Below are positions 1 to 64,000 of a stretch of DNA of 64,000 nt, piece by piece (position 1 is the first letter of the stretch; each line of letters starts with the position of its first letter). A program made the position numbers and the translations under genes. The notes under the pieces are model-generated. The model made no database searches. It worked only from the letters and a program-made list of their open reading frames with translations, and was not told where the DNA came from. This stretch comes from an uncultured Gammaproteobacteria bacterium (GTDB taxonomy: Bacteria > Patescibacteriota > Microgenomatia > CAYQLK01). The stretch spans positions 297,322 through 361,321 of the forward strand of contig CAYOLO010000001.1 of NCBI GenBank assembly GCA_964404855.1, written 5' to 3'.

Positions 1-348
1 ATTGTGTTTGATGATAAAGTCGTTGTTGGTAAGCTTGTTGAGTCTGGTATGGACATTGAAGAACAGAGCCTAAATATTTTTGAAAAAGAAATAAGTTTAG
101 CTAAAGAAATTGTCTGGAATGGCCCTATAGGTAATTTTGAGGATAAAAATTACTCTAATGGTACAAAGCGTTTAGTAGAAATGTTAATGAATTCTTCAGC
201 AAAAATAACACTCGGAGGTGGTGACACGATTAGTGCAATGAACCAGTTTGGGGATACAAAAAAAGTTTATTGGGTATGTCTTGGGGGTGGAGCAATGCTG
301 GATTATATTGCCGGAAAAGAAATGCCGGCAATTGAAGCTTTGAAGTAA
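1..348 (+). CDS. pgk: phosphoglycerate kinase, C-terminal part (5' end lies outside the window)
   Basis: Frame-1 translation shows the PGK C-terminal hallmarks: GGGDT...NGPIG...LGGGAMLDYIAGKEMPAIEAL. Stop TAA at 346-348. Confidence 0.85.
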   Translation: MVFDDKVVVGKLVESGMDIEEQSLNIFEKEISLAKEIVWNGPIGNFEDKNYSNGTKRLVEMLMNSSAKITLGGGDTISAMNQFGDTKKVYWVCLGGGAMLDYIAGKEMPAIEALK

Positions 349-472
349 GTGCTCGCTTCATATAGTGAAGCTACGCCTTCTCGATGAGTAAGTGCTCGCT
401 TCATATAGTGAAGCTACGCCTTCTCGATGAGTAAGTGCTCGCTTCATATAGTGAAGCTACGCCTTCTTTTTT
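345..472 (+). repeat. 43-bp direct tandem repeat x3 (gtaagtgctcgcttcatatagtgaagctacgccttctcgatga). Each unit has a gcttca/tgaagc hairpin, and the last unit ends in a T-run, giving an intrinsic-terminator shape
   Basis: Copies at 345-387 and 388-430, plus a third at 431-~472 that diverges to ccttcttttttaaa. Copy 1 overlaps the pgk stop codon. Confidence 0.85.
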
Positions 473-696
473 AAATTCATAATTTATTTATAGGTTTAAG
501 GTTGAATTCAAAAAATAGTTAGTTTTTTGGTACGATTAGTATGTAGTTAGATATAAGTGTAGCTTTATAAGAGAATAGGCTAAAAATAAGTGCTCGCACA
601 AATTCACTAAATTTATGCTTCCAGCAAAATTTAGTTTCAGTTTGCGCTATGCTTTCTTTTTTTAGCTTTTTCGTATTAAGCTCAAAAGCTAAAAAA

Positions 697-1722
697 ATGG
701 TAAAAGTAGCAATTAATGGATTCGGAAGAATAGGAAGAAGTGCTTTTAAGGTTGCCTTGACGCACCATAAAGACAAAGTCGAAATAGTAGCAATTAATGA
801 CTTAGCTGACACTAAGACTTTAGCTCATTTATTAAAATACGATAGTAATTACGGCCAGTTTTGGGGAGAAGTTGATTCTTCTGAGGATGCAATTTGGGTT
901 GATGGGCGCGAATTTAAGGTTTTTGCAAAAAAAGATCCAACAGAGCTTCCATGGAAAGACCTGGATGTTGATGTGGTAATTGAATCAACAGGGCTTTTTA
1001 CTTCGGAAGATAAAGCCAAAACTCATTTGACTGCAGGTGCAAAAAGAGTGGTAATTTCGGCTCCAGCTAAAGGTGGTAATGTTGGAACATATGTTTTGGG
1101 TGTAAACACTTACAAAGACGGTGAGGAGCTAGGTCAGAGCGGAATTATTAATAATGCTAGTTGTACTACAAACTGTATTTCACCTGTGGCGGCTGTAATG
1201 CATGCTAAATTTGGAGTAGCTAAGGCTTTGATGAGTACAATTCATGCTTATACTCAGGATCAGAGGTTGCAAGATTCGCCTCATGATGATTTAAGGAGAG
1301 CGAGAGCGGCACAATCTTCGATTATTCCAACCACGACTGGTGCGGCAATCGCTACGACAGAAGTAATTCCTGAGCTCAAAGGCTTGTTTGATGGAATTTC
1401 GTTTAGGGTGCCAATCTCAGTTGGATCTGTTTCAGACATAACTTTCGTACTCAAAACAAAAACTACCAAAGAAGAAGTTAACAAAGCTTTGTCTGAGGCT
1501 TCGAATAATCCGATTTATCAAGGTATAATAGCGGTGACTAATGAGCCTATTGTTTCAACGGATATTGTTGGCAGAACCGAATCCTCGATTGTTGATTTGG
1601 CACTTACTCAGGTGGTAGATGGGGATTTGGTCAAAGTTGTAGCGTGGTATGACAATGAGTGGGGATATAGTAATAGGTTGGTTGAGCAGGTTATTGCGGT
1701 TGGAGATCAAATTTCTGGTTAG
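697..1722 (+). CDS. gap: glyceraldehyde-3-phosphate dehydrogenase
   Basis: N-terminus MVKVAINGFGRIGR (NAD-binding) and catalytic SCTTNC motif. The ATG at 697 is in frame within track ORF 649..1722. Confidence 0.9.
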   Translation: MVKVAINGFGRIGRSAFKVALTHHKDKVEIVAINDLADTKTLAHLLKYDSNYGQFWGEVDSSEDAIWVDGREFKVFAKKDPTELPWKDLDVDVVIESTGLFTSEDKAKTHLTAGAKRVVISAPAKGGNVGTYVLGVNTYKDGEELGQSGIINNASCTTNCISPVAAVMHAKFGVAKALMSTIHAYTQDQRLQDSPHDDLRRARAAQSSIIPTTTGAAIATTEVIPELKGLFDGISFRVPISVGSVSDITFVLKTKTTKEEVNKALSEASNNPIYQGIIAVTNEPIVSTDIVGRTESSIVDLALTQVVDGDLVKVVAWYDNEWGYSNRLVEQVIAVGDQISG

Positions 1723-1900
1723 TATTTTTTTTATTCTAATTTTCGAGATTGTTTTTTTTGTGAAATATAAGCGTGTTGTGGTATATTGCCACTCTAAGTA
1801 TTGAGTTCTTTGCGTTATTTGATAATAGGGTAATTGAGCTCTTTATGAAGTTGTTTCTTTGCACTTGAAAAAAACGAGGAATCCATGGAGGATTGGGAGA

Positions 1901-2758
1901 GTGTTTAAGCTAGTTCTACCGGCCACGCTTGCAATTCTGGGCTTGTCTATGATTGTTTTGACTGTATCGGATGTCAGTCAGGCACAACAATCATATGTTC
2001 TGCGGGTACCAATGGTGGCCGCTGACTCTGCAAGTGGTGTTTCTTCGGGTACTCCGACAAACACTGCGACAATCACATCGACTTCAACACCAACAAAAAC
2101 AGTTGGTTCAGTGACATCTACGCCAACATTGTCTCCGACTGGCGTATCTAGTTCGGTAACACCGACGCGCACAAGTACTGCTACGCTAACTGGAACAGTG
2201 GTAAATTCAACTCCGACATCGACTACTGTCTCAACAGGCACACCGATTCCCACATCAACAAAGACAGTTGTACCGACGGCTACTTCAACGAGTACACCGA
2301 CGAAGACTGCTGTGCCGACGGCTACTTCAACGAGTACGCCGACGAAGACTGCTGTGCCGACGTCTACTCCAACGAGTACACCGACAACTAGTGGATGCAG
2401 TTTTGCTGCCTTGCCTGATGTGATGACTTATTTCGGTAGCGCGAATAGTTATCCTCGAATCGTTCAGATTGATTTTGCCAACTTCAATGCCGAAGTTGGT
2501 GAATCTCAGACAATCACTGTTAAGGTCTGGGGAAGTTCTCCGATAGAGTCAGTATCGGTAGTTCTTGGTACTGACCATGGGTTTTCTTCTCCAAAACCGC
2601 TGATAAGCGTTTCTCAGGCGCTGATTGATGGGGTGTACAAGGATCAATGGAGCATCAACTACAGTGTGGCTGATACCCACGATTGTGTGTACACTTTTCA
2701 ATTCACGGTTGTTCAGCTGGATGGAGGGACGATTTCTCCGACTTTGACAGTCCGTTAA
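1901..2758 (+). CDS. secreted Thr/Pro-rich repeat protein with a C-terminal globular domain
   Basis: GGAGG at 1887-1891 lies 9 nt before GTG 1901, giving a signal peptide (M)FKLVLPATLAILGLSMIVL. Repeats of TSTPTKTAVPTATS. The track ORF begins at TTG 1859. Confidence 0.6.
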   Translation: MFKLVLPATLAILGLSMIVLTVSDVSQAQQSYVLRVPMVAADSASGVSSGTPTNTATITSTSTPTKTVGSVTSTPTLSPTGVSSSVTPTRTSTATLTGTVVNSTPTSTTVSTGTPIPTSTKTVVPTATSTSTPTKTAVPTATSTSTPTKTAVPTSTPTSTPTTSGCSFAALPDVMTYFGSANSYPRIVQIDFANFNAEVGESQTITVKVWGSSPIESVSVVLGTDHGFSSPKPLISVSQALIDGVYKDQWSINYSVADTHDCVYTFQFTVVQLDGGTISPTLTVR

Positions 2759-2769
2759 TAAACCCCAGT

Positions 2770-2806
2770 AGCCCTTTCTCGGCTTTTGTTGAGAGAGGGC
2801 TTTTTC
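2770..2806 (+). terminator. rho-independent terminator
   Basis: Stem agccctttctc/gagagagggct with loop ggcttttgtt, followed by TTTTT. Confidence 0.6.
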
Positions 2807-2888
2807 TTGATTTAAAAAATTCTTTATATATAACCTATAATATGCTATAATAGCCTAGCACATTTAAGAAAAGTCGGAGGTGTAAGTC

Positions 2889-3362
2889 TTGACCCACTTT
2901 GGTGGCGGTTATGATCCTGATGATGATTCAGATATCATCGAGGGAGAGGCTCGCGAAGTTGACGCTGACCACGAGCCACGGAGGTTTTCGTGGAAGAAGC
3001 TTCTTCTTCTTGCCCTCGCGCTCGCGGGAGCAATCCTGCTTGTTTTCGCTGCTTTCAACTCGTGTGGTGGAGGAGATTCGCAGTCTCCCGGTGACACTGA
3101 CAGTCTAACAACTGTGGTGCCAACGGAGGTTGTGACGACTCCAGAACCAACTGCGAGTGTGACCGTTAGCACTCCGACAGCCACATCAACATCTGCGGTC
3201 ACGGTTCCGACTGCGACCGTGAGAGCTGATACTGGCGACCCACTTGGGTTGACCGACGGCTCTTCAGGATCAGGTGTGGTGATGTTTGTACTAGCTTTGC
3301 TAGTTGCGACATCGTGTGTGTGGATTTTCTTCAGGAAAACCGGCCCAGAGCGGCATAGGTAA
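2889..3362 (+). CDS. small membrane protein with an acidic N-terminus, a TM, NSCGGG, a Thr/Pro-rich segment, a TATVRADTGDP motif, then a C-terminal TM and basic tail
   Basis: GGAGG at 2876-2880 lies 8 nt before a TTG start at 2889. The C-terminus TATVRADTGDPLGL-hydrophobic-FRKTGPERHR has the shape of a tripartite sorting signal. Confidence 0.55.
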   Translation: MTHFGGGYDPDDDSDIIEGEAREVDADHEPRRFSWKKLLLLALALAGAILLVFAAFNSCGGGDSQSPGDTDSLTTVVPTEVVTTPEPTASVTVSTPTATSTSAVTVPTATVRADTGDPLGLTDGSSGSGVVMFVLALLVATSCVWIFFRKTGPERHR

Positions 3363-3396
3363 AACTAGAAGGAGAGACCATTTCGACCAGATAGTT

Positions 3397-3439
3397 AACC
3401 CACTCTTGCTATTAATACGCAGAGTGGGTTATTTTTTAT
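3397..3439 (+). terminator. rho-independent terminator
   Basis: Stem aacccactct/agagtgggtt with a 14-nt loop, followed by a T-run. Confidence 0.6.
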
Positions 3440-3475
3440 CCTCTAGTTGGATTATTTTATATTACAGGTTATGCC

Positions 3476-3504
3476 TTGACAAACTATAGGTTATATTATA
3501 TAAT
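3476..3504 (+). promoter_or_regulatory. consensus sigma70-type promoter TTGACA-17-TATAAT
   Basis: ttgaca at 3476-3481, a 17-nt spacer, tataat at 3499-3504. Confidence 0.6.
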
Positions 3505-3542
3505 GTCTTTACGATTTTGAAGCTAGATTGACACCTTAAGCG

Positions 3543-4328
3543 GTGTCGGTTGAGCCTCAAGAGCGTAAAAAGTTCTTTAAATCTGCTGCTTTTCTGGTTT
3601 TGTCTCTCGCCAAAGCACCATATGGAGGTGTTCCCCTGGTTAGTACGAGAATCATTAAGATGTCTCTGGCTCTGGTAAGCGTTGTGGCACTCGCCATGAT
3701 GCTAGGCTCGATTATGCTTGGTTCTACCACAAGTGGAGCTTATGCAGATCGCCCCGATCCGACGCCAATGGGAACGAATGTTCCCAACACTCCGACCGAA
3801 GTTCCGGAGCCCTGTAAGGGTACTCCGGTATCTGGATCGGCGTGTATAACGCTGACTCCGACGCCTACGGCCACCCCGACGAAGACGGCTACTCCAACGA
3901 GTACGCCAACCAAGACGGCTACGCCTACTGCAACGAGCACACCGAAGACGCCTACGGCCACCCCGACGAAGACGGCTACGCCAAAGACGCCAACGGCAAC
4001 ACCTACTGGTACGCCGACCAAGCCGACGAAGACACCTACGCCGACCAAGACGCCGAAAACTTCGACGCCAACGGCAACACCTACGACTGTTACGGCCACT
4101 CCAACTACGGTTGTTACGGTGACGGTGACTCCGACGCCAACCGCGACCTCGGTGATTTATATCCCCACGGCTACAGTTCGTGCGGATACGGGTGATCCGA
4201 TGTTACTGGTTGGAAGCCCGACATCGGGTGGTGGTCCAGTGGGTTGGATGATGATTACTGGTGCCGTTCTGGCGCTGGTGGCAATCATCGGATTCCTCGC
4301 AATGAGGGTACGCAATCGAGAGATTTAG
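3543..4328 (+). CDS. secreted Thr/Pro-rich protein ending in TATVRADTGDP plus a TM and basic tail
   Basis: The track ORF starts at GTG 3543. The more likely start is ATG 3660, which gives a canonical signal peptide MSLALVSVVALAMMLGSIMLGSTTSGAYA. TPTKTATPT repeats. The C-terminus IPTATVRADTGDPML-TM-RVRNREI is shared with the upstream gene. Confidence 0.6.
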   Translation: MSVEPQERKKFFKSAAFLVLSLAKAPYGGVPLVSTRIIKMSLALVSVVALAMMLGSIMLGSTTSGAYADRPDPTPMGTNVPNTPTEVPEPCKGTPVSGSACITLTPTPTATPTKTATPTSTPTKTATPTATSTPKTPTATPTKTATPKTPTATPTGTPTKPTKTPTPTKTPKTSTPTATPTTVTATPTTVVTVTVTPTPTATSVIYIPTATVRADTGDPMLLVGSPTSGGGPVGWMMITGAVLALVAIIGFLAMRVRNREI

Positions 4329-4353
4329 TTAGAAGCAGAAGCAGACGGTCCTC

Positions 4354-4401
4354 GTGGCCCCGGTTTTTCCTTTAATAAGGAAGACGGGGCCACTTTTTTT
4401 G
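4354..4401 (+). terminator. strong rho-independent terminator
   Basis: Stem gtggccccg/cggggccac, followed by TTTTTTT. Confidence 0.7.
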
Positions 4402-4523
4402 TTTTAAATTAGTCTTTATTGCAAATGTTTAATATTTTCTGCTAGAATCTAGCGGCTTTAACTCCGGTTGCGATATTTTGAAACCTGATTAGAGCAAATT
4501 TTAAAGAAAGAAGGAAATATAAA

Positions 4524-5654
4524 TTGGCAGAAAAAAAAGTTAAAAAAACAACAGAGAAAGTAGAGAAGGTTGTAAAAAAAGATTTTAAGACCATGGACGA
4601 GTTGGTAATGTCCTTGGGAGAAGAGGCGGTTTTTGGTTTTAAGCGCGGGCAACAAGTTGAAGGAACGATTATCTCAGCTACAAATAGAGAAGTTTTAATT
4701 GATATTGGCGGTAAGTCCGAAGGTATTTTGGCAGCCAAAGAACAGCTTAGTTCAAGAGATTTGATTGCTACTATGTCACCAGGCGATAAGATCGAAGCAA
4801 CGGTTTTGGTGCCAGAGAATGAGCAAGGACAGGTTGTTTTGTCACTACGAAAAATTGGTGGAGAGAAGCGTTGGGAAGAGTTGACAGCCAAAATCGGATC
4901 ATCTGAAGAGATTGATGCGATTGTGGTTGATTCTAATCGCGGTGGACTTATTTTGGACTTCTCTGGTTTAAGAGGATTTTTGCCAACCTCTCAAATGTCT
5001 AGCCAAGAGAGAAGGCCAGCAAAACTAATGAATAAATCACTAAAGGTTAAAGTTTTGGAAGCTGATAGGTCTTCAAATAGACTTATTTTTTCACAGAAGT
5101 CTGCAGGTATTAGCAGTGAAGATTTAGATAAAAAGAAAGAAGTACTGGCTAAAATTACCGTTGGTGACAAGTTCTCTGGAGAGATTACAGCAGTAATGCC
5201 TTTTGGTGTTTTTGTGAGAGTTGAACCTGTTGAGGGCGAGTCTATCGAAGGATTGGTACATATTTCAGAAATGAGTTGGGAAAAAGTTGAAGATCCTAAC
5301 AATGAACAAAAGGTTGGAAATAAAGTAGAGGTGGTAGCGACTGCGGTATTACCAGAGGAAGGCAAACTAACGCTATCTATTAAGAGACTTAAAGATAATC
5401 CTTGGGAAGAAGTAGCTAGTAGATATCCAAAGGATACCAAAGTGTCTGGAAAAGTAACAAGACTAACTGGTTTTGGAGCTTTTGTTCAAATCGATAAAGA
5501 TGTTGAGGGTTTGATGCATATTTCCAAAATTCCACCTGAGCTTAATGTCGAGGCTGGTCAAGAGATAGAATGCACAGTTGAATCTATTGATGTTGTGTCA
5601 CGAAGAATTTCTTTAGCGCCGATTTTGACTGAGAAGCCTTTGATGTATCGATAA
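4524..5654 (+). CDS. rpsA: 30S ribosomal protein S1 (short form, repeated S1 domains)
   Basis: Repeated S1 motifs: GQQVEGTII..., GDKFSGEITAVMPFGVFVRV..., GKVTRLTGFGAFVQI.... Confidence 0.8.
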   Translation: MAEKKVKKTTEKVEKVVKKDFKTMDELVMSLGEEAVFGFKRGQQVEGTIISATNREVLIDIGGKSEGILAAKEQLSSRDLIATMSPGDKIEATVLVPENEQGQVVLSLRKIGGEKRWEELTAKIGSSEEIDAIVVDSNRGGLILDFSGLRGFLPTSQMSSQERRPAKLMNKSLKVKVLEADRSSNRLIFSQKSAGISSEDLDKKKEVLAKITVGDKFSGEITAVMPFGVFVRVEPVEGESIEGLVHISEMSWEKVEDPNNEQKVGNKVEVVATAVLPEEGKLTLSIKRLKDNPWEEVASRYPKDTKVSGKVTRLTGFGAFVQIDKDVEGLMHISKIPPELNVEAGQEIECTVESIDVVSRRISLAPILTEKPLMYR

Positions 5655-5813
5655 ATTTCGAGACAAAACCTATGGTTTTTTCTCGACGAGTTTTTGGCAA
5701 AGCCAAATTTTACCTTCGTTAAAACCACTCTACTCTTTTTCCTTATTAGATCGTGTTTGTATTTTGATTCGGGATTACCTGATAGGGTATGATGTGGCTG
5801 GATTTTTAATCTA

Positions 5814-7124
5814 ATGAAAAAACAAACAAATTATATTTGCACTAACTGTGGTTACTATTCGCCAGTGATGATGGGTAAGTGTCCAGAGTGTGCGCAGTGG
5901 GGAACATTTGAGTTAAAGATTCAAGAGGAAATTTTAAATAAAGCTAGCGTTTCTGCTAATCCAATTAGCCTAACACAGGTAAAAGAAACAGATGTAAAGT
6001 TGCGACACCAGACGGGATTTGGAGAATTCGACAGGGTTTTGGGTGGAGGTTTGGTTGCCGGCTCGGTAGTACTGGTAGCAGGGGATCCTGGAATTGGAAA
6101 ATCAACTTTGCTTTTGGAATCTGCTGTAAATATTGCCAAGGACAACCCCAAAAAAGAAGTATTGTATGTATCTGGTGAAGAATCTGCGTATCAAATTAAG
6201 CTTAGAAGCACAAGAATTGCTAAGGATATTCCGGATAATTTAAAGGTTTTAGCTGAAACAGATGTCGAAATAATTGTTTCAACGATTGAAAAATATAAAT
6301 ACGAGTTAGTGATTGTAGATTCAATACAAACAATTCAAACTCCAAGTGTTAGCGGGTCTTGGGGAAGTTTGGTGCAGATTAGAGAATCGACATTGAGATT
6401 TGCTAAGGTCGCAAAATCACTGCATATTCCTATTATGATTGTGGGGCACGTTACAAAAGAAGGCGAAATTGCAGGACCAAAAATATTAGAACACCTAGTA
6501 GATGTGGTTTTGGTATTAGAAGGAGATCAGTTCGGAATATTCAGGATACTTAGAGCCTCAAAAAATCGATATGGCTCAACGTCAGAGGTTGGTATTTTTG
6601 AAATGAGAGATAAAGGATTAATAGAGGTTAAAAATCCTTCTGAGTTATTTTTGTCAGAATGGAAAGACAATTTGCCTGGGTCGGTAATATTTCCTTCTGT
6701 TCAAGGAGATCGTCCAATTTTGGTAGAAGTGCAGGCACTAGTCACACCAAGCTTGTTTGGTAATCCTAGAAGAGTAGCAACAGGAGTTGATTATTCGAGA
6801 CTACAAAACATAATTGCAGTTCTTACTAAGTTTGGCAAATTACCACTCGGTACTTGTGATGTGGTTGTGAATGTGGCTGGAGGAATGAATATTAAGGAAC
6901 CTGCGATGGACTTGGCGGTAGCTGTAGCGATTTATAGTGCAGTAAAAAACAAAGCATTAAAAGAAAATACGGTTGTGTTTGGTGAGCTTGGTTTGTTGGG
7001 GGAGGTAAGAAGAGTATCTTTTGATAAAAAGAGGATGGAAGAAGCTAAAAAATTAGGTTTTAATTCCATTATTCAGCCTGATGGATTAAAAAATATTATT
7101 GAAGCAATGAGATCTTTGCAATAA
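5814..7124 (+). CDS. radA: DNA repair protein RadA/Sms
   Basis: N-terminal C4 zinc finger CTNCGY..CPEC, Walker A GDPGIGKST, the KNRYG motif, and a Lon-like C-terminal domain. Confidence 0.9.
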   Translation: MKKQTNYICTNCGYYSPVMMGKCPECAQWGTFELKIQEEILNKASVSANPISLTQVKETDVKLRHQTGFGEFDRVLGGGLVAGSVVLVAGDPGIGKSTLLLESAVNIAKDNPKKEVLYVSGEESAYQIKLRSTRIAKDIPDNLKVLAETDVEIIVSTIEKYKYELVIVDSIQTIQTPSVSGSWGSLVQIRESTLRFAKVAKSLHIPIMIVGHVTKEGEIAGPKILEHLVDVVLVLEGDQFGIFRILRASKNRYGSTSEVGIFEMRDKGLIEVKNPSELFLSEWKDNLPGSVIFPSVQGDRPILVEVQALVTPSLFGNPRRVATGVDYSRLQNIIAVLTKFGKLPLGTCDVVVNVAGGMNIKEPAMDLAVAVAIYSAVKNKALKENTVVFGELGLLGEVRRVSFDKKRMEEAKKLGFNSIIQPDGLKNIIEAMRSLQ

Positions 7125-7128
7125 TTGA

Positions 7129-8040
7129 ATGCCAAAATTTTTGATTCCAAGAAATAAATTTTTATGGTTTTTGCTTACCCGTGTTTTGGGCATGGCTGTT
7201 TTGCTAAGTTTTGGTGGGTATTTGGCAAAACCTGGGGTGTGGCCAGATTTTCCGTTTGATCCGCCAGTATTTGCGGAAATTATTAGCGCATTTGTGTTTG
7301 GGGCAATTGGATTTTTCTTGCCGGATTTGATTGTAATAGGTACGAAATCTGGGTTTACGAGAATAATGGACATGATTGCAGTTAGAGTTTCAGCAAGCGT
7401 GGTTAAAAGTCTGCCAAAAAGAAGGGTCAGTAAAAAAAAGAAAGTTAAACATGAGTCGGATTGGGTTTTGGTCGATACATCAGCTTTGATGGATTCGAGG
7501 CTGGTTCGGGTTGTGGAGTCGGGATTTTTGAGAGGAACATTAGTTATTTCGAAGACAATTTTGACAGAACTTAGACACTTGGCGGACAGTAAGGAAAATT
7601 CGAAAAGAGAAAAAGGTCGCAGAGCTTTGTCAGATTTAGCAAAATTAAAAGATTATAAGAGTATAAAAGTCAAATTCATTGACGGTTTTATACAAAAAGA
7701 AGCTGACGGAGGGCTGATTGAGTTTGCCAGCATAAATAAACTTCCATTATTGACTGTAGACTTTAATTTGCTCAAAGAAGCTGAGGCTAGGGGGATTAGT
7801 GTAATGTCTTTTAATACTCTTTCGAACGCGATTAAAATAGACGCTTTGCCTGGAGACAATCTTAATATTAAGGTTACACAGGTCGGCTCGGTCAAGGGAC
7901 AAGGGGTGGGGTTCTTGTCTGATGGAACAATGGTTGTTATAGAAAATGGAGAAGATCTTATAGGAAAGACGGTCAAAATCGAAGTAAATAAAGCTATTCA
8001 GAAGGATACTGGGAGAATAATTTTTGGATCGGTTGCTTAA
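7129..8040 (+). CDS. membrane-anchored PIN + TRAM domain protein (YacL-like), downstream of radA as in Firmicutes
   Basis: N-terminal TM helices, a PIN-like core (VDTSAL...TLVISKTILTELRHL), and a C-terminal TRAM-like region (GKTVKIEVNKA...GRIIFG). Confidence 0.65.
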   Translation: MPKFLIPRNKFLWFLLTRVLGMAVLLSFGGYLAKPGVWPDFPFDPPVFAEIISAFVFGAIGFFLPDLIVIGTKSGFTRIMDMIAVRVSASVVKSLPKRRVSKKKKVKHESDWVLVDTSALMDSRLVRVVESGFLRGTLVISKTILTELRHLADSKENSKREKGRRALSDLAKLKDYKSIKVKFIDGFIQKEADGGLIEFASINKLPLLTVDFNLLKEAEARGISVMSFNTLSNAIKIDALPGDNLNIKVTQVGSVKGQGVGFLSDGTMVVIENGEDLIGKTVKIEVNKAIQKDTGRIIFGSVA

Positions 8041-8802
8041 TTGTCTTATTTTTTATTTGTAGTTACTCGTAATAAAGTTATCAAATAGTTATCCACAGAA
8101 ACTGATTTTGTTCTTAGAACAAGTTCATACACATATTTTGCCTATCCTAATAGGCTTATATTTTTGTTTGTTATAAATAAAATACTATCGGATATAGGTT
8201 TTTTATGGATAAATAGCTATAGGGCAGTAAATATGTTGACATAAAAATTATAACCGTGTAATATCAAATTACAGACTGAATGACTGTGTAATTTAAATCT
8301 CGTATAGCGTGAAAGAGTTGTTTGACAGTGAATTGTCACTGGCTTCACTCTTTGTCTTTTGGACTTGTTCCAGAAGGGAAGTTTTAGCTTAAAGCTTAGC
8401 AAGGCTTTTGTCCTAAAAAGAGCTTTGTTAGCTTTAAGCCAAGAGATAAGTAGCTCGCACTTTTTATTTTTAATCTTTAAGGCAAACTTTCTTGTTTATC
8501 TGATCTAAGGCAAATTGATTGGTAGGGAACGGAAAGGTTAAAGATTCGAACTAATTAGGTGTAGGGAAAAATAAGCATAAAAAAGAGCATTACTACCGCA
8601 GACTGAATGAACTCGTATAGCAATGCTCTGTGAGGTGTTTTAGGGAAGCGACTTAGGGCAGCTAAGTTGCTTTCCTTGTTTATTAATGTAAATCAGAGTT
8701 CGTATTACTGTCAAGGGGTAAAATAGGTAATTTTTACCTATTTTGAAGCTAAAATCCATTTTTTGAGTAAATATTGTATACATAATATATTGCCCTATAG
8801 TA

Positions 8803-8831
8803 TTGACATTATAACTAATCTTTAGTATAAT
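8803..8831 (+). promoter_or_regulatory. consensus sigma70-type promoter TTGACA-17-TATAAT in front of the sortase-fusion gene
   Basis: ttgaca at 8803-8808, a 17-nt spacer, tataat at 8826-8831. The ATG lies at 8850, so the leader is very short. Confidence 0.6.
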
Positions 8832-8849
8832 TTCGTCCAGTTAAATACT

Positions 8850-11558
8850 ATGGTTAGAGTAATAGATAGTGTAGTAAATGACGAGAACGAAATTGCCCAT
8901 TCGATTGAGGGTTCTGTTGCAAACCCATTTGAACAATTAACACAAGAGGAGCTAGATCTTATAGGCTTGTCAGAAATATACGACAATGCCAAATTAGAAA
9001 CTATCAAAGAAACTTATAATTCTAGATTTGCTAGATCAAGAAACATTTTCAGAACATCAAAATTAAGTAATTTTTCCGAGCGTACTAAAGCTAAAGGTAA
9101 GAAAATGGCTTTTAGATCTGGAACCGCTTTTGTACTAAATTATTCCGCAGATGCTTTAAGTATTGTTCCTGTCACAGTACCGGGCGCTATTGTTGCGTCA
9201 ACGGTTGCTGGTGCGTTGGGTACTGGTTATGACAGTTTTATTAATAAACAAACATTCCACAAACTTTTTGGATATTCACAAACACAAGAATTTTTGACCG
9301 CTAAGTCAACTTTAGAACCGGATGCCTTAAAAGGCAGAAAAAGAGAATACAGAGATTTAATCGAAAGATTAGATGATGCCGATTATGCTGGTCGAGCTGA
9401 TGTTGAAGCCGATTTGGCTGAGGTTAAAAAATTAATTCGAGCCGTTGAAGATGGAATGATTTATAACGCTAGATCCTCTGTAGAGGTGAAAGTGACATCT
9501 GATAAGACTGCAGCGAATAAAGGTTGGATTGAAGTTGATGGTCTTAATGATGGTTTGGTTTATTTATACGAACAAAAAAGAAAACTTACCGGTAAATTAG
9601 TTGAATTTGAAGACGATTTTGAAGCAAAAAGAGATATTTTGCTTGGACTAATGCCAAGTGATATTGCAAAACAAAAAGACAAAGTTATTGAAGATGTAGT
9701 CGCTGAAAGAATTCAAACTCTTAAATCTCGAATTAAATCTAGACAAAACCGTATGTGGGTTGGTGAAACTGTAGCTTCTACAGCTTTATCTGTTACAGGT
9801 GGTTTGATTGTAGGTAAGTGGGTAGAAAGAAGTTTGGGTTGGGGTGAGGAAATCGCAAAAGCGACAAAATCAAGCCTGAATCAATATTTTGAATATAACA
9901 AAGATTTATTTATTGAAAACCCTGTGGCTTTTAAAGGTACTTTGTTATCTGTGGCTGATACTCATATTGCTGATCAAATCGACAAAGTTTTATCTGAAGA
10001 ACTCGATAAGCTAACCAAGGAAGAATTAAGTTTAAAAGAATTTGCAGAATTTAAGGGAATTACTGATGGTAGCCAGTTTAGGCCAATTTATGAGTCAGAA
10101 TTTTTGAATAATGCTGATTCTAATCAAATTAAATCCCTAATAAATGCAGCTGGAGAAGCTGATTTGGATACAACAGAAGGTGCAATTGATTTTGTTACAG
10201 CATCAGGAATGGACAGGTTTGCGGTTGATGTGGAGGCTAATTTGCCGATATTAACTATTTTTGAAGAAAAAGAGATTGCTACAGGAGATGAAATGGTTTC
10301 TTTAATGAAAAGAAATCCTAGAGTTTTTGGTGATCTTGATCAGAGATATATTGGTGATGTTAAGTATTTTGATGCTATTTCAAGAATGCCAAAAGAAGAT
10401 TTGGATAAATATATCCAAAGTTTTGGTGATTTGGAGCAAGGCAATTACACTGCTGAGGCTGCTGTTAAAAAACTTGAGTTTTTGGCTTCACAAGCTGATG
10501 TTTCTTACGAAGAAAGATTAGTTAGAGTACCTATTGTAGAAAATTATCAAGTTGTTAGTGGTGATAGTGTTTATCAAATTCTTGAGAAAAATAATATTGC
10601 TCTTGATAGTCCCGAGTCAGTTAAATTTGTTTCTGACAACAGAGAATCATTACTGATTACTGCGTCGCAATTTGGTAATGAAGATGATCTTAATCAGATG
10701 TTAGCTAAGATTGATTCTGGTGAAATGGATTCGATTAGTGACGATTTAGCCTTGTCTGGTCGAGCTTTGCATTGGATTAATACTGGTGACCAGTTTTCAA
10801 TACAAACAGGGTTTGAGGAAAGAGTCGAAAGAGTAGCGATAGGAGAAAAGCCTGCGTGGCTTACACCTATTGAAGCTCCAAAAATAAGCGAAGTTCCAGT
10901 TAATGGTCCTGAAACAGAACACATTGTTACTGCTGAAAAGATTATTGACCTAAGAAATAGTCATATTCCAGAAAAATTAGAGATATCCAGTATTGGATTA
11001 TCTACTGACGTTAATGAGGTTGCTAGTTTGAGTAACGTTGATTACCCATACTTAAACAGAGATTTTGTTGGACATATGGCCGAAACAGGTGCCATGGGGT
11101 ATGACGATTGGCCAAACAAAAATATGATTATTGGAGGACACGTAAGTTACCAAGGTAATCCTGCTGTTTTTTATAATCTTCACAAAGTTCAAGGCGGGGA
11201 AGTAATCAAAATAACTGACGTATCCGGTCGTGAGACTTTATACAAAATCAGAAGCATGGAAATAGTTCACGAGTCAGAAATTGGTCAGAGAGTAGGGCTT
11301 GCTTCCAATGATGAAATCCTTACTTTAATTACATGTCAGTACAATCAAAACGAAAATAAGATAGTTGTGGTTGCAGACAAGTGGAATCCAACTGTCGCTA
11401 CGACTGATGAGGATAAATTAGCTCAAATTAGAAGCCAATTAGCTGCAGTTAAACAAGTTTTTGATTTTTCTGAAGCAACTCCAGAGGTAACAAAAACTAC
11501 AAGTAATATAGCTGATCTTAAAAAGTTTAGAGATCAAATTTTGAGTAAAGTAGCCTAA
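8850..11558 (+). CDS. 902-aa protein made of a large N-terminal domain of unknown function (two hydrophobic hairpins) fused to a C-terminal class-A-like sortase domain
   Basis: The C-terminal ~170 aa match SrtA: IIGGHV (His), GGEVIKITDVSGRETLYKI, and LTLITCQYNQNENK (TLxTC catalytic Cys). Upstream there are two hydrophobic segments (residues ~90-125 and ~300-325). Confidence 0.75.
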   Translation: MVRVIDSVVNDENEIAHSIEGSVANPFEQLTQEELDLIGLSEIYDNAKLETIKETYNSRFARSRNIFRTSKLSNFSERTKAKGKKMAFRSGTAFVLNYSADALSIVPVTVPGAIVASTVAGALGTGYDSFINKQTFHKLFGYSQTQEFLTAKSTLEPDALKGRKREYRDLIERLDDADYAGRADVEADLAEVKKLIRAVEDGMIYNARSSVEVKVTSDKTAANKGWIEVDGLNDGLVYLYEQKRKLTGKLVEFEDDFEAKRDILLGLMPSDIAKQKDKVIEDVVAERIQTLKSRIKSRQNRMWVGETVASTALSVTGGLIVGKWVERSLGWGEEIAKATKSSLNQYFEYNKDLFIENPVAFKGTLLSVADTHIADQIDKVLSEELDKLTKEELSLKEFAEFKGITDGSQFRPIYESEFLNNADSNQIKSLINAAGEADLDTTEGAIDFVTASGMDRFAVDVEANLPILTIFEEKEIATGDEMVSLMKRNPRVFGDLDQRYIGDVKYFDAISRMPKEDLDKYIQSFGDLEQGNYTAEAAVKKLEFLASQADVSYEERLVRVPIVENYQVVSGDSVYQILEKNNIALDSPESVKFVSDNRESLLITASQFGNEDDLNQMLAKIDSGEMDSISDDLALSGRALHWINTGDQFSIQTGFEERVERVAIGEKPAWLTPIEAPKISEVPVNGPETEHIVTAEKIIDLRNSHIPEKLEISSIGLSTDVNEVASLSNVDYPYLNRDFVGHMAETGAMGYDDWPNKNMIIGGHVSYQGNPAVFYNLHKVQGGEVIKITDVSGRETLYKIRSMEIVHESEIGQRVGLASNDEILTLITCQYNQNENKIVVVADKWNPTVATTDEDKLAQIRSQLAAVKQVFDFSEATPEVTKTTSNIADLKKFRDQILSKVA

Positions 11559-11588
11559 CTATTATCTATTGTAAATAACCTATAGTAC

Positions 11589-11617
11589 TTGACAAAAGGT
11601 TATTATTAATATATAAT
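11589..11617 (+). promoter_or_regulatory. consensus promoter TTGACA-17-TATAAT
   Basis: ttgaca at 11589-11594, tataat at 11612-11617. Confidence 0.55.
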
Positions 11618-11674
11618 TGTTAGGCAATAATATATGCCAGTTTGTAATACAAAGTTTTACTCTGATATATATTG

Positions 11675-11703
11675 TTGACAAAATAAAAACAGGTGTTTAT
11701 TAT
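11675..11703 (+). promoter_or_regulatory. second tandem promoter TTGACA-17-TATTAT
   Basis: ttgaca at 11675-11680, tattat at 11698-11703. Confidence 0.45.
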
Positions 11704-11730
11704 CCTGTAGTTACTAGTTATAAAACATAA

Positions 11731-13068
11731 ATGAAACTAAACAAAAAGGCGACATTTTTAACTTTAACCGGACTAGTTGTAATGTCTGGAATTTTCCCTA
11801 TGATTGGCGGCTTTGCTGCTGGTAACCCTAATTTGACTCTTGAACAAAGAGTTAAGAACTATGGCAATGGGCACGAGTCTTTAAACGAAAGCCCGTTTAG
11901 CTTTACACAAGCTGGAGCGGTTCCTAATGATTTCATGCAATATATAGTCACACTTGAAAATTCAGGTGATGACGCTAATAACGTTAAAGTAAAGGTTAAC
12001 TTGCCTGACGAAACAGTCGTGGGTAAGAAAGCTGCAGTTTACGTGGTTGGTTCAGCTGGGTTTGATATTGGTCCGGCTGTAGTTGGTGCAACTTCAATCA
12101 AATATTTTGACGATAACTCTGAAATAACTCCTGCTGGAAGCGATTCAGACGGACGAGATGAAAGAGTAGATTCTATTGAGTTTGCATTAGAAAAAGTTCC
12201 TTCTGGAACTGTTGGATCAACTGATCGTGAAATTAAGATTCAATACTCAGTTAGAATGGCTAAAGATATTGGTGAGTCAGTCGTTAACGACGCTAATGCA
12301 TCTGTTAGCTTGACCTCAACTGAAGTATCAAATGTATCTGGTAACGAAGTTCACACAAAATTATCAGGCAAACCTGAGTTTAAGACCGCTTCTGATACCT
12401 TTAAGGTTCAGGCTGGTCCAAGCGAAGAGTCTGATGATTGGAAAAATGATTCAGTCGAAATTGATCCTGAGTCTGACGCATTCTTAGGTGTTTGGGTAAA
12501 GAACTTATTCCACAACACGACTGCTAATAACCCAGTAATTGAGGTTACTTGGCCACAAGAATACAAGAACGAACACACATTGACAGCTACAATTAGCGGT
12601 TCTAATGTGTCGAGTGTCAGTGATACAGTTAAAGTTAAGATCAAGAACGGTCAAGTTAATAAGCTTGAAGTGATTGATGGTAGCTTGATGTATCAGAACT
12701 ACAATAGCCAATCAATTGGCGCAACTATTACTAAGACTGCTAATGGTTTTAGAGTGGCTGCTAATGACTCAATTGTTGGAGGTAATGCAAATGTAACCTT
12801 AGTTAATGCTCACTTAAGAGCAGTTAAACAAGGTACTACCACGACTACAACTAAAGAAAAAGTAGTTGAGAAAGAGTTTATTACTGAAAAAGTAGAAAAG
12901 AGAGTTGTTATTACTGAACTTCCTAAGACCGGTCCTGAAATATTTGGTCTGATTGGTGCTATGGGAGCAATCCCAGGCGGACTATTCTTAAGAAAGTTTA
13001 AGAGTAAAAAGAACGACTTTATCTCTTTTGGTCACGAAGTAGTAAAGAGAAACAACAAAAGAAAATAA
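11731..13068 (+). CDS. LPXTG (LPKTG) cell-wall-anchored surface protein with a DUF11/CARDB-like repeat domain
   Basis: Signal peptide MKLNKKATFLTLTGLVVMSG. The C-terminus is LPKTG, then a hydrophobic stretch PEIFGLIGAMGAIPGGLFL, then RKFKSKK. An internal YIVTLENSGDDANNVKVKVNLPDE motif resembles DUF11. Confidence 0.8.
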   Translation: MKLNKKATFLTLTGLVVMSGIFPMIGGFAAGNPNLTLEQRVKNYGNGHESLNESPFSFTQAGAVPNDFMQYIVTLENSGDDANNVKVKVNLPDETVVGKKAAVYVVGSAGFDIGPAVVGATSIKYFDDNSEITPAGSDSDGRDERVDSIEFALEKVPSGTVGSTDREIKIQYSVRMAKDIGESVVNDANASVSLTSTEVSNVSGNEVHTKLSGKPEFKTASDTFKVQAGPSEESDDWKNDSVEIDPESDAFLGVWVKNLFHNTTANNPVIEVTWPQEYKNEHTLTATISGSNVSSVSDTVKVKIKNGQVNKLEVIDGSLMYQNYNSQSIGATITKTANGFRVAANDSIVGGNANVTLVNAHLRAVKQGTTTTTTKEKVVEKEFITEKVEKRVVITELPKTGPEIFGLIGAMGAIPGGLFLRKFKSKKNDFISFGHEVVKRNNKRK

Positions 13069-13077
13069 ATTATAAAC

Positions 13078-13166
13078 TTCTAGGGTTTCACCCCTAGAAG
13101 CTGGGTGCTTCAAGTTGGGCAGGCTTGAGCATCCAGTTTGTAGGGGTGAAATAAAAAGGATTTTTA
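13078..13166 (+). terminator. structured 3' region (nested hairpins) after the LPXTG gene; a probable terminator or a small structured RNA
   Basis: cttctaggg(tttcac)ccctagaag hairpin. The distal taggggtgaaa is complementary to tttcaccccta, and an A/T tract follows. Confidence 0.35.
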
Positions 13167-13282
13167 GAATAACTATTGACAGATAGTGTACGAAATGTTT
13201 ACGATGTGGGCAGTTCCCCTTTGGAAATAGATTCATAAAAGTCATTTTTGGTTTCAAAAAATACCTTTTCCTAAATAAATAA

Positions 13283-14593
13283 ATGAACGAAACAAATAAT
13301 AAGTCAGGTGATGAGCCTGTGAAATCAGTAAATACGCCTGTAGTTAGGTCTGTGCAAACTATGCCTCAAGCTAGAAGGGTTGTACAGCCAATGGTAAGGC
13401 GTGTGGTAAATGGTGCGCCACAGCAAGCTCCTCACATGGGTCAACCTGTCATGCGTCCAATGTCTGGACTTAATCCTGCAGAAGAAATCAAAGGTTACCT
13501 TGATGTTAGTTATAACGGAGATGGGCATGGTTTTATTAGGCCAAAATTTAGACCATCTGATAAAGATGTTTATATTGCCCCGTCTCAAATAAGACGATTA
13601 GGTCTTAGACCTGGAGATTTTGTTGAAGGACAGGGTAGATCACCAAAAGAAAACGAAAGATATTATAGTTTGATATCAATAGATACAGTTAATGGTAACA
13701 AGTCTGAGCCTGTGAAAAAAAGGAGAAAGTTTGCAGATTTGACTGCATTGTATCCAGATAAACAACTTGTACTCGAAACAGGTAAATCCCCACTATCTAC
13801 CAGAGTTATCGATTTAGTCGCGCCAATTGGCAGAGGACAAAGAGGAATGATAGTATCGCCTCCAAAAGCTGGAAAGACCACGATTTTGAAAGAAATTGCT
13901 CACGGAATTACCCAAAATTATAAAGATATTCATTTAATGGCAGTATTAATTGGTGAAAGACCAGAAGAAGTAACTGATATAACGAGATCTGTAAAAGGGG
14001 AAGTTGTATCGAGTAACTTTGATGAGCCGGCCGAAGACCAGTGTAGGGTCGCAGAAATTGCCTTAGAACGCGCCAAGAGATTGGTTGAAGAAGGTAGAGA
14101 TGTAGTTATACTTCTCGACTCAATTACTCGTCTTGCAAGGGCTTACAATCTGTCAGTTCCACCATCAGGTAGAACACTATCCGGTGGATTTGATCCAGCA
14201 GCATTGTATCCACCAAAAAGGTTTTTTGGTGCAGCTAGAAATTGTGAAGAAGGTGGAAGTTTGACTGTAATAGCTACGGCATTAGTTGATACTGGCTCAA
14301 GAATGGATGATTTGATTTTTGAAGAGTTCAAAGGTACGGGTAATATGGAACTTTCGCTTGATCGTAGAATTGCAGAAAGAAGAGTGTTTCCAGCTATTGA
14401 TGTGGAGAAATCAGGCACAAGACAAGAACATTTGCTCTTTGATGAGTCGATGTATAAGCAGATAATTACTCTCAGAAGAATGCTATCTGTACTTAATGAT
14501 GAAGAGAGAACTTCGGTTTTGGTCGAAAGACTAGCAAAAACGAATGACAACAAAGAATTTTTGAATGGATTACCAAATTCTGAGGGGAAATAA
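13283..14593 (+). CDS. rho: transcription termination factor Rho
   Basis: CSD-like RNA-binding region GYLDVSYNGDGHGFIRP, Walker A GQRGMIVSPPKAGKTT, and the Rho C-terminal ATPase region. Confidence 0.9.
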   Translation: MNETNNKSGDEPVKSVNTPVVRSVQTMPQARRVVQPMVRRVVNGAPQQAPHMGQPVMRPMSGLNPAEEIKGYLDVSYNGDGHGFIRPKFRPSDKDVYIAPSQIRRLGLRPGDFVEGQGRSPKENERYYSLISIDTVNGNKSEPVKKRRKFADLTALYPDKQLVLETGKSPLSTRVIDLVAPIGRGQRGMIVSPPKAGKTTILKEIAHGITQNYKDIHLMAVLIGERPEEVTDITRSVKGEVVSSNFDEPAEDQCRVAEIALERAKRLVEEGRDVVILLDSITRLARAYNLSVPPSGRTLSGGFDPAALYPPKRFFGAARNCEEGGSLTVIATALVDTGSRMDDLIFEEFKGTGNMELSLDRRIAERRVFPAIDVEKSGTRQEHLLFDESMYKQIITLRRMLSVLNDEERTSVLVERLAKTNDNKEFLNGLPNSEGK

Positions 14594-14756
14594 TTTTTCT
14601 TAAATTCTAATTTTTCTAAATATTAAATAAATTGACTTTAGCCTATTAGATTAGGTTTTTTTCATGAAATTATGTGTTAGCAGAGCGGGGTGCAAAATTG
14701 ACAATATGCTCTATTTTTGTTAAAAGTGTGCAGGAATTTTTTTTTACTTAAAACAC

Positions 14757-15872
14757 ATGCATAAAAGAGAATTATCGAATTGGGACTTACTCATTCTTTA
14801 TTTTAACAGCCTTAAAAGGTGGTTTTTTACGCGTACTCACACATCGGGAATGTTGTTTGAAAACAGAAAATCGTCAGTAATTGGCCTGCTTTTGTGGAAG
14901 AGGGGTAAATACGGCAGATATGCTGTGCATCTTGGGGTGTTTATGCTTATTTTAATCAGTATTGTGTCTAGTGGAATTGTCGGTAATGCGCAGATTGTGT
15001 CGGGATCCTATCCTGGTATTCCTGTAAATCCTTTGGTTTCAGCCGCTTCACAAGACGAGGTTGAGGTTCAAGCTGTGGCTGAACAGCTTAATCCGGTTAC
15101 AATTATTTCAGAAAAACCAAGAGATAAAGTAATTGAACACGAAGTGTTGTCTGGAGAAACATTAAGTAAAATTGCTGAGAAGTATGGTGTCTCGGTCGAA
15201 ACGATTAAGTGGGAGAATAATATTCTAAGTGATTCTGCTTTAAAAACAGGAACAAAGGTAAGAATTCTTCCTGTTTCTGGTATTGCGCACAAGATTAAAG
15301 AGGGTGACACAATTTATTCAGTCGCAAAAAAGTATAAGGCTGAAGCTCAGGCTGTTTTGGACTTTCCATTCAATAACATTGGTGACAATTTAGCTCTTAG
15401 TATTGGAGACACATTGATTGTTCCTGATGGAACACCTGTTGAGGCGCCAAAATCTAGACCAACACAGTATTTGGCCAGCAAAGACGCAAATCTTCCACCA
15501 ATTACTGGTGGAGGGCAATTCGCTATGCCGACTACGGGTGGATTTTCTCAATACTATTCTTGGTATCACCCAGGTATAGATATAGCTAACCGAGCTTCAC
15601 CTCAGGTTCAGGCTTCTGATGGAGGAAAAGTTATTGTTGCTGGTTTTGTTGACAGTTCAGGATATGGAAATAGAGTCATAATCGATCACGGAAATGGCTA
15701 CCAAACCTTGTACGCACATTTGTCTGCTAATTATGTAGCCGTTGGGCAGAATGTGGCTAAGGGGCAGGTTATTGGCCAAATGGGTTCGACCGGTCGTTCC
15801 ACAGGTACACATCTTCATTTTGAAATTAGAAATAATGGTAGACAGCTAAATCCGCTGTCGTTTGTTAAATAA
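14757..15872 (+). CDS. LysM x2 + M23 family peptidoglycan endopeptidase
   Basis: Two LysM repeats (HEVLSGETLSKIAEKYGV and IKEGDTIYSVAKKYK) and C-terminal M23 motifs HPGIDIA...HLHFEI. The true start may be an internal Met (MLFENRK, ~14850) that gives an N-terminal TM. Confidence 0.8.
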   Translation: MHKRELSNWDLLILYFNSLKRWFFTRTHTSGMLFENRKSSVIGLLLWKRGKYGRYAVHLGVFMLILISIVSSGIVGNAQIVSGSYPGIPVNPLVSAASQDEVEVQAVAEQLNPVTIISEKPRDKVIEHEVLSGETLSKIAEKYGVSVETIKWENNILSDSALKTGTKVRILPVSGIAHKIKEGDTIYSVAKKYKAEAQAVLDFPFNNIGDNLALSIGDTLIVPDGTPVEAPKSRPTQYLASKDANLPPITGGGQFAMPTTGGFSQYYSWYHPGIDIANRASPQVQASDGGKVIVAGFVDSSGYGNRVIIDHGNGYQTLYAHLSANYVAVGQNVAKGQVIGQMGSTGRSTGTHLHFEIRNNGRQLNPLSFVK

Positions 15873-15894
15873 AAATTTTAGATTGGAGAAATAG

Positions 15895-16872
<978 letters not shown>

Positions 16873-16956
16873 GAATTAAATTCCTAATTGGTTTTGATGG
16901 TAGAGAAGTAGTGAGGTAATTTTGTAAAATTGCCGTTTGCTATGTGTTATTTATTC

Positions 16957-17029
16957 GGGCCCATAGCTCAGTTGGTAGAGCGCTCCCATGGCATGGGAGA
17001 GGTCAGGAGTTCGAGTCTCCTTGGGTCCA
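16957..17029 (+). tRNA. tRNA-Ala (anticodon GGC)
   Basis: Cloverleaf read by hand: acceptor gggccca/tgggtcc with the G3:U70 Ala identity pair, anticodon loop atGGCat, T-arm aggag-ttcgagt-ctcct. No encoded CCA. Confidence 0.8.
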
Positions 17030-17091
17030 CTTGTGTATTTGAGCTAGGTTTTGGATTAACTTACTTCTTGTTAACTATTTATATTGACGAC

Positions 17092-20000
17092 CTAGTTGAG
17101 GCTAAGCTCTTGGTTGATGATTAGATAGCTGACGGTCAGGTCTACTGTTTGAACTTGGGCAAGTTTAACCCTAAACCCTATACCAGCTAGTTTTTCTGTG
17201 ACGCTAACGGCAACTGGTAGATCTCCTTCGACTGTGAGCAGAATGATTGAGTTCTCGGTCACAGCAGTTGTTTCGACGTCAAATAGGTCGTATCCACTGG
17301 TTAAGAGTGTGTTGCCGGCGATGCGGTTGAGCGGATTTTCCTCGTCACCTTTAACTGTAATAGTACTGACTGTGAGGTCTTTAGTTTCGAGCTTGGCTAT
17401 TTTGACCAAACCTTCGGTGTCAATTACAAGTGATCCTCTGAGTAGGTCAAGTCCGCCAGAAGTTGGTAAGTTTTGTAGGTATAGAGTGCCTGATAGCACA
17501 TTTAATTGGCTGCCGAGACCGTCTGCGGTGGTATCGAGGGTAAATATTCCGTCCTGACTTAAACTTCCAGCAATATTAGTGTTACTTAGTGAGACTGAAT
17601 TGAGGAATTCAACTTCGTCTTTGAAAGTTGCTTGTTGTTCGACTGTTAGATTAATAACTGTTAAATCTTGAGGTTCTTGGTTTTCAAGCTCAGCTGATTG
17701 ACTAGATTCTGGTTGCGCACTTTCTGAGGCGCCAAGTACGGCAGACGAAGAGGCGATAGCGTCGGTAATCATCTTATCTATTTCTTCCCTAGTAATCGGA
17801 CCTTGGGCTTCTACTTGTTGGTTATTAGGAGTAACTTCGGAGTTTTCTTCACCATCGATACTGCCGTTGATGCCAATTAGAAGTTTGAGATTTTCTTCAG
17901 ATAATGTTGTTTGTCCAATGGTTATGGAATCATTAGCAACGATGTTCGTAGCTTCAATAATATCTTGGATTTGAGTTATTTCTGAGAGTATTTCTTCTTC
18001 AGTGAATTCTGTTTCTTCGCTTGTGGAATAGTTTGGAGCTTCCCCTGGGACAAATCCTCGTCCGTCTTGTTTGTTGGCAACATTGCCCCATTTTTCGTGA
18101 TCAAAACGAGGCGCGGTAAGACGATATGAGATTTCACAGTTACAGTTGCCGAAGATAGTTAAACGATTATTGGCTGGATCTCTTTCGTACCAGACTTTGG
18201 CGCGGCTGTCGTTAGCACTAAGAAGTACGACTAAGTCCTTCATATTTTGCCCAAAATCGGTGATTCGGTAGAAAAGCCCTAGGTCGCTTGAAGTTTCAAG
18301 TTCTGGGAAGTTGATTTGATATGAGAAGTTGCCAGTTGAACCCTCTGGGCGAGTAAGATTGGCAACGCCAGTTGTTTCTTCTTTTTGACCAGTCATAGAA
18401 GCTACATAAGTAGCGTATTTGGTACCATCGATGAAATATGGCGGGTCGATTGTTCCAAAGTCAACTTTAAGAGTTCCGTCGCCAAAGTTGATTTCTCCGT
18501 TGGTTGGGTCGTTACTCTGGATTACTGATCCATTGGTAAGGGTAATTGTTGAGGCAACCGGTGACGATTCCAATACAAAATGACTGTCTTCAGTCGCGCT
18601 GTTATTATTGCGACCTCCGAGATAGGAAGCTGATGTGTCTCTGACCCATCCCCATGCAGAGCTTGTGGTGGTGGTACAACTAGCACCAACACCATCGTTT
18701 TGACCTGCAACTTGAAGGACATATTTGGAGCCTGCTTGGACTAAGACTGGGGTCGTTAAGACAAATCTGGCCCAAGTAACCGCGCTACCGATATTTAATG
18801 TTTGGTAAGGTCCAGCGAGTAGTGTTCCAGCGCCATCTGAACCGTTTTCGTCATATATACAAACTGAAGCTTCCTCGGTTGCGCCCGCCATACTTATTTT
18901 GGCTTGGACGGTAGATAGATAAATATCAGCGGCTGGAGTGAAGGATTGGGTTTTTACAGCTGTAGCTGAGTTAACTGTGGTTGAGTTGCTAAAGAATCCA
19001 TGGTTGGTGTTTTTTGAGGCCTCCATAGTGAATAGGTAATCAGTCGAGGCGCTGGCTTCTGAGCGACCGCCTGAGTAAATATCAGAAGCAGAAACCGCCC
19101 ATTGCCAAGCTGATGAGGTAGTGGTGGTACATCCTGCGCCGACACCTGTGTTTTGTAGGGCAATTTGAAGAACGTATTTATTATTTCCAAGTAGCGGTAC
19201 GGCTGTGTTAAATGAGAATCTAACATGGCTTATTGTTGATGAAATATTGAGTGTTTGATTAGACATGGCAATTAGTGTGCCTGGGGCATCAGAGTTGTTG
19301 TCATAAATACAAGCAACAGCTTCTTCTGTACCGTTAGTTGATAAAATTTTTGCAACCACAGCAGTAACAGACATTGGGGTGTCTGGGGTGAATGATTGAT
19401 ATTTGGCTGTAGTGTCACTAGTACCGCTGGTGGCAGAGTTGATGATTGCGACACCAGTACCAGAGATGTCTGCGTAAATAGCACCTGTTGCAGAGAATAT
19501 TTCGCCACCGTCTGAGTTGGCGGTATCAAGAATTCTAAGAAGGTTGTTTGTTCCGTCGCGGAAGTTGAATATGCCGTTGTTAGCAACATCAATATTAAGA
19601 GTAGAAGCAGTTGTTGTGATGTCTCCACCGTTAACTGCCACATCGCTAGCGGTTGTAATCAGACCAGCTGTAGAAATACTCCAGTTATCGTCCGTAATTG
19701 AAAGGTTGGTGGTGCTGGCTGAACCTATTGTAATTGTGTTAGCAACTGCGCCGGTTCCAATTTGCACAGTTTTGGCGTTTGTGGCGCCAGTGGCAATTTG
19801 CACTGTTGTTGCTCCAGTGCCAGAGCCAATCGCTACGGTGTTTGTACCACTAGATTGGCCTAAAGTTAATAATCCGGTTTGGGCTGTACCTCCAAAGGTC
19901 ATAGTGCCAGTTGTGGTGCTAGCGCCAACTGTATATGTGGTTCCTGCAACACCATCTAAAGTAAAGTTACCACTACCTGCTCTGAGGTTAAGTGCGTTAG

Positions 20001-22512
20001 CTCCAGATGTATTACCAATTGTGATTGTACCTGTGTAGGAGCTAGTTCCAAGGTTAATCGCGGTTGATCCTGATGTGTTAATGTCAAAAGTGCCGGTGGA
20101 GGTAACACCAGTAGCTCCAGTAATTGCACCAGCGCCTGTAATGTCAAGGGAAGCTGTGTTGAGGAAGTTTGATACAGTTCCTGATATTTCGATAGCGTCT
20201 GTTAGGGTGCCCGAGGTATTGGTAATCATGAGCGCGTTGCTTAAGTTGCTTGAAGCAGCATTGTTTTCAATAAAAATTCCGTTCGTAACAGTTTCTGGAG
20301 TTTTAAGGTTCTCTACCTTGAATAAGGTATCAAAAGCACCAGTGGTAGCTGTGTCGGCTTGGGTTATAAGCATTCCATTAAGTGTGCCAGTTGCGCCTGT
20401 TCCGCTTGGCGTAAGGGTATATGTGTAGCCCGTAGTTGTGGCATCTGTTGTTGGTGTAAAGTTTTGAGCCCAAGTGTAAGTTGCTTGGTTTAGGATAAGG
20501 TTGGCATCGAGATCAAGGGTGTCAGCAAAATCTACAAAGTCAAGAGAGTTGGACGAAGAAGTGGAGTTACAGTTGCCATAGGTTGGTTGGTTACCTGTGC
20601 CGTTGCTTTTAAGACAATCTCCAGATGTGGCGCTTGGGTTGACCTGGTTAAGTACACCACCAGAGGCAATAGTGATAACTGAGCCAACAGTGCTAAGCGA
20701 GGAGAAAGTAATTGTGCCAGAGGAGCTAAGTCCTGTGAATGTAGCTACGCCTGGACCTGTTACACTCCAGTTAGCATCAGAGATAGCAATGTTAGCACTG
20801 CCATTGCCAATGGTGGCTGTGCCTGAATATGAGCTTGTACCAATGTTGATAGCAGTTGAGCCTGATGTGTTGATGTCAAAAGTACCAGTGGAGGTAACAC
20901 CAGTAGCTCCAGTAATTGCACCAGCGCCTGTAATGTCAAGGGAAGCTGTGTTGAGGAAGTTTGATACAGTTCCTGATATTTCGATAGCGTCTGTTAGAGT
21001 TCCAGCTGTGTTGGTAATGTTAATACCATTACTGAGCGTACCTGAGGCTGCATTGTTTTCGATATAAAGCCCGTTTGTGGTTGTTTCTGGAGTTTTAAGG
21101 TTTTCAAGTTTTAGTAGAGAGTCAAAAACGCCTGTATTAGCATTGTCGGATTGAGATATCACAAAACCTTGAAGTGTGCCCGAAGAACCTGTACCTGTTG
21201 GATTGAGTGTGAGCGAGGCTGCGTTTATGGTTGCATCAGAAGTAGGAGTATTAGTGATTTGAATATTGGATCCTTCACCGTTGGTCACGATTAAGTCACC
21301 TGTGCCGTTCGGCGCAAGTGTTAGCGAACCATTGCTGTTAGTGCCAATTGTGGCTGCGCCGCTGAAAATTAGGTTGCCCGAAGAATCTAGAACAGGAACT
21401 TGATTAATATCTGGTGTTTGTGAAGGGAAATAACCAGCTAGAGCGTCGGCGTTAAGTGCATAAGCACTAGAAACTATTCTTTGCCTTGGGGTCATTTCTG
21501 AATCGGCACCGACAGTGACTCCTAGATACAAAGTAGCATTCTCACTAAATAGAGTGCTAGGAATTGTTGTATCTGCAGCACCTGTGTCTCCAAGTAGGAC
21601 TGAAAAAATACCATTCGAGTCTGGTGTAATATTCCAAGTTTTTGATGTCCATTGAGCACTCCCACCTGATGACACAGTGTAGATTTTGAACACAAAGTCG
21701 GTAGCAGAAGTTATTGGAGAACCTGAAGCGTTAGTAATTCGACCTTGGAAAGAAAGAATTCTTGGAGGAGCAACAGCGGCAAGAACTTGACCTTCAAGTG
21801 GGGATGGTTGTGGCGTTTCAAGACTGATTTGGGTTCGGTTGGGGGTAAGCATGAATGTTGATCCAGAGATAACTAGCGCCATTGTGGCGAGCCCAAGGAA
21901 TATTTTTTGTGAGAAGTGTAATTTGGATTTTTTGGTTAGGGTTTTTTGTGGTAAGCCGAGGAGATCTGTTAGTGGCTTGTAAGAAAAACCCCATTTTTTA
22001 AGTTTTTCAAGCTCTTGAGAGAGAGCAAGAAGGCTGATTGCAGCTCCGACAGTCTGCGTTTCGGAGCTGCTGACAGCTTGATTTGCATTGTTTGCCTCAA
22101 TGCTGGCTGTGTTTGTAACTATCTGCTCTGTGGAGTGGTTTGTCAGGTGTGAAAACCCGTTTGCCTCAAACCATTTTGAGAGAGATTTTAGAAATTTGAT
22201 TTGTCGAGAAAGTGTGGATTTAGCAAACTTGTTCTGAACATCCTTGTGGTAGAGCTCGATTGTTTCAATATCGAGTTTGGGATAGTTGGTTCGATTTTGT
22301 TTAATCGACCAAATGACGAATTTCTTTAAATCGGAGCGGTAATTACTATAAGTTGATTTGGATGTTGACGAGAGGGCGAGTGTTTCGAAGTAACCTTTGG
22401 AAGCGTTGAGTATACCAAGAGCAAACTCTTTTTTGGAGTTTTGGACAGGTTTATTTATAGTGCTGGCAGGTATCTTAAGGCCTGAGGCAAACAGGACTTT
22501 TTTCATTGTCAA
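17092..22512 (-). CDS. giant (1806 aa) type-II membrane-anchored surface protein with an N-terminal cytoplasmic integrase-SAM-like domain, one TM, and a huge Thr/Ser/Gly-rich beta-rich ectodomain with internal tandem-duplicated modules
   Basis: N-terminus KSTYSNYRSDLKKFVIWS...IELYH...FAKSTLSRQIKFLKSLSKWF matches the phage-integrase N-terminal SAM-like pattern. TM IFLGLATMALVISGSTFML. Two ~230-aa near-identical modules and two ~150-aa QSFTP...CTTTTSSAW(Q/G)W domains. Confidence 0.75.
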   Translation of the reverse strand: MTMKKVLFASGLKIPASTINKPVQNSKKEFALGILNASKGYFETLALSSTSKSTYSNYRSDLKKFVIWSIKQNRTNYPKLDIETIELYHKDVQNKFAKSTLSRQIKFLKSLSKWFEANGFSHLTNHSTEQIVTNTASIEANNANQAVSSSETQTVGAAISLLALSQELEKLKKWGFSYKPLTDLLGLPQKTLTKKSKLHFSQKIFLGLATMALVISGSTFMLTPNRTQISLETPQPSPLEGQVLAAVAPPRILSFQGRITNASGSPITSATDFVFKIYTVSSGGSAQWTSKTWNITPDSNGIFSVLLGDTGAADTTIPSTLFSENATLYLGVTVGADSEMTPRQRIVSSAYALNADALAGYFPSQTPDINQVPVLDSSGNLIFSGAATIGTNSNGSLTLAPNGTGDLIVTNGEGSNIQITNTPTSDATINAASLTLNPTGTGSSGTLQGFVISQSDNANTGVFDSLLKLENLKTPETTTNGLYIENNAASGTLSNGINITNTAGTLTDAIEISGTVSNFLNTASLDITGAGAITGATGVTSTGTFDINTSGSTAINIGTSSYSGTATIGNGSANIAISDANWSVTGPGVATFTGLSSSGTITFSSLSTVGSVITIASGGVLNQVNPSATSGDCLKSNGTGNQPTYGNCNSTSSSNSLDFVDFADTLDLDANLILNQATYTWAQNFTPTTDATTTGYTYTLTPSGTGATGTLNGMLITQADTATTGAFDTLFKVENLKTPETVTNGIFIENNAASSNLSNALMITNTSGTLTDAIEISGTVSNFLNTASLDITGAGAITGATGVTSTGTFDINTSGSTAINLGTSSYTGTITIGNTSGANALNLRAGSGNFTLDGVAGTTYTVGASTTTGTMTFGGTAQTGLLTLGQSSGTNTVAIGSGTGATTVQIATGATNAKTVQIGTGAVANTITIGSASTTNLSITDDNWSISTAGLITTASDVAVNGGDITTTASTLNIDVANNGIFNFRDGTNNLLRILDTANSDGGEIFSATGAIYADISGTGVAIINSATSGTSDTTAKYQSFTPDTPMSVTAVVAKILSTNGTEEAVACIYDNNSDAPGTLIAMSNQTLNISSTISHVRFSFNTAVPLLGNNKYVLQIALQNTGVGAGCTTTTSSAWQWAVSASDIYSGGRSEASASTDYLFTMEASKNTNHGFFSNSTTVNSATAVKTQSFTPAADIYLSTVQAKISMAGATEEASVCIYDENGSDGAGTLLAGPYQTLNIGSAVTWARFVLTTPVLVQAGSKYVLQVAGQNDGVGASCTTTTSSAWGWVRDTSASYLGGRNNNSATEDSHFVLESSPVASTITLTNGSVIQSNDPTNGEINFGDGTLKVDFGTIDPPYFIDGTKYATYVASMTGQKEETTGVANLTRPEGSTGNFSYQINFPELETSSDLGLFYRITDFGQNMKDLVVLLSANDSRAKVWYERDPANNRLTIFGNCNCEISYRLTAPRFDHEKWGNVANKQDGRGFVPGEAPNYSTSEETEFTEEEILSEITQIQDIIEATNIVANDSITIGQTTLSEENLKLLIGINGSIDGEENSEVTPNNQQVEAQGPITREEIDKMITDAIASSSAVLGASESAQPESSQSAELENQEPQDLTVINLTVEQQATFKDEVEFLNSVSLSNTNIAGSLSQDGIFTLDTTADGLGSQLNVLSGTLYLQNLPTSGGLDLLRGSLVIDTEGLVKIAKLETKDLTVSTITVKGDEENPLNRIAGNTLLTSGYDLFDVETTAVTENSIILLTVEGDLPVAVSVTEKLAGIGFRVKLAQVQTVDLTVSYLIINQELSLN
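19700..21280 (-). repeat. tandem duplication of a ~790-bp coding module inside the giant gene (identical core 20078-20215 = 20870-21007)
   Basis: The antisense track ORFs 20075.. and 20597.. share the identical 45-aa stretch LMSKVPVEVTPVAPVIAPAPVMSREAVLRKFDTVPDISIASVRVP at a 792-bp offset. Confidence 0.6.
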
Positions 22513-22897
22513 TTGATTTTGAAGCTAGTTATAACTCTAAAAGGCAAATTTTAGATACGTTTTATAACTGTCTATAACTCCAGTTTATGAGGCTAAAATG
22601 AAACTTGCAACAGGCAGTTTTAAATTAATTTTAAATGGATAAATTTTGTCTACGAATTGATTATTTTTTTTAAAAAACTATCGGTTATTTTTAAAACTTG
22701 ATCTGTGAATCAAAAATTTAGAGTGTTGTAGTAATAAGTCCAAATTAGATCTTGGCAAAACTAGGTAGGGCGGTAAGTTTGCAGTAGAAATTTAGATGTA
22801 AAAAATTTGTATATTATAGTCTCTTTAAATTGTTTTTGATTCTTAAAAATATCTGTTTGATATATTTAGTATTAGTTTTTGAAAAAATGAAATGAAT

Positions 22898-23428
22898 TTA
22901 ATCCTTATTCTTGAACGCTTTGAATTTGGTAATACCAAGATAGATTACTGTTAATGAAAGAATGCCGATAATTATTCCAGCTAAGAAGTGATTATTTTGA
23001 ATCGCGAATAATAATTTTAGTGGGGCGTTAAGAATAGTGGTTGGAGATTCTGGATTAAGTAATCGATAAAGAGCGATTTGTTGTTTTTCTAATTCGTCTA
23101 TTTTGTCAATTATTTCATCTTTTTCGGGAGGGGTTAGTGGTTTGCCTTTAGTAGGAGTAGGTATAGCAGTTGGAGTCGGTGTAGGGGTGCTGGTGGGTCC
23201 AGGAGTAGGTGTAGATGTTGGTCCTGGGGTTGGTGTTGAAGTGGTGCCTGGAACTGGTGTAGGGGTTGGTGTCGGTGTCGGTGTTGGGGTTGCTGTTGGA
23301 CAAATATTTACACAAGCTGTGGTGTTGACGTCTTCAGCGCGAACTTCTGTTTGAATAATAAACAGTAGTACTAGTGATAGTAGTGGAATGGTTAGTTTGG
23401 GCAGCATTTGGGCAATATTATACTGCAT
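22898..23428 (-). CDS. small secreted Thr/Pro-rich protein with a C-terminal TM anchor
   Basis: Signal peptide, CVNIC, TPTPTPTPTP linker, coiled DEIIDKIDELEKQQ, and a C-terminal TM + KFKAFKNKD. Confidence 0.5.
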   Translation of the reverse strand: MQYNIAQMLPKLTIPLLSLVLLFIIQTEVRAEDVNTTACVNICPTATPTPTPTPTPTPVPGTTSTPTPGPTSTPTPGPTSTPTPTPTAIPTPTKGKPLTPPEKDEIIDKIDELEKQQIALYRLLNPESPTTILNAPLKLLFAIQNNHFLAGIIIGILSLTVIYLGITKFKAFKNKD

Positions 23429-23467
23429 AGATTTTGACCATATTTAACCAAAATAAATGTTGTAAGG

Positions 23468-23500
23468 TCAAAAAAAAACACTCCCCGAGTGCAGGAGTGC
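23468..23500 (-). terminator. rho-independent terminator for the minus-strand gene 23597..24652
   Basis: Read on the minus strand: cactcc(tgcactcgg)ggagtg followed by T9. Confidence 0.65.
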
Positions 23501-23508
23501 TTTAAGAT

Positions 23509-23546
23509 GAACCGAACCGAACCGAACCGAACCGAACCGAACCGAG
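23509..23546. repeat. (GAACC)7 pentanucleotide microsatellite
   Basis: gaaccgaaccgaaccgaaccgaaccgaaccgaacc, lying between the stop of gene 23597..24652 and its terminator. Confidence 0.9.
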
Positions 23547-23596
23547 CTAAAAATATTGAACAAGTTGCAAGTGCGAGGCAGTAGATATTTAAGATG

Positions 23597-24652
23597 TTAC
23601 TTCTTCTTTTGAATCTCTGCAATAATCTTGCGGCGGTATGCTCTCAGTGCGAGAACTATCAGCATAACGACTACCGCGATTGCAAGTCCAGCGACGGATA
23701 GAGCCTTCCAAGGGATTACCCAGAACGAAGTGCTTGAGCTTACAATGTCATTTTTGAGTCCGTAGCTAGCAATAACTTCTACGGTGTATTTTCCGAAACC
23801 AAATTCTGGATTGAATTTGCCAACGAAACTTCTGACTGCTCCTGGAAGAACCGAAAGGGCAGAGTTGTTAAATGATTCTCTAGAAACTTCGTTGCCGAAC
23901 ATGTTACGGACTATAATGTCTCCAGCAGGGGTAAGATGGACAGAACCTGAGTTTTCAAGTCTGGCTTCGATACTTACTGGTCCAGATTCGTACATAGACT
24001 TGTCTGTTTTGATGCTTGAGATAGAGAGAGCCTCTTCAACATCTCCAGAAACTCTAACTAAAACGACTGGTCCGGTTCTGGTAATAACTTTCGAACCAGT
24101 TCCAGCTGCTTTTTCAGGAGGAGTGGTGGTTATAAAAACAGCGCCAAAATGTCCGCCTGGTTCAGCGTCTTTTGGAACAGCGATTGAGAAACTAAAAGCT
24201 TCAGAAGATTTTGGATCAATGGTAACTTGAGTTTTTGAAGCTCTGATCCAACTAGCTAATGCGTATTGATTATTAAGTGGTGATTCAGAAAATACAGCAT
24301 CACCGTTTTCGTTAATTGTTTCAATATCAGCGAGAGTTACGTAGTATGTAAGCGGGTCGTCTGATTTGTTGTCGATAACAACTTGGTGAGAACTGGTTTG
24401 ACCAGGGTCTAGGTTGAGATCAAACTTGATTGGCGAGAATGTGATGTTGGTTTCAGCAACCTGCTGTTGAGCGGCTTGAGGTTGTGCTGAAGGAGTTGAT
24501 GCACTTGGTACTCCAATTGGTGTTAATGAATTATTTTCGGATTTGAGTGGTTGAGAAGAAGGGTTGGTTTGAGCTAGTACTGGTGAGGTAGCAAGCGAAA
24601 CTATAAAAGCGGACGAAGCCAATGTAATGGCTAGTTTTTTGGGCAGATTCAT
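23597..24652 (-). CDS. cell-surface protein: signal peptide, Q/P-rich linker, beta-rich domain, C-terminal TM anchor + basic tail (CscA/DUF916-like architecture, tentative)
   Basis: MNLPKKLAITLASSAFIVSLATSPVLA signal. C-terminus SVAGLAIAVVVMLIVLALRAYRRK. Confidence 0.6.
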   Translation of the reverse strand: MNLPKKLAITLASSAFIVSLATSPVLAQTNPSSQPLKSENNSLTPIGVPSASTPSAQPQAAQQQVAETNITFSPIKFDLNLDPGQTSSHQVVIDNKSDDPLTYYVTLADIETINENGDAVFSESPLNNQYALASWIRASKTQVTIDPKSSEAFSFSIAVPKDAEPGGHFGAVFITTTPPEKAAGTGSKVITRTGPVVLVRVSGDVEEALSISSIKTDKSMYESGPVSIEARLENSGSVHLTPAGDIIVRNMFGNEVSRESFNNSALSVLPGAVRSFVGKFNPEFGFGKYTVEVIASYGLKNDIVSSSTSFWVIPWKALSVAGLAIAVVVMLIVLALRAYRRKIIAEIQKKK

Positions 24653-24688
24653 ATTTGTTTTTTTAATTATATATATAAAAATTACAAA

Positions 24689-25744
24689 TTAAAAGATACC
24701 ATAACTAGTATAAGTTAGGGTATTCGTATAGGTACCGGCAGGTTGTGTACCAGTGATTTCTAGCGAGTAGCCAATATCTGCAGTTCCACCAGCTCCTGTG
24801 CCGTTTACAGGTCCACCAGCGTCAAATATTTTGTAAGAAGTTGTACCAGTGAATCCTCCAAATATTGTTCCAGTTGTGTCAAAAGCAGAACCTGATACCA
24901 CATCGGTAGAGGTAAAGCCAAAATGACCCCCTGAAGTTGGTGTGGACCAAGTTGTTTCTGAGTTAAGAGCAGGCGGGGTACCATCATCGAATGAGTTAAT
25001 AGTGTCAGCAGTACCGTTAGTTAGGTTAGCTGACTGTCTAACTGAAGTATTGTGACCGTTAGATGCGTTAGTAGAGACCGTTAGTGTGTGGCAGTGGGTG
25101 TATTGAGTAGCAGTTGATAATGCAACTCCGTTATTGAAGTTAATTGAAGAGGCAGTAGTCCCACTTGATTCACAAGTGTCTCCACCGGAACCAACTGTGC
25201 CAGAGCTTTTGGCGGCTATTGTGAAGTCGTATGTTGCGTTGATTGTGGCGGTAACAGTAACTTGATCTTCTGTTAAGACATCAACGGCAACATTGGAAGA
25301 ATCTTCGTAAGTTCCATCGTTGTTGGCGTCTGTTTCGACTGTGATTACATAAGTAGCAGCCGAAGGGTTAGTGCTAGCTGGAACAACAAAGGTAACAGTA
25401 TCACCGGCATCACAGCTTGAAACAGAGGTGATTGTGCTAGCAAAAGGGCTAGCGCCATTGAATATACCAGCAGTTCCTGCACAAGACCCGTTACCGGTGA
25501 ATGTTGGAGTTAGTGAACCAAACGAAAAGTCGGCAGTAGTTAGTCTGACTCTAGAGGTTGAGCCGAGAGTAGAAGCTAGAGTAAAGGTAAAAGTATGAGT
25601 TGAAGATACGCCAGTTTTAAGCCTGGACATATTGTCAGAAACATCGACTAGTGCGGCAGCTCTGGCAGTCTTGGGCGGGACAAGTGTAAGTAGAATGCTA
25701 ACTATTGGCAGAATAGCAAGAAGTGATAGCTTAGAAATTTTCAT
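24689..25744 (-). CDS. secreted beta-rich surface protein, paralogue 1 of 3 (C-terminal ...GTYTNTLTYTSYGIF)
   Basis: Signal peptide with ARAAA cleavage. Ser/Thr/Gly-rich. Shares a C-terminal domain with the next two genes and with the C-terminus of the 2556-aa protein. Confidence 0.7.
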   Translation of the reverse strand: MKISKLSLLAILPIVSILLTLVPPKTARAAALVDVSDNMSRLKTGVSSTHTFTFTLASTLGSTSRVRLTTADFSFGSLTPTFTGNGSCAGTAGIFNGASPFASTITSVSSCDAGDTVTFVVPASTNPSAATYVITVETDANNDGTYEDSSNVAVDVLTEDQVTVTATINATYDFTIAAKSSGTVGSGGDTCESSGTTASSINFNNGVALSTATQYTHCHTLTVSTNASNGHNTSVRQSANLTNGTADTINSFDDGTPPALNSETTWSTPTSGGHFGFTSTDVVSGSAFDTTGTIFGGFTGTTSYKIFDAGGPVNGTGAGGTADIGYSLEITGTQPAGTYTNTLTYTSYGIF

Positions 25745-25747
25745 GGT

Positions 25748-26809
25748 CTAAAAAATACCGTAGCTAGTGTAGGTGAGAGTGTTGGTGTAAGTACCAGGCT
25801 CCTGTGTACCAAGGATTTCTAGAGAGTAACCGACATTACTAGCAAAGGCGCTAACAGCAGCTGATTCGTCCTGAATCTTGTAGGCAGTGGTACCAGTGAA
25901 CCCGGCAAAGCTTGTGCCGACGGATGAGAAAGATGACCCACCCCAAGTATCACTGGAAGCAAAGCCGAAATGACCTGGTGAGGTAGGTGTTGACCAAGTT
26001 GTTTCTGAGCCAACTGAAGGTGGTGTACCATCATCAAACGAGTTGATAGTGTCTGAGGTACCGTTGGTTAGGTTAGCAGATTGGGCAACAAAGCTTCTAA
26101 AACCAGCAGTAGCGTTAGTGGAGACTGTTAAAGTATGACAGTGAGTGTATTGGGTTGAAGTCGAAAGATTAACACCGTTGTTGAAGTTAATTGAAGAAGC
26201 AGTCGTTCCACTCGATTCGCAAGTGTCACCACCAGAACCAACAGTACCAGATGTTTTGGCAGTAACAGCAAAGTCAAAAGTAGCACCAATTGAAGCTGAA
26301 ACAGTAACTTGATCCTCAGTTAAGATGTCAACGGCAACATTAGACGAGTCTCCGTCTGTGTAGGTGCCGTCGTTGTTAGGGTCAGTTTCAATAACGAATA
26401 CATAAGTAGCAGCTGCAGGGTTGGAAATAGCTGATGTTGTAAGCGTGACCACATCACCTGAACCACAACCAGAAACAGAAGTAAGGTTGGTAACATTTGA
26501 TGACCAAGCGCCGGTTGTAGCTGAACAGCCACCTGTAGCAGAGAAACCTGGGGTACCGGTGTAGGAGAAGCTTGCTTGGGTGATTCTTATTTTAGATGAG
26601 CTACCAAGAGTAGTGGATAAAGTGAATGTCCAAGTGTGGGTGGCAGAAACACCAGTTTTTTGACGGGAAAGGGCATTGCTAACACTCGTAAGTGAGGCTG
26701 CGGCTGTTTGTTTGGGGGTAAGCGTAATTAAAGTGGTCGAAAGAACAACTGCAATAAGGCAGAGTACCGATAGTTTTTTAACGGTTTTGGTTGTTTGGCG
26801 CAGTCGCAT
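25748..26809 (-). CDS. secreted beta-rich surface protein, paralogue 2 of 3
   Basis: Signal peptide. The C-terminal ~198 aa are identical to paralogue 3. Confidence 0.7.
   Translation of the reverse strand: MRLRQTTKTVKKLSVLCLIAVVLSTTLITLTPKQTAAASLTSVSNALSRQKTGVSATHTWTFTLSTTLGSSSKIRITQASFSYTGTPGFSATGGCSATTGAWSSNVTNLTSVSGCGSGDVVTLTTSAISNPAAATYVFVIETDPNNDGTYTDGDSSNVAVDILTEDQVTVSASIGATFDFAVTAKTSGTVGSGGDTCESSGTTASSINFNNGVNLSTSTQYTHCHTLTVSTNATAGFRSFVAQSANLTNGTSDTINSFDDGTPPSVGSETTWSTPTSPGHFGFASSDTWGGSSFSSVGTSFAGFTGTTAYKIQDESAAVSAFASNVGYSLEILGTQEPGTYTNTLTYTSYGIF
25770..26346. repeat. ~580-bp perfect direct repeat, copy A (3' half of paralogue 2)
   Basis: Identical embedded track ORFs 25819..26037 and 26973..27191, and identical flanking sequence. 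The offset is 1154 bp. Confidence 0.8.
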
Positions 26810-26901
26810 TCTTAATATAAAAAGATGTTATCCCAATGATTACAATTAGCTACTGGTTTGTCAATAACTGGAATTGGTTAATTTAACTTAACAATAAAAC
26901 T

Positions 26902-27981
26902 CTAAAAAATTCCGTAACTGGTGTAGGTAAGAGTGTTGGTGTAAGTACCAGGCTCCTGTGTACCAAGGATTTCTAGAGAGTAACCGACATTACTAGCAAA
27001 GGCGCTAACAGCAGCTGATTCGTCCTGAATCTTGTAGGCAGTGGTACCAGTGAACCCGGCAAAGCTTGTGCCGACGGATGAGAAAGATGACCCACCCCAA
27101 GTATCACTGGAAGCAAAGCCGAAATGACCTGGTGAGGTAGGTGTTGACCAAGTTGTTTCTGAGCCAACTGAAGGTGGTGTACCATCATCAAACGAGTTGA
27201 TAGTGTCTGAGGTACCGTTGGTTAGGTTAGCAGATTGGGCAACAAAGCTTCTAAAACCAGCAGTAGCGTTAGTGGAGACTGTTAAAGTATGACAGTGAGT
27301 GTATTGGGTTGAAGTCGAAAGATTAACACCGTTGTTGAAGTTAATTGAAGAAGCAGTCGTTCCACTCGATTCGCAAGTGTCACCACCAGAACCAACAGTA
27401 CCAGATGTTTTGGCAGTAACAGCAAAGTCAAAAGTAGCACCAATTGAAGCTGAAACAGTAACTTGATCTTCAGTTAAGATGTCAACGGCAACATTAGACG
27501 AGTCTTCGTATGTTCCATCGTTGTTAGCGTCGGTTTCTACAACAATGACATATGTGTTTGCGGCAGGATTTGTGCTAGCTGGAACAGTAAAAGTAACGGT
27601 GTCACCAGAATCACAGCTTGTAACAGAGGTTATGGAGCTAACAAAAGGGCTAGAACCGTTAAAGACACCAGCTGTTCCAGCACAAGAGTTGTTACCAGTA
27701 AATGTTGGAGTTAGTGAACCAAACGAAAAGCTAGAGGTGGTTAGTTTGACTCTAGAAGTGCCACCTAGAGTAGAGGCTAAAGTAAAAGTAAAAGTGTGAG
27801 TAGATGAAATACCAGTTTTTTGTCTGGACATTGCGTCAGTTACATTGACAAGGGAAGCAGCATTTACGGTTTTGCCACCGAACATGACGAAGTTAGGAAG
27901 ACCTATTAAAAGGGCAAGTACGAAAAGGAGCAGTTTTTTGAACTTATTCGTGTGAACTGACATTATTGTTATTATCATCAC
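26902..27981 (-). CDS. secreted beta-rich surface protein, paralogue 3 of 3 (mosaic: N-terminus like paralogue 1, C-terminus identical to paralogue 2)
   Basis: N-terminal half LVNVTDAMSRQKTGISSTHTFTFTLASTLGGTSRVKLTT... is ~85% identical to paralogue 1. The C-terminal half is 100% identical to paralogue 2. Confidence 0.7.
   Translation of the reverse strand: MMIITIMSVHTNKFKKLLLFVLALLIGLPNFVMFGGKTVNAASLVNVTDAMSRQKTGISSTHTFTFTLASTLGGTSRVKLTTSSFSFGSLTPTFTGNNSCAGTAGVFNGSSPFVSSITSVTSCDSGDTVTFTVPASTNPAANTYVIVVETDANNDGTYEDSSNVAVDILTEDQVTVSASIGATFDFAVTAKTSGTVGSGGDTCESSGTTASSINFNNGVNLSTSTQYTHCHTLTVSTNATAGFRSFVAQSANLTNGTSDTINSFDDGTPPSVGSETTWSTPTSPGHFGFASSDTWGGSSFSSVGTSFAGFTGTTAYKIQDESAAVSAFASNVGYSLEILGTQEPGTYTNTLTYTSYGIF
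26924..27500. repeat. ~580-bp perfect direct repeat, copy B (3' half of paralogue 3)
   Basis: See copy A. Confidence 0.8.
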
Positions 27982-27992
27982 AAAAAATATCT

Positions 27993-28925
27993 CTAGTTGT
28001 CAATTGGCTTTTTGGACTTTTTGAAGACTTTGATGCTAAGAATAATTGCAGTTAGTAAAAGTACTATTGTAATTAGTGGATAAGCGATATATCCAAGTGA
28101 GGGAATAATATAAATTGTGAATTCTTGAGATGTGTACTTAACACCATTGTCCCCAGTGACGGTGGAGCTTACCTTGTAGATGCCTGGAGTGGTGTCGGTT
28201 ATGTAGATTGCTGGTGGAATATTTTTTTCGAGAGTTGTTGTCATTTGTCTGACAGCTCCCGCTAAGATGTTTTGGGGAATAATCGGGATTATTTTTTGGC
28301 TTTTGCTATCAATTATCGAAGTCAAAACTATGGAACCTTCGATAGTTTGAAATTTATTTAGATTGTTTTGAACAGTGAGAGAAAGAGTAGATTTACCGAT
28401 TTGCTGAATTTTTTCTCCCGTTAAGGATATTTTGATATCACCTTCGATTTTTTTCTTGTCAAAAAGTGAAAGGATGATGTTTGAAGCTACAGACGGTTGG
28501 ATAGTAGCGGAGCTTTTTTTGGAATCAGGTTCAGGTGAAATTGGAGAGGCTAAAATTGCAAAATAAAAATCTTGTTCTTCAATTGTTTCAGGAACATTGA
28601 TGCGAAACCCGATTGTTTGATCTTCAGCACTGGTTGCTTTGGTAATTGGCGGGAAAAACTGCACCCATTTTGTAACAGGGTAGTTGGGGTTATCGGGTAA
28701 GAGTTTGATAAGGCCTTGAGTGCCATCGGCTTCAAATTGGCGAATGCTGAATTGATAAGTACTACCGGTATCGGCGGAAAACTTAAAAGTGCCATTAATG
28801 CCATTACCTGGTTTGCCTTTTATTTCGAAATGAGAGGGTTCAATCGCGACGGTCGAAGCATTAACTACATTATATATGGAGAAAAAAATTATTAAGCTAA
28901 AAAGCGGGGCAAGGACTTTTTTCAT
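27993..28925 (-). CDS. cell-surface protein: signal peptide, two beta-rich domains, C-terminal TM anchor + KKSKK tail (CscA/DUF916-DUF3324-like architecture, tentative)
   Basis: MKKVLAPLFSLIIFFSIYNVVNA signal. C-terminus YPLITIVLLLTAIILSIKVFKKSKK. Confidence 0.6.
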   Translation of the reverse strand: MKKVLAPLFSLIIFFSIYNVVNASTVAIEPSHFEIKGKPGNGINGTFKFSADTGSTYQFSIRQFEADGTQGLIKLLPDNPNYPVTKWVQFFPPITKATSAEDQTIGFRINVPETIEEQDFYFAILASPISPEPDSKKSSATIQPSVASNIILSLFDKKKIEGDIKISLTGEKIQQIGKSTLSLTVQNNLNKFQTIEGSIVLTSIIDSKSQKIIPIIPQNILAGAVRQMTTTLEKNIPPAIYITDTTPGIYKVSSTVTGDNGVKYTSQEFTIYIIPSLGYIAYPLITIVLLLTAIILSIKVFKKSKKPIDN

Positions 28926-28940
28926 TGGTTGTATTTTAGC

Positions 28941-31900
28941 TTAGTAGGTTCCGGTTAGGATATAGGTGACTTTTGTTTCATAATTACCAGCTTCTTGAGC
29001 AGAACTCACATTGACTTTGTAGGTAACAGTTATTTCACTGTCATTAGTTGTGCCGACATTGGACATAACGGCGACTGGGCTTTCTGCAAAAGCTAAGTCT
29101 GCAAAATGGCGGTAGTTACTGGTAAAGGCTGCATCAGTGCCAGTGACATTGGCTAAAGTGTAACCGAAACCATAAGTGGTGCTTGATGACCAAGCGCCAG
29201 CTGAGGTATGAGTAATATTGCTTGCGTCGCCAAGAACATCAGGGATATAGAATCCGGCGTAGTTAATATTGGCAAGCCTTGTTACTTCTTGAGCGGTTAC
29301 TTGATAGCCGCCTGGGGCATCAGAGACGACTTGTAGATTGTGATTGTTGGTAGCTGGAGTACCTGGAGTAAGAGTACCAAAGGCGATTGTGGTTGAAGAA
29401 ATTGTTAGCTCGAGTCGATTGGAGCCAATATTCCAGTATTGAAAACCAGAACCAAGGTCGTAGTTGGTTGATTCTCCTGGTCCAGCTGCTAGTACGCCAC
29501 CTGTATCTGTAAGTGTGTAATTAGTGGACGATTTTCTGTCGCCGAAACTACCAAATGCTCCATCCATTTCGAAGTTGGTTGAGACTAGTTTGCCTGAACC
29601 AGCAGGTGGTGGGTCAGCGGTGGTGTTGGCAGTGTCACTTCCTGTATCAGTACCATCGTTGGCATCTGTGTAGCTGAGGGTAATAACATCATCTAGGACC
29701 ATTTCGATGTTATTGTTCGAGGTTGTGTATGTTCCCCACGCTGAAGTAATACTGCCTCGGAAAATAGCTGTGGAGTTGCCGGTTTCGGTTAAAGTTTTGG
29801 TTTCGGAATCGCCAGTGGTAGTGGTAATGCTTACAGATAGTGTTTCGGCGCTGCCGCCGTTAAGGTTAACGGAAACATCAGTAACAGTCATATAAATAGT
29901 GTCGCCTTGAGTGAAGTTGTTGTCCTCGGAATATCCGCTGTCTGTTAATAGAATGGTATTTGAGTCGTAGTTGAAGTCGCCAGCGTTGGTCATAAGTCCG
30001 CCGTTATTACATACAGTGCCGGTGACATCAAGAGAGAAGCTGTCTAGATCGTAAGTACCGGTTATGATACAGAAATTTTCGTTGACTGTGGTGTTAACTT
30101 GTTGAGTGAAAGTATCAGTGTTGCCATCGTCAGAGTCGATTGTGAGGTTGCGCCATGTGTAGTTTGGAATATTGTAGACATCAGCAACTGTGTCGTTATC
30201 GCCAACAAAAATTACATAAGATCCGACCGAAAGAGTAGGTGTGGTTGGCAGTTCGTTACCTTCCATTTGTAGTGTATCGGCTACAGTAAATGTTGAACCA
30301 CAGTTGAAGTCAAAGGAGTTGAGGAAGAATGTACCGTCGGTGATTGTACAGGTTGAGCCAGTAGTGAAGTCTGTTGCCATTTGAGCAGTACCTGAGGATT
30401 TGTTGACGGTAAATACGCCTGACATTGTTCCGGCGTTTTGAGTGATGTTTTGGGTTGTGGCTGTACCACCCATGGTAAGTGTAAGATTGGCACCACCAAA
30501 GGTGTCGGTCGTACTCATTGAGAAATCACCTTGGACGGTCATGGTGTAGGCAGATCCTGGGTTTGAAAAAGCTCCGTCTGTGCGCGTGAAGTCATCGGTA
30601 ATTGTACAGGTGCTGGCGAGTGTTAGTGTGGAGCCTGCGTGGGTCATATTTTGTTCAACTGCACCCGTAATTGTGCCGCCTTCACAGTCAAGCGTGGAAT
30701 CAGTGTCTACGCCACCGTCTTCAAAAACCAATGTATTGCCTGCAACAACCAGAGTGCCACCAGAATCTTTAAGCACACTACCTCGAGTCGTAATTGTGGT
30801 TCCAGTCATTGAACCATTAACCGTAATTGAGCCGTATGTCGTGACACTGGCAACCATTGTAATTACACAACTTGCACTTAAGGTAAAGTCAGCTCCTTGA
30901 ATGGTTTTGGCAATATTGTGGGTACCAGCAAGGGTAGTAGAACAAGTAAGAGTAGAATCGTCGGTAGTGTCGGCGCCATCAAAAGTTAAGGTTTTGCCAC
31001 TAAGGTTGAATGTTGTTCCAGATGTATGGGTATAGTCTTTTTCAAGGGTAATTATTGTTCCAGAGTAGGTCATCGTAGCGGAGGCTCCATTGGTAAGACT
31101 ACCTCCATTGCCAGAAGTGGAATCCAGATTAAAAGTACTTCCAGAAATATTAGTTGTACCATTGTTGACATAGTTACCTGTCATTGAGATTGTTGTTACA
31201 GCAACAATACAACTGGTGTTAATTGTGACGGTTGCTCCGCCAGTTTTGTTAAAAGCTAAAGTTCCACCTAGGGTTCCACAGATAACTGTACTGTTGTCAG
31301 AACTACTTGACCCGTCGAGGGTAACAGTAATGCCTGTAAGGTTAAAAGTTCCGCTTTGGGTAAAATCACCCTCAATTGTCATGGCAGTTCCAGAGTAGGT
31401 AATTGTTGCACCACCATTATTGGTTAAATCTCCTTCGCCGCCAGTAAGATTATCGAGATTAAAAGTTGTACCACCATTATTAATCGTGCCGTTATTGATA
31501 ATATTTCCTGTCATCGAGATACCTGAACCTGGGGAGGCAACGGTACATCCGCTACCAATGGTGATGTCACCGTCACCGGTTTTGTTAAAACCAATACTGC
31601 CGCCAATTGTGCCTGAACAGGTGACAGTTGAGTCGTCGGAGGTTGTACTGCCGTCTAATGAAATTGTTCCGCCGTTATGAGTGTATGTGCCGTCATTAGT
31701 GAAGTTTTTGGCTACAGTCATTGCGACAGTTGCAGAATTTTGATAAGTCGCACTGGTGTTAATCAAAAAGTTTCCGTTTACATCGACTGTTGGATCGTTG
31801 GTGTCGGCGTTGACGGTTACTGAGTTAGTGTCATCGCCAATGGTTAAGTTGTTAGCTATGGTTATTGTTTGTGACGCTCCTGAGCCAAGAGTGTATGTGG

Positions 31901-34900
31901 CACTAGCTGCACTTGGTTCGAATGAGAGATTATATAGACTAATTGTGCCTGAACCACCGAAGGTTGGGGTGGCGCTGGCAGCTGTTTTGGCACTAAAGGT
32001 ACCACTAGCGCTTTGGGTAATGGAACCGCTAATTGAGACATCGCCCGAGCCTGCAGTGGTGGAGCCGACGGTGATATTGTTGGTACCAAGAGCAAATGTT
32101 CCAGTTGTGACAGTTAAATCGCCATTGGCTGTAATTGTACCCCCAGCGTTGAATGTTTCAGAAGCGTTAAGGGTTAGATTAGTAAATGTTAGAGTTGGAA
32201 TTGTGGTGTCTCCGGAACCGTTGTTGCCGGTAAATGCAAAGGTCGAAGTGCTACCAGTTAGGGTGGAGGAGGCGTTGACGGCTGTTGGAGTGCCGTCAGT
32301 GCCAGAAAGTGTCCAAGTACGGTTGCCGGCATCAAGAACTGTTGGGGCAGAGTCGCCGCCTTCGCCAAGTGTTAAGTCACCAGTAACATTAATTGCGCCA
32401 GTACCGCCTGTTTGGGTGGTAATTGTTCTTGAGGAGCCTGAGGAATTGGAAAATGTAAGGTTGACGAAATTCCAAGCAGTGGCACCCGAGGTAGCGCCAA
32501 AGTTTTGGGCTGCGGCCACTCTTTGTTTGAATGTACTTGTGCCTGTGTAGTTAATCGTACCGCCACCGGAAATTGCACCATTTACTGTAGTAGTTACCGA
32601 GGTTGAACTGCCAATTGTTCCTGTAACTACAAGCGAATTAGTAACAGTCATTGAAGAAGTTACTGTAGTAGTGAAGGTATTACTGATTGTTAGATTATAA
32701 ATTGCGATTGCACCAGAACCACCGCCAATATTGCCCGTACCGTTCATTGTGACGGTTGGTGTGCCAGCAGTGTTGGCGACTGCGCCAGTTGAAGTAGTTG
32801 TAATGTCACCACCAGCTATTGTCGTGTCGGCGTTAATATTAAGGGTGGCGCCAGCATCTACGAGAATGTCTCTCGACATAGCGTTGGTGGCGCTGCCGAG
32901 CGTGGCTGTAGCGCTGTCGTCGACATGAAAGTCAGCTGTTCCATTAGTCGTAACTGTTCCGTTTGGGGTGTAGGTTTTGCCGGTAAAAACTAATAGCTCT
33001 ATACCACTAGTAACGCTAAGGTTGTTACTCGATACAGTATATGGGATATCGCCATCATTACCGCTATCGTAGGTGTCCATATCGGTATTATCAACAGCTG
33101 TGGCGTCGTCAGATGTTACCGTCACAGTATTGGTATAGACAATATTACCTGTTGAGTTGCCAGAGCCATCAAATCTGATTACTGTTGCTCCGTCTGTGGC
33201 GTCATTATCAATCCAAACGACGATGCCTTCGCCGGCTGCTGGAGCAGAAATGGTCGCGTCAGAAAAAGCACCAGTTGAGTCATTACAGAAGGTTGTGGTG
33301 GTGACGCCGTTGCTGCGGATTGCTACATTGTAAGTTGGAGTGGTGTGATCACAGAGAGCTGGTGCCGAAGAAGTGCCCGCAGTATAGACATTACCTGACA
33401 CAGTGATTGGGTCGGCAGGGATAGACACGCTTGGGTAGGTGCAAGCTGACGAAAGACAGTCCGTAACTCCAGAAGGATTGTAAGTAAATACAGGCGTTAA
33501 TTGGTCGTTATCGTAAGCGCGGAAATAGTAGGTGGTAGCGGCGGCAACATCTTCGGCTTTTAGGGGATAGTCTACTTCCAGTATTGCCGAGGCAGAGTGG
33601 TCCATGTTGGCTCCAGCTGCAGCGTCTTTGTCAGATGTATAAGTGCCGTTTTGGGTTGTACCTGTTAGTGCGCTAGAGCCTACTGCGGTGTTGTCTGAAC
33701 AAGAACCACAGGTTTCTCCGCTAGTAGCGTAGCGCCAGACTGCAGATGTTTCTCCCGTGTCGCCAACATCAGTCCAAGTGCAAGTATCAGGGACGGTTGA
33801 TGGGGTACATCCGGAGGTGTATTGGAGTTTTTTTCTGGCGTCAGTTTGAGCTACGGCACCTCTTTCGTAATATTGCATTCTAAGGCGAATAAATTCTTCT
33901 TTGGCGACACTGCCTGTAGTGTTTTCTGCGGCCACTCCAGAAGATGGCGTGTTATTTGTTTCATCGTTATAGAATCGCCAATTGCGCTGCCAAGGTGTAT
34001 AGATTTTCCAAGTAAACTCATAGCTAAATGCCGAACCTTCGCCTCCGGTAGTACCGTCTGGAGCGGATGCGTTAGGGCAGGCAAGACCGTACATTGAGCC
34101 GTTGACTTCGACATCAGCTTGGGCAGTGCCACCAAAGCTTGAGCCGGTCCAAAGCTGGGCATACATGTCACAGTCAACATCGACAGTAAGCATCATGATG
34201 TCATCGGTATTTTCGTTCGGATAGAGTCTTATCCCTAATGAGTCATCTGATGTGGTAACGCCTGTTCTGGTCTTAGTGCCGTAACTAGAGGTTGGAGTGT
34301 AGGTCATAAAGTTACCGTCAGTTGTGGTACCTCCGTCGTTATAAACGACCAAACCAAGCCCTGATGTGCCACCAGCCTGTTGGCGCTGAAATACCGACGA
34401 AGATTGTTTGGCGTTTAATGTTTCTGTTCCTGTATCTGGACAGTTGGTAGTGTTGACACCGCCACTACACTCTGTCCAGCCGTTTGTGGAGTTGTCTGCC
34501 CGCCAGACGGCATGACTATAGTCGTCACCTGAGGTTCCAGTAGAGACCATAATCCTACTACTAGTCGGGTCGCCGTTTGTTTCTATCCAGAATCCAGCAC
34601 TCGCGTCAGTAAAGGCGTTATTCTCTCCACCCCAGCCTGAGCCAACGGTATAGACTTGATAGTTAACGTTGCTGTTTGTTGTGTGGAGATAGTTGACAAT
34701 GAATGTGTTGCTACTGCCACCACCTTGCCAAGCACCGTCAAAACATTGAGCAACAGTACATCCGGTTAGTCCTGCATCCAGTGCGGCAGAGAGACAGCTG
34801 AATGAACTGCCGTCCCAATAGCAAGCGAAAAGGTCGGAGTTAGTATCGGCAATTAGTACCATAATTCGATTAGATCTTTTGTCAGCGAGACGGCTACCAT

Positions 34901-36611
34901 CACTGATTACGCGAATCCATTGAGGTGTGCCGCCCGTACCTCCTGTGTGGAAGTCGACTTCGTTAGTAGCAGATGGTGATCCTGGAGAGGAGTCTGGTGA
35001 CCAAGCTGAACCATCCCAGAGTGCGTAGTAGAATTTGTCAGTAACACTATCTCCGTAGACAACCATTGCTCGACCGGAGAGTGATTCGTAGGCTATATCA
35101 AAAGCTCTTTCACAAGTGCTGGCGGTTTGAGCAGTATCACAGTCTTGGGTTGGTGTTGTGCCTGGATTGTTCCATTGAGCGGTAAAGTCTCCGTTGGCGT
35201 CACATCCTGTCGTACATGTTTCGACATATAAATCCCCGTTGACTTTGAGAGTGCCGATTATTTCTTCTTCTCTGGTTGGGGAAGTTTCAGCTACAGTCCA
35301 AAGTATAAAGCTAGTACTATTGGCGGCACCGTTAAATTCCGACCCAAAAGTTGAAGTTGAGGTAAAGGTTTTTCCTCTTAGGACGCCGTTAGTAGCTGAG
35401 GTATCGCCGTAAAATAAGTTACCGTTGGCTGTAACAGCGTCAGAGGCGATTTGCCACTCTCTGATTTCGCCAAAATCACCAATGATTAAAGGACCAAGGA
35501 GAAAAAACTCTGGACTGATATCTGGAGCGTCGAAGATATAACTAAGATTAAGTGTTTGCCCAGCAACAAGACTTGCTTGCCAAGTGAGTTTTTTGTCGTC
35601 ACCTTCGGTTGATTCAGTAAATACACCTTGTGATTTAGTGATAATAAAATTACTTGGAACTGTTTCAATAATTGTGCCTGTGTAGTTAGTATTGGCGGTA
35701 ATTTGCAGACTGACTTTGTAGTTAGCAGGAGGATAGATACGAGATGGGCCGGAACGTTTAATGATAAATGGATTATTTCCATTTACTTCGAAGAAGTCAT
35801 TAATTGTTCTGGTACCGTTTTTTGTTTCTGCCGAGTATTTGATGGTGTATGTGCCTATTTCGTCGCCGATTTGATATTCAGAAGAGTAGTCTGGGATATC
35901 AGTGATGTTATCAAGTCCACATTCACCGCTGGGGTTAATTTGACCATCTTTGGACGAGAGAATGCTGGTGTTTTTGGAAGGAGTAGTTATTTCGACAGTT
36001 AATTTGGCATCACAAATCGTGTGTCCTAAGTCGTCGACAGTTCCAAAGGATAGTTTGGCTAAATCATTAGGAGAGTAAATAGTTTGGTCGAAGTTAATTG
36101 CTAATACTCCCCATGTGAAATCTTGTTTAATATTTTTGATTTGCCCGTTTTTTTCTATTTCAACATCAAGTGTATATTTTCCTGGAGTAAATGAGCTTGC
36201 AGTGATTGTGTTGGTGTGAATATTGAATTCATTGGAGTTTTGTTTGATTGAAGTACCAATATTCTTAGCAATATTTCCATCAGGTTTTAAAATTTGAGCC
36301 TTAATATTATTGGAGGATAGAATTTGGGTCTCGTTGAGTTTGAGTTTGAATGTAGGGGACTCATCGACTCTAAAAGAGTTTTTTGGAAGTTCGACTACTG
36401 CTTTTGGATAAATTTCTGATTTGGGTAATGATTTAAAAACTAGAACAGTGCTTGCAATGATAATTAAGACAAAAATAAAAGCAAAAACAGTTTTAGAGTG
36501 GTCGGTTATTTTTTTGACCCTGCTAGTGGTGGAAAGTATTAGGTGGGCTTGAGGCTGAAGGGTAAAATTTTTTCTACGAAAAGGGTAGAAGTTTGGCAGG
36601 ATAGTTTTCAC
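28941..36611 (-). CDS. giant (2556 aa) N-terminally anchored surface protein: beta-helix/adhesin-like Thr/Gly/Ser/Asn-rich repeats, and a C-terminal domain homologous to the three small paralogues
   Basis: N-terminal signal-anchor FAFIFVLIIIASTVLVF. Long G/T/S/N-rich repeats. The C-terminus ...AGAWSSSTTYGFGYT...AQEAGNYETKVTYILTGTY resembles the paralogues' ...TTWSTPTSGGHFGFTST...TQPAGTYTNTLTYTSYGIF. Confidence 0.75.
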   Translation of the reverse strand: MKTILPNFYPFRRKNFTLQPQAHLILSTTSRVKKITDHSKTVFAFIFVLIIIASTVLVFKSLPKSEIYPKAVVELPKNSFRVDESPTFKLKLNETQILSSNNIKAQILKPDGNIAKNIGTSIKQNSNEFNIHTNTITASSFTPGKYTLDVEIEKNGQIKNIKQDFTWGVLAINFDQTIYSPNDLAKLSFGTVDDLGHTICDAKLTVEITTPSKNTSILSSKDGQINPSGECGLDNITDIPDYSSEYQIGDEIGTYTIKYSAETKNGTRTINDFFEVNGNNPFIIKRSGPSRIYPPANYKVSLQITANTNYTGTIIETVPSNFIITKSQGVFTESTEGDDKKLTWQASLVAGQTLNLSYIFDAPDISPEFFLLGPLIIGDFGEIREWQIASDAVTANGNLFYGDTSATNGVLRGKTFTSTSTFGSEFNGAANSTSFILWTVAETSPTREEEIIGTLKVNGDLYVETCTTGCDANGDFTAQWNNPGTTPTQDCDTAQTASTCERAFDIAYESLSGRAMVVYGDSVTDKFYYALWDGSAWSPDSSPGSPSATNEVDFHTGGTGGTPQWIRVISDGSRLADKRSNRIMVLIADTNSDLFACYWDGSSFSCLSAALDAGLTGCTVAQCFDGAWQGGGSSNTFIVNYLHTTNSNVNYQVYTVGSGWGGENNAFTDASAGFWIETNGDPTSSRIMVSTGTSGDDYSHAVWRADNSTNGWTECSGGVNTTNCPDTGTETLNAKQSSSVFQRQQAGGTSGLGLVVYNDGGTTTDGNFMTYTPTSSYGTKTRTGVTTSDDSLGIRLYPNENTDDIMMLTVDVDCDMYAQLWTGSSFGGTAQADVEVNGSMYGLACPNASAPDGTTGGEGSAFSYEFTWKIYTPWQRNWRFYNDETNNTPSSGVAAENTTGSVAKEEFIRLRMQYYERGAVAQTDARKKLQYTSGCTPSTVPDTCTWTDVGDTGETSAVWRYATSGETCGSCSDNTAVGSSALTGTTQNGTYTSDKDAAAGANMDHSASAILEVDYPLKAEDVAAATTYYFRAYDNDQLTPVFTYNPSGVTDCLSSACTYPSVSIPADPITVSGNVYTAGTSSAPALCDHTTPTYNVAIRSNGVTTTTFCNDSTGAFSDATISAPAAGEGIVVWIDNDATDGATVIRFDGSGNSTGNIVYTNTVTVTSDDATAVDNTDMDTYDSGNDGDIPYTVSSNNLSVTSGIELLVFTGKTYTPNGTVTTNGTADFHVDDSATATLGSATNAMSRDILVDAGATLNINADTTIAGGDITTTSTGAVANTAGTPTVTMNGTGNIGGGSGAIAIYNLTISNTFTTTVTSSMTVTNSLVVTGTIGSSTSVTTTVNGAISGGGTINYTGTSTFKQRVAAAQNFGATSGATAWNFVNLTFSNSSGSSRTITTQTGGTGAINVTGDLTLGEGGDSAPTVLDAGNRTWTLSGTDGTPTAVNASSTLTGSTSTFAFTGNNGSGDTTIPTLTFTNLTLNASETFNAGGTITANGDLTVTTGTFALGTNNITVGSTTAGSGDVSISGSITQSASGTFSAKTAASATPTFGGSGTISLYNLSFEPSAASATYTLGSGASQTITIANNLTIGDDTNSVTVNADTNDPTVDVNGNFLINTSATYQNSATVAMTVAKNFTNDGTYTHNGGTISLDGSTTSDDSTVTCSGTIGGSIGFNKTGDGDITIGSGCTVASPGSGISMTGNIINNGTINNGGTTFNLDNLTGGEGDLTNNGGATITYSGTAMTIEGDFTQSGTFNLTGITVTLDGSSSSDNSTVICGTLGGTLAFNKTGGATVTINTSCIVAVTTISMTGNYVNNGTTNISGSTFNLDSTSGNGGSLTNGASATMTYSGTIITLEKDYTHTSGTTFNLSGKTLTFDGADTTDDSTLTCSTTLAGTHNIAKTIQGADFTLSASCVITMVASVTTYGSITVNGSMTGTTITTRGSVLKDSGGTLVVAGNTLVFEDGGVDTDSTLDCEGGTITGAVEQNMTHAGSTLTLASTCTITDDFTRTDGAFSNPGSAYTMTVQGDFSMSTTDTFGGANLTLTMGGTATTQNITQNAGTMSGVFTVNKSSGTAQMATDFTTGSTCTITDGTFFLNSFDFNCGSTFTVADTLQMEGNELPTTPTLSVGSYVIFVGDNDTVADVYNIPNYTWRNLTIDSDDGNTDTFTQQVNTTVNENFCIITGTYDLDSFSLDVTGTVCNNGGLMTNAGDFNYDSNTILLTDSGYSEDNNFTQGDTIYMTVTDVSVNLNGGSAETLSVSITTTTGDSETKTLTETGNSTAIFRGSITSAWGTYTTSNNNIEMVLDDVITLSYTDANDGTDTGSDTANTTADPPPAGSGKLVSTNFEMDGAFGSFGDRKSSTNYTLTDTGGVLAAGPGESTNYDLGSGFQYWNIGSNRLELTISSTTIAFGTLTPGTPATNNHNLQVVSDAPGGYQVTAQEVTRLANINYAGFYIPDVLGDASNITHTSAGAWSSSTTYGFGYTLANVTGTDAAFTSNYRHFADLAFAESPVAVMSNVGTTNDSEITVTYKVNVSSAQEAGNYETKVTYILTGTY

Positions 36612-36699
36612 TATTTAATTGTATAGAAAGTTGAGCACAAATTGAACAGCTAAAGTAAGACGCTATTATATATGGTTATCTACGTGATGATATTTGAGC

Positions 36700-38988
36700 C
36701 TAATTGGTTGGTTCGGCGGAGTTGGTTGCGGTTGGAGGAGTTGGGGATGGGTTTAGAATAACTGGAGTTTGTTCTGATTTTTCTTGTTGAGATTGACTCT
36801 CTGCTAATGCTTTTTCCCATTCTTTTGTTAAATCTGCTCTACTCGGATTGTCGGTTGGGAGAAGATTGAGGGCTGTTTCGAGTGCCGTGGCTCTTTTGGT
36901 GGCGGAATCAGGTCTGTTTTTGAGCGCTTCAGCCAGGGCAATATATCCGACAGGGTAGTCGGGTTTTTTCTGAATTGCGACTTCAAAATTAGTTATGGCT
37001 GAGTCTGTAACACCAAGTGTTAAAAACGTTCTGCCTAGGTTGATGTAGAGAAGTGGGTTCTGAGGGTCAAGGGCGAGGGCTTGTTGTTGAGCTTTGAGAG
37101 CGTGTTGTTCAGCGTCTTTGCCTATACCGATTAGTGAACGGTAGACTTGTGAAAGCGTTTCCCAATTACCAACATTAAGATTGGATGTGCCTGATTGAAT
37201 ATTGGTTTGATAGCCTGTGATTATTTTGCCTTGCTCGATAGCCTGACTAATTAGCGAAGTAATGTCTTTTTCTTCTTGTTCGGTTAGAGGCGATTCGGTG
37301 CTATTAGGATCGGCGTTAGCTTGTGCATTTTGGAGAATTGATCTGGCTAGAGCCATATAAGTAACGATAAGTTGTTTGCGATAGACACTTTCTGCGCCAT
37401 TTTCTTTGATGGCGGCAATTTGTTCATTAAGAGCTTCGACTCCATCACTTTTTGAGGTTGCCAGTGCGCTTTTTTGGAAATGGGTTTCAGCTTGGAACGA
37501 GTCTCTGTAGAAGAAAAATAGAAAGATTGAGCCAACCAGTGTAGGGATTAGTAACAAAATTGGAATTACCATTGATAGCTCTTCTTTGACACGCTGGGAT
37601 TGCTTTTTGGATTTTTTGAGACTTAGTTCAGATTTAGTGGAACTTGAGTTGTTGATGGCACCTAGTAATCCAAAGAAAATTAGCAAAACGCTTGCGGTAT
37701 AAATATTAGCAAGGCTTGTAATTATTAGAATAAGGACAGTTAGGGTGATGTATTTGTAAATAAGTTTGTCTTCGGAATTATTTTTCAGGATTTTTATTGT
37801 TTTGGTAAGAATAATTAAAACAATTAGGATAAAGGAAGCTATGCCGAGTATGCCGGTACCAGCAAGAATCATAAGCACTTCTGAGTTGGGTTGATCGAAA
37901 CGAAGATTCCAGAACTGAGTTAGGTTAATTGATTGGGGTTTTAGCTGAGTATAAGCATAAGCAAAGGTGCCTTGTCCTGAGCCGATTAGGGCTCGGTTTT
38001 GGTTACGGATAACACCGACGCTGACAGAATAGCTTTCGGCTTGGGGCAGTGTAACTTCCTTGGGGAATTCGACATTTGAATTGGTTTGTTTGTCAGAAGT
38101 TTTAATTAGCTTGCCGTAAGTTGAAGTGTTGAGGTTAGGAATGTAGGCAAATATTGTCAAAAACAGCCAAACGAGTGCTACAAGTGCTAGTATTAGTGAT
38201 TTTTTGACTGCTAATTCTTTACGACTGGTGAGGGCTAGTAAGGCAAAAATTACAATCAGACTTATCCATCCACTAAGGGAGTTGATTAACGAGAAACACC
38301 ACAAAATTGGTAATAGTGAGATTGGAAAAACGAACGATAGGAATGATTTGCTGGGTGAATATTTTTTGATTGATAGGTAGATACCTAGAGGAACCGATAA
38401 AGTAAGGATTACTCCCAGATTATTAATGCTTGTTGCAGGCGTCCATGATCTAATTTGGCTAAAACTCATTGGCAGAAATAATCCAAAATAGTTCATTAGT
38501 CCAATTATGGAGAGTAAGACTGAAGAGAGGTAAATTGACAAAACTGTGAATTTTGTACTTCTTTTGGTTAAGTTATTGGCCGCAACAAAATAAATAACAA
38601 TGACAGCGAGTATAAAAATTAGTGAATGGTTAAATCTTGGATACCATCCAGCGATTGAAACATAGCGATCAACAGAGAACGATGCGGCCAAAATATTAGT
38701 AAACGCGAAGATAATAACTGCAATATCAACAATTGATGTTCTTATTTTGAATTTTCCTAGAAGAGCTGATTTGGTAAACCAAAGTATTAACAGAACGGCG
38801 GCGGACAATGAGGTGAGTAAGACTTTGTTAAATTCGTAATACTCACTGGTGAGGGGAATAAAGAAAAGCGGTACTAGGCCAAATAAAATATTCAGCCAAA
38901 TAATTATTGTTTTGCCAATGAAATTTGCTAGGTCGTTTCTCATGAATTTCGTTATGGCAAATGTAAAGCTTATGGTAGTGCTTGTCAA
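36700..38988 (-). CDS. polytopic membrane protein (>=10 TM) with C-terminal TPR repeats, possibly an O-antigen-ligase/Wzy-like envelope glycosylation or polymerase protein
   Basis: Many hydrophobic helices in the first 480 aa. TPR-like repeats are present (AIQKKPDYPVGYIALAEALKN, LDPQNPLLYINLGRTF). The functional family is inferred only. Confidence 0.5.
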   Translation of the reverse strand: MTSTTISFTFAITKFMRNDLANFIGKTIIIWLNILFGLVPLFFIPLTSEYYEFNKVLLTSLSAAVLLILWFTKSALLGKFKIRTSIVDIAVIIFAFTNILAASFSVDRYVSIAGWYPRFNHSLIFILAVIVIYFVAANNLTKRSTKFTVLSIYLSSVLLSIIGLMNYFGLFLPMSFSQIRSWTPATSINNLGVILTLSVPLGIYLSIKKYSPSKSFLSFVFPISLLPILWCFSLINSLSGWISLIVIFALLALTSRKELAVKKSLILALVALVWLFLTIFAYIPNLNTSTYGKLIKTSDKQTNSNVEFPKEVTLPQAESYSVSVGVIRNQNRALIGSGQGTFAYAYTQLKPQSINLTQFWNLRFDQPNSEVLMILAGTGILGIASFILIVLIILTKTIKILKNNSEDKLIYKYITLTVLILIITSLANIYTASVLLIFFGLLGAINNSSSTKSELSLKKSKKQSQRVKEELSMVIPILLLIPTLVGSIFLFFFYRDSFQAETHFQKSALATSKSDGVEALNEQIAAIKENGAESVYRKQLIVTYMALARSILQNAQANADPNSTESPLTEQEEKDITSLISQAIEQGKIITGYQTNIQSGTSNLNVGNWETLSQVYRSLIGIGKDAEQHALKAQQQALALDPQNPLLYINLGRTFLTLGVTDSAITNFEVAIQKKPDYPVGYIALAEALKNRPDSATKRATALETALNLLPTDNPSRADLTKEWEKALAESQSQQEKSEQTPVILNPSPTPPTATNSAEPTN

Positions 38989-39719
38989 GCAAAAATAGAT
39001 TCGGTTTTTTGTGAAAAGAACATTATTAATATAGTTTCACGAACCATGGAGTGTAAGGTGTGTGTAAAGTTGGTGGTGATATTTATTGTTAGAAGTCAAC
39101 TATCCAAAATTAATAGTTGTTTAATCATTATTTTGATTATTAAAATTACATGAATTAAAAGTTATATATGATGGGTTTAGGCTGTTGGAATAGGGTGAAT
39201 CATTTAGCTAATATTTTTATCACTAATTAAAAAAGACTGCTAATGGCTGATTTGCGGTAGGATCAAAAATATTACCTTTAGGCTTTTCACTGCGTGATTA
39301 AGATTAAATTTTTAATTTCTTTAGGGTATTAGTAGGGAAATTAATTAATTTTTTCAAACTTATAATTAATATTTTAGTTAAATTTTCTAATGCTTAATTA
39401 TCAATTAAATAGAGTAACTGATATCAAGGCTAATTTTGAAAAGATTAAAATTAGTAATTATTATTCAATTTTTATATTTTATTTAAAAAATCAATGTTTG
39501 AGTAAAAAATTTATACAGATTTTAAAGCTATTTAACGATTTGTTAAAGAATTAACAAAAAAATAATATTTAATAATTGTTACTTTTATATTTAGTTATTT
39601 TATTATAAATATTAGTCAAATATTGATCGTATCTTAATTGTATATTATCAAACTTATAGTACGAATACATGTAATTTATTGTTTGGGGTAGATATGTTAG
39701 AATTTCGGAAATATTTTTT

Positions 39720-42092
39720 ATGATTTTGTCTAAATCAGATATTAAAAAAATTAATGAATTTTGGGAAAAGGAAAATGTTTATTTTTCTGATGTAAATTCT
39801 GATAAAAAAAAGTTTTATATGTTGGATATGTTTCCTTATCCATCAGGTGATGGTTTACATGTAGGGCATGTTAAGGGTTATGTTGGTACTGATATTTATT
39901 CCCGCTATATGAGGATGAGAGGTTATGAAGTTTTACATCCAATGGGTTGGGATGCTTTTGGTTTACCGGCAGAAAATTATGCAATCAAAACTGGAATTAA
40001 TCCAAAAATCACAACTAAAGAAAACATCAAAAATTTTAAAGAGCAATTCAATCTGATTGGCCAATCATTTGACTGGTCTAAAGAAATCAATACAACTGAT
40101 CCAAAATACTACCACTGGACCCAGTGGATATTTTTACAACTATATAAGAGGGGGTTGGCGTATGAAGATTTAACAGAAATTAATTGGTGTCCAAAAGATA
40201 AGACCGGACTAGCTAATGAGGAAGTAGTGAATGGTAAATGTGATAGATGTGGTGAAGAGGTTGAAAAAAGGGAATTAAAACAGTGGATTCTTAAAATTAC
40301 AGAATATGCGGACAAACTTCTTACTGATTTGGATCTATTAGATTGGCCGGAATCCATAAAAACCATGCAGAAGAATTGGATCGGCAGAAGTGATGGGTTT
40401 GAAATACTGTTTGATATATTAAATACCAATAACAGTATAAAAGTATATACTACACGACTTGACACTATATTTGGGGTAAAAGCAATTGTAATTGCTCCTG
40501 ATCATGAGTTTTCACGCAATATTATCAGTGAAAATAAGGATTTGGATGTCATTAAAGATATCAAAAGACTTCAGTCGCAAAAAAATGATTTCAAAGCTGA
40601 AAAAGAAGGAGTTTTCACTAACTATTATTGTGAAAACATAGTAAATAAGGAGAAAATACCAGTTTTTGTTTCAAACTATGTTGTATCAGGTTATGGAACA
40701 GGCGCCGTTATGGTGGTACCAGCACATGACGAAAGAGATTTCGAATTTGCTAAAAAAATTAACTTAGAAATAACTAGAGTTATTGATGGAATTGGTGAGT
40801 TGCCATATGTCGATTACGGAACATTAATTAATTCGGGAAAATACACAAATCAGCAGTCTAAAGAGGCGATTGAAAGTATTTTTAATGATTACAAAGATAC
40901 TAATAGAATAACCAAAAAGGTTAATTACAAACTAAGAGATTGGATCTTTTCTCGCCAAAGATATTGGGGTGAGCCAATTCCTTTGGTACACTGCGAAAAA
41001 TGTGGTGTTGTGCCTATTGATGAAGATCAGTTGCCTCTACTTTTACCCGAAACTGATGATTTTTTGCCGACTGATAATGGTAAGTCGCCACTATCTAAGT
41101 TGACAGACTGGAAAAAAACCACTTGTCCAAAATGTGGAGGCGAAGCAGAGCGAGAAACACACACAATGCCACAATGGGCGGGCTCATGTTGGTACTACCT
41201 TAGATATTTAAATCCTGACTATGATAAAGGTCCCTTTGAAAAAACTGTGGCAGATAAGTGGTTGCCGGTAGATTTTTATGTTGGTGGTGCTGAACATGCG
41301 GTTTTACACCTACTGTATGCAAGGTTTTGGCACAAATTTATGTATGACCTTGGGTTATTGTCAACCAAGGAGCCGTTTTTGAAACTCAGAAATGTGGGTA
41401 TGGTTCTGGGTCCTGATGGATTAAAGATGAGTAAATCTAAAGGCAATGTGGTCAACCCCAATGAATACGTTGAAGCTTATGGACCAGATACTGTTCGAGT
41501 ATATGAAATGTTTATGGGGCCGTTTGAAAGTGTCGGAATCTGGAATCCAGAGAGCGTTGAAGGTGTTAATCGGTTTATTAAGAAAGTAAAAAAGTTTTTT
41601 GATAGTGTGATTTGGGAGTCGGAGACTGACAATGAAACATTATCGAGGCTGGCTATTTTAACGGGTGTTGTTGAGCGAGGTATTGAAACAATGAGCTTTA
41701 ACACTGTTGTATCGGCTTATATGGAGTTTTTTAATTACCTATCAGATGGCAATGTAAGACTGACAAAAGATGATGGTGAAAGTTTGGTTAAGATTTTAAG
41801 CCCGTATATGCCATTTTTGTCAGAGAAAATTTGGCTTGAGCTTGGAAATAAAATATCTGTTCATAAGGCTACTTGGCCGATTTTTGATGAAGAATTAAAG
41901 AAAATGAGAGTTTTGGAAATCCCTGTGCAGGTTAATGGTAAGAGAAGGTTTGCAATTCAGGCTGAATCTGGGGCTGATCAAAAAACTATCGAAGGTTTAG
42001 TTAAAAAGACAGAGGAATATAAAAGATACCAACTTGATGGTGCGACAAAGGTGATTTTTGTATTAGACAAAATTATTAACTATATCGTATAG
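39720..42092 (+). CDS. leuS: leucyl-tRNA synthetase
   Basis: The HIGH-class motif appears as HVGHVKGY. The KMSKS motif appears as LKMSKSKGN. Zn-finger CDRCGEEV. Confidence 0.9.
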   Translation: MILSKSDIKKINEFWEKENVYFSDVNSDKKKFYMLDMFPYPSGDGLHVGHVKGYVGTDIYSRYMRMRGYEVLHPMGWDAFGLPAENYAIKTGINPKITTKENIKNFKEQFNLIGQSFDWSKEINTTDPKYYHWTQWIFLQLYKRGLAYEDLTEINWCPKDKTGLANEEVVNGKCDRCGEEVEKRELKQWILKITEYADKLLTDLDLLDWPESIKTMQKNWIGRSDGFEILFDILNTNNSIKVYTTRLDTIFGVKAIVIAPDHEFSRNIISENKDLDVIKDIKRLQSQKNDFKAEKEGVFTNYYCENIVNKEKIPVFVSNYVVSGYGTGAVMVVPAHDERDFEFAKKINLEITRVIDGIGELPYVDYGTLINSGKYTNQQSKEAIESIFNDYKDTNRITKKVNYKLRDWIFSRQRYWGEPIPLVHCEKCGVVPIDEDQLPLLLPETDDFLPTDNGKSPLSKLTDWKKTTCPKCGGEAERETHTMPQWAGSCWYYLRYLNPDYDKGPFEKTVADKWLPVDFYVGGAEHAVLHLLYARFWHKFMYDLGLLSTKEPFLKLRNVGMVLGPDGLKMSKSKGNVVNPNEYVEAYGPDTVRVYEMFMGPFESVGIWNPESVEGVNRFIKKVKKFFDSVIWESETDNETLSRLAILTGVVERGIETMSFNTVVSAYMEFFNYLSDGNVRLTKDDGESLVKILSPYMPFLSEKIWLELGNKISVHKATWPIFDEELKKMRVLEIPVQVNGKRRFAIQAESGADQKTIEGLVKKTEEYKRYQLDGATKVIFVLDKIINYIV

Positions 42093-42114
42093 GTAGCTTA
42101 AGTTTAGTAAAAAA

Positions 42115-42537
42115 GTGGATAGAGACAATTTGTGGTTAAAAACTAGGTTGGAGCATTTGTGGGCAAGATATTTTCCCGATTTGGAAAAATCAAATACTGT
42201 CATGGTTACATTCGGTAGATACGCTAAGTTTCGTTTTGCCTCAATTAAATATCAGCAAAAGTCTATTTTTGTTAAAGGGGTAACCGTGATTACGGTTAGT
42301 TCGATGTTTAAGAGCAAGGAGGTGCCGGAGGAAGTAGTGCTTTATTCGCTGGCTCACGAACTTGCACATTACGCGCACGGTTTCTCATCATCTAAGAGCA
42401 AAAAACATAGACATCCCCATAAGGGTGGGGTGGTTGACAGAGAGATTGAGTCTCGCGGTTTGGGTATTTTGGTTAAATCTTATAAAGATTGGCTTAAAGA
42501 ATATAGACAAATGATTCGAGAAGGTCGGGAAGTCTAA
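42115..42537 (+). CDS. small HExxH metal-dependent hydrolase-like protein (DUF45/YgjP-like, tentative)
   Basis: LYSLAHELAHYAH motif. Confidence 0.4.
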   Translation: MDRDNLWLKTRLEHLWARYFPDLEKSNTVMVTFGRYAKFRFASIKYQQKSIFVKGVTVITVSSMFKSKEVPEEVVLYSLAHELAHYAHGFSSSKSKKHRHPHKGGVVDREIESRGLGILVKSYKDWLKEYRQMIREGREV

Positions 42538-42632
42538 GTTGAAGTAAGAGTTTGATTTTTGAGGCTAACTGGATTAGTCTAGCCTTTGAATAAACAAGTG
42601 TAAGCATAAAATCTGCCTGTAAAAGTAAAAAT

Positions 42633-43820
42633 ATGGGCAAATTTTGGCTTGTGATATTGATTTTGTTACTGATGGCAATGTTTAGGTCAACAGTTTTGGT
42701 TGAACAAAAGTATAGGCACAGTGATTTGGTTATCGATGAGGAGTTGAGAGTAAATAATTACCCAGAATTTTCAAAAAATGTTCAATATTTTGATACTGAC
42801 TATGGAAGGTTGGTAACCGACAGATGGCCAAAGTATGAAAAGGGTGAGATTTTGTTGGTAAAAGGAGACTATTTGGCGGAAAAAGAGGCGATTTGGTTTC
42901 CTGAGGTTAGTTCTAGAGGTAAACCTACAGGAATACAGGGACTATTAAACTCAATAAGAAGTGGTATTTCACATAAAATCAATCATTATTTTGACCATCA
43001 ATCATCGGAATTAATATTGGGAATGCTTATTGGTCAGAATGATTTGACGCCTGATTTATCAGAACAACTTAAGCGTTCAGGTGTTATTCATGTTGTGGTT
43101 GTTTCTGGGCAGAATTTGACAATGATTTTTGCTTTCCTTGCGCTTTGGGGTAGATACACTAGGAGGAAAGTTTTTTTAATAATTTCAATAACCATATTAA
43201 GTGTATATGTGTTTTTGGTAGGAATGGATCCACCTGTGGTTAGAGCATATTTAATGATCTTGGTTGTTGTTTTGGCGGAATTATTAGGTAGAAAATATTC
43301 AAGTGTTCAGGCTTTGGTTCTGACTGCTGGAGTGATGGTGGCGTACAACCCTTTGTATATCGGGGAGGTGTCGTTCAGGTTATCTTTTTTGGCTTCGCTT
43401 GGGGTATTAATAGGAATAAAAGTAACTAGCTTGCTAAATACGGGCCAAAAAGGCTTTTTAAAGTATTTGGTGGAGGTGTATATCACAAGTTTTTTTGCGT
43501 GGCTTATGACTGCGCCAGTGATAATTATAAGCTTTGGATCATTGAGCGTAGTTGCGCCAATAGTAAACTTAGCTGTGTTGTGGTTAGTTCCAATAATTAT
43601 GGTTGGTGGAACAATATTTGTGTTAGTGCCTGATTTTTTTAGCAGTTTTTTCAGTTATTTTTTGCAGATTCTGGTAAATGGTTTTTTGGTTGTAGTAGCT
43701 TGGTTTGCAAAAATTGATATAGATATTTATGAAGCTAACAGTAGTATAAGTTTATATATTGTTATTTTTAGTTATATTTTGATACTCACTTTAATTAAAT
43801 TGTTTTTAAAAATTAAATGA
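42633..43820 (+). CDS. comEC: ComEC/Rec2 competence membrane channel domain protein
   Basis: Competence-domain motif SGVIHVVVVSGQNL and multiple TM helices. Confidence 0.7.
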   Translation: MGKFWLVILILLLMAMFRSTVLVEQKYRHSDLVIDEELRVNNYPEFSKNVQYFDTDYGRLVTDRWPKYEKGEILLVKGDYLAEKEAIWFPEVSSRGKPTGIQGLLNSIRSGISHKINHYFDHQSSELILGMLIGQNDLTPDLSEQLKRSGVIHVVVVSGQNLTMIFAFLALWGRYTRRKVFLIISITILSVYVFLVGMDPPVVRAYLMILVVVLAELLGRKYSSVQALVLTAGVMVAYNPLYIGEVSFRLSFLASLGVLIGIKVTSLLNTGQKGFLKYLVEVYITSFFAWLMTAPVIIISFGSLSVVAPIVNLAVLWLVPIIMVGGTIFVLVPDFFSSFFSYFLQILVNGFLVVVAWFAKIDIDIYEANSSISLYIVIFSYILILTLIKLFLKIK

Positions 43821-44641
43821 AAAATAAGATTTTAGCTTTGATATTCGTAATAGTTAGTGTTTTTGTGATTTTTGTAGGTCAAAAAAGTAATGATTATTTA
43901 CAATTAAATATTTGTGATGTGGGACAGGGTGATGGTGCAGTTATTAAGTCTGTTGGGGGTAGGCTGATAGTAATTGATGGCGGTCCTGATAGAAAAATAC
44001 TCGATTGTGTTGAAGAATTAAGTGTATTCAAAGCTAAAACGATTGATTATATGATCCTTACACATCCACATAAAGACCATGTAGCAGGTCTTGTTGAGCT
44101 TCTGGAAAGATATGATGTGGGTCTAGTTATCATGGCGTATGAAAAGAGCTACGAGAACGATGAATATAATGTTTTTAAGAAAAAACTAGAGGATATAAGT
44201 GTTAATTGGGTTATGTCAGGAGATAGGTATGAGATAGAAGATGGTTTGAGGCTAGAATTCGTTTGGCCTGTATATGGATATAGCGCAAAAAATGTGAATG
44301 ATGAATCTCTGGTTACGAGGATTGTATACAAGGATAGTTGTTTTTTGCTAACTGGGGATGCGGGGTCAGATTTTGAGAAATATTATGCAGAGAATTTTTT
44401 AGATTGTGATGGATTGAAAGTAGGGCATCATGGGAGTAAGTTTGCGACTTCGAAATATTTTTTGGAAGTTGTAAGACCAAGGATTGCAGTTATTTCTTCT
44501 GGCGTTAATACATATGGTCATCCTAGTAGGGAAGTATTGAGCAGGCTTAGTGAGAGCGGAGCTAAGATATTTAGGACCGATGAGGGTACAGTAAAAATTG
44601 TCTCAAGCGGTTTGGGATGGTATATTGCAGACACAAAATAA
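43817..44641 (+). CDS. metallo-beta-lactamase fold protein (ComEC C-terminal domain encoded separately)
   Basis: ILTHPHKDHVAGL (HxHxDH) motif. The 4-bp overlap with the upstream comEC gene suggests translational coupling. Confidence 0.7.
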   Translation: MKNKILALIFVIVSVFVIFVGQKSNDYLQLNICDVGQGDGAVIKSVGGRLIVIDGGPDRKILDCVEELSVFKAKTIDYMILTHPHKDHVAGLVELLERYDVGLVIMAYEKSYENDEYNVFKKKLEDISVNWVMSGDRYEIEDGLRLEFVWPVYGYSAKNVNDESLVTRIVYKDSCFLLTGDAGSDFEKYYAENFLDCDGLKVGHHGSKFATSKYFLEVVRPRIAVISSGVNTYGHPSREVLSRLSESGAKIFRTDEGTVKIVSSGLGWYIADTK

Positions 44642-44647
44642 CTATAA

Positions 44648-46231
44648 ATGATTAAAGATAGAATTTTAGAAGAATTTGTAAGAGTCTTAGCTAAACATGG
44701 TCTGCCTAATGAGAATATTGAGATTATTTCAACAAATATAAAAGGCAGGGGTCATTTTAGTACCAATTACGCTCTAATAAATGGTTTTAGTGAAGAGAGT
44801 AAAAAGCTTCTGGAAGAGAAGGTTGTTGTGGAATTAAATAGTGAATCAGGAAAAACTGAAAATCCCTTTTTTGAAAAAGTTGAATATATTAAGCCTGGAT
44901 TTGTGAATTTTACGATGGGTATTGTTCCTCTAACACAAGAGTTTGCAGTTATTCAGAAGGAAAAATCAGACTACGGGAAAGTTGATATTGGCGGCGGGAA
45001 AAATGCGGTAATTGAGATTGTTTCCGCTAATCCTACGGGTCCAATACATTTAGGTAACGCTCGTGGTGGTCCAATTGGAGATGTGATTGCCAGTTTGTTT
45101 GACTACTACGGATACAAAGTGACTCGGGAGTTTTATCTTAATAATGTAGGTGGTCAGGTAAAAAAGTTTAAAGACTCAATAAAGGCGATTTATGCTGGTA
45201 CTGGTGAGGGTGAGTATAGTGGGGAATTTTATGAGACTTTAGCAAAAACAGTATCTGGAGACAGTGAAAAAGCATTCGAGGATGTGATCGTATCAATAAA
45301 AAATGATTTGGCTGAACTTGGGGTTGTTTATGATAATTGGGTAACTGAATCGTCGGTAAAGGAAGGAAAAACCCAAACAATTATTACTTATTTGAAGGAT
45401 AAGGGATTAACCAAGGAGAAGGATGGTGCGTTGTGGTTTGCTCCCAGTGATGAGTTTTTGGAAGATAGAGAATGTGTACTGATTAAAAGCGATGGGAGTA
45501 ATACTCCGACATATTTTGCAAATGATATTGCATATCATAAAGATAAGTACGAGCGTGGTTACGAAAATATAGTAAATATTTGGGGAGCTAATCATCATGG
45601 TCACGTGCCAAGAATTAAGGCTGCTGTTAAGGCTCTTGGATTTGATGAATCTAAGCTGGAAGTCGTTTTGTACCAGTGGGTTTCTTTGATTGAAAACGGG
45701 AAGAAAAAATCGATGTCGAAGCGTAAGGGGGATTTTGTTACTCTTCGTGAAGTATTGGATGCGGTTGGAAAAGATGCGATTAGGTTTGCTTTTTTAAGTA
45801 GAGACTACAACACACCAATCGATATTGATTTGGACATATTGGTAAAAAAAGATAAAGAAAACCCCTTGTATTACATACAGTATGTAGCCGCGAGGGTAAA
45901 TAGTATTTTGGCAAAAGATAAGGAAAAGGTGGCTAATTCAGAAGTTTCTGATTTGAAGCTAGAGAAGGAAATGGACTTGATGCTTAAAACTTTGGAATAT
46001 CCAGATGTAGTCAGGACGGCCTTTGAGGAGCGAAAGGTTCACAAGATTGCCTTTTATTTGTATGATTTGGCTGCGATTTTTCATAAATATTATGAAGAAA
46101 CACCGATACTGAAAGACGATGGTGTGGGTATTGGGACAATTAACGCGAGAATTGAGTTAATCAAAGGGGTAAAGCAGATTGTCACAAATGGCTTAATGAT
46201 CTTGGGAATTAATGTTCCCGAGAAGATGTAA
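44648..46231 (+). CDS. argS: arginyl-tRNA synthetase
   Basis: SANPTGPIHLGNARGG (HIGH-like), the KMSKS-like SMSKRKG, and the ArgS anticodon-binding C-terminus. Confidence 0.9.
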   Translation: MIKDRILEEFVRVLAKHGLPNENIEIISTNIKGRGHFSTNYALINGFSEESKKLLEEKVVVELNSESGKTENPFFEKVEYIKPGFVNFTMGIVPLTQEFAVIQKEKSDYGKVDIGGGKNAVIEIVSANPTGPIHLGNARGGPIGDVIASLFDYYGYKVTREFYLNNVGGQVKKFKDSIKAIYAGTGEGEYSGEFYETLAKTVSGDSEKAFEDVIVSIKNDLAELGVVYDNWVTESSVKEGKTQTIITYLKDKGLTKEKDGALWFAPSDEFLEDRECVLIKSDGSNTPTYFANDIAYHKDKYERGYENIVNIWGANHHGHVPRIKAAVKALGFDESKLEVVLYQWVSLIENGKKKSMSKRKGDFVTLREVLDAVGKDAIRFAFLSRDYNTPIDIDLDILVKKDKENPLYYIQYVAARVNSILAKDKEKVANSEVSDLKLEKEMDLMLKTLEYPDVVRTAFEERKVHKIAFYLYDLAAIFHKYYEETPILKDDGVGIGTINARIELIKGVKQIVTNGLMILGINVPEKM

Positions 46232-46250
46232 TTATCAAAATATTTTAAAT

Positions 46251-47063
46251 ATGAAAAAACTATTATTGATAATTATTTTGATTGGACTGACAGTTTGGTC
46301 GATTAGATCTTTTGGGGATGGTGGGGATAGTTCAAAGGTCGAGGGTGAGAGGACGGGTCGGGTTATATATAGCTTTGGATTAGTGAGCGATTCACACTTA
46401 AATAATGATGGACTTGCAAAAGCAATGGAGTTAGCAAAAATTGCCAAAGTAAATAGAGTTTTTGGACTTGGTGATTGGACTGAATATGGGGAAATAGAAA
46501 AATTATCTTTAACAAAAAACATATTTGAGCAAAGCGGGCTGTCTTATGAAGTTTTGCCTGGAGATCATGATTTGGCAAATTCTCGTGATTTGGGGTTATT
46601 AGCTAGAAGTAATTTTGATGCGGTTTTTGGTTTGGAAAATAAATCAATCGTGGAATCAAATATTCAGTTTGTTTTGGTTGATAATTCTGATATCTATTTG
46701 GGAGTTAATGATGAGAATTGGTTTGAAATAAAAAATATATTACTTGCTAGTCCACCCAAGCTGAGATTTGTTTTGGCACACAAGACTCCTTTTAATCCAG
46801 ACACCCAACATATTATGGGAGATGGTAGTGAAGAGGTAACATTTCAGGCAAAGCAGTTCCTGTATTTGTTGGAAACTTCTAAAGTAAATGAGTTATTTAC
46901 TGGCGATTTGCATCATTTTGCCCGCTACTCAAGCCCAAATGATGGTGTTAAAATCACTTCCATTGGCGCACTTAGTACAGAGAAGAACTTTCAAGGGCCG
47001 AATTTTGTAATTGTAAAAGTATTTGAAAACTATTCATATGAAGTCGAAAACATCCAAATCTAA
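46251..47063 (+). CDS. membrane-anchored calcineurin-like metallophosphoesterase
   Basis: N-terminal TM, then GLVSDSHLNNDG, GDWTEYG, PGDHDL and GDLHHF motifs. Confidence 0.6.
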   Translation: MKKLLLIIILIGLTVWSIRSFGDGGDSSKVEGERTGRVIYSFGLVSDSHLNNDGLAKAMELAKIAKVNRVFGLGDWTEYGEIEKLSLTKNIFEQSGLSYEVLPGDHDLANSRDLGLLARSNFDAVFGLENKSIVESNIQFVLVDNSDIYLGVNDENWFEIKNILLASPPKLRFVLAHKTPFNPDTQHIMGDGSEEVTFQAKQFLYLLETSKVNELFTGDLHHFARYSSPNDGVKITSIGALSTEKNFQGPNFVIVKVFENYSYEVENIQI

Positions 47064-48375
47064 AAAAACTACTAAAACCGTAGATTATTCGCTGGACACA
47101 TTGGATAACGGTATTAGGGTTTTGACGGTTGAAGATAAAAGTATCGAATCTGTTTTTGTTGAATTACTTTTTGGGGCAGGTTCTAGGTATGAGACTAAGG
47201 AAATAAATGGTATTTCACATTTTCTGGAACATATGTTTTTTAAGGGAACAAGGAAAAGACCAACTGCGAGAGAAATATCATCGATTCTGGATGGTATCGG
47301 GGCTGATTTTAATGCGTACACAGGTAAGGATCATACAGGTTATTACATTAGAAGTTCGGCCAAACATTTGGAGCTAAATGTTGAACTGTTGTCCGATATG
47401 TTGCTTCATAGCAAGTTGGATAAGGAAGAAATTGAGCGCGAAAAGGGTGTAATTGTTGAAGAGATGAGGATGTACCGAGATGATCCATCTAGGCAAGTTT
47501 ATGATGTGTATGAAGAGCTATTGTATGGAGACAGGCCATTGGGTTGGAGTATTGGTGGACCTGAAAAGACTATTAATTCCCTAACTCGAAATAAATTTTT
47601 GGAGTACCTCGAAAGTTTGTATAAACCAAACAATATGATTTTTGTTGTCGCAGGAAATGTAACGCCAATTATGGCAAAAAAATTGGCGCAAAAATATTTC
47701 GGTAAGATGAAAAAAGGAGATTTTGGTTTACCTGAGGTTTTTATTGATGATCAGCTTGTGCCAAGACTTTCTTTACAATATAAAAAAACTGATCAGGCAC
47801 ATATTATTTTAGGGTTTAAGTCTTTTGGAGCCAAAGATCCTGATGTTTTGGCAGCTTTGGTATTGTCGAGAATTTTGGGTGGTGGAATGAGTAGTCGACT
47901 ATTTGAAGAGGTACGAGAAAGAAGAGGCCTAGCTTATCGAGTTAACGCGAATCATTACGAGTATGTAGATACAGGATCTTTTGTGGTTAAACTGGGGTCA
48001 AAAGTTGAAAAAGTCGAAGAAGCAATTAAGGTAATTTTGAGTGAAATATCGAGAATGAAAACAGAGCCTGTTTCACATGCTGAGTTGCAAAGAGCGCTCG
48101 ATTCTATCGATGGTCATACTGCACTTGAAATGGAATCAAAAAAGAGTATTGCTTCGGGCTATGGCACTCAATTACTTTTGGAAAATAAGATTGATACCGT
48201 AAAAGACGAATTGAAAAAAATCAGTAAAGTAACGAATGCAGATATTTTGAGAGTCGCAAATCGAATATTTAATGATGAAAAGATGAATTTGGCGATAATT
48301 GGTCCATATAAAGAAAAATCTAGGTTTGAAAAATTATTAAAGATTAAGAGGTATACAAAAAGTCTGGGTTCTTAG
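47038..48375 (+). CDS. M16 family zinc peptidase (insulinase-like)
   Basis: HFLEHMFFKGT (HxxEH) zinc-binding motif. The start is ambiguous (TTG 47023 or ATG 47038). Confidence 0.8.
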   Translation: MKSKTSKSKKTTKTVDYSLDTLDNGIRVLTVEDKSIESVFVELLFGAGSRYETKEINGISHFLEHMFFKGTRKRPTAREISSILDGIGADFNAYTGKDHTGYYIRSSAKHLELNVELLSDMLLHSKLDKEEIEREKGVIVEEMRMYRDDPSRQVYDVYEELLYGDRPLGWSIGGPEKTINSLTRNKFLEYLESLYKPNNMIFVVAGNVTPIMAKKLAQKYFGKMKKGDFGLPEVFIDDQLVPRLSLQYKKTDQAHIILGFKSFGAKDPDVLAALVLSRILGGGMSSRLFEEVRERRGLAYRVNANHYEYVDTGSFVVKLGSKVEKVEEAIKVILSEISRMKTEPVSHAELQRALDSIDGHTALEMESKKSIASGYGTQLLLENKIDTVKDELKKISKVTNADILRVANRIFNDEKMNLAIIGPYKEKSRFEKLLKIKRYTKSLGS

Positions 48376-48387
48376 GTTTAGTAAAAT

Positions 48388-48702
48388 ATGACCTTCAAGG
48401 AAAAAGTAATTAAATCCATTCTATCTGTTCCGGAAGGGAAAGTTACCACATACGGAACTATTGCTTTAATGGCTGGGCTATCGAGAGGGGGAAGATTGGT
48501 GGGGGGAATTTTGCATCATCAGACTGAAAAATATAATTTGCCTTGGCAAAGGGTGATAAATAGAGAAGGATTTATTTCTACAAGCTGCTCAGAGCACCAA
48601 AAAAGTTTGCAAAAAGCCTTGCTGGAATCAGAAGGGGTAGAAGTAAGTGATGATTTTGTGGTAGATTTGCAGAAATTCGGATGGTGGGGTCCGGAGAACT
48701 AG
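48388..48702 (+). CDS. alkyltransferase-like (Atl/YbaZ) protein: MGMT DNA-binding domain with Trp in place of the catalytic Cys
   Basis: PWQRVIN where Ogt/Ada has PCHRV. Helix-turn-helix TYGTIALMAG. Confidence 0.6.
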   Translation: MTFKEKVIKSILSVPEGKVTTYGTIALMAGLSRGGRLVGGILHHQTEKYNLPWQRVINREGFISTSCSEHQKSLQKALLESEGVEVSDDFVVDLQKFGWWGPEN

Positions 48703-48743
48703 AAAATTTTTATTAGTAAACAAATATAAGGAGAAAATAAAAA

Positions 48744-49238
48744 ATGGAAAGAACATTAGTACTACTTAAGCCTGACGCAGTTGATCGTGGTTTGGTTGGT
48801 GAGATTTTACAAAGATTTGAAAAAGTCGGACTAAAAATCGCTGGAATGAAACTAATTTGGCCAAAAGAAGATGTGGCAAAAAAACACTACACAGAAGATT
48901 TGGCGGCTAGGCGTGGCGAAAATATTAGGAACATGATGATTGAAATGCTTGTGTCTGGACCAGTGGTAGCCGTTTGTTTGGAAGGTATTGAGGCCGTTGA
49001 ACAGGTTAGGAAAATGGTAGGCTCGACTGAGCCTAAATCCGCCCTGCCTGGCACGATTCGTGGTGATTATGCACATGTTTCTTATAAACATGCGGACGAG
49101 AAAGGTATTGGAATCTTTAACTTAATACATGCTTCAAGCAGTGTTGAAGAAGGGATTACTGAGACTGAGGTGTGGTTTAGTGAAGACGAACTTTGTGACC
49201 ACGAAGCAAGTTATACAAAGCACACAATTAAGTATTAA
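48744..49238 (+). CDS. ndk: nucleoside diphosphate kinase
   Basis: ERTLVLLKPDAV...GLKIAGMK and the NLIHAS active-site region. C-terminal extension. Confidence 0.85.
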   Translation: MERTLVLLKPDAVDRGLVGEILQRFEKVGLKIAGMKLIWPKEDVAKKHYTEDLAARRGENIRNMMIEMLVSGPVVAVCLEGIEAVEQVRKMVGSTEPKSALPGTIRGDYAHVSYKHADEKGIGIFNLIHASSSVEEGITETEVWFSEDELCDHEASYTKHTIKY

Positions 49239-49469
49239 AAATTGAGGCTAAAAATCTATTGACCTGTTAATGTTTAAGTGTTAGAATCGCGTACAGCAAA
49301 ATTAAAGATTAAAGCTTATTTAAACGGGACAGACTAATTTTCGGGGGAAATCCCGTTTTTAGTTGGTTTCCCAATATACTTATTAGCTTAATATTTAGCT
49401 GACTCACAAGATTGCAGGTTGTGTGGGTTGAGACTGAAGGACTATCGCTTGTTAGTTGCGATGATTTTT

Positions 49470-49542
49470 GGGCCGGTAGCTCAGTTGGTAGAGCATCGCA
49501 TTTGCAATGCGAGGGTCAGGAGTTCGAGTCTCCTTCGGTCCA
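49470..49542 (+). tRNA. tRNA-Ala (anticodon UGC), leader of the rRNA unit
   Basis: gggccgg...anticodon loop ttTGCaa...T-arm aggag-ttcgagt-ctcct. G3:U70 pair. Confidence 0.8.
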
Positions 49543-49726
49543 CTGTTTAGACTTTTGAACGGGTATTTTAAAATTAAAATTCCCGTATTTGGGTCTAACC
49601 AAAACAAAAAATTAGGCTTGAACTTTAAAAACTGAATAGAAAATATTTGTCCAAAAATATTTTTGACGAGAAAAACTTTTACAGAAAAGAGAAAAAATTA
49701 GTTCTTTATCTGCGAACAAAAAAGAT

Positions 49727-52622
<2,896 letters not shown>

Positions 52623-52836
52623 GAGTTTTCTTGTTTTTTAAAACAAGATATTTCCAGTCTTTTTTATTCGCAAAAAGAATTTTTCGTTCTTAAGTGTTTA
52701 AAAGGCAAATTAAGTTTTGTGATAAATTTCTTATCTTTAACAATTTATTGTTAAAGGCAGAAATGATTTGCGAAGCAAACATTTCTATTCAGTTTTTAGG
52801 TGTTCAAGCTTTTTTTGTGCTTGAAAGATTACTATT

Positions 52837-53217
52837 ATGGCAAAACCAGAGAGTAAAATATTCGATTTTGATTTAGGTGGTTATTTTGATTTTGGTGCGC
52901 CTGAAATTAAGGGAGAGTTTTCTGAAGATGAGGTTGATTTTTTAGGTGCAGTCTTAAGAGATAGAGTAATGGTTAGAATGCTTGCGAAAAGGGGAATTAA
53001 TGTCCGAGCTGTTTTGAGATACATGCTAAGTGAAGAAGAAATCGTTGGGTTTCTGGAGTCATCTGTGTCAGAAGATGTTATGGCTGAAGTGGCAAAACAT
53101 CTTGATTTTAGAGTGAATACAGCACTTTTGAATGAAAAAATTGAACCTGAGAGTGCAGAAAGGATATTAGCTTTTCGAAATAGCCGACTGCCAGCGTTTA
53201 CTTTGGACCAGTCTTGA
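52837..53217 (+). CDS. hypothetical small acidic protein encoded in the 23S-5S spacer
   Basis: A 126-aa ORF with protein-like composition (MAKPESKIFDFDLGG...). No recognisable family. It lies entirely between the rRNA genes. Confidence 0.35.
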   Translation: MAKPESKIFDFDLGGYFDFGAPEIKGEFSEDEVDFLGAVLRDRVMVRMLAKRGINVRAVLRYMLSEEEIVGFLESSVSEDVMAEVAKHLDFRVNTALLNEKIEPESAERILAFRNSRLPAFTLDQS

Positions 53218-53243
53218 CATTAAGAGTAAATGAAGCTAAAATT

Positions 53244-53360
53244 CTCGAACGGTTGTTGAAGCGGTTTGGTCCCACCTGATCCCATCCCGAACTCAGAAGT
53301 GAAACGAGCCAGCGGTGACAATAGTTATTGCGAAAGCGATTATGAAGATAGCTCGCAGCC
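53244..53360 (+). rRNA. rrf: 5S ribosomal RNA
   Basis: Conserved core ggtcccacctgatcccatcccgaactcagaagtgaaacg. The ends are approximate. Confidence 0.6.
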
Positions 53361-54015
53361 GTATTAAGATTTAGCCATCCCTAAAGGATGGCTATTTTTT
53401 TGTTTGCCCTCTAAAGTGCGTATTCAAATGCTTAGAATTACGCCTTGCGCCTTGAGAACACTCAAGGCTAAAAGGAGGGCTTTTTGTTTTTTGTAGCTGC
53501 GTTTTTGCTCAAAAGATAGTTACTCGCTAGAACTCGTCAAAATTCTGGTTCCACCAAATTTTTCCTTGTTCAAGCTACGTCCTGCGAATCAGGATACCTG
53601 ATTCTAATGCTCGCAGCCGTATTAAAATTTGACCATCCCTAAAGGATGGTCATTTTTTTTGTTATATTTTGCCCTCTAAAGTGCGTATTCAAGTGCTTTG
53701 AATTACGCCTTGCGCCTTGAGAACACTCAAGGCTAAAAGGAGAGCTTTTTCTTTATGTACACCATCTAAAATGCTCGCTCAATCGAGCTTGAGCTACGCT
53801 TTGCGCTTCAAGATTAAAAAATATTTTAATCCTCTCGTTGAGAAGGAAACCTAAAGCTAAAAAGATGGTCATTTTTTTGGTTGTTTTCTGATTAAGGATA
53901 GTTACTCGCCAAAATTCCTCCAAAAACTGTCTCCGTCATTTTTGTCATCAGTTTTGGCTACGTCCTGCGTTTTGGGAAACCCAAAACTTAAAAGGAGGGC
54001 TTTTTGTTTGTTTGC
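53336..54015 (+). repeat. degenerate tandem array of ~150-bp modules, each carrying intrinsic-terminator-like hairpins
   Basis: Two near-identical modules at 53336-53490 and 53607-53760 (gctcgcagccgtattaa..ccatccctaaaggatgg+T-run..gccttgagaacactcaaggc..aaaaggagggcttttt), plus two or more partial copies (53795-53880, 53960-54015). The first module includes the 5S 3' end. Confidence 0.75.
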
Positions 54016-54214
54016 GACCTTCGATGAGGTTTTTTTTTATTGTGTGTCGAGTTACTAAGACGAATCTTGAACACTTTATACCACTTCGCGAGTCAATCGA
54101 CAAATACTGGGATAGAAGTAAGTTCAATTACGCCGTTTTTAGCCAGGCAATCCTAGAAACTAACAACCAATTTCAGTATAATGGAATGTACCGATACTAA
54201 GGGAAATATCGAAA

Positions 54215-54469
54215 GTGCGCCACCTGGCGCAAAATAATAAAGATACTATGAACGCAACAAACGACACGCAAAAACCTACACCTGAAAGCACGAACCCTAT
54301 TAAGCAGGTTGTTGATGTGATGAAAAAGGTCGATACCTCTAGCCCAGAGGCAAAGCAGAACGAAGTAAGCATTACCGACAAAAACGGCAAGCGTATAAAA
54401 CTAGACGACGAAGAAGTGAGATTTAATTATTTTAAGGGAACTTTTGAACGAAAAAGCGGCAAAAAATAG
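54215..54469 (+). CDS. hypothetical small protein (element-borne)
   Basis: 84-aa ORF. No recognisable domain. Confidence 0.35.
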   Translation: MRHLAQNNKDTMNATNDTQKPTPESTNPIKQVVDVMKKVDTSSPEAKQNEVSITDKNGKRIKLDDEEVRFNYFKGTFERKSGKK

Positions 54470-54503
54470 TCTATCTTATTAAGCAAGTCCATGTTGAACA
54501 TAT

Positions 54504-55118
54504 ATGTATGCTATTAACGATAACGAATTTATCGAAAAACACGTAACCGATGCACTCTACAAAAAGATAATCGGTGAACTTCGCACGAATCTCGACGGTA
54601 CAAAGAAAAAAGATAAGGGCAGGAAACGAGAACTAACCCGCGAAATACTACGCCAATATCTTTTTAACCTGTCTCTGACTGGCGAGTACGAATTCTCGGC
54701 TGAATCCGCAGGTTTGCCAGAAAAAAGAAGGCAAAAATACATGACTGAATCAGAGTCATTTCGTGGGGTATCTAGCCTGGCGAAGAATAATGTGTCGCTA
54801 CGGTCAAGAATAGCGGTTGCCCAGGCCATAATGGGACGTAGGCCGAGCTACTATAAACTTACTCACCCAATTACGAACCAGCCTACCTACATAGAGTTAA
54901 AAGAAACTCTGCCGAACGTTAATGCGGCTATGTGGTGGCTGGAAAAAGTAGATAAAATTGGCGCAGTGAAAGAAGACGACGACCCATACAAAAATCCCAA
55001 ACTGGGCGCACCACGAAACGAGCATGAAGCTGAATTGTTAGAAGGACTTTTGAAGAGTCACACGGATTACGAGATAGAAAAGTGGCAAAAAGCGCGACAG
55101 GCGCAACAACAAAAATAA
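54504..55118 (+). CDS. hypothetical protein (element-borne)
   Basis: 204-aa ORF of charged composition. No recognisable motif. Confidence 0.45.
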   Translation: MYAINDNEFIEKHVTDALYKKIIGELRTNLDGTKKKDKGRKRELTREILRQYLFNLSLTGEYEFSAESAGLPEKRRQKYMTESESFRGVSSLAKNNVSLRSRIAVAQAIMGRRPSYYKLTHPITNQPTYIELKETLPNVNAAMWWLEKVDKIGAVKEDDDPYKNPKLGAPRNEHEAELLEGLLKSHTDYEIEKWQKARQAQQQK

Positions 55119-55196
55119 AGCAACAATTGGGCCATAGGTCTTGATAATCTTAGATGGGTTTGGTATATTGATTTTGTTAACTCTAGTTAACTTAAT

Positions 55197-56321
55197 ATGA
55201 CCGACAAAGCCACTTTCAATAAAAACATCTACAAAACTACAGGCGACTTGTTAAGTGTAAAAGAAGCCGCTGATTTACTTGGTACTCACCCGAATACAAT
55301 TCGTAGATGGGCAAAGGATGGGAAAATTAAGTCCACCCGTGTGGGTGCGAGAAAAGACAGGAAATTTAATAAAGATGAACTTCTTAAAGAAGCGTTGAAT
55401 GTCAAAGTCGTGGATGGTAAGCAGGAAGCCTACGAAAAATACTACGATTATCTGAAATCTTTATTCAAAAGAACGATTGAAAAGAACCCCGTAGAGTCCT
55501 TGTATAACACCCTTCAAGTTTCTGGTATGCACTATGGACACTGGGACCCGACTTACGAAATTTACGACTTTTTCGATGACTTTAATAAATTACTCGCCGA
55601 GGAAAGCAAAAAAGACCCATCTTCGAAACGTGTCTACCGCATTGGCCTTTTGATGTATGGCCATGCAATAGAGATGGCTCTACCGTGGAACTTACTTGCC
55701 AACGCTCTGAATATATTGAATGGTCGCCCATATAACGTTAGTCCATTCTTAGACCTTATGAGAAGAAAAAAGGGCTCGTTGTACTCGATACCACCATCCA
55801 CAAAACAAAAGATGGTTAGGGTCAAAGAACTCGCTAGAGAAGCTAAAGAAGAAAAGCTAGTAGAGATTATCGACGAATTTTTCAGTGACGCCGTTCGAAA
55901 TAGTTTTTACCATTCCGACTACTGCCTGACCGATACAGAGTTTCGCTTTTCCGATGGCGGAATCGCTTCTTCAAAGCATTTAGAGGAAATTGACCATCTA
56001 ATAAGTCGCTGTTTTGCTTTTTACGAGGCTTTGCTTAACGCTCATTCGTGGACAAGGGCATTTTATAAAGCCGTAAAGCCCTACCACAAATGGCCAAACT
56101 ACGAGGTATTCGAAATACTAAAGAACGATAAAGAAGTTTATGGCTTCAAGGTTCACTTTTCTAATGGCCAGGTAGCAAAGTTCACGCGCGAACCTGAAAA
56201 GGTAGAGGCCATAAATCTACACTTTGACCATGATGGCAGTATCAACTTTTTTGCGGGCAACCTGGACAAACTAACTAAACAGTGGCTTTTAGACGGCAAG
56301 CCGTTTACAGAGAAACAATAA
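55197..56321 (+). CDS. excisionase/MerR-type HTH DNA-binding protein with a large C-terminal domain of unknown function
   Basis: N-terminal LSVKEAADLLGTHPNTIRRWAKDGKIKSTRVG (HTH_17-like). Confidence 0.55.
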   Translation: MTDKATFNKNIYKTTGDLLSVKEAADLLGTHPNTIRRWAKDGKIKSTRVGARKDRKFNKDELLKEALNVKVVDGKQEAYEKYYDYLKSLFKRTIEKNPVESLYNTLQVSGMHYGHWDPTYEIYDFFDDFNKLLAEESKKDPSSKRVYRIGLLMYGHAIEMALPWNLLANALNILNGRPYNVSPFLDLMRRKKGSLYSIPPSTKQKMVRVKELAREAKEEKLVEIIDEFFSDAVRNSFYHSDYCLTDTEFRFSDGGIASSKHLEEIDHLISRCFAFYEALLNAHSWTRAFYKAVKPYHKWPNYEVFEILKNDKEVYGFKVHFSNGQVAKFTREPEKVEAINLHFDHDGSINFFAGNLDKLTKQWLLDGKPFTEKQ

Positions 56322-56326
56322 CATCT

Positions 56327-57214
56327 ATGAGAAACAGAATTAAGTATTCCCAAAATTTCCTTAAAAGCAGTGATTTAATCGAAAGCCTTTTAGAAAAATC
56401 TTCTATTAGCGCGGACGACGTAGTCATAGAAATAGGTGCAGGTGAAGGCATTATTACCCAAGAACTCGCAAAAAAAGCTAAAAAGGTTATCGCTTTTGAA
56501 ATAGATAATAACTTATCCCAAAAACTTAAAGCCAGGTTCCTAGATAAAGGCCTCGTAGAAATTATTAGTCAAGATTTTCTTCAATTTGAACTACCCAAAA
56601 ATGATTACAAAGTGTTTTCAAACATCCCCTTTAATCTTACGGCCAATATAATCAAGAAGCTCGCCTATGCAAACATTCCACCCATAGATAGCTATTTAAT
56701 TATTCAAAAAGAAGCCGCCCAAAAGTTTGCAGGAAAGCCACTTTCGGCCAACAATAGCCTTGTTTCAGTTTTAATTCAGAGTCATTTTGAAGTTTCCATC
56801 TTCCACCAATTTAGAAAAGATGACTTCTTCCCCAGACCAATGGTGGATACTGTAATGATTAGGTTTCAAAAACTGGATGTAGCGAAAATAAAAGCTAATG
56901 AAAAAGATTTATTTTATGACTTTGTTACATTTGGCTTTAACCAGTTCGAGCCAAACATATTTAAGGGCTTATCTAAGGTTATGAACACCAACGCCATAAA
57001 TGAAGTTGCTAACACCAATCGTTTTTCCGTCACAGTTAAACCAAGTCAACTTAATACAAGCGATTGGGTAGCTTTATTTGAAAAGTTCAACTTAGTAGGC
57101 AACAAATCTAAAGTCTTGGGAAATTACAAACGGTTGTTAGGGCAACAAAGTACGTTAGAAAAAGTAAACCGAACCAGGCTAGATAAAAACTGGAAAAATA
57201 GTGCTTCTAACTAG
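56327..57214 (+). CDS. Erm-family 23S rRNA (adenine-N6)-methyltransferase-like protein (KsgA/Erm fold)
   Basis: KYSQNFL, VIEIGAGEGIIT (SAM-binding), FSNIPFNLTANIIKKL, and FFPRPMVDTVMIRF match ErmB/ErmC block for block. The ATG at 56327 sits 5 nt after the upstream stop. Confidence 0.6.
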   Translation: MRNRIKYSQNFLKSSDLIESLLEKSSISADDVVIEIGAGEGIITQELAKKAKKVIAFEIDNNLSQKLKARFLDKGLVEIISQDFLQFELPKNDYKVFSNIPFNLTANIIKKLAYANIPPIDSYLIIQKEAAQKFAGKPLSANNSLVSVLIQSHFEVSIFHQFRKDDFFPRPMVDTVMIRFQKLDVAKIKANEKDLFYDFVTFGFNQFEPNIFKGLSKVMNTNAINEVANTNRFSVTVKPSQLNTSDWVALFEKFNLVGNKSKVLGNYKRLLGQQSTLEKVNRTRLDKNWKNSASN

Positions 57215-57223
57215 AGTAAAACT

Positions 57224-58834
57224 ATGTATGACGAAGAAAACCAAGTCGATATTAAATCGCTAAAATATGTTCTATACGCTCGTAAATCAACCGACGACCC
57301 ACAAAGGCAGTTGCGTTCAATCCCTGACCAAATAGACGAATGTAAAAAGCTAGCCGAACGACTTGAACTAAACGTAGTCGAAGTTTTAGAAGAAAAGAAA
57401 TCAGCAAAAATACCCAGACGAAGACCAGTCTTTGATTCGATGATGGAAGCAATCGGCAAGGGTCAATACGACGCGATACTGGCCTGGCATCCCGACAGAT
57501 TAGCTCGTAACGCCCTTGAAGCTGGCGTCCTAATCGAAATGGTGGACGAAGGAATAATTCAGGACTTAAAATTCGTTACCCACCACTTTAGCCCAGACGC
57601 TAATGGCAAAATGCTTCTGGGAATGGCCTTTGTACTGTCTAAGCAATACAGCGATAAACTTTCCCAGGATGTTACCAGGGGCGTTAGAAGACGCCATAGA
57701 GAAGGTATAACACCTGCCTTTAAGCATGGTTACCTTCGAGACGAAAATGGTATCTATAGACCCGATGGTGAAAAGTTCGACTTAATAAAACAAGGCTGGA
57801 TTATGCGCGCCGATGGAGAATCCTTAGAGGACATCGCGAAATATCTTAATGATAATAATTACTTCCGACTTATTATCGGTGAGAAAAGTAAAAACTATCT
57901 GGGGAAGCAGTACATGACTACCCAGAAGTTAAGTAACATATTCAAAGACCCTTTTTACTTTGGTTTGTTGGTGCAAGTAAAGCAAGAAGTAGATTTATGC
58001 GAAATGCACGAGGATTTCGTGGCAATGGTAAGCCGAGATTTATACGATAAGGTACAAGCGTTGACATTAAATCGGCCAAATCCCTATAAAACCAAGCACC
58101 CAAACTTTTATCCCTTAAAACAAATGATTGATTGCGCCTATTGCGGGGGCAACATGGTCGTAGGCCCGTCTAGTGGTCGTAAAGAAAACTATTTGTATTA
58201 CCGATGCGATACCGCTTCTTGCGCTAGAAATACGCTTGAAAACAAATCTAAACGCCCAAGCGACCCTACAAAAATTAAGGTGTCAATTCGAGCAAAGATA
58301 ATCTTTGACTTTATTTACGACTTCTTGAAGGACGGCCTCGGTTTAACAGAAAAGGAATACAAAGAATACTATCAAGGACTTAAAGCCCTGGGTGATAACG
58401 AGCTTCAAAAGATACGAGCGCAGATAGCAAGCTATCAAGGACAGCGACGCCATTTACAGTCCGAGGTTAGAAGAATTGCCCTTAGCTTGCCAAGAATCAG
58501 AGATGACGAGACGGTTTACCAAATCAATAAAGAAGAACTTGAAAAGGATAAACGCGACCTTAGCCAAGTGGAGACTAATATCGAAAAGTTAAAGGCGAAA
58601 CTTGTTGATAAAGACGATGACGAACTGTCCCTAGAAGAATTCTTGAACATATCAAAAAATGCAGGTAAGAAGGTCAAAGCTGGCGATGCAATCGTAAAAG
58701 ATACAATTTGCCGAATAATCTTCTTGAACATAGCCGTCGACAACGAAAAAGTGACGTCGTATCGGCTAAAAGAACCCTTCGCTACCCTGCTAAAAAGCAG
58801 GTCTTCCCAAAATGGTCGGGGTGGTCGGATTTGA
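57224..58834 (+). CDS. large serine recombinase (resolvase-type catalytic domain + recombinase/zinc-ribbon/coiled-coil C-terminus)
   Basis: YARKSTDDPQRQ...SIPDQ catalytic Ser region, DRLARN, C-terminal CxxC...C cluster (CAYCGG...CDTASC) and coiled-coil. The last 22 nt are tRNA-Pro sequence. Confidence 0.8.
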   Translation: MYDEENQVDIKSLKYVLYARKSTDDPQRQLRSIPDQIDECKKLAERLELNVVEVLEEKKSAKIPRRRPVFDSMMEAIGKGQYDAILAWHPDRLARNALEAGVLIEMVDEGIIQDLKFVTHHFSPDANGKMLLGMAFVLSKQYSDKLSQDVTRGVRRRHREGITPAFKHGYLRDENGIYRPDGEKFDLIKQGWIMRADGESLEDIAKYLNDNNYFRLIIGEKSKNYLGKQYMTTQKLSNIFKDPFYFGLLVQVKQEVDLCEMHEDFVAMVSRDLYDKVQALTLNRPNPYKTKHPNFYPLKQMIDCAYCGGNMVVGPSSGRKENYLYYRCDTASCARNTLENKSKRPSDPTKIKVSIRAKIIFDFIYDFLKDGLGLTEKEYKEYYQGLKALGDNELQKIRAQIASYQGQRRHLQSEVRRIALSLPRIRDDETVYQINKEELEKDKRDLSQVETNIEKLKAKLVDKDDDELSLEEFLNISKNAGKKVKAGDAIVKDTICRIIFLNIAVDNEKVTSYRLKEPFATLLKSRSSQNGRGGRI

Positions 58835-58888
58835 ACCGACGGCCTCGCCGTCCCGAACGACGCGCTCTACCAGCTGAGCTACACCCCG
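58813..58888 (-). tRNA. tRNA-Pro (anticodon CGG), CCA encoded
   Basis: Minus-strand cloverleaf: cggggtg-ta-gctc-agctggta-gagc-g-cgtcg-ttCGGga-cggcg-aggcc-gtcgg-ttcaaat-ccgac-caccccg-a-cca. Confidence 0.8.
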
Positions 58889-59013
58889 TCGTCGAAATGA
58901 GCTACATCGTTGCGAATTGAGACGACATTCAATTATATGTCTCAATTCTTACATTTTTCGCTATTTCTCCTCTCCCCATTTTGTAAACAAAACGGGGGCC
59001 CCGTTTTTTAAGG

Positions 59014-59105
59014 AGACACCAAGGTTTCCCTTCAAAAAACTCTGGGCATAGCCCAGTTTTGTAAACAAAAACGTTTTCTCTTCCTTTCCTGTAAAACAAA
59101 AGCCA
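59014..59105 (+). repeat. ~90-bp repeat element, copy 1 (gacaccaaggtttcccttca...gttttgtaaacaaaaacgttttctcttcctttcct)
   Basis: ~80% identical to copy 2. It begins with the imperfect inverted repeat aaggaga/tcccttc and contains the ctgggcatagcccag hairpin plus a T-run. Confidence 0.7.
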
Positions 59106-59348
59106 AAAGAATAAGAGAGCTTGACCATAATTTTGTTTGAAACAGGAAACAGGGGGTATTGTGACCATTTTGAGGCTAAAAATCAACCGTTTTTATACAC
59201 ATGGCCTGTAATAATTGTGGATTAATCGTATTTTACTATCCCATAGTAAGTTGTTATCGATATAAAGTAAAATTTAAGGTAAAATATTGAGGCTGAAACG
59301 GCATATTTAATCGAAAATCGGCTGTTTGTGATTTTGAGTGGTAGCTTT

Positions 59349-59367
59349 GCCCTTGTAGCTCAGTGGA
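59349..59367 (+). pseudogene. truncated duplicate of the tRNA-Arg 5' end (19 nt: gcccttgtagctcagtgga)
   Basis: Identical to the first 19 nt of the intact tRNA-Arg 83 bp downstream. Confidence 0.6.
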
Positions 59368-59431
59368 GAAGCTTTTAGGAATCTTTTCCACTTCGTACAA
59401 TTTCTTGATTTATTGAGAAATTTTAAATCAA

Positions 59432-59504
59432 GCCCTTGTAGCTCAGTGGATAGAGCGCGCCCGTCCTAAGGGTGGTGTCGGGAGTTCGATTCTCTCCAAG
59501 GGCA
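59432..59504 (+). tRNA. tRNA-Arg (anticodon CCU)
   Basis: gcccttg-ta-gctc-agtggata-gagc-g-cgccc-gtCCTaa-gggtg-gtgtc-gggag-ttcgatt-ctctc-caagggc-a. Confidence 0.75.
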
Positions 59505-59518
59505 CACATAATTATGTG

Positions 59519-59610
59519 AAGGGACACCAAGGTTTCCCTTCAGAAAGCTCTGAACTTTGCTTCGGTTTTGTAAGAAACAAAAACGCTTTCTCTTCCTTTC
59601 CTATTAGAAG
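59519..59610 (+). repeat. ~90-bp repeat element, copy 2
   Basis: gaaggga(caccaaggtt)tcccttc hairpin ...gttttgtaagaaacaaaaacgctttctcttcctttcct. Confidence 0.7.
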
Positions 59611-59629
59611 GGATAGATAATGTATTTAT

Positions 59630-60391
59630 ATGACAGGGAAAACTAAGAGAAGAAAAGATTATTTTGTGACTGTATGGGTGAGAACTTTGGGCAATTTTTT
59701 GATTTTGGGATCGGTTATTACGCTTGCCATTACATTTTGGCCAATATTATCAGCCGAGGTTAAGTACCGATTTGATGACGTTTTAGGAGTAAGGTTCGGG
59801 GTTAGTGATAATAGTACTGTCGAGGTTGAGGTTCAGAATGAAGATGAGATAAATCCAACGTCCGAGGTGGGCTTTGGTGATTTGATTGATGATGAGTCTG
59901 GTACGACATTTTCTGCAATTGTGCCTAAATCGACAAAGTTTGGAGTTGTGGTTGAAAAAATTGGTGCCAATTCAACGATTATTCCTAATATTGACCCCTC
60001 TAGTAGAACAGAGTACGAAAAAGCACTTAAGCAAGGTATAGCTCACGCAAAGGGTAGCGTATATCCTGGTCAAAAAGGTGTTTCTTTTCTTTTCTCCCAC
60101 TCGACTCAGAATGTCTGGGATGTGCCTAGATATAATGCTGTTTTTTATTTATTACGAGAGTTGGAGGTTGGTGACAGGATAATTACTTATTTTAATGATG
60201 TCAGGTACGATTATATAGTTGACGACAAGGTGGTAGTTGATGCTAACGACACTAGTTACTACAACCTTGATACTCAAGAGCCGTTACTTATTATGCAAAC
60301 CTGTGATCCGCCAGGTACGACCTGGAAAAGGCTTTTGGTTATTGCAAAGCTTGCTAATCCTGACGGAGCAAGGGTGCCTGAGAGGCTGTAA
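59630..60391 (+). CDS. second sortase-family transpeptidase (N-terminal TM; divergent TLxTC as LLIMQTCDP)
   Basis: FSHSTQN (His), GDRIITYFNDVRYDYIV, LLIMQTCDPPGTTWKRLLVIA. Confidence 0.6.
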   Translation: MTGKTKRRKDYFVTVWVRTLGNFLILGSVITLAITFWPILSAEVKYRFDDVLGVRFGVSDNSTVEVEVQNEDEINPTSEVGFGDLIDDESGTTFSAIVPKSTKFGVVVEKIGANSTIIPNIDPSSRTEYEKALKQGIAHAKGSVYPGQKGVSFLFSHSTQNVWDVPRYNAVFYLLRELEVGDRIITYFNDVRYDYIVDDKVVVDANDTSYYNLDTQEPLLIMQTCDPPGTTWKRLLVIAKLANPDGARVPERL

Positions 60392-60463
60392 GCTATAAGA
60401 AGTTGTGTTTGATGATATAATTTGGTCGTATAAAAGCATTGTAGCTGCCCAGAAAGAGGCAAA

Positions 60464-61141
60464 ATGTCGGAAAAATTAAGTTGTTCGCCACAAGTTTTAT
60501 CAGAAAAAAATATAAATAGAGTTCCGTGGAGGGTGCGTGCGTTTGCTGCGACCAGCTTGGTATTTGCCGGAGGTGCAGCGGTGAATTGCGGGGGCGGAGA
60601 GGGAGATAAGGAAGCGGTACTTGGTGCCGAGGTTACGGAAGTGCCATCACTAACTGCAACCGTTGAGATAACAAAATCTCCAACACAAAAAATTGAGGCG
60701 AGTCCCACCACGGTTCCTACAAAGGAGGCGGTTGATCCGATTACAGAGTCTTCTGCGATAAAAGCAGGTTTGGCGGAAGTTTATCAAGGGAAGATTGTGC
60801 CCCAGGGTTCCTGCTCGGTCGAAACAATAAACACTTTTATAGACCAGATGTTTGAGATTTATCAGAAAAATCCGAATAAATTTACTTTGACTGGGCAGAT
60901 TGCTACGGTTTATGCAGAACTAATCGTTATTGCAGACCATGGTAATGCTGCGGCCGGCGATTTGGCAAAAAGTTTACGGGCAGGTGTAGAAGTGTTGATT
61001 GAACAGCACCTGAAGGAACGGAACTTACCGGCATCGAATAAGGCTGAGGGTTTGGCTGCGTGGGAGCAGAATGTGGCTCGCAAGGTCGATGCTATCAAAG
61101 ACGGATCGGGTTGCGACATCGTTATTGAGAAAGCAAAGTAA
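60464..61141 (+). CDS. hypothetical membrane/lipoprotein-like protein (TM then NCGGG)
   Basis: SLVFAGGAAVNCGGGEG. The region has noticeably higher GC than the backbone. Confidence 0.45.
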   Translation: MSEKLSCSPQVLSEKNINRVPWRVRAFAATSLVFAGGAAVNCGGGEGDKEAVLGAEVTEVPSLTATVEITKSPTQKIEASPTTVPTKEAVDPITESSAIKAGLAEVYQGKIVPQGSCSVETINTFIDQMFEIYQKNPNKFTLTGQIATVYAELIVIADHGNAAAGDLAKSLRAGVEVLIEQHLKERNLPASNKAEGLAAWEQNVARKVDAIKDGSGCDIVIEKAK

Positions 61142-61186
61142 AAATCCATTGACTTGGGGGCCTTACTCGCAATAATATATTAGTAT

Positions 61187-61927
61187 ATGCGCATACTGCC
61201 CGGTTATGAGTTAAGAGGGGTGAGTGGTGCTTTGAGGTCCGAGTCCGGATCGGCAAAGCTGTACCTATTTGTCTCGGTGTTACTAGCTACTGTTTTGGTT
61301 GCGGTCGTTGCCGGACTTTGGCTGCGAGGAGGTTTCGGTCAGTCTGCGGGCACAACAGGAGTTGACGGACGGGATAATTTTGGTAGAACAGCAAATTTTC
61401 AGAAAAAAGAATTGGAGAGACAGAAAACATACTCTGGGTATGTGGCTTTATTCGAGCAATTACTGTCTGATTACAAAGTATCTCCGTCGGATAAGGCAAA
61501 AACTTTTTTGGAAGAGATAGCCGGCAGTGCTAAAAAGGATTTCCCTGGCGAATACAAAAAATCTGATTTTATAGTTCCTTGTCTGAGTGAAGGATGTATC
61601 AGTGGTGCGGAAGATGAAAAAGTTCTGGAATTGATTGCCGCTATTAAAACAAGCTCAGCTGATGAGAGACTTAAGGAACTAGTCGTAAGTGATTTAATCG
61701 GTTTGGGAAGTTATGAGTTTGTCGAGGAGGCAAAAGCTATTGGTTATTACAATCAGGCATTCGTAGCGGCGGTTTCGGTTTTGGATATGGATAAGTCAAA
61801 TAGTCGGTTGGCCGAGTCGATCGTTGATTTTGAGGAGCTGATAGCTCAAAAGTTTCCCACAAAGTACAAATATTATAAAAATTTAGAAGTTTACAGGTTG
61901 ACCAATGAAAATGCGCAGTCTCAATAG
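61187..61927 (+). CDS. hypothetical single-TM protein
   Basis: LYLFVSVLLATVLVAVVAGLWL TM. No recognisable domain. Confidence 0.45.
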   Translation: MRILPGYELRGVSGALRSESGSAKLYLFVSVLLATVLVAVVAGLWLRGGFGQSAGTTGVDGRDNFGRTANFQKKELERQKTYSGYVALFEQLLSDYKVSPSDKAKTFLEEIAGSAKKDFPGEYKKSDFIVPCLSEGCISGAEDEKVLELIAAIKTSSADERLKELVVSDLIGLGSYEFVEEAKAIGYYNQAFVAAVSVLDMDKSNSRLAESIVDFEELIAQKFPTKYKYYKNLEVYRLTNENAQSQ

Positions 61928-64000
61928 ACTTCTACTAAATGTCGTCCTTGGCGGATTTGTTTTACTTGCGGCAATTGCCATTAAGGGAGCGGTAAGTGAT
62001 GAGGTGTACGCGGTTGATAAATACGTCAGTGCGTATTTTTCTAACACTGAAAATGTTCCACTGAATGTTTATTTTGTATATCTGTACGGAAATTGTCCAA
62101 ACGTTCAGTACGACCCCAGTACGATTCCGGGGTGTTACAGAATTACCGATCCGGGCGGAATGAATTATGGATTTTTGCCGGCAGCAAACGGTTCAAGTTA
62201 CAATTGGAGGTCGGCCTATCCCGTTTTGGCGTTGGGGGAAAATCCGCCTTATTATGTGTGGTGGTATGCCACGTATCAAAGCGGAGTGCAGTGCGTTGAT
62301 CCGACTGACGGGATTCCGGCGACCGAAAACCCGCTTTTTTATCGTGTGACTATAAGTGTTAGTTGTGATTTCCCTGATTATGTTCCTCCAACAAATACAC
62401 CAACTCCAACACCACCTCTAGTTGTTTCTAGTGCAAGCGCTAATCCATATTGTTATGAGAATGATTCTAAAGTTGATTTTTCGTGGGGGCGAGTACAGTC
62501 TGGGTGGAATTATGAAGTAACATGGACAGTTATTTCTACAGGTCAAGTGTTTACACAAACTGTTGGAGACATAAGTACATTAACGGCAAATGGTTTTACT
62601 CCAGGTGTTGGCATTTCATGGTCAGTTAGACCCTATTTAGGGAGTAATATTGGACCGTCAAGATCGGGAAATAATTTTACGACTGCGACGAATGTTTGCG
62701 GCGGTGGAACACCAACAAATACACCAACTCCAACTCCATCTTCTGGTAGTTGGTCAATTACAACAAGTGAGGTTTGTTCAGCTGGGAGGGTTAATGTCAC
62801 AGTTAATTATTCAATACCATCAGGGAATCAGGGGTATTTGCAGTCGATTCAGTTTGGTTGGAGTCAATCGACATTTGGTGCACTGTCGGGAAGCGGATCG
62901 AGGGTTTATACGGGTTTGAATCAAGGGACATATTATTATGTAGCGCTAAGAAATTATTCAAGCTTGGCTATTATGGCTAATAATGGAGGAGCAACTTCAA
63001 GATCTGATTGTGGCGGGGGCACGCCGACTCCGACACCGACAACAACACCACCAAGCCCAACACCAACACTACCACCTCCTCCACCAAGTTTTAATGTAAG
63101 TTCAGATTGTGGATTTGGTGCTGCACGAATAAGAATGAGTTCTTATTCTTCAGGCTTTGTGGTTGTGTATAAAGTAATTGATACAACAACGGGTAATATG
63201 GTCGGATATTATGAGGCGGTTGGTCTTGATTATGATAACTTCACAGGACTTGCCAGTAATCGTAGATATCGTGCGGAATTTAGGAATGGGGGATCAACCG
63301 CGCCGGCAAATGCAAATGGACCAATTATTTATCAAGCTGATGTTATAACTGGAAATTGTGCTCCTCCGCCGACCGCTACTCCGACTCCTACACCTCCACC
63401 TGTGTCTTGGGATGTTAATGGGGCGGGTGAATGTTACAACTCCTCGGGTGGGGTGGTGAGGTTTAATGTTTCTGCTCCGGCTGTGTGGTATGTTGTTGAT
63501 ACTGCTTCAGGTTCAAATCCGACTTACTCTGGAAACGCTGGAACCTTTACTAATCTACTTGGTGGAGTATATCCATTTGGAGTGTCGGGAACGATTAGTT
63601 TGTATAGCGGAAGTTACAATTCTGGAGTATTGAGGGATAGTTTTTCTTACACAATACCAACTGCTGTGGCTTGTGGTGTGGCACCAACCGCTACGCCAAC
63701 ACCTACACCGGTTCCACAATCTTGGAGTATGACTGGGGCGTCTGAGTGTTGGCCTCAAACACCGCCAAGTACAGGGGGGGTTATTAGGTTTAATGTAAAT
63801 TCTACATCTAGTTGGTACATAATGAACTCTTTTTCTCCAGCCAGTTTACCTTATACCTCTGGTAGTTCTGGGAGTTATGTAAATCTTTTGGCAGGAGTGT
63901 ATTCTTTTGATGCGTCGGGAACTTTGAGTTTGTATTCTGGAACATATCCAACTGGTGTTTTGAGAGCTAGCCAAGTTTTTACTATTCCAAGCTCGACCGA
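61905..64000 (+). CDS. large secreted modular surface protein, 3' end outside the window (at least 698 aa; not in the ORF track because no stop is reached)
   Basis: Frame 3 stays open from ATG 61905 to the window end. Signal/TM RLLLNVVLGGFVLLAAIAI. Repeated ~90-aa SW...C domains separated by CGGGTPT(N)TPTPTP-type Thr/Pro linkers. Confidence 0.7.
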   Translation, partial: MKMRSLNRLLLNVVLGGFVLLAAIAIKGAVSDEVYAVDKYVSAYFSNTENVPLNVYFVYLYGNCPNVQYDPSTIPGCYRITDPGGMNYGFLPAANGSSYNWRSAYPVLALGENPPYYVWWYATYQSGVQCVDPTDGIPATENPLFYRVTISVSCDFPDYVPPTNTPTPTPPLVVSSASANPYCYENDSKVDFSWGRVQSGWNYEVTWTVISTGQVFTQTVGDISTLTANGFTPGVGISWSVRPYLGSNIGPSRSGNNFTTATNVCGGGTPTNTPTPTPSSGSWSITTSEVCSAGRVNVTVNYSIPSGNQGYLQSIQFGWSQSTFGALSGSGSRVYTGLNQGTYYYVALRNYSSLAIMANNGGATSRSDCGGGTPTPTPTTTPPSPTPTLPPPPPSFNVSSDCGFGAARIRMSSYSSGFVVVYKVIDTTTGNMVGYYEAVGLDYDNFTGLASNRRYRAEFRNGGSTAPANANGPIIYQADVITGNCAPPPTATPTPTPPPVSWDVNGAGECYNSSGGVVRFNVSAPAVWYVVDTASGSNPTYSGNAGTFTNLLGGVYPFGVSGTISLYSGSYNSGVLRDSFSYTIPTAVACGVAPTATPTPTPVPQSWSMTGASECWPQTPPSTGGVIRFNVNSTSSWYIMNSFSPASLPYTSGSSGSYVNLLAGVYSFDASGTLSLYSGTYPTGVLRASQVFTIPSST

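Follow-up and report, generated by a model that had tools for sequence, protein, structure and literature searches.

A structured repeat family at tRNA genes of Patescibacteria: a candidate interspersed element

Why should two similar, hairpin-bearing repeats and a fragment of a tRNA gene surround a tRNA-Pro/tRNA-Arg pair that neighbours a recombinase island? An earlier note on this DNA had read the arrangement as recombination scars or att-site remnants and had offered a small RNA or a tRNA-associated regulatory motif instead. The window, that is, the whole stretch of DNA analysed, is 64 kb long, and its tRNA genes were placed by ARAGORN and Rfam. The locus is made up as follows.

55197: HTH_17 (excisionase-like) protein
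56282: rRNA adenine dimethylase-family gene
57224-58834 (+): large serine recombinase gene of the neighbouring island, with Resolvase, Recombinase and Zn_ribbon_recom domains
58813-58888 (-): tRNA-Pro(cgg) (ARAGORN, Rfam)
58989-59008 (strand not applicable): near-perfect palindrome AAAACGGGGGCCCCGTTTTT, 9-nt arms and one central base
59008-59090 (+): copy 1 of the repeat, long form, 37.9 bits with covariance model R1
59167-59205 (+): promoter-like word ATTTTGAGGCTAAAAATC followed by TTATAC
59349-59431 (+): type A leader cassette, 83 bp, a 19-nt copy of the tRNA-Arg 5' end plus 64 nt with two hairpins
59432-59505 (+): tRNA-Arg(cct) (ARAGORN, Rfam), no encoded CCA
59517-59602 (+): copy 2 of the repeat, long form, 46.3 bits with covariance model R1
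59630: sortase

The homologues of the sortase are found in named Patescibacteria (Curtissbacteria, Daviesbacteria, Levybacteria), which places the host in the candidate phyla radiation. The stop codon of the recombinase ORF falls within the tRNA-Pro 3' end, and the recombinase gene itself lies outside the repeat family. Among the loci compared, tRNA-Pro(cgg) has an encoded CCA in the window only. The palindrome reported earlier near 58990 is real, if not strictly perfect given its central base; it forms a terminator-like hairpin with an A-run on the 5' and a T-run on the 3' side, and at the equivalent position a related contig (L143) has another hairpin, AAAAAGCTGGTGGCTTTTT. Upstream of tRNA-Arg lies a strong promoter-like word, TTGAGGCTAAAAAT, in common with the rRNA operon. 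The word ATTTTGAGGCTAAAAATC is kept in all relatives and recurs upstream of the tRNA-Ala/23S operon (49242); judged by its sequence, it is probably the promoter of the tRNA-Arg unit.

Copies 1 and 2 are direct repeats of ~85 nt, 508 nt apart, with 81% column identity in a MAFFT alignment, and the earlier description of two ~90-bp elements with ~80% identity was borne out, its coordinates being right within ~10 nt. Two conserved blocks, GACACCAAGGTTTCCCTTCA (59015 and 59523) and AACAAAAACGYTTTCTCTTCCTTTCCT (59064 and 59576), occur nowhere else in the 64 kb, with 0 matches expected from shuffles. A generalised hairpin signature scan of the window returned three loci, compared to 0.38 expected per shuffle, and added a third, more divergent member to the two copies.

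59008-59036: copy 1 hairpin 1, imperfect, AAGGAGA versus TCCCTTC
59042-59056: copy 1 hairpin 2, CTGGGCATAGCCCAG, with T-runs on both strands
59064-59090: copy 1 AACAAAAACG block and pyrimidine box
59517-59542: copy 2 hairpin 1, TGAAGG-GACACCAAGGTTTC-CCTTCA, intact
59543-59548 and 59585-59590: copy 2 P2, GAAAGC pairing with GCTTTC
59550-59565: copy 2 hairpin 2, followed by TTTTG
59591-59602: copy 2 pyrimidine tail
5656-5745 (+): third member, in the order TCGAGACAAAACC-TAT-GGTTTTTTCTCGA, TTTTTGGCAAAGCCAAATTTT, CTCTACTCTTTTTCCTT

Of the hairpin gaaggga...tcccttc that the earlier note had drawn for both repeats, the copy 2 version is intact, whereas that of copy 1 is imperfect. Hairpin 2 of copy 1 scored as a terminator on both strands and has, by its sequence, the G+C-rich hairpin and T-run of an intrinsic terminator; in hairpin 2 of copy 2, the stem has 5 bp, one of them G·U, and TTTTG comes next, which makes it a weaker terminator candidate than that of copy 1. 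Copy 1 is located upstream of tRNA-Pro, with the end of the recombinase gene 180 nt away, copy 2 starts 12 nt 3' of tRNA-Arg, and the third member begins 2 nt past the stop codon of an S1-domain ORF. All window members sit outside tRNA genes, and neither terminal inverted repeats nor target-site duplications were seen around the window copies.

These copies belong to a much wider family. Its members are built from a basal stem, free in sequence yet complementary, and a conserved box helix, 5'-GACA(CC)...(GG)TTTC-3' (GACACC/GGTTTC), in which the third position is a C·T mismatch throughout (read as A·G from the opposite strand) and the inner C-G pair is A-T in some members. The apical loop varies (AA, AAT, AAGTAT, AAACAT, TGC, TAC) while the box is kept; the invariant part of the family is a short mismatch-bearing helix, not a loop. 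A pyrimidine box, CYCTTCCTTT (CTCTTCCTTT), belongs to the family as well, and most members add another hairpin that is terminator-like, has a loop of the GCAAAGC type and ends in a T-run. A covariance model of hairpin 1 was used to find further variants, and relatives supplied more. The stem of hairpin 1 covaries in a set of 34 distinct members: pairing is kept in 85% of its cells, compared to 65% in shuffles, two-sided changes occur in 89 cells where 35 are expected, and the covariation score of 0.55 versus 0.18 was reached by 0 of 500 shuffles. Seven long-form copies from several species are 80% identical. In their fold, hairpin 1 is joined by a helix, GAAAGC/GCUUUC, with hairpin 2 and a UUUUG/CAAAA stem inside it, and the pyrimidine tail stays single-stranded; both hairpin 2 and the GAAAGC/GCUUUC helix carry compensatory changes. 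Wobble pairs over all members number 45 A·C and 22 G·U and are mixed within the long forms. The box-helix family is, in sum, a structured, covarying repeat.

The family was found far beyond the locus. A scan of species-representative genomes with a 20-mer gave full copies in one MAG, one of them directly after an rpoD-like gene and one 7 nt before tRNA-Pro(tgg), together with a shorter form 5 nt before tRNA-Leu. Metagenomes scanned with GRGACACCAAGGTTTCYC gave at least 120 loci; about three-quarters of those listed have a stem enclosing the core, with a pyrimidine box (CTCTTCCTTT, CCTTTCCTT or ACCTCCTTTCC) following downstream at a distance of 2-45 nt, and the loci listed range from AT-rich through very GC-rich. 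A 14-nt core is common to Patescibacteria, gut Clostridia-like bacteria, high-G+C soil bacteria and archaea; one contig (L034) encodes archaeal uS13 and uS4, another (L019) bacterial uS7. Since the element recurs so widely and carries compensatory changes, it is neither confined to this locus nor devoid of compensatory changes, and the alternative of the earlier note, taken as a tRNA-associated structured motif, holds good as a description.

Members occupy tandem, convergent and divergent spacers in both orientations, 3-75 nt past stop codons or 12-37 nt ahead of start codons; in L019, for example, the element lies between rpsL and rpsG. Furthermore, they are often found 2-13 nt from the ends of tRNA or tmRNA genes: next to tRNA-Leu (L007, L055), next to tmRNA (L010), at the tRNA-Arg 3' end (the window, L134, L136) and at the tRNA-Pro 5' end (L133, L134, L136, L138-140). 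At the tRNA-Pro flank, the copy of L141 is decayed, and in L143 and the window ~100 nt intervene. On an archaeal contig (L079), ARAGORN with introns allowed predicts a tRNA-Ser(cga) whose 55-nt intron, at position 37/38, consists entirely of the element; the minimum-energy fold of this pre-tRNA is neither a cloverleaf nor a bulge-helix-bulge. By eye, an apparent element also lies within the T-loop region of a tRNA-Cys (L116). In human-gut loci, inverted pairs flank a conserved core of ~200-290 nt in at least 10 gene contexts, and two loci (L038, L100) are tandem arrays with a period of 60.

How stable are the elements at one site? Near-identical strains are represented by four short contigs (L001-L004) whose sortase protein is identical to that of the window. 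Their identity to the window is 99.7% from 59334 to the right; to the left it is ~87%, or the sequence cannot be aligned. Because of this drop, a recombination breakpoint lies next to the tRNA-Arg 5' end. L001 and L002 carry another variant where the window has copy 1, and they differ from the window on both sides of tRNA-Pro. More distant relatives have a sortase with 79-91% identity. In ten of their contigs, tRNA-Pro(-), tRNA-Arg(+) and sortase follow one another in this order, and the fetched flanks contain no called recombinase gene; these ten carry the same or sister elements at the tRNA-Pro 5' and tRNA-Arg 3' flanks. Orthologues of copy 2 follow tRNA-Arg in L001-L004, L134/135 and L136, L133 has just a miniature hairpin and a pyrimidine box there, and no element was found after tRNA-Arg in L138-140. 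Just 2 nt away from the 5' end of tRNA-Pro, L139 carries a long form nearly identical to copy 1, and L138 and L140 carry a GAGAACACC...GGTTTTCTC subtype at this flank, different subtypes beside an identical sortase protein. In L133 the box is inverted within flanks identical to those of L136, and the same flip is seen among the gut copies (L018). Strains swap, flip, decay or lose copies of the element. At the tRNA-Pro/tRNA-Arg locus, the element also breaks metagenome assemblies, L003 and L004 ending inside it or inside the adjacent tRNA.

The fragment of tRNA-Arg has an explanation of its own. As had been noticed before, the first 19 nt of the gene, GCCCTTGTAGCTCAGTGGA, are repeated exactly (59349-59367 and 59432-59450), 83 nt apart, a match found in 0 of 100 shuffles; with three mismatches allowed, the window holds no further copies that could mark island boundaries. 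A pseudogene reading of the 19 nt and the following 64 nt is not supported, the Rfam tRNA model giving no match at E <= 10 in the window and L001, and ARAGORN called the intact gene only, with no cloverleaf remnant at the fragment. The resulting type A cassette is present in the window, L001 and L136 and absent from L002, L133, L134 and L138-143; its last 35 nt are identical in the three contigs that have it. Since L136 is a different species and these 35 nt are identical, type A is an old, conserved leader cassette. A type B cassette, with an inverted copy of the tRNA 5' end, is found in L001, L002, L134 and L141 and in decayed form in L143. Most simply, type A was lost in some lineages by recombination between the two 19-mers; the 83-bp cassette would be gained or lost by recombination across the repeated 19-mer, and the tRNA-Arg fragment is its left edge. 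Cassettes that are interchangeable and have tRNA-Arg 5' sequence at their borders thus make the locus a mosaic; it is not the product of the recombinase island. The phrase "recombination scars" fits this mosaic and the breakpoint (87% versus 99.7%) loosely, but not in the sense of att scars left by the recombinase.

Does the element belong to a known family? Rfam 15 has no family on the element in the window, in 32 loci or in the gut element, at gathering thresholds and at permissive E-values; its matches elsewhere were rRNA, tRNA, tmRNA, RNase P, 6S and ZTP. Viral contigs gave 0 matches, plasmids and phages, queried by BLAST with the gut element, the short form and the element of the window, had at most short matches at chance level (E >= 0.08), and a literature search on the core sequence or the element concept found nothing relevant. 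An all-against-all BLAST of flanking ORFs yielded no transposase common to the 120 metagenome loci listed. By phmmer, no Y1 transposase was found in the window and, among the metagenome loci listed, only L122 has one (Pfam Y1_Tnp, E = 1.3e-26); different repeats flank it, and members of its subclass have been reported to lack REPs (PMC6006769). At the hairpin foot there is no GTAG/CGTC tag; the flanks there read TG|TGAAGG, ACT|CTAAGG, AAAT|GAGA and GGCA|GGGA. The palindromic shape and extragenic position of REP-type repeats are present, with three members within the 64 kb window; the position of an archaeal tRNA intron (37/38 of an otherwise intact tRNA) is taken by the L079 element only, not by the window copies.

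Three further readings were discarded. A coding function is not indicated, as the translation ETPRF.../GNLGVP recurs merely along with the DNA, and neither stop codons nor frames are conserved. A reverse-strand promoter is not supported either, as -35/-10 boxes suitably spaced from the 5' ends of the tRNAs were not consistently found. Likenesses to the 16S rRNA 3' end, the tRNA D-arm/anticodon arm, the tRNA 3' end and tmRNA are short partial matches seen by eye and were judged coincidental.

The reading that we prefer, and to which we give about an even chance, is that of a REP/MITE-like interspersed structured repeat that punctuates transcription units, with copies 1 and 2 as its "long form" subtype. 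It rests on the freedom of orientation, the box flips and the rapid replacement together with the multi-copy, modular and paired arrangements; the first three also argue against a single strand-specific RNA function. In kind, we class the element with the interspersed palindromic repeats, and it is a member of no named family. According to our model, members fill spacers beside tRNA genes and other highly expressed genes in this Patescibacteria lineage, and copies may be spread or exchanged between sites, possibly by transposition in trans or by gene conversion. Such exchange would explain differing subtypes, flipped boxes and decayed or missing copies at one and the same site. Hairpin 2 of copy 2 and the T-run behind it would end the tRNA-Arg unit before the sortase gene is reached, or insulate the two; copy 1 would likewise terminate or insulate between the recombinase/tRNA-Pro side and the tRNA-Arg promoter, and the stable hairpins would also protect processed RNA ends. 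A mechanism of mobility and a terminator or stabilizer role are thus what we infer on top of the anatomy, covariation, distribution and strain polymorphism that we observe.

Several observations count against the interspersed-repeat reading. There is no common transposase, no terminal inverted repeat or target-site duplication and no GTAG/CGTC tag, and the repeats around the one Y1 transposase, in L122, are different ones. Hairpin 2 is followed by short T-runs (TTTTG), and the 64 kb contain only three members. Conservation across domains that includes unpaired segments is unusual for selfish repeats and fits a functional RNA or the ligand of a universal factor at least as well. A member is also nearly always present at the tRNA-Pro flank and could be needed there.

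The last points lead to the strongest competitor, which we regard as possible yet rather unlikely: instead of being selfish DNA, the family would be a structured RNA with a function, or a hairpin to which a conserved factor binds, and would act in cis at tRNA leaders and trailers and at mRNA ends. It may serve as a processing or stability signal or as a tRNA 3' external spacer whose anti-Shine-Dalgarno-like tail, UCUUCCUUUCCU, would pair with ribosome-binding sites; the mismatch-bearing box helix would be recognised by a protein common to Bacteria and Archaea. Consistent with such a role, the box is invariant across domains (archaeal L034, bacterial L019), covariation is strong, unpaired segments are ~80% conserved over seven long forms from several species and three kinds of site, all ten relatives keep some member at the tRNA-Pro flank, and the L079 copy, being an intron of tRNA-Ser, is transcribed. 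Furthermore, the tail is predicted to pair with a purine-rich stretch ahead of the sortase start. However, members lie in both orientations relative to their neighbour genes, divergent and convergent spacers included, L133 and L018 keep the element with its box flipped, close strains lack the element or have another subtype, and the G·U versus A·C counts give no consistent strand.

A broader version, which we hold to be doubtful, takes the box helix and the pyrimidine box as an undescribed functional nucleic-acid module of Bacteria and Archaea that homes to tRNA genes, be it as structured RNA, as ssDNA hairpin with a universal factor, as ribozyme or as mini-intron. Such a module would be an intron where the splicing endonuclease exists and a leader or trailer element elsewhere; to our knowledge, Bacteria lack this endonuclease.

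It is imaginable that we are dealing with a small self-cleaving ribozyme or with a mobile mini-intron, in which the loop AAGG and CCUU form a pseudoknot as in pistol-type ribozymes and which spreads as RNA into tRNA transcripts and the sequences flanking them, but we consider this quite improbable. The multi-copy, cross-domain and orientation-free distribution with short conserved blocks does resemble that of small ribozymes, the element makes up the entire 55-nt archaeal tRNA intron, and another tRNA, in L055, is preceded at 3 nt by a nearly identical copy. The loop AAGG(UU) and the downstream (AA)CCUU were counted as always present; however, loop nucleotides vary or carry insertions in many members, which breaks the proposed AAGG/CCUU pseudoknot. 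This pairing does not covary either, basal stems of 15 bp leave the linker too short, and there is no similarity to any Rfam ribozyme.

That copies 1 and 2 are a simple local segmental duplication without wider meaning, as direct repeats 508 nt apart with 81% identity might suggest, is very improbable, because the long form occurs at each site separately in other species (tRNA-Pro in L139; tRNA-Arg in L134 and L136) and, in an unrelated MAG, after rpoD and before another tRNA-Pro. Hardly credible at all is that the serine recombinase island left the repeats and the tRNA fragment behind as attL/attR remnants or scars, as first proposed: the recombinase gene does end in the tRNA-Pro 3' end, 180 nt from copy 1, and the sequence on both sides of tRNA-Pro does differ from L001 and L002, but ten relatives without a recombinase in their fetched flanks have members at both places, L136 has the 83-bp type A cassette, other members lie far from any recombinase, the 19-mer is found nowhere else in the window, and serine integrases, as far as we know, do not create long direct repeats.

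Even if the interspersed repeat were selfish DNA only, it would be unusually widespread and would help to trace how intergenic regions turn over in reduced genomes. Should the mismatch helix prove to be a binding site or catalytic core, Bacteria and Archaea would share a new RNA or DNA motif linked to the boundaries of tRNA genes; if so, it would bear on how organisms with tiny genomes delimit and process their tRNA transcription units, and also on where archaeal tRNA introns come from and how they move.

Compared to known systems, the family most resembles several at once. Like REPs and REPINs (RAYT, Y1), its members are short imperfect palindromes with a conserved mismatch, extragenic, multi-copy and in either orientation, at times in inverted doublets or clusters, often terminator-like or putatively RNA-stabilizing, and variable between strains. 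Unlike REPs and REPINs, they have no GTAG/CGTC tag by the hairpin, no RAYT was seen in the window, and there is an additional conserved pyrimidine box, a second hairpin and an association with tRNA genes; moreover, REPs and REPINs are normally species- or genus-specific, whereas this family spans many phyla and Archaea. MITEs and PATEs derived from IS200/IS605 are likewise non-autonomous short repeats with structured ends, a likeness that extends to the gut members with their inverted pairs around a core of ~200-290 nt; IS200/IS605 elements occur in Bacteria and Archaea, and their transposase recognises subterminal hairpins with mispaired bases. In contrast to MITEs and PATEs, the window copies have no terminal inverted repeats, target-site duplication or conserved target tetranucleotide. 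The modular build, in which hairpin 1, the pyrimidine box and hairpin 2 vary in order and number, is reminiscent of pneumococcal BOX, neisserial Correia and enterobacterial ERIC elements, which are co-transcribed with neighbour genes and affect termination and RNA stability; each of these is limited to one genus or family, however, and has no sequence similarity to our element. Copy 2, structured, conserved and located just after a tRNA, recalls the small RNAs from tRNA 3' external spacers (3'ETS-leuZ of E. coli), and its single-stranded tail could pair with RNAs; unlike 3'ETS-leuZ, the element is also found antisense before tRNAs and beside protein-coding genes. Finally, most members lie outside tRNA genes and in Bacteria, unlike the bulge-helix-bulge introns of archaeal tRNAs, which have been proposed to transpose, yet in L079 the element makes up a whole tRNA intron.

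The sequence next to tRNA-Pro (minus strand) is probably an integrated island that adjoins the 23S/5S operon. The stop codon of its large serine recombinase gene falls within the 3' end of tRNA-Pro. Only the window's copy of this tRNA has an encoded CCA; therefore, we place the island junction at the tRNA-Pro 3' end. The features of this part of the window are as follows.

49470-53364: operon of tRNA-Ala, 23S and 5S
53400-58834: island with small ORFs, an HTH_17 protein, an rRNA adenine dimethylase-family (Erm/KsgA-like) gene and the large serine recombinase
134-150, 49242-49256, 59167-59184 and 59284-59298: the four copies of the word ATTTTGAGGCTAAAAAT(C)

One copy of ATTTTGAGGCTAAAAAT(C) is located upstream of the tRNA-Ala/23S/5S operon, and a strong promoter serving stable-RNA genes probably has this word as its -35 region. 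Since this operon is present and no 16S rRNA gene was found anywhere in the 64-kb window, the rRNA genes are unlinked. Elsewhere in the window, the sequences at 25904 and 27058 (spacing, 1154 nt) are identical over at least ~115 nt, and this region thus contains a repeated segment. The closest relatives of the sortase encoded downstream of tRNA-Arg (L129-L132; 88-91% identity) have lost the tRNA-Pro/tRNA-Arg pair upstream of the sortase gene and have a beta-lactamase-fold gene in its place.

A second leader unit, the type B cassette, is found upstream of tRNA-Arg in other contigs and contains a copy of the tRNA-Arg 5' end in inverted orientation.

L001 553-626, also in L002, L134 and L141: type B cassette

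In L001, this inverted copy and the direct fragment that begins cassette A (the 83-bp leader unit) form a 16-bp inverted repeat enclosing a TATATAAT box. In L002, L134 and L141, the sole pairing partner of the inverted copy is the tRNA itself; as leader RNA, the inverted copy could base-pair with the 5' end of the tRNA.

The hairpin element also occurs in paired, tandem and interrupting arrangements. In high-G+C contigs from the human gut, inverted pairs enclose a conserved noncoding core of ~200-290 nt and have additional hairpins on their outer sides; pair, core and outer hairpins look like one larger composite repeat, found in many gene contexts.

L028 8470-9090; L022 7093-7410: inverted pairs
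L038 1215-1368; L100 2494-2585: tandem units, period 60 nt
L116 270-500: apparent archaeal tRNA-Cys(GCA)
L122 125-205, 275-727 and 797-880: transposase region with flanking repeats

In the tandem arrays, the entire unit repeats and unique spacers are absent. The T-loop of the apparent tRNA-Cys(GCA), which was not called by ARAGORN, appears to be split by ~133 nt holding a hairpin element, and its D-arm is possibly interrupted as well. In L122, an IS200-like Y1 transposase (motif YIKNQKEHH) lies between direct repeats holding the hairpins AAACACCGATGGTGTTT and GTTCCGTTAGGAAC, and the insertion point of this unit is exactly at the end of a member of the hairpin family.
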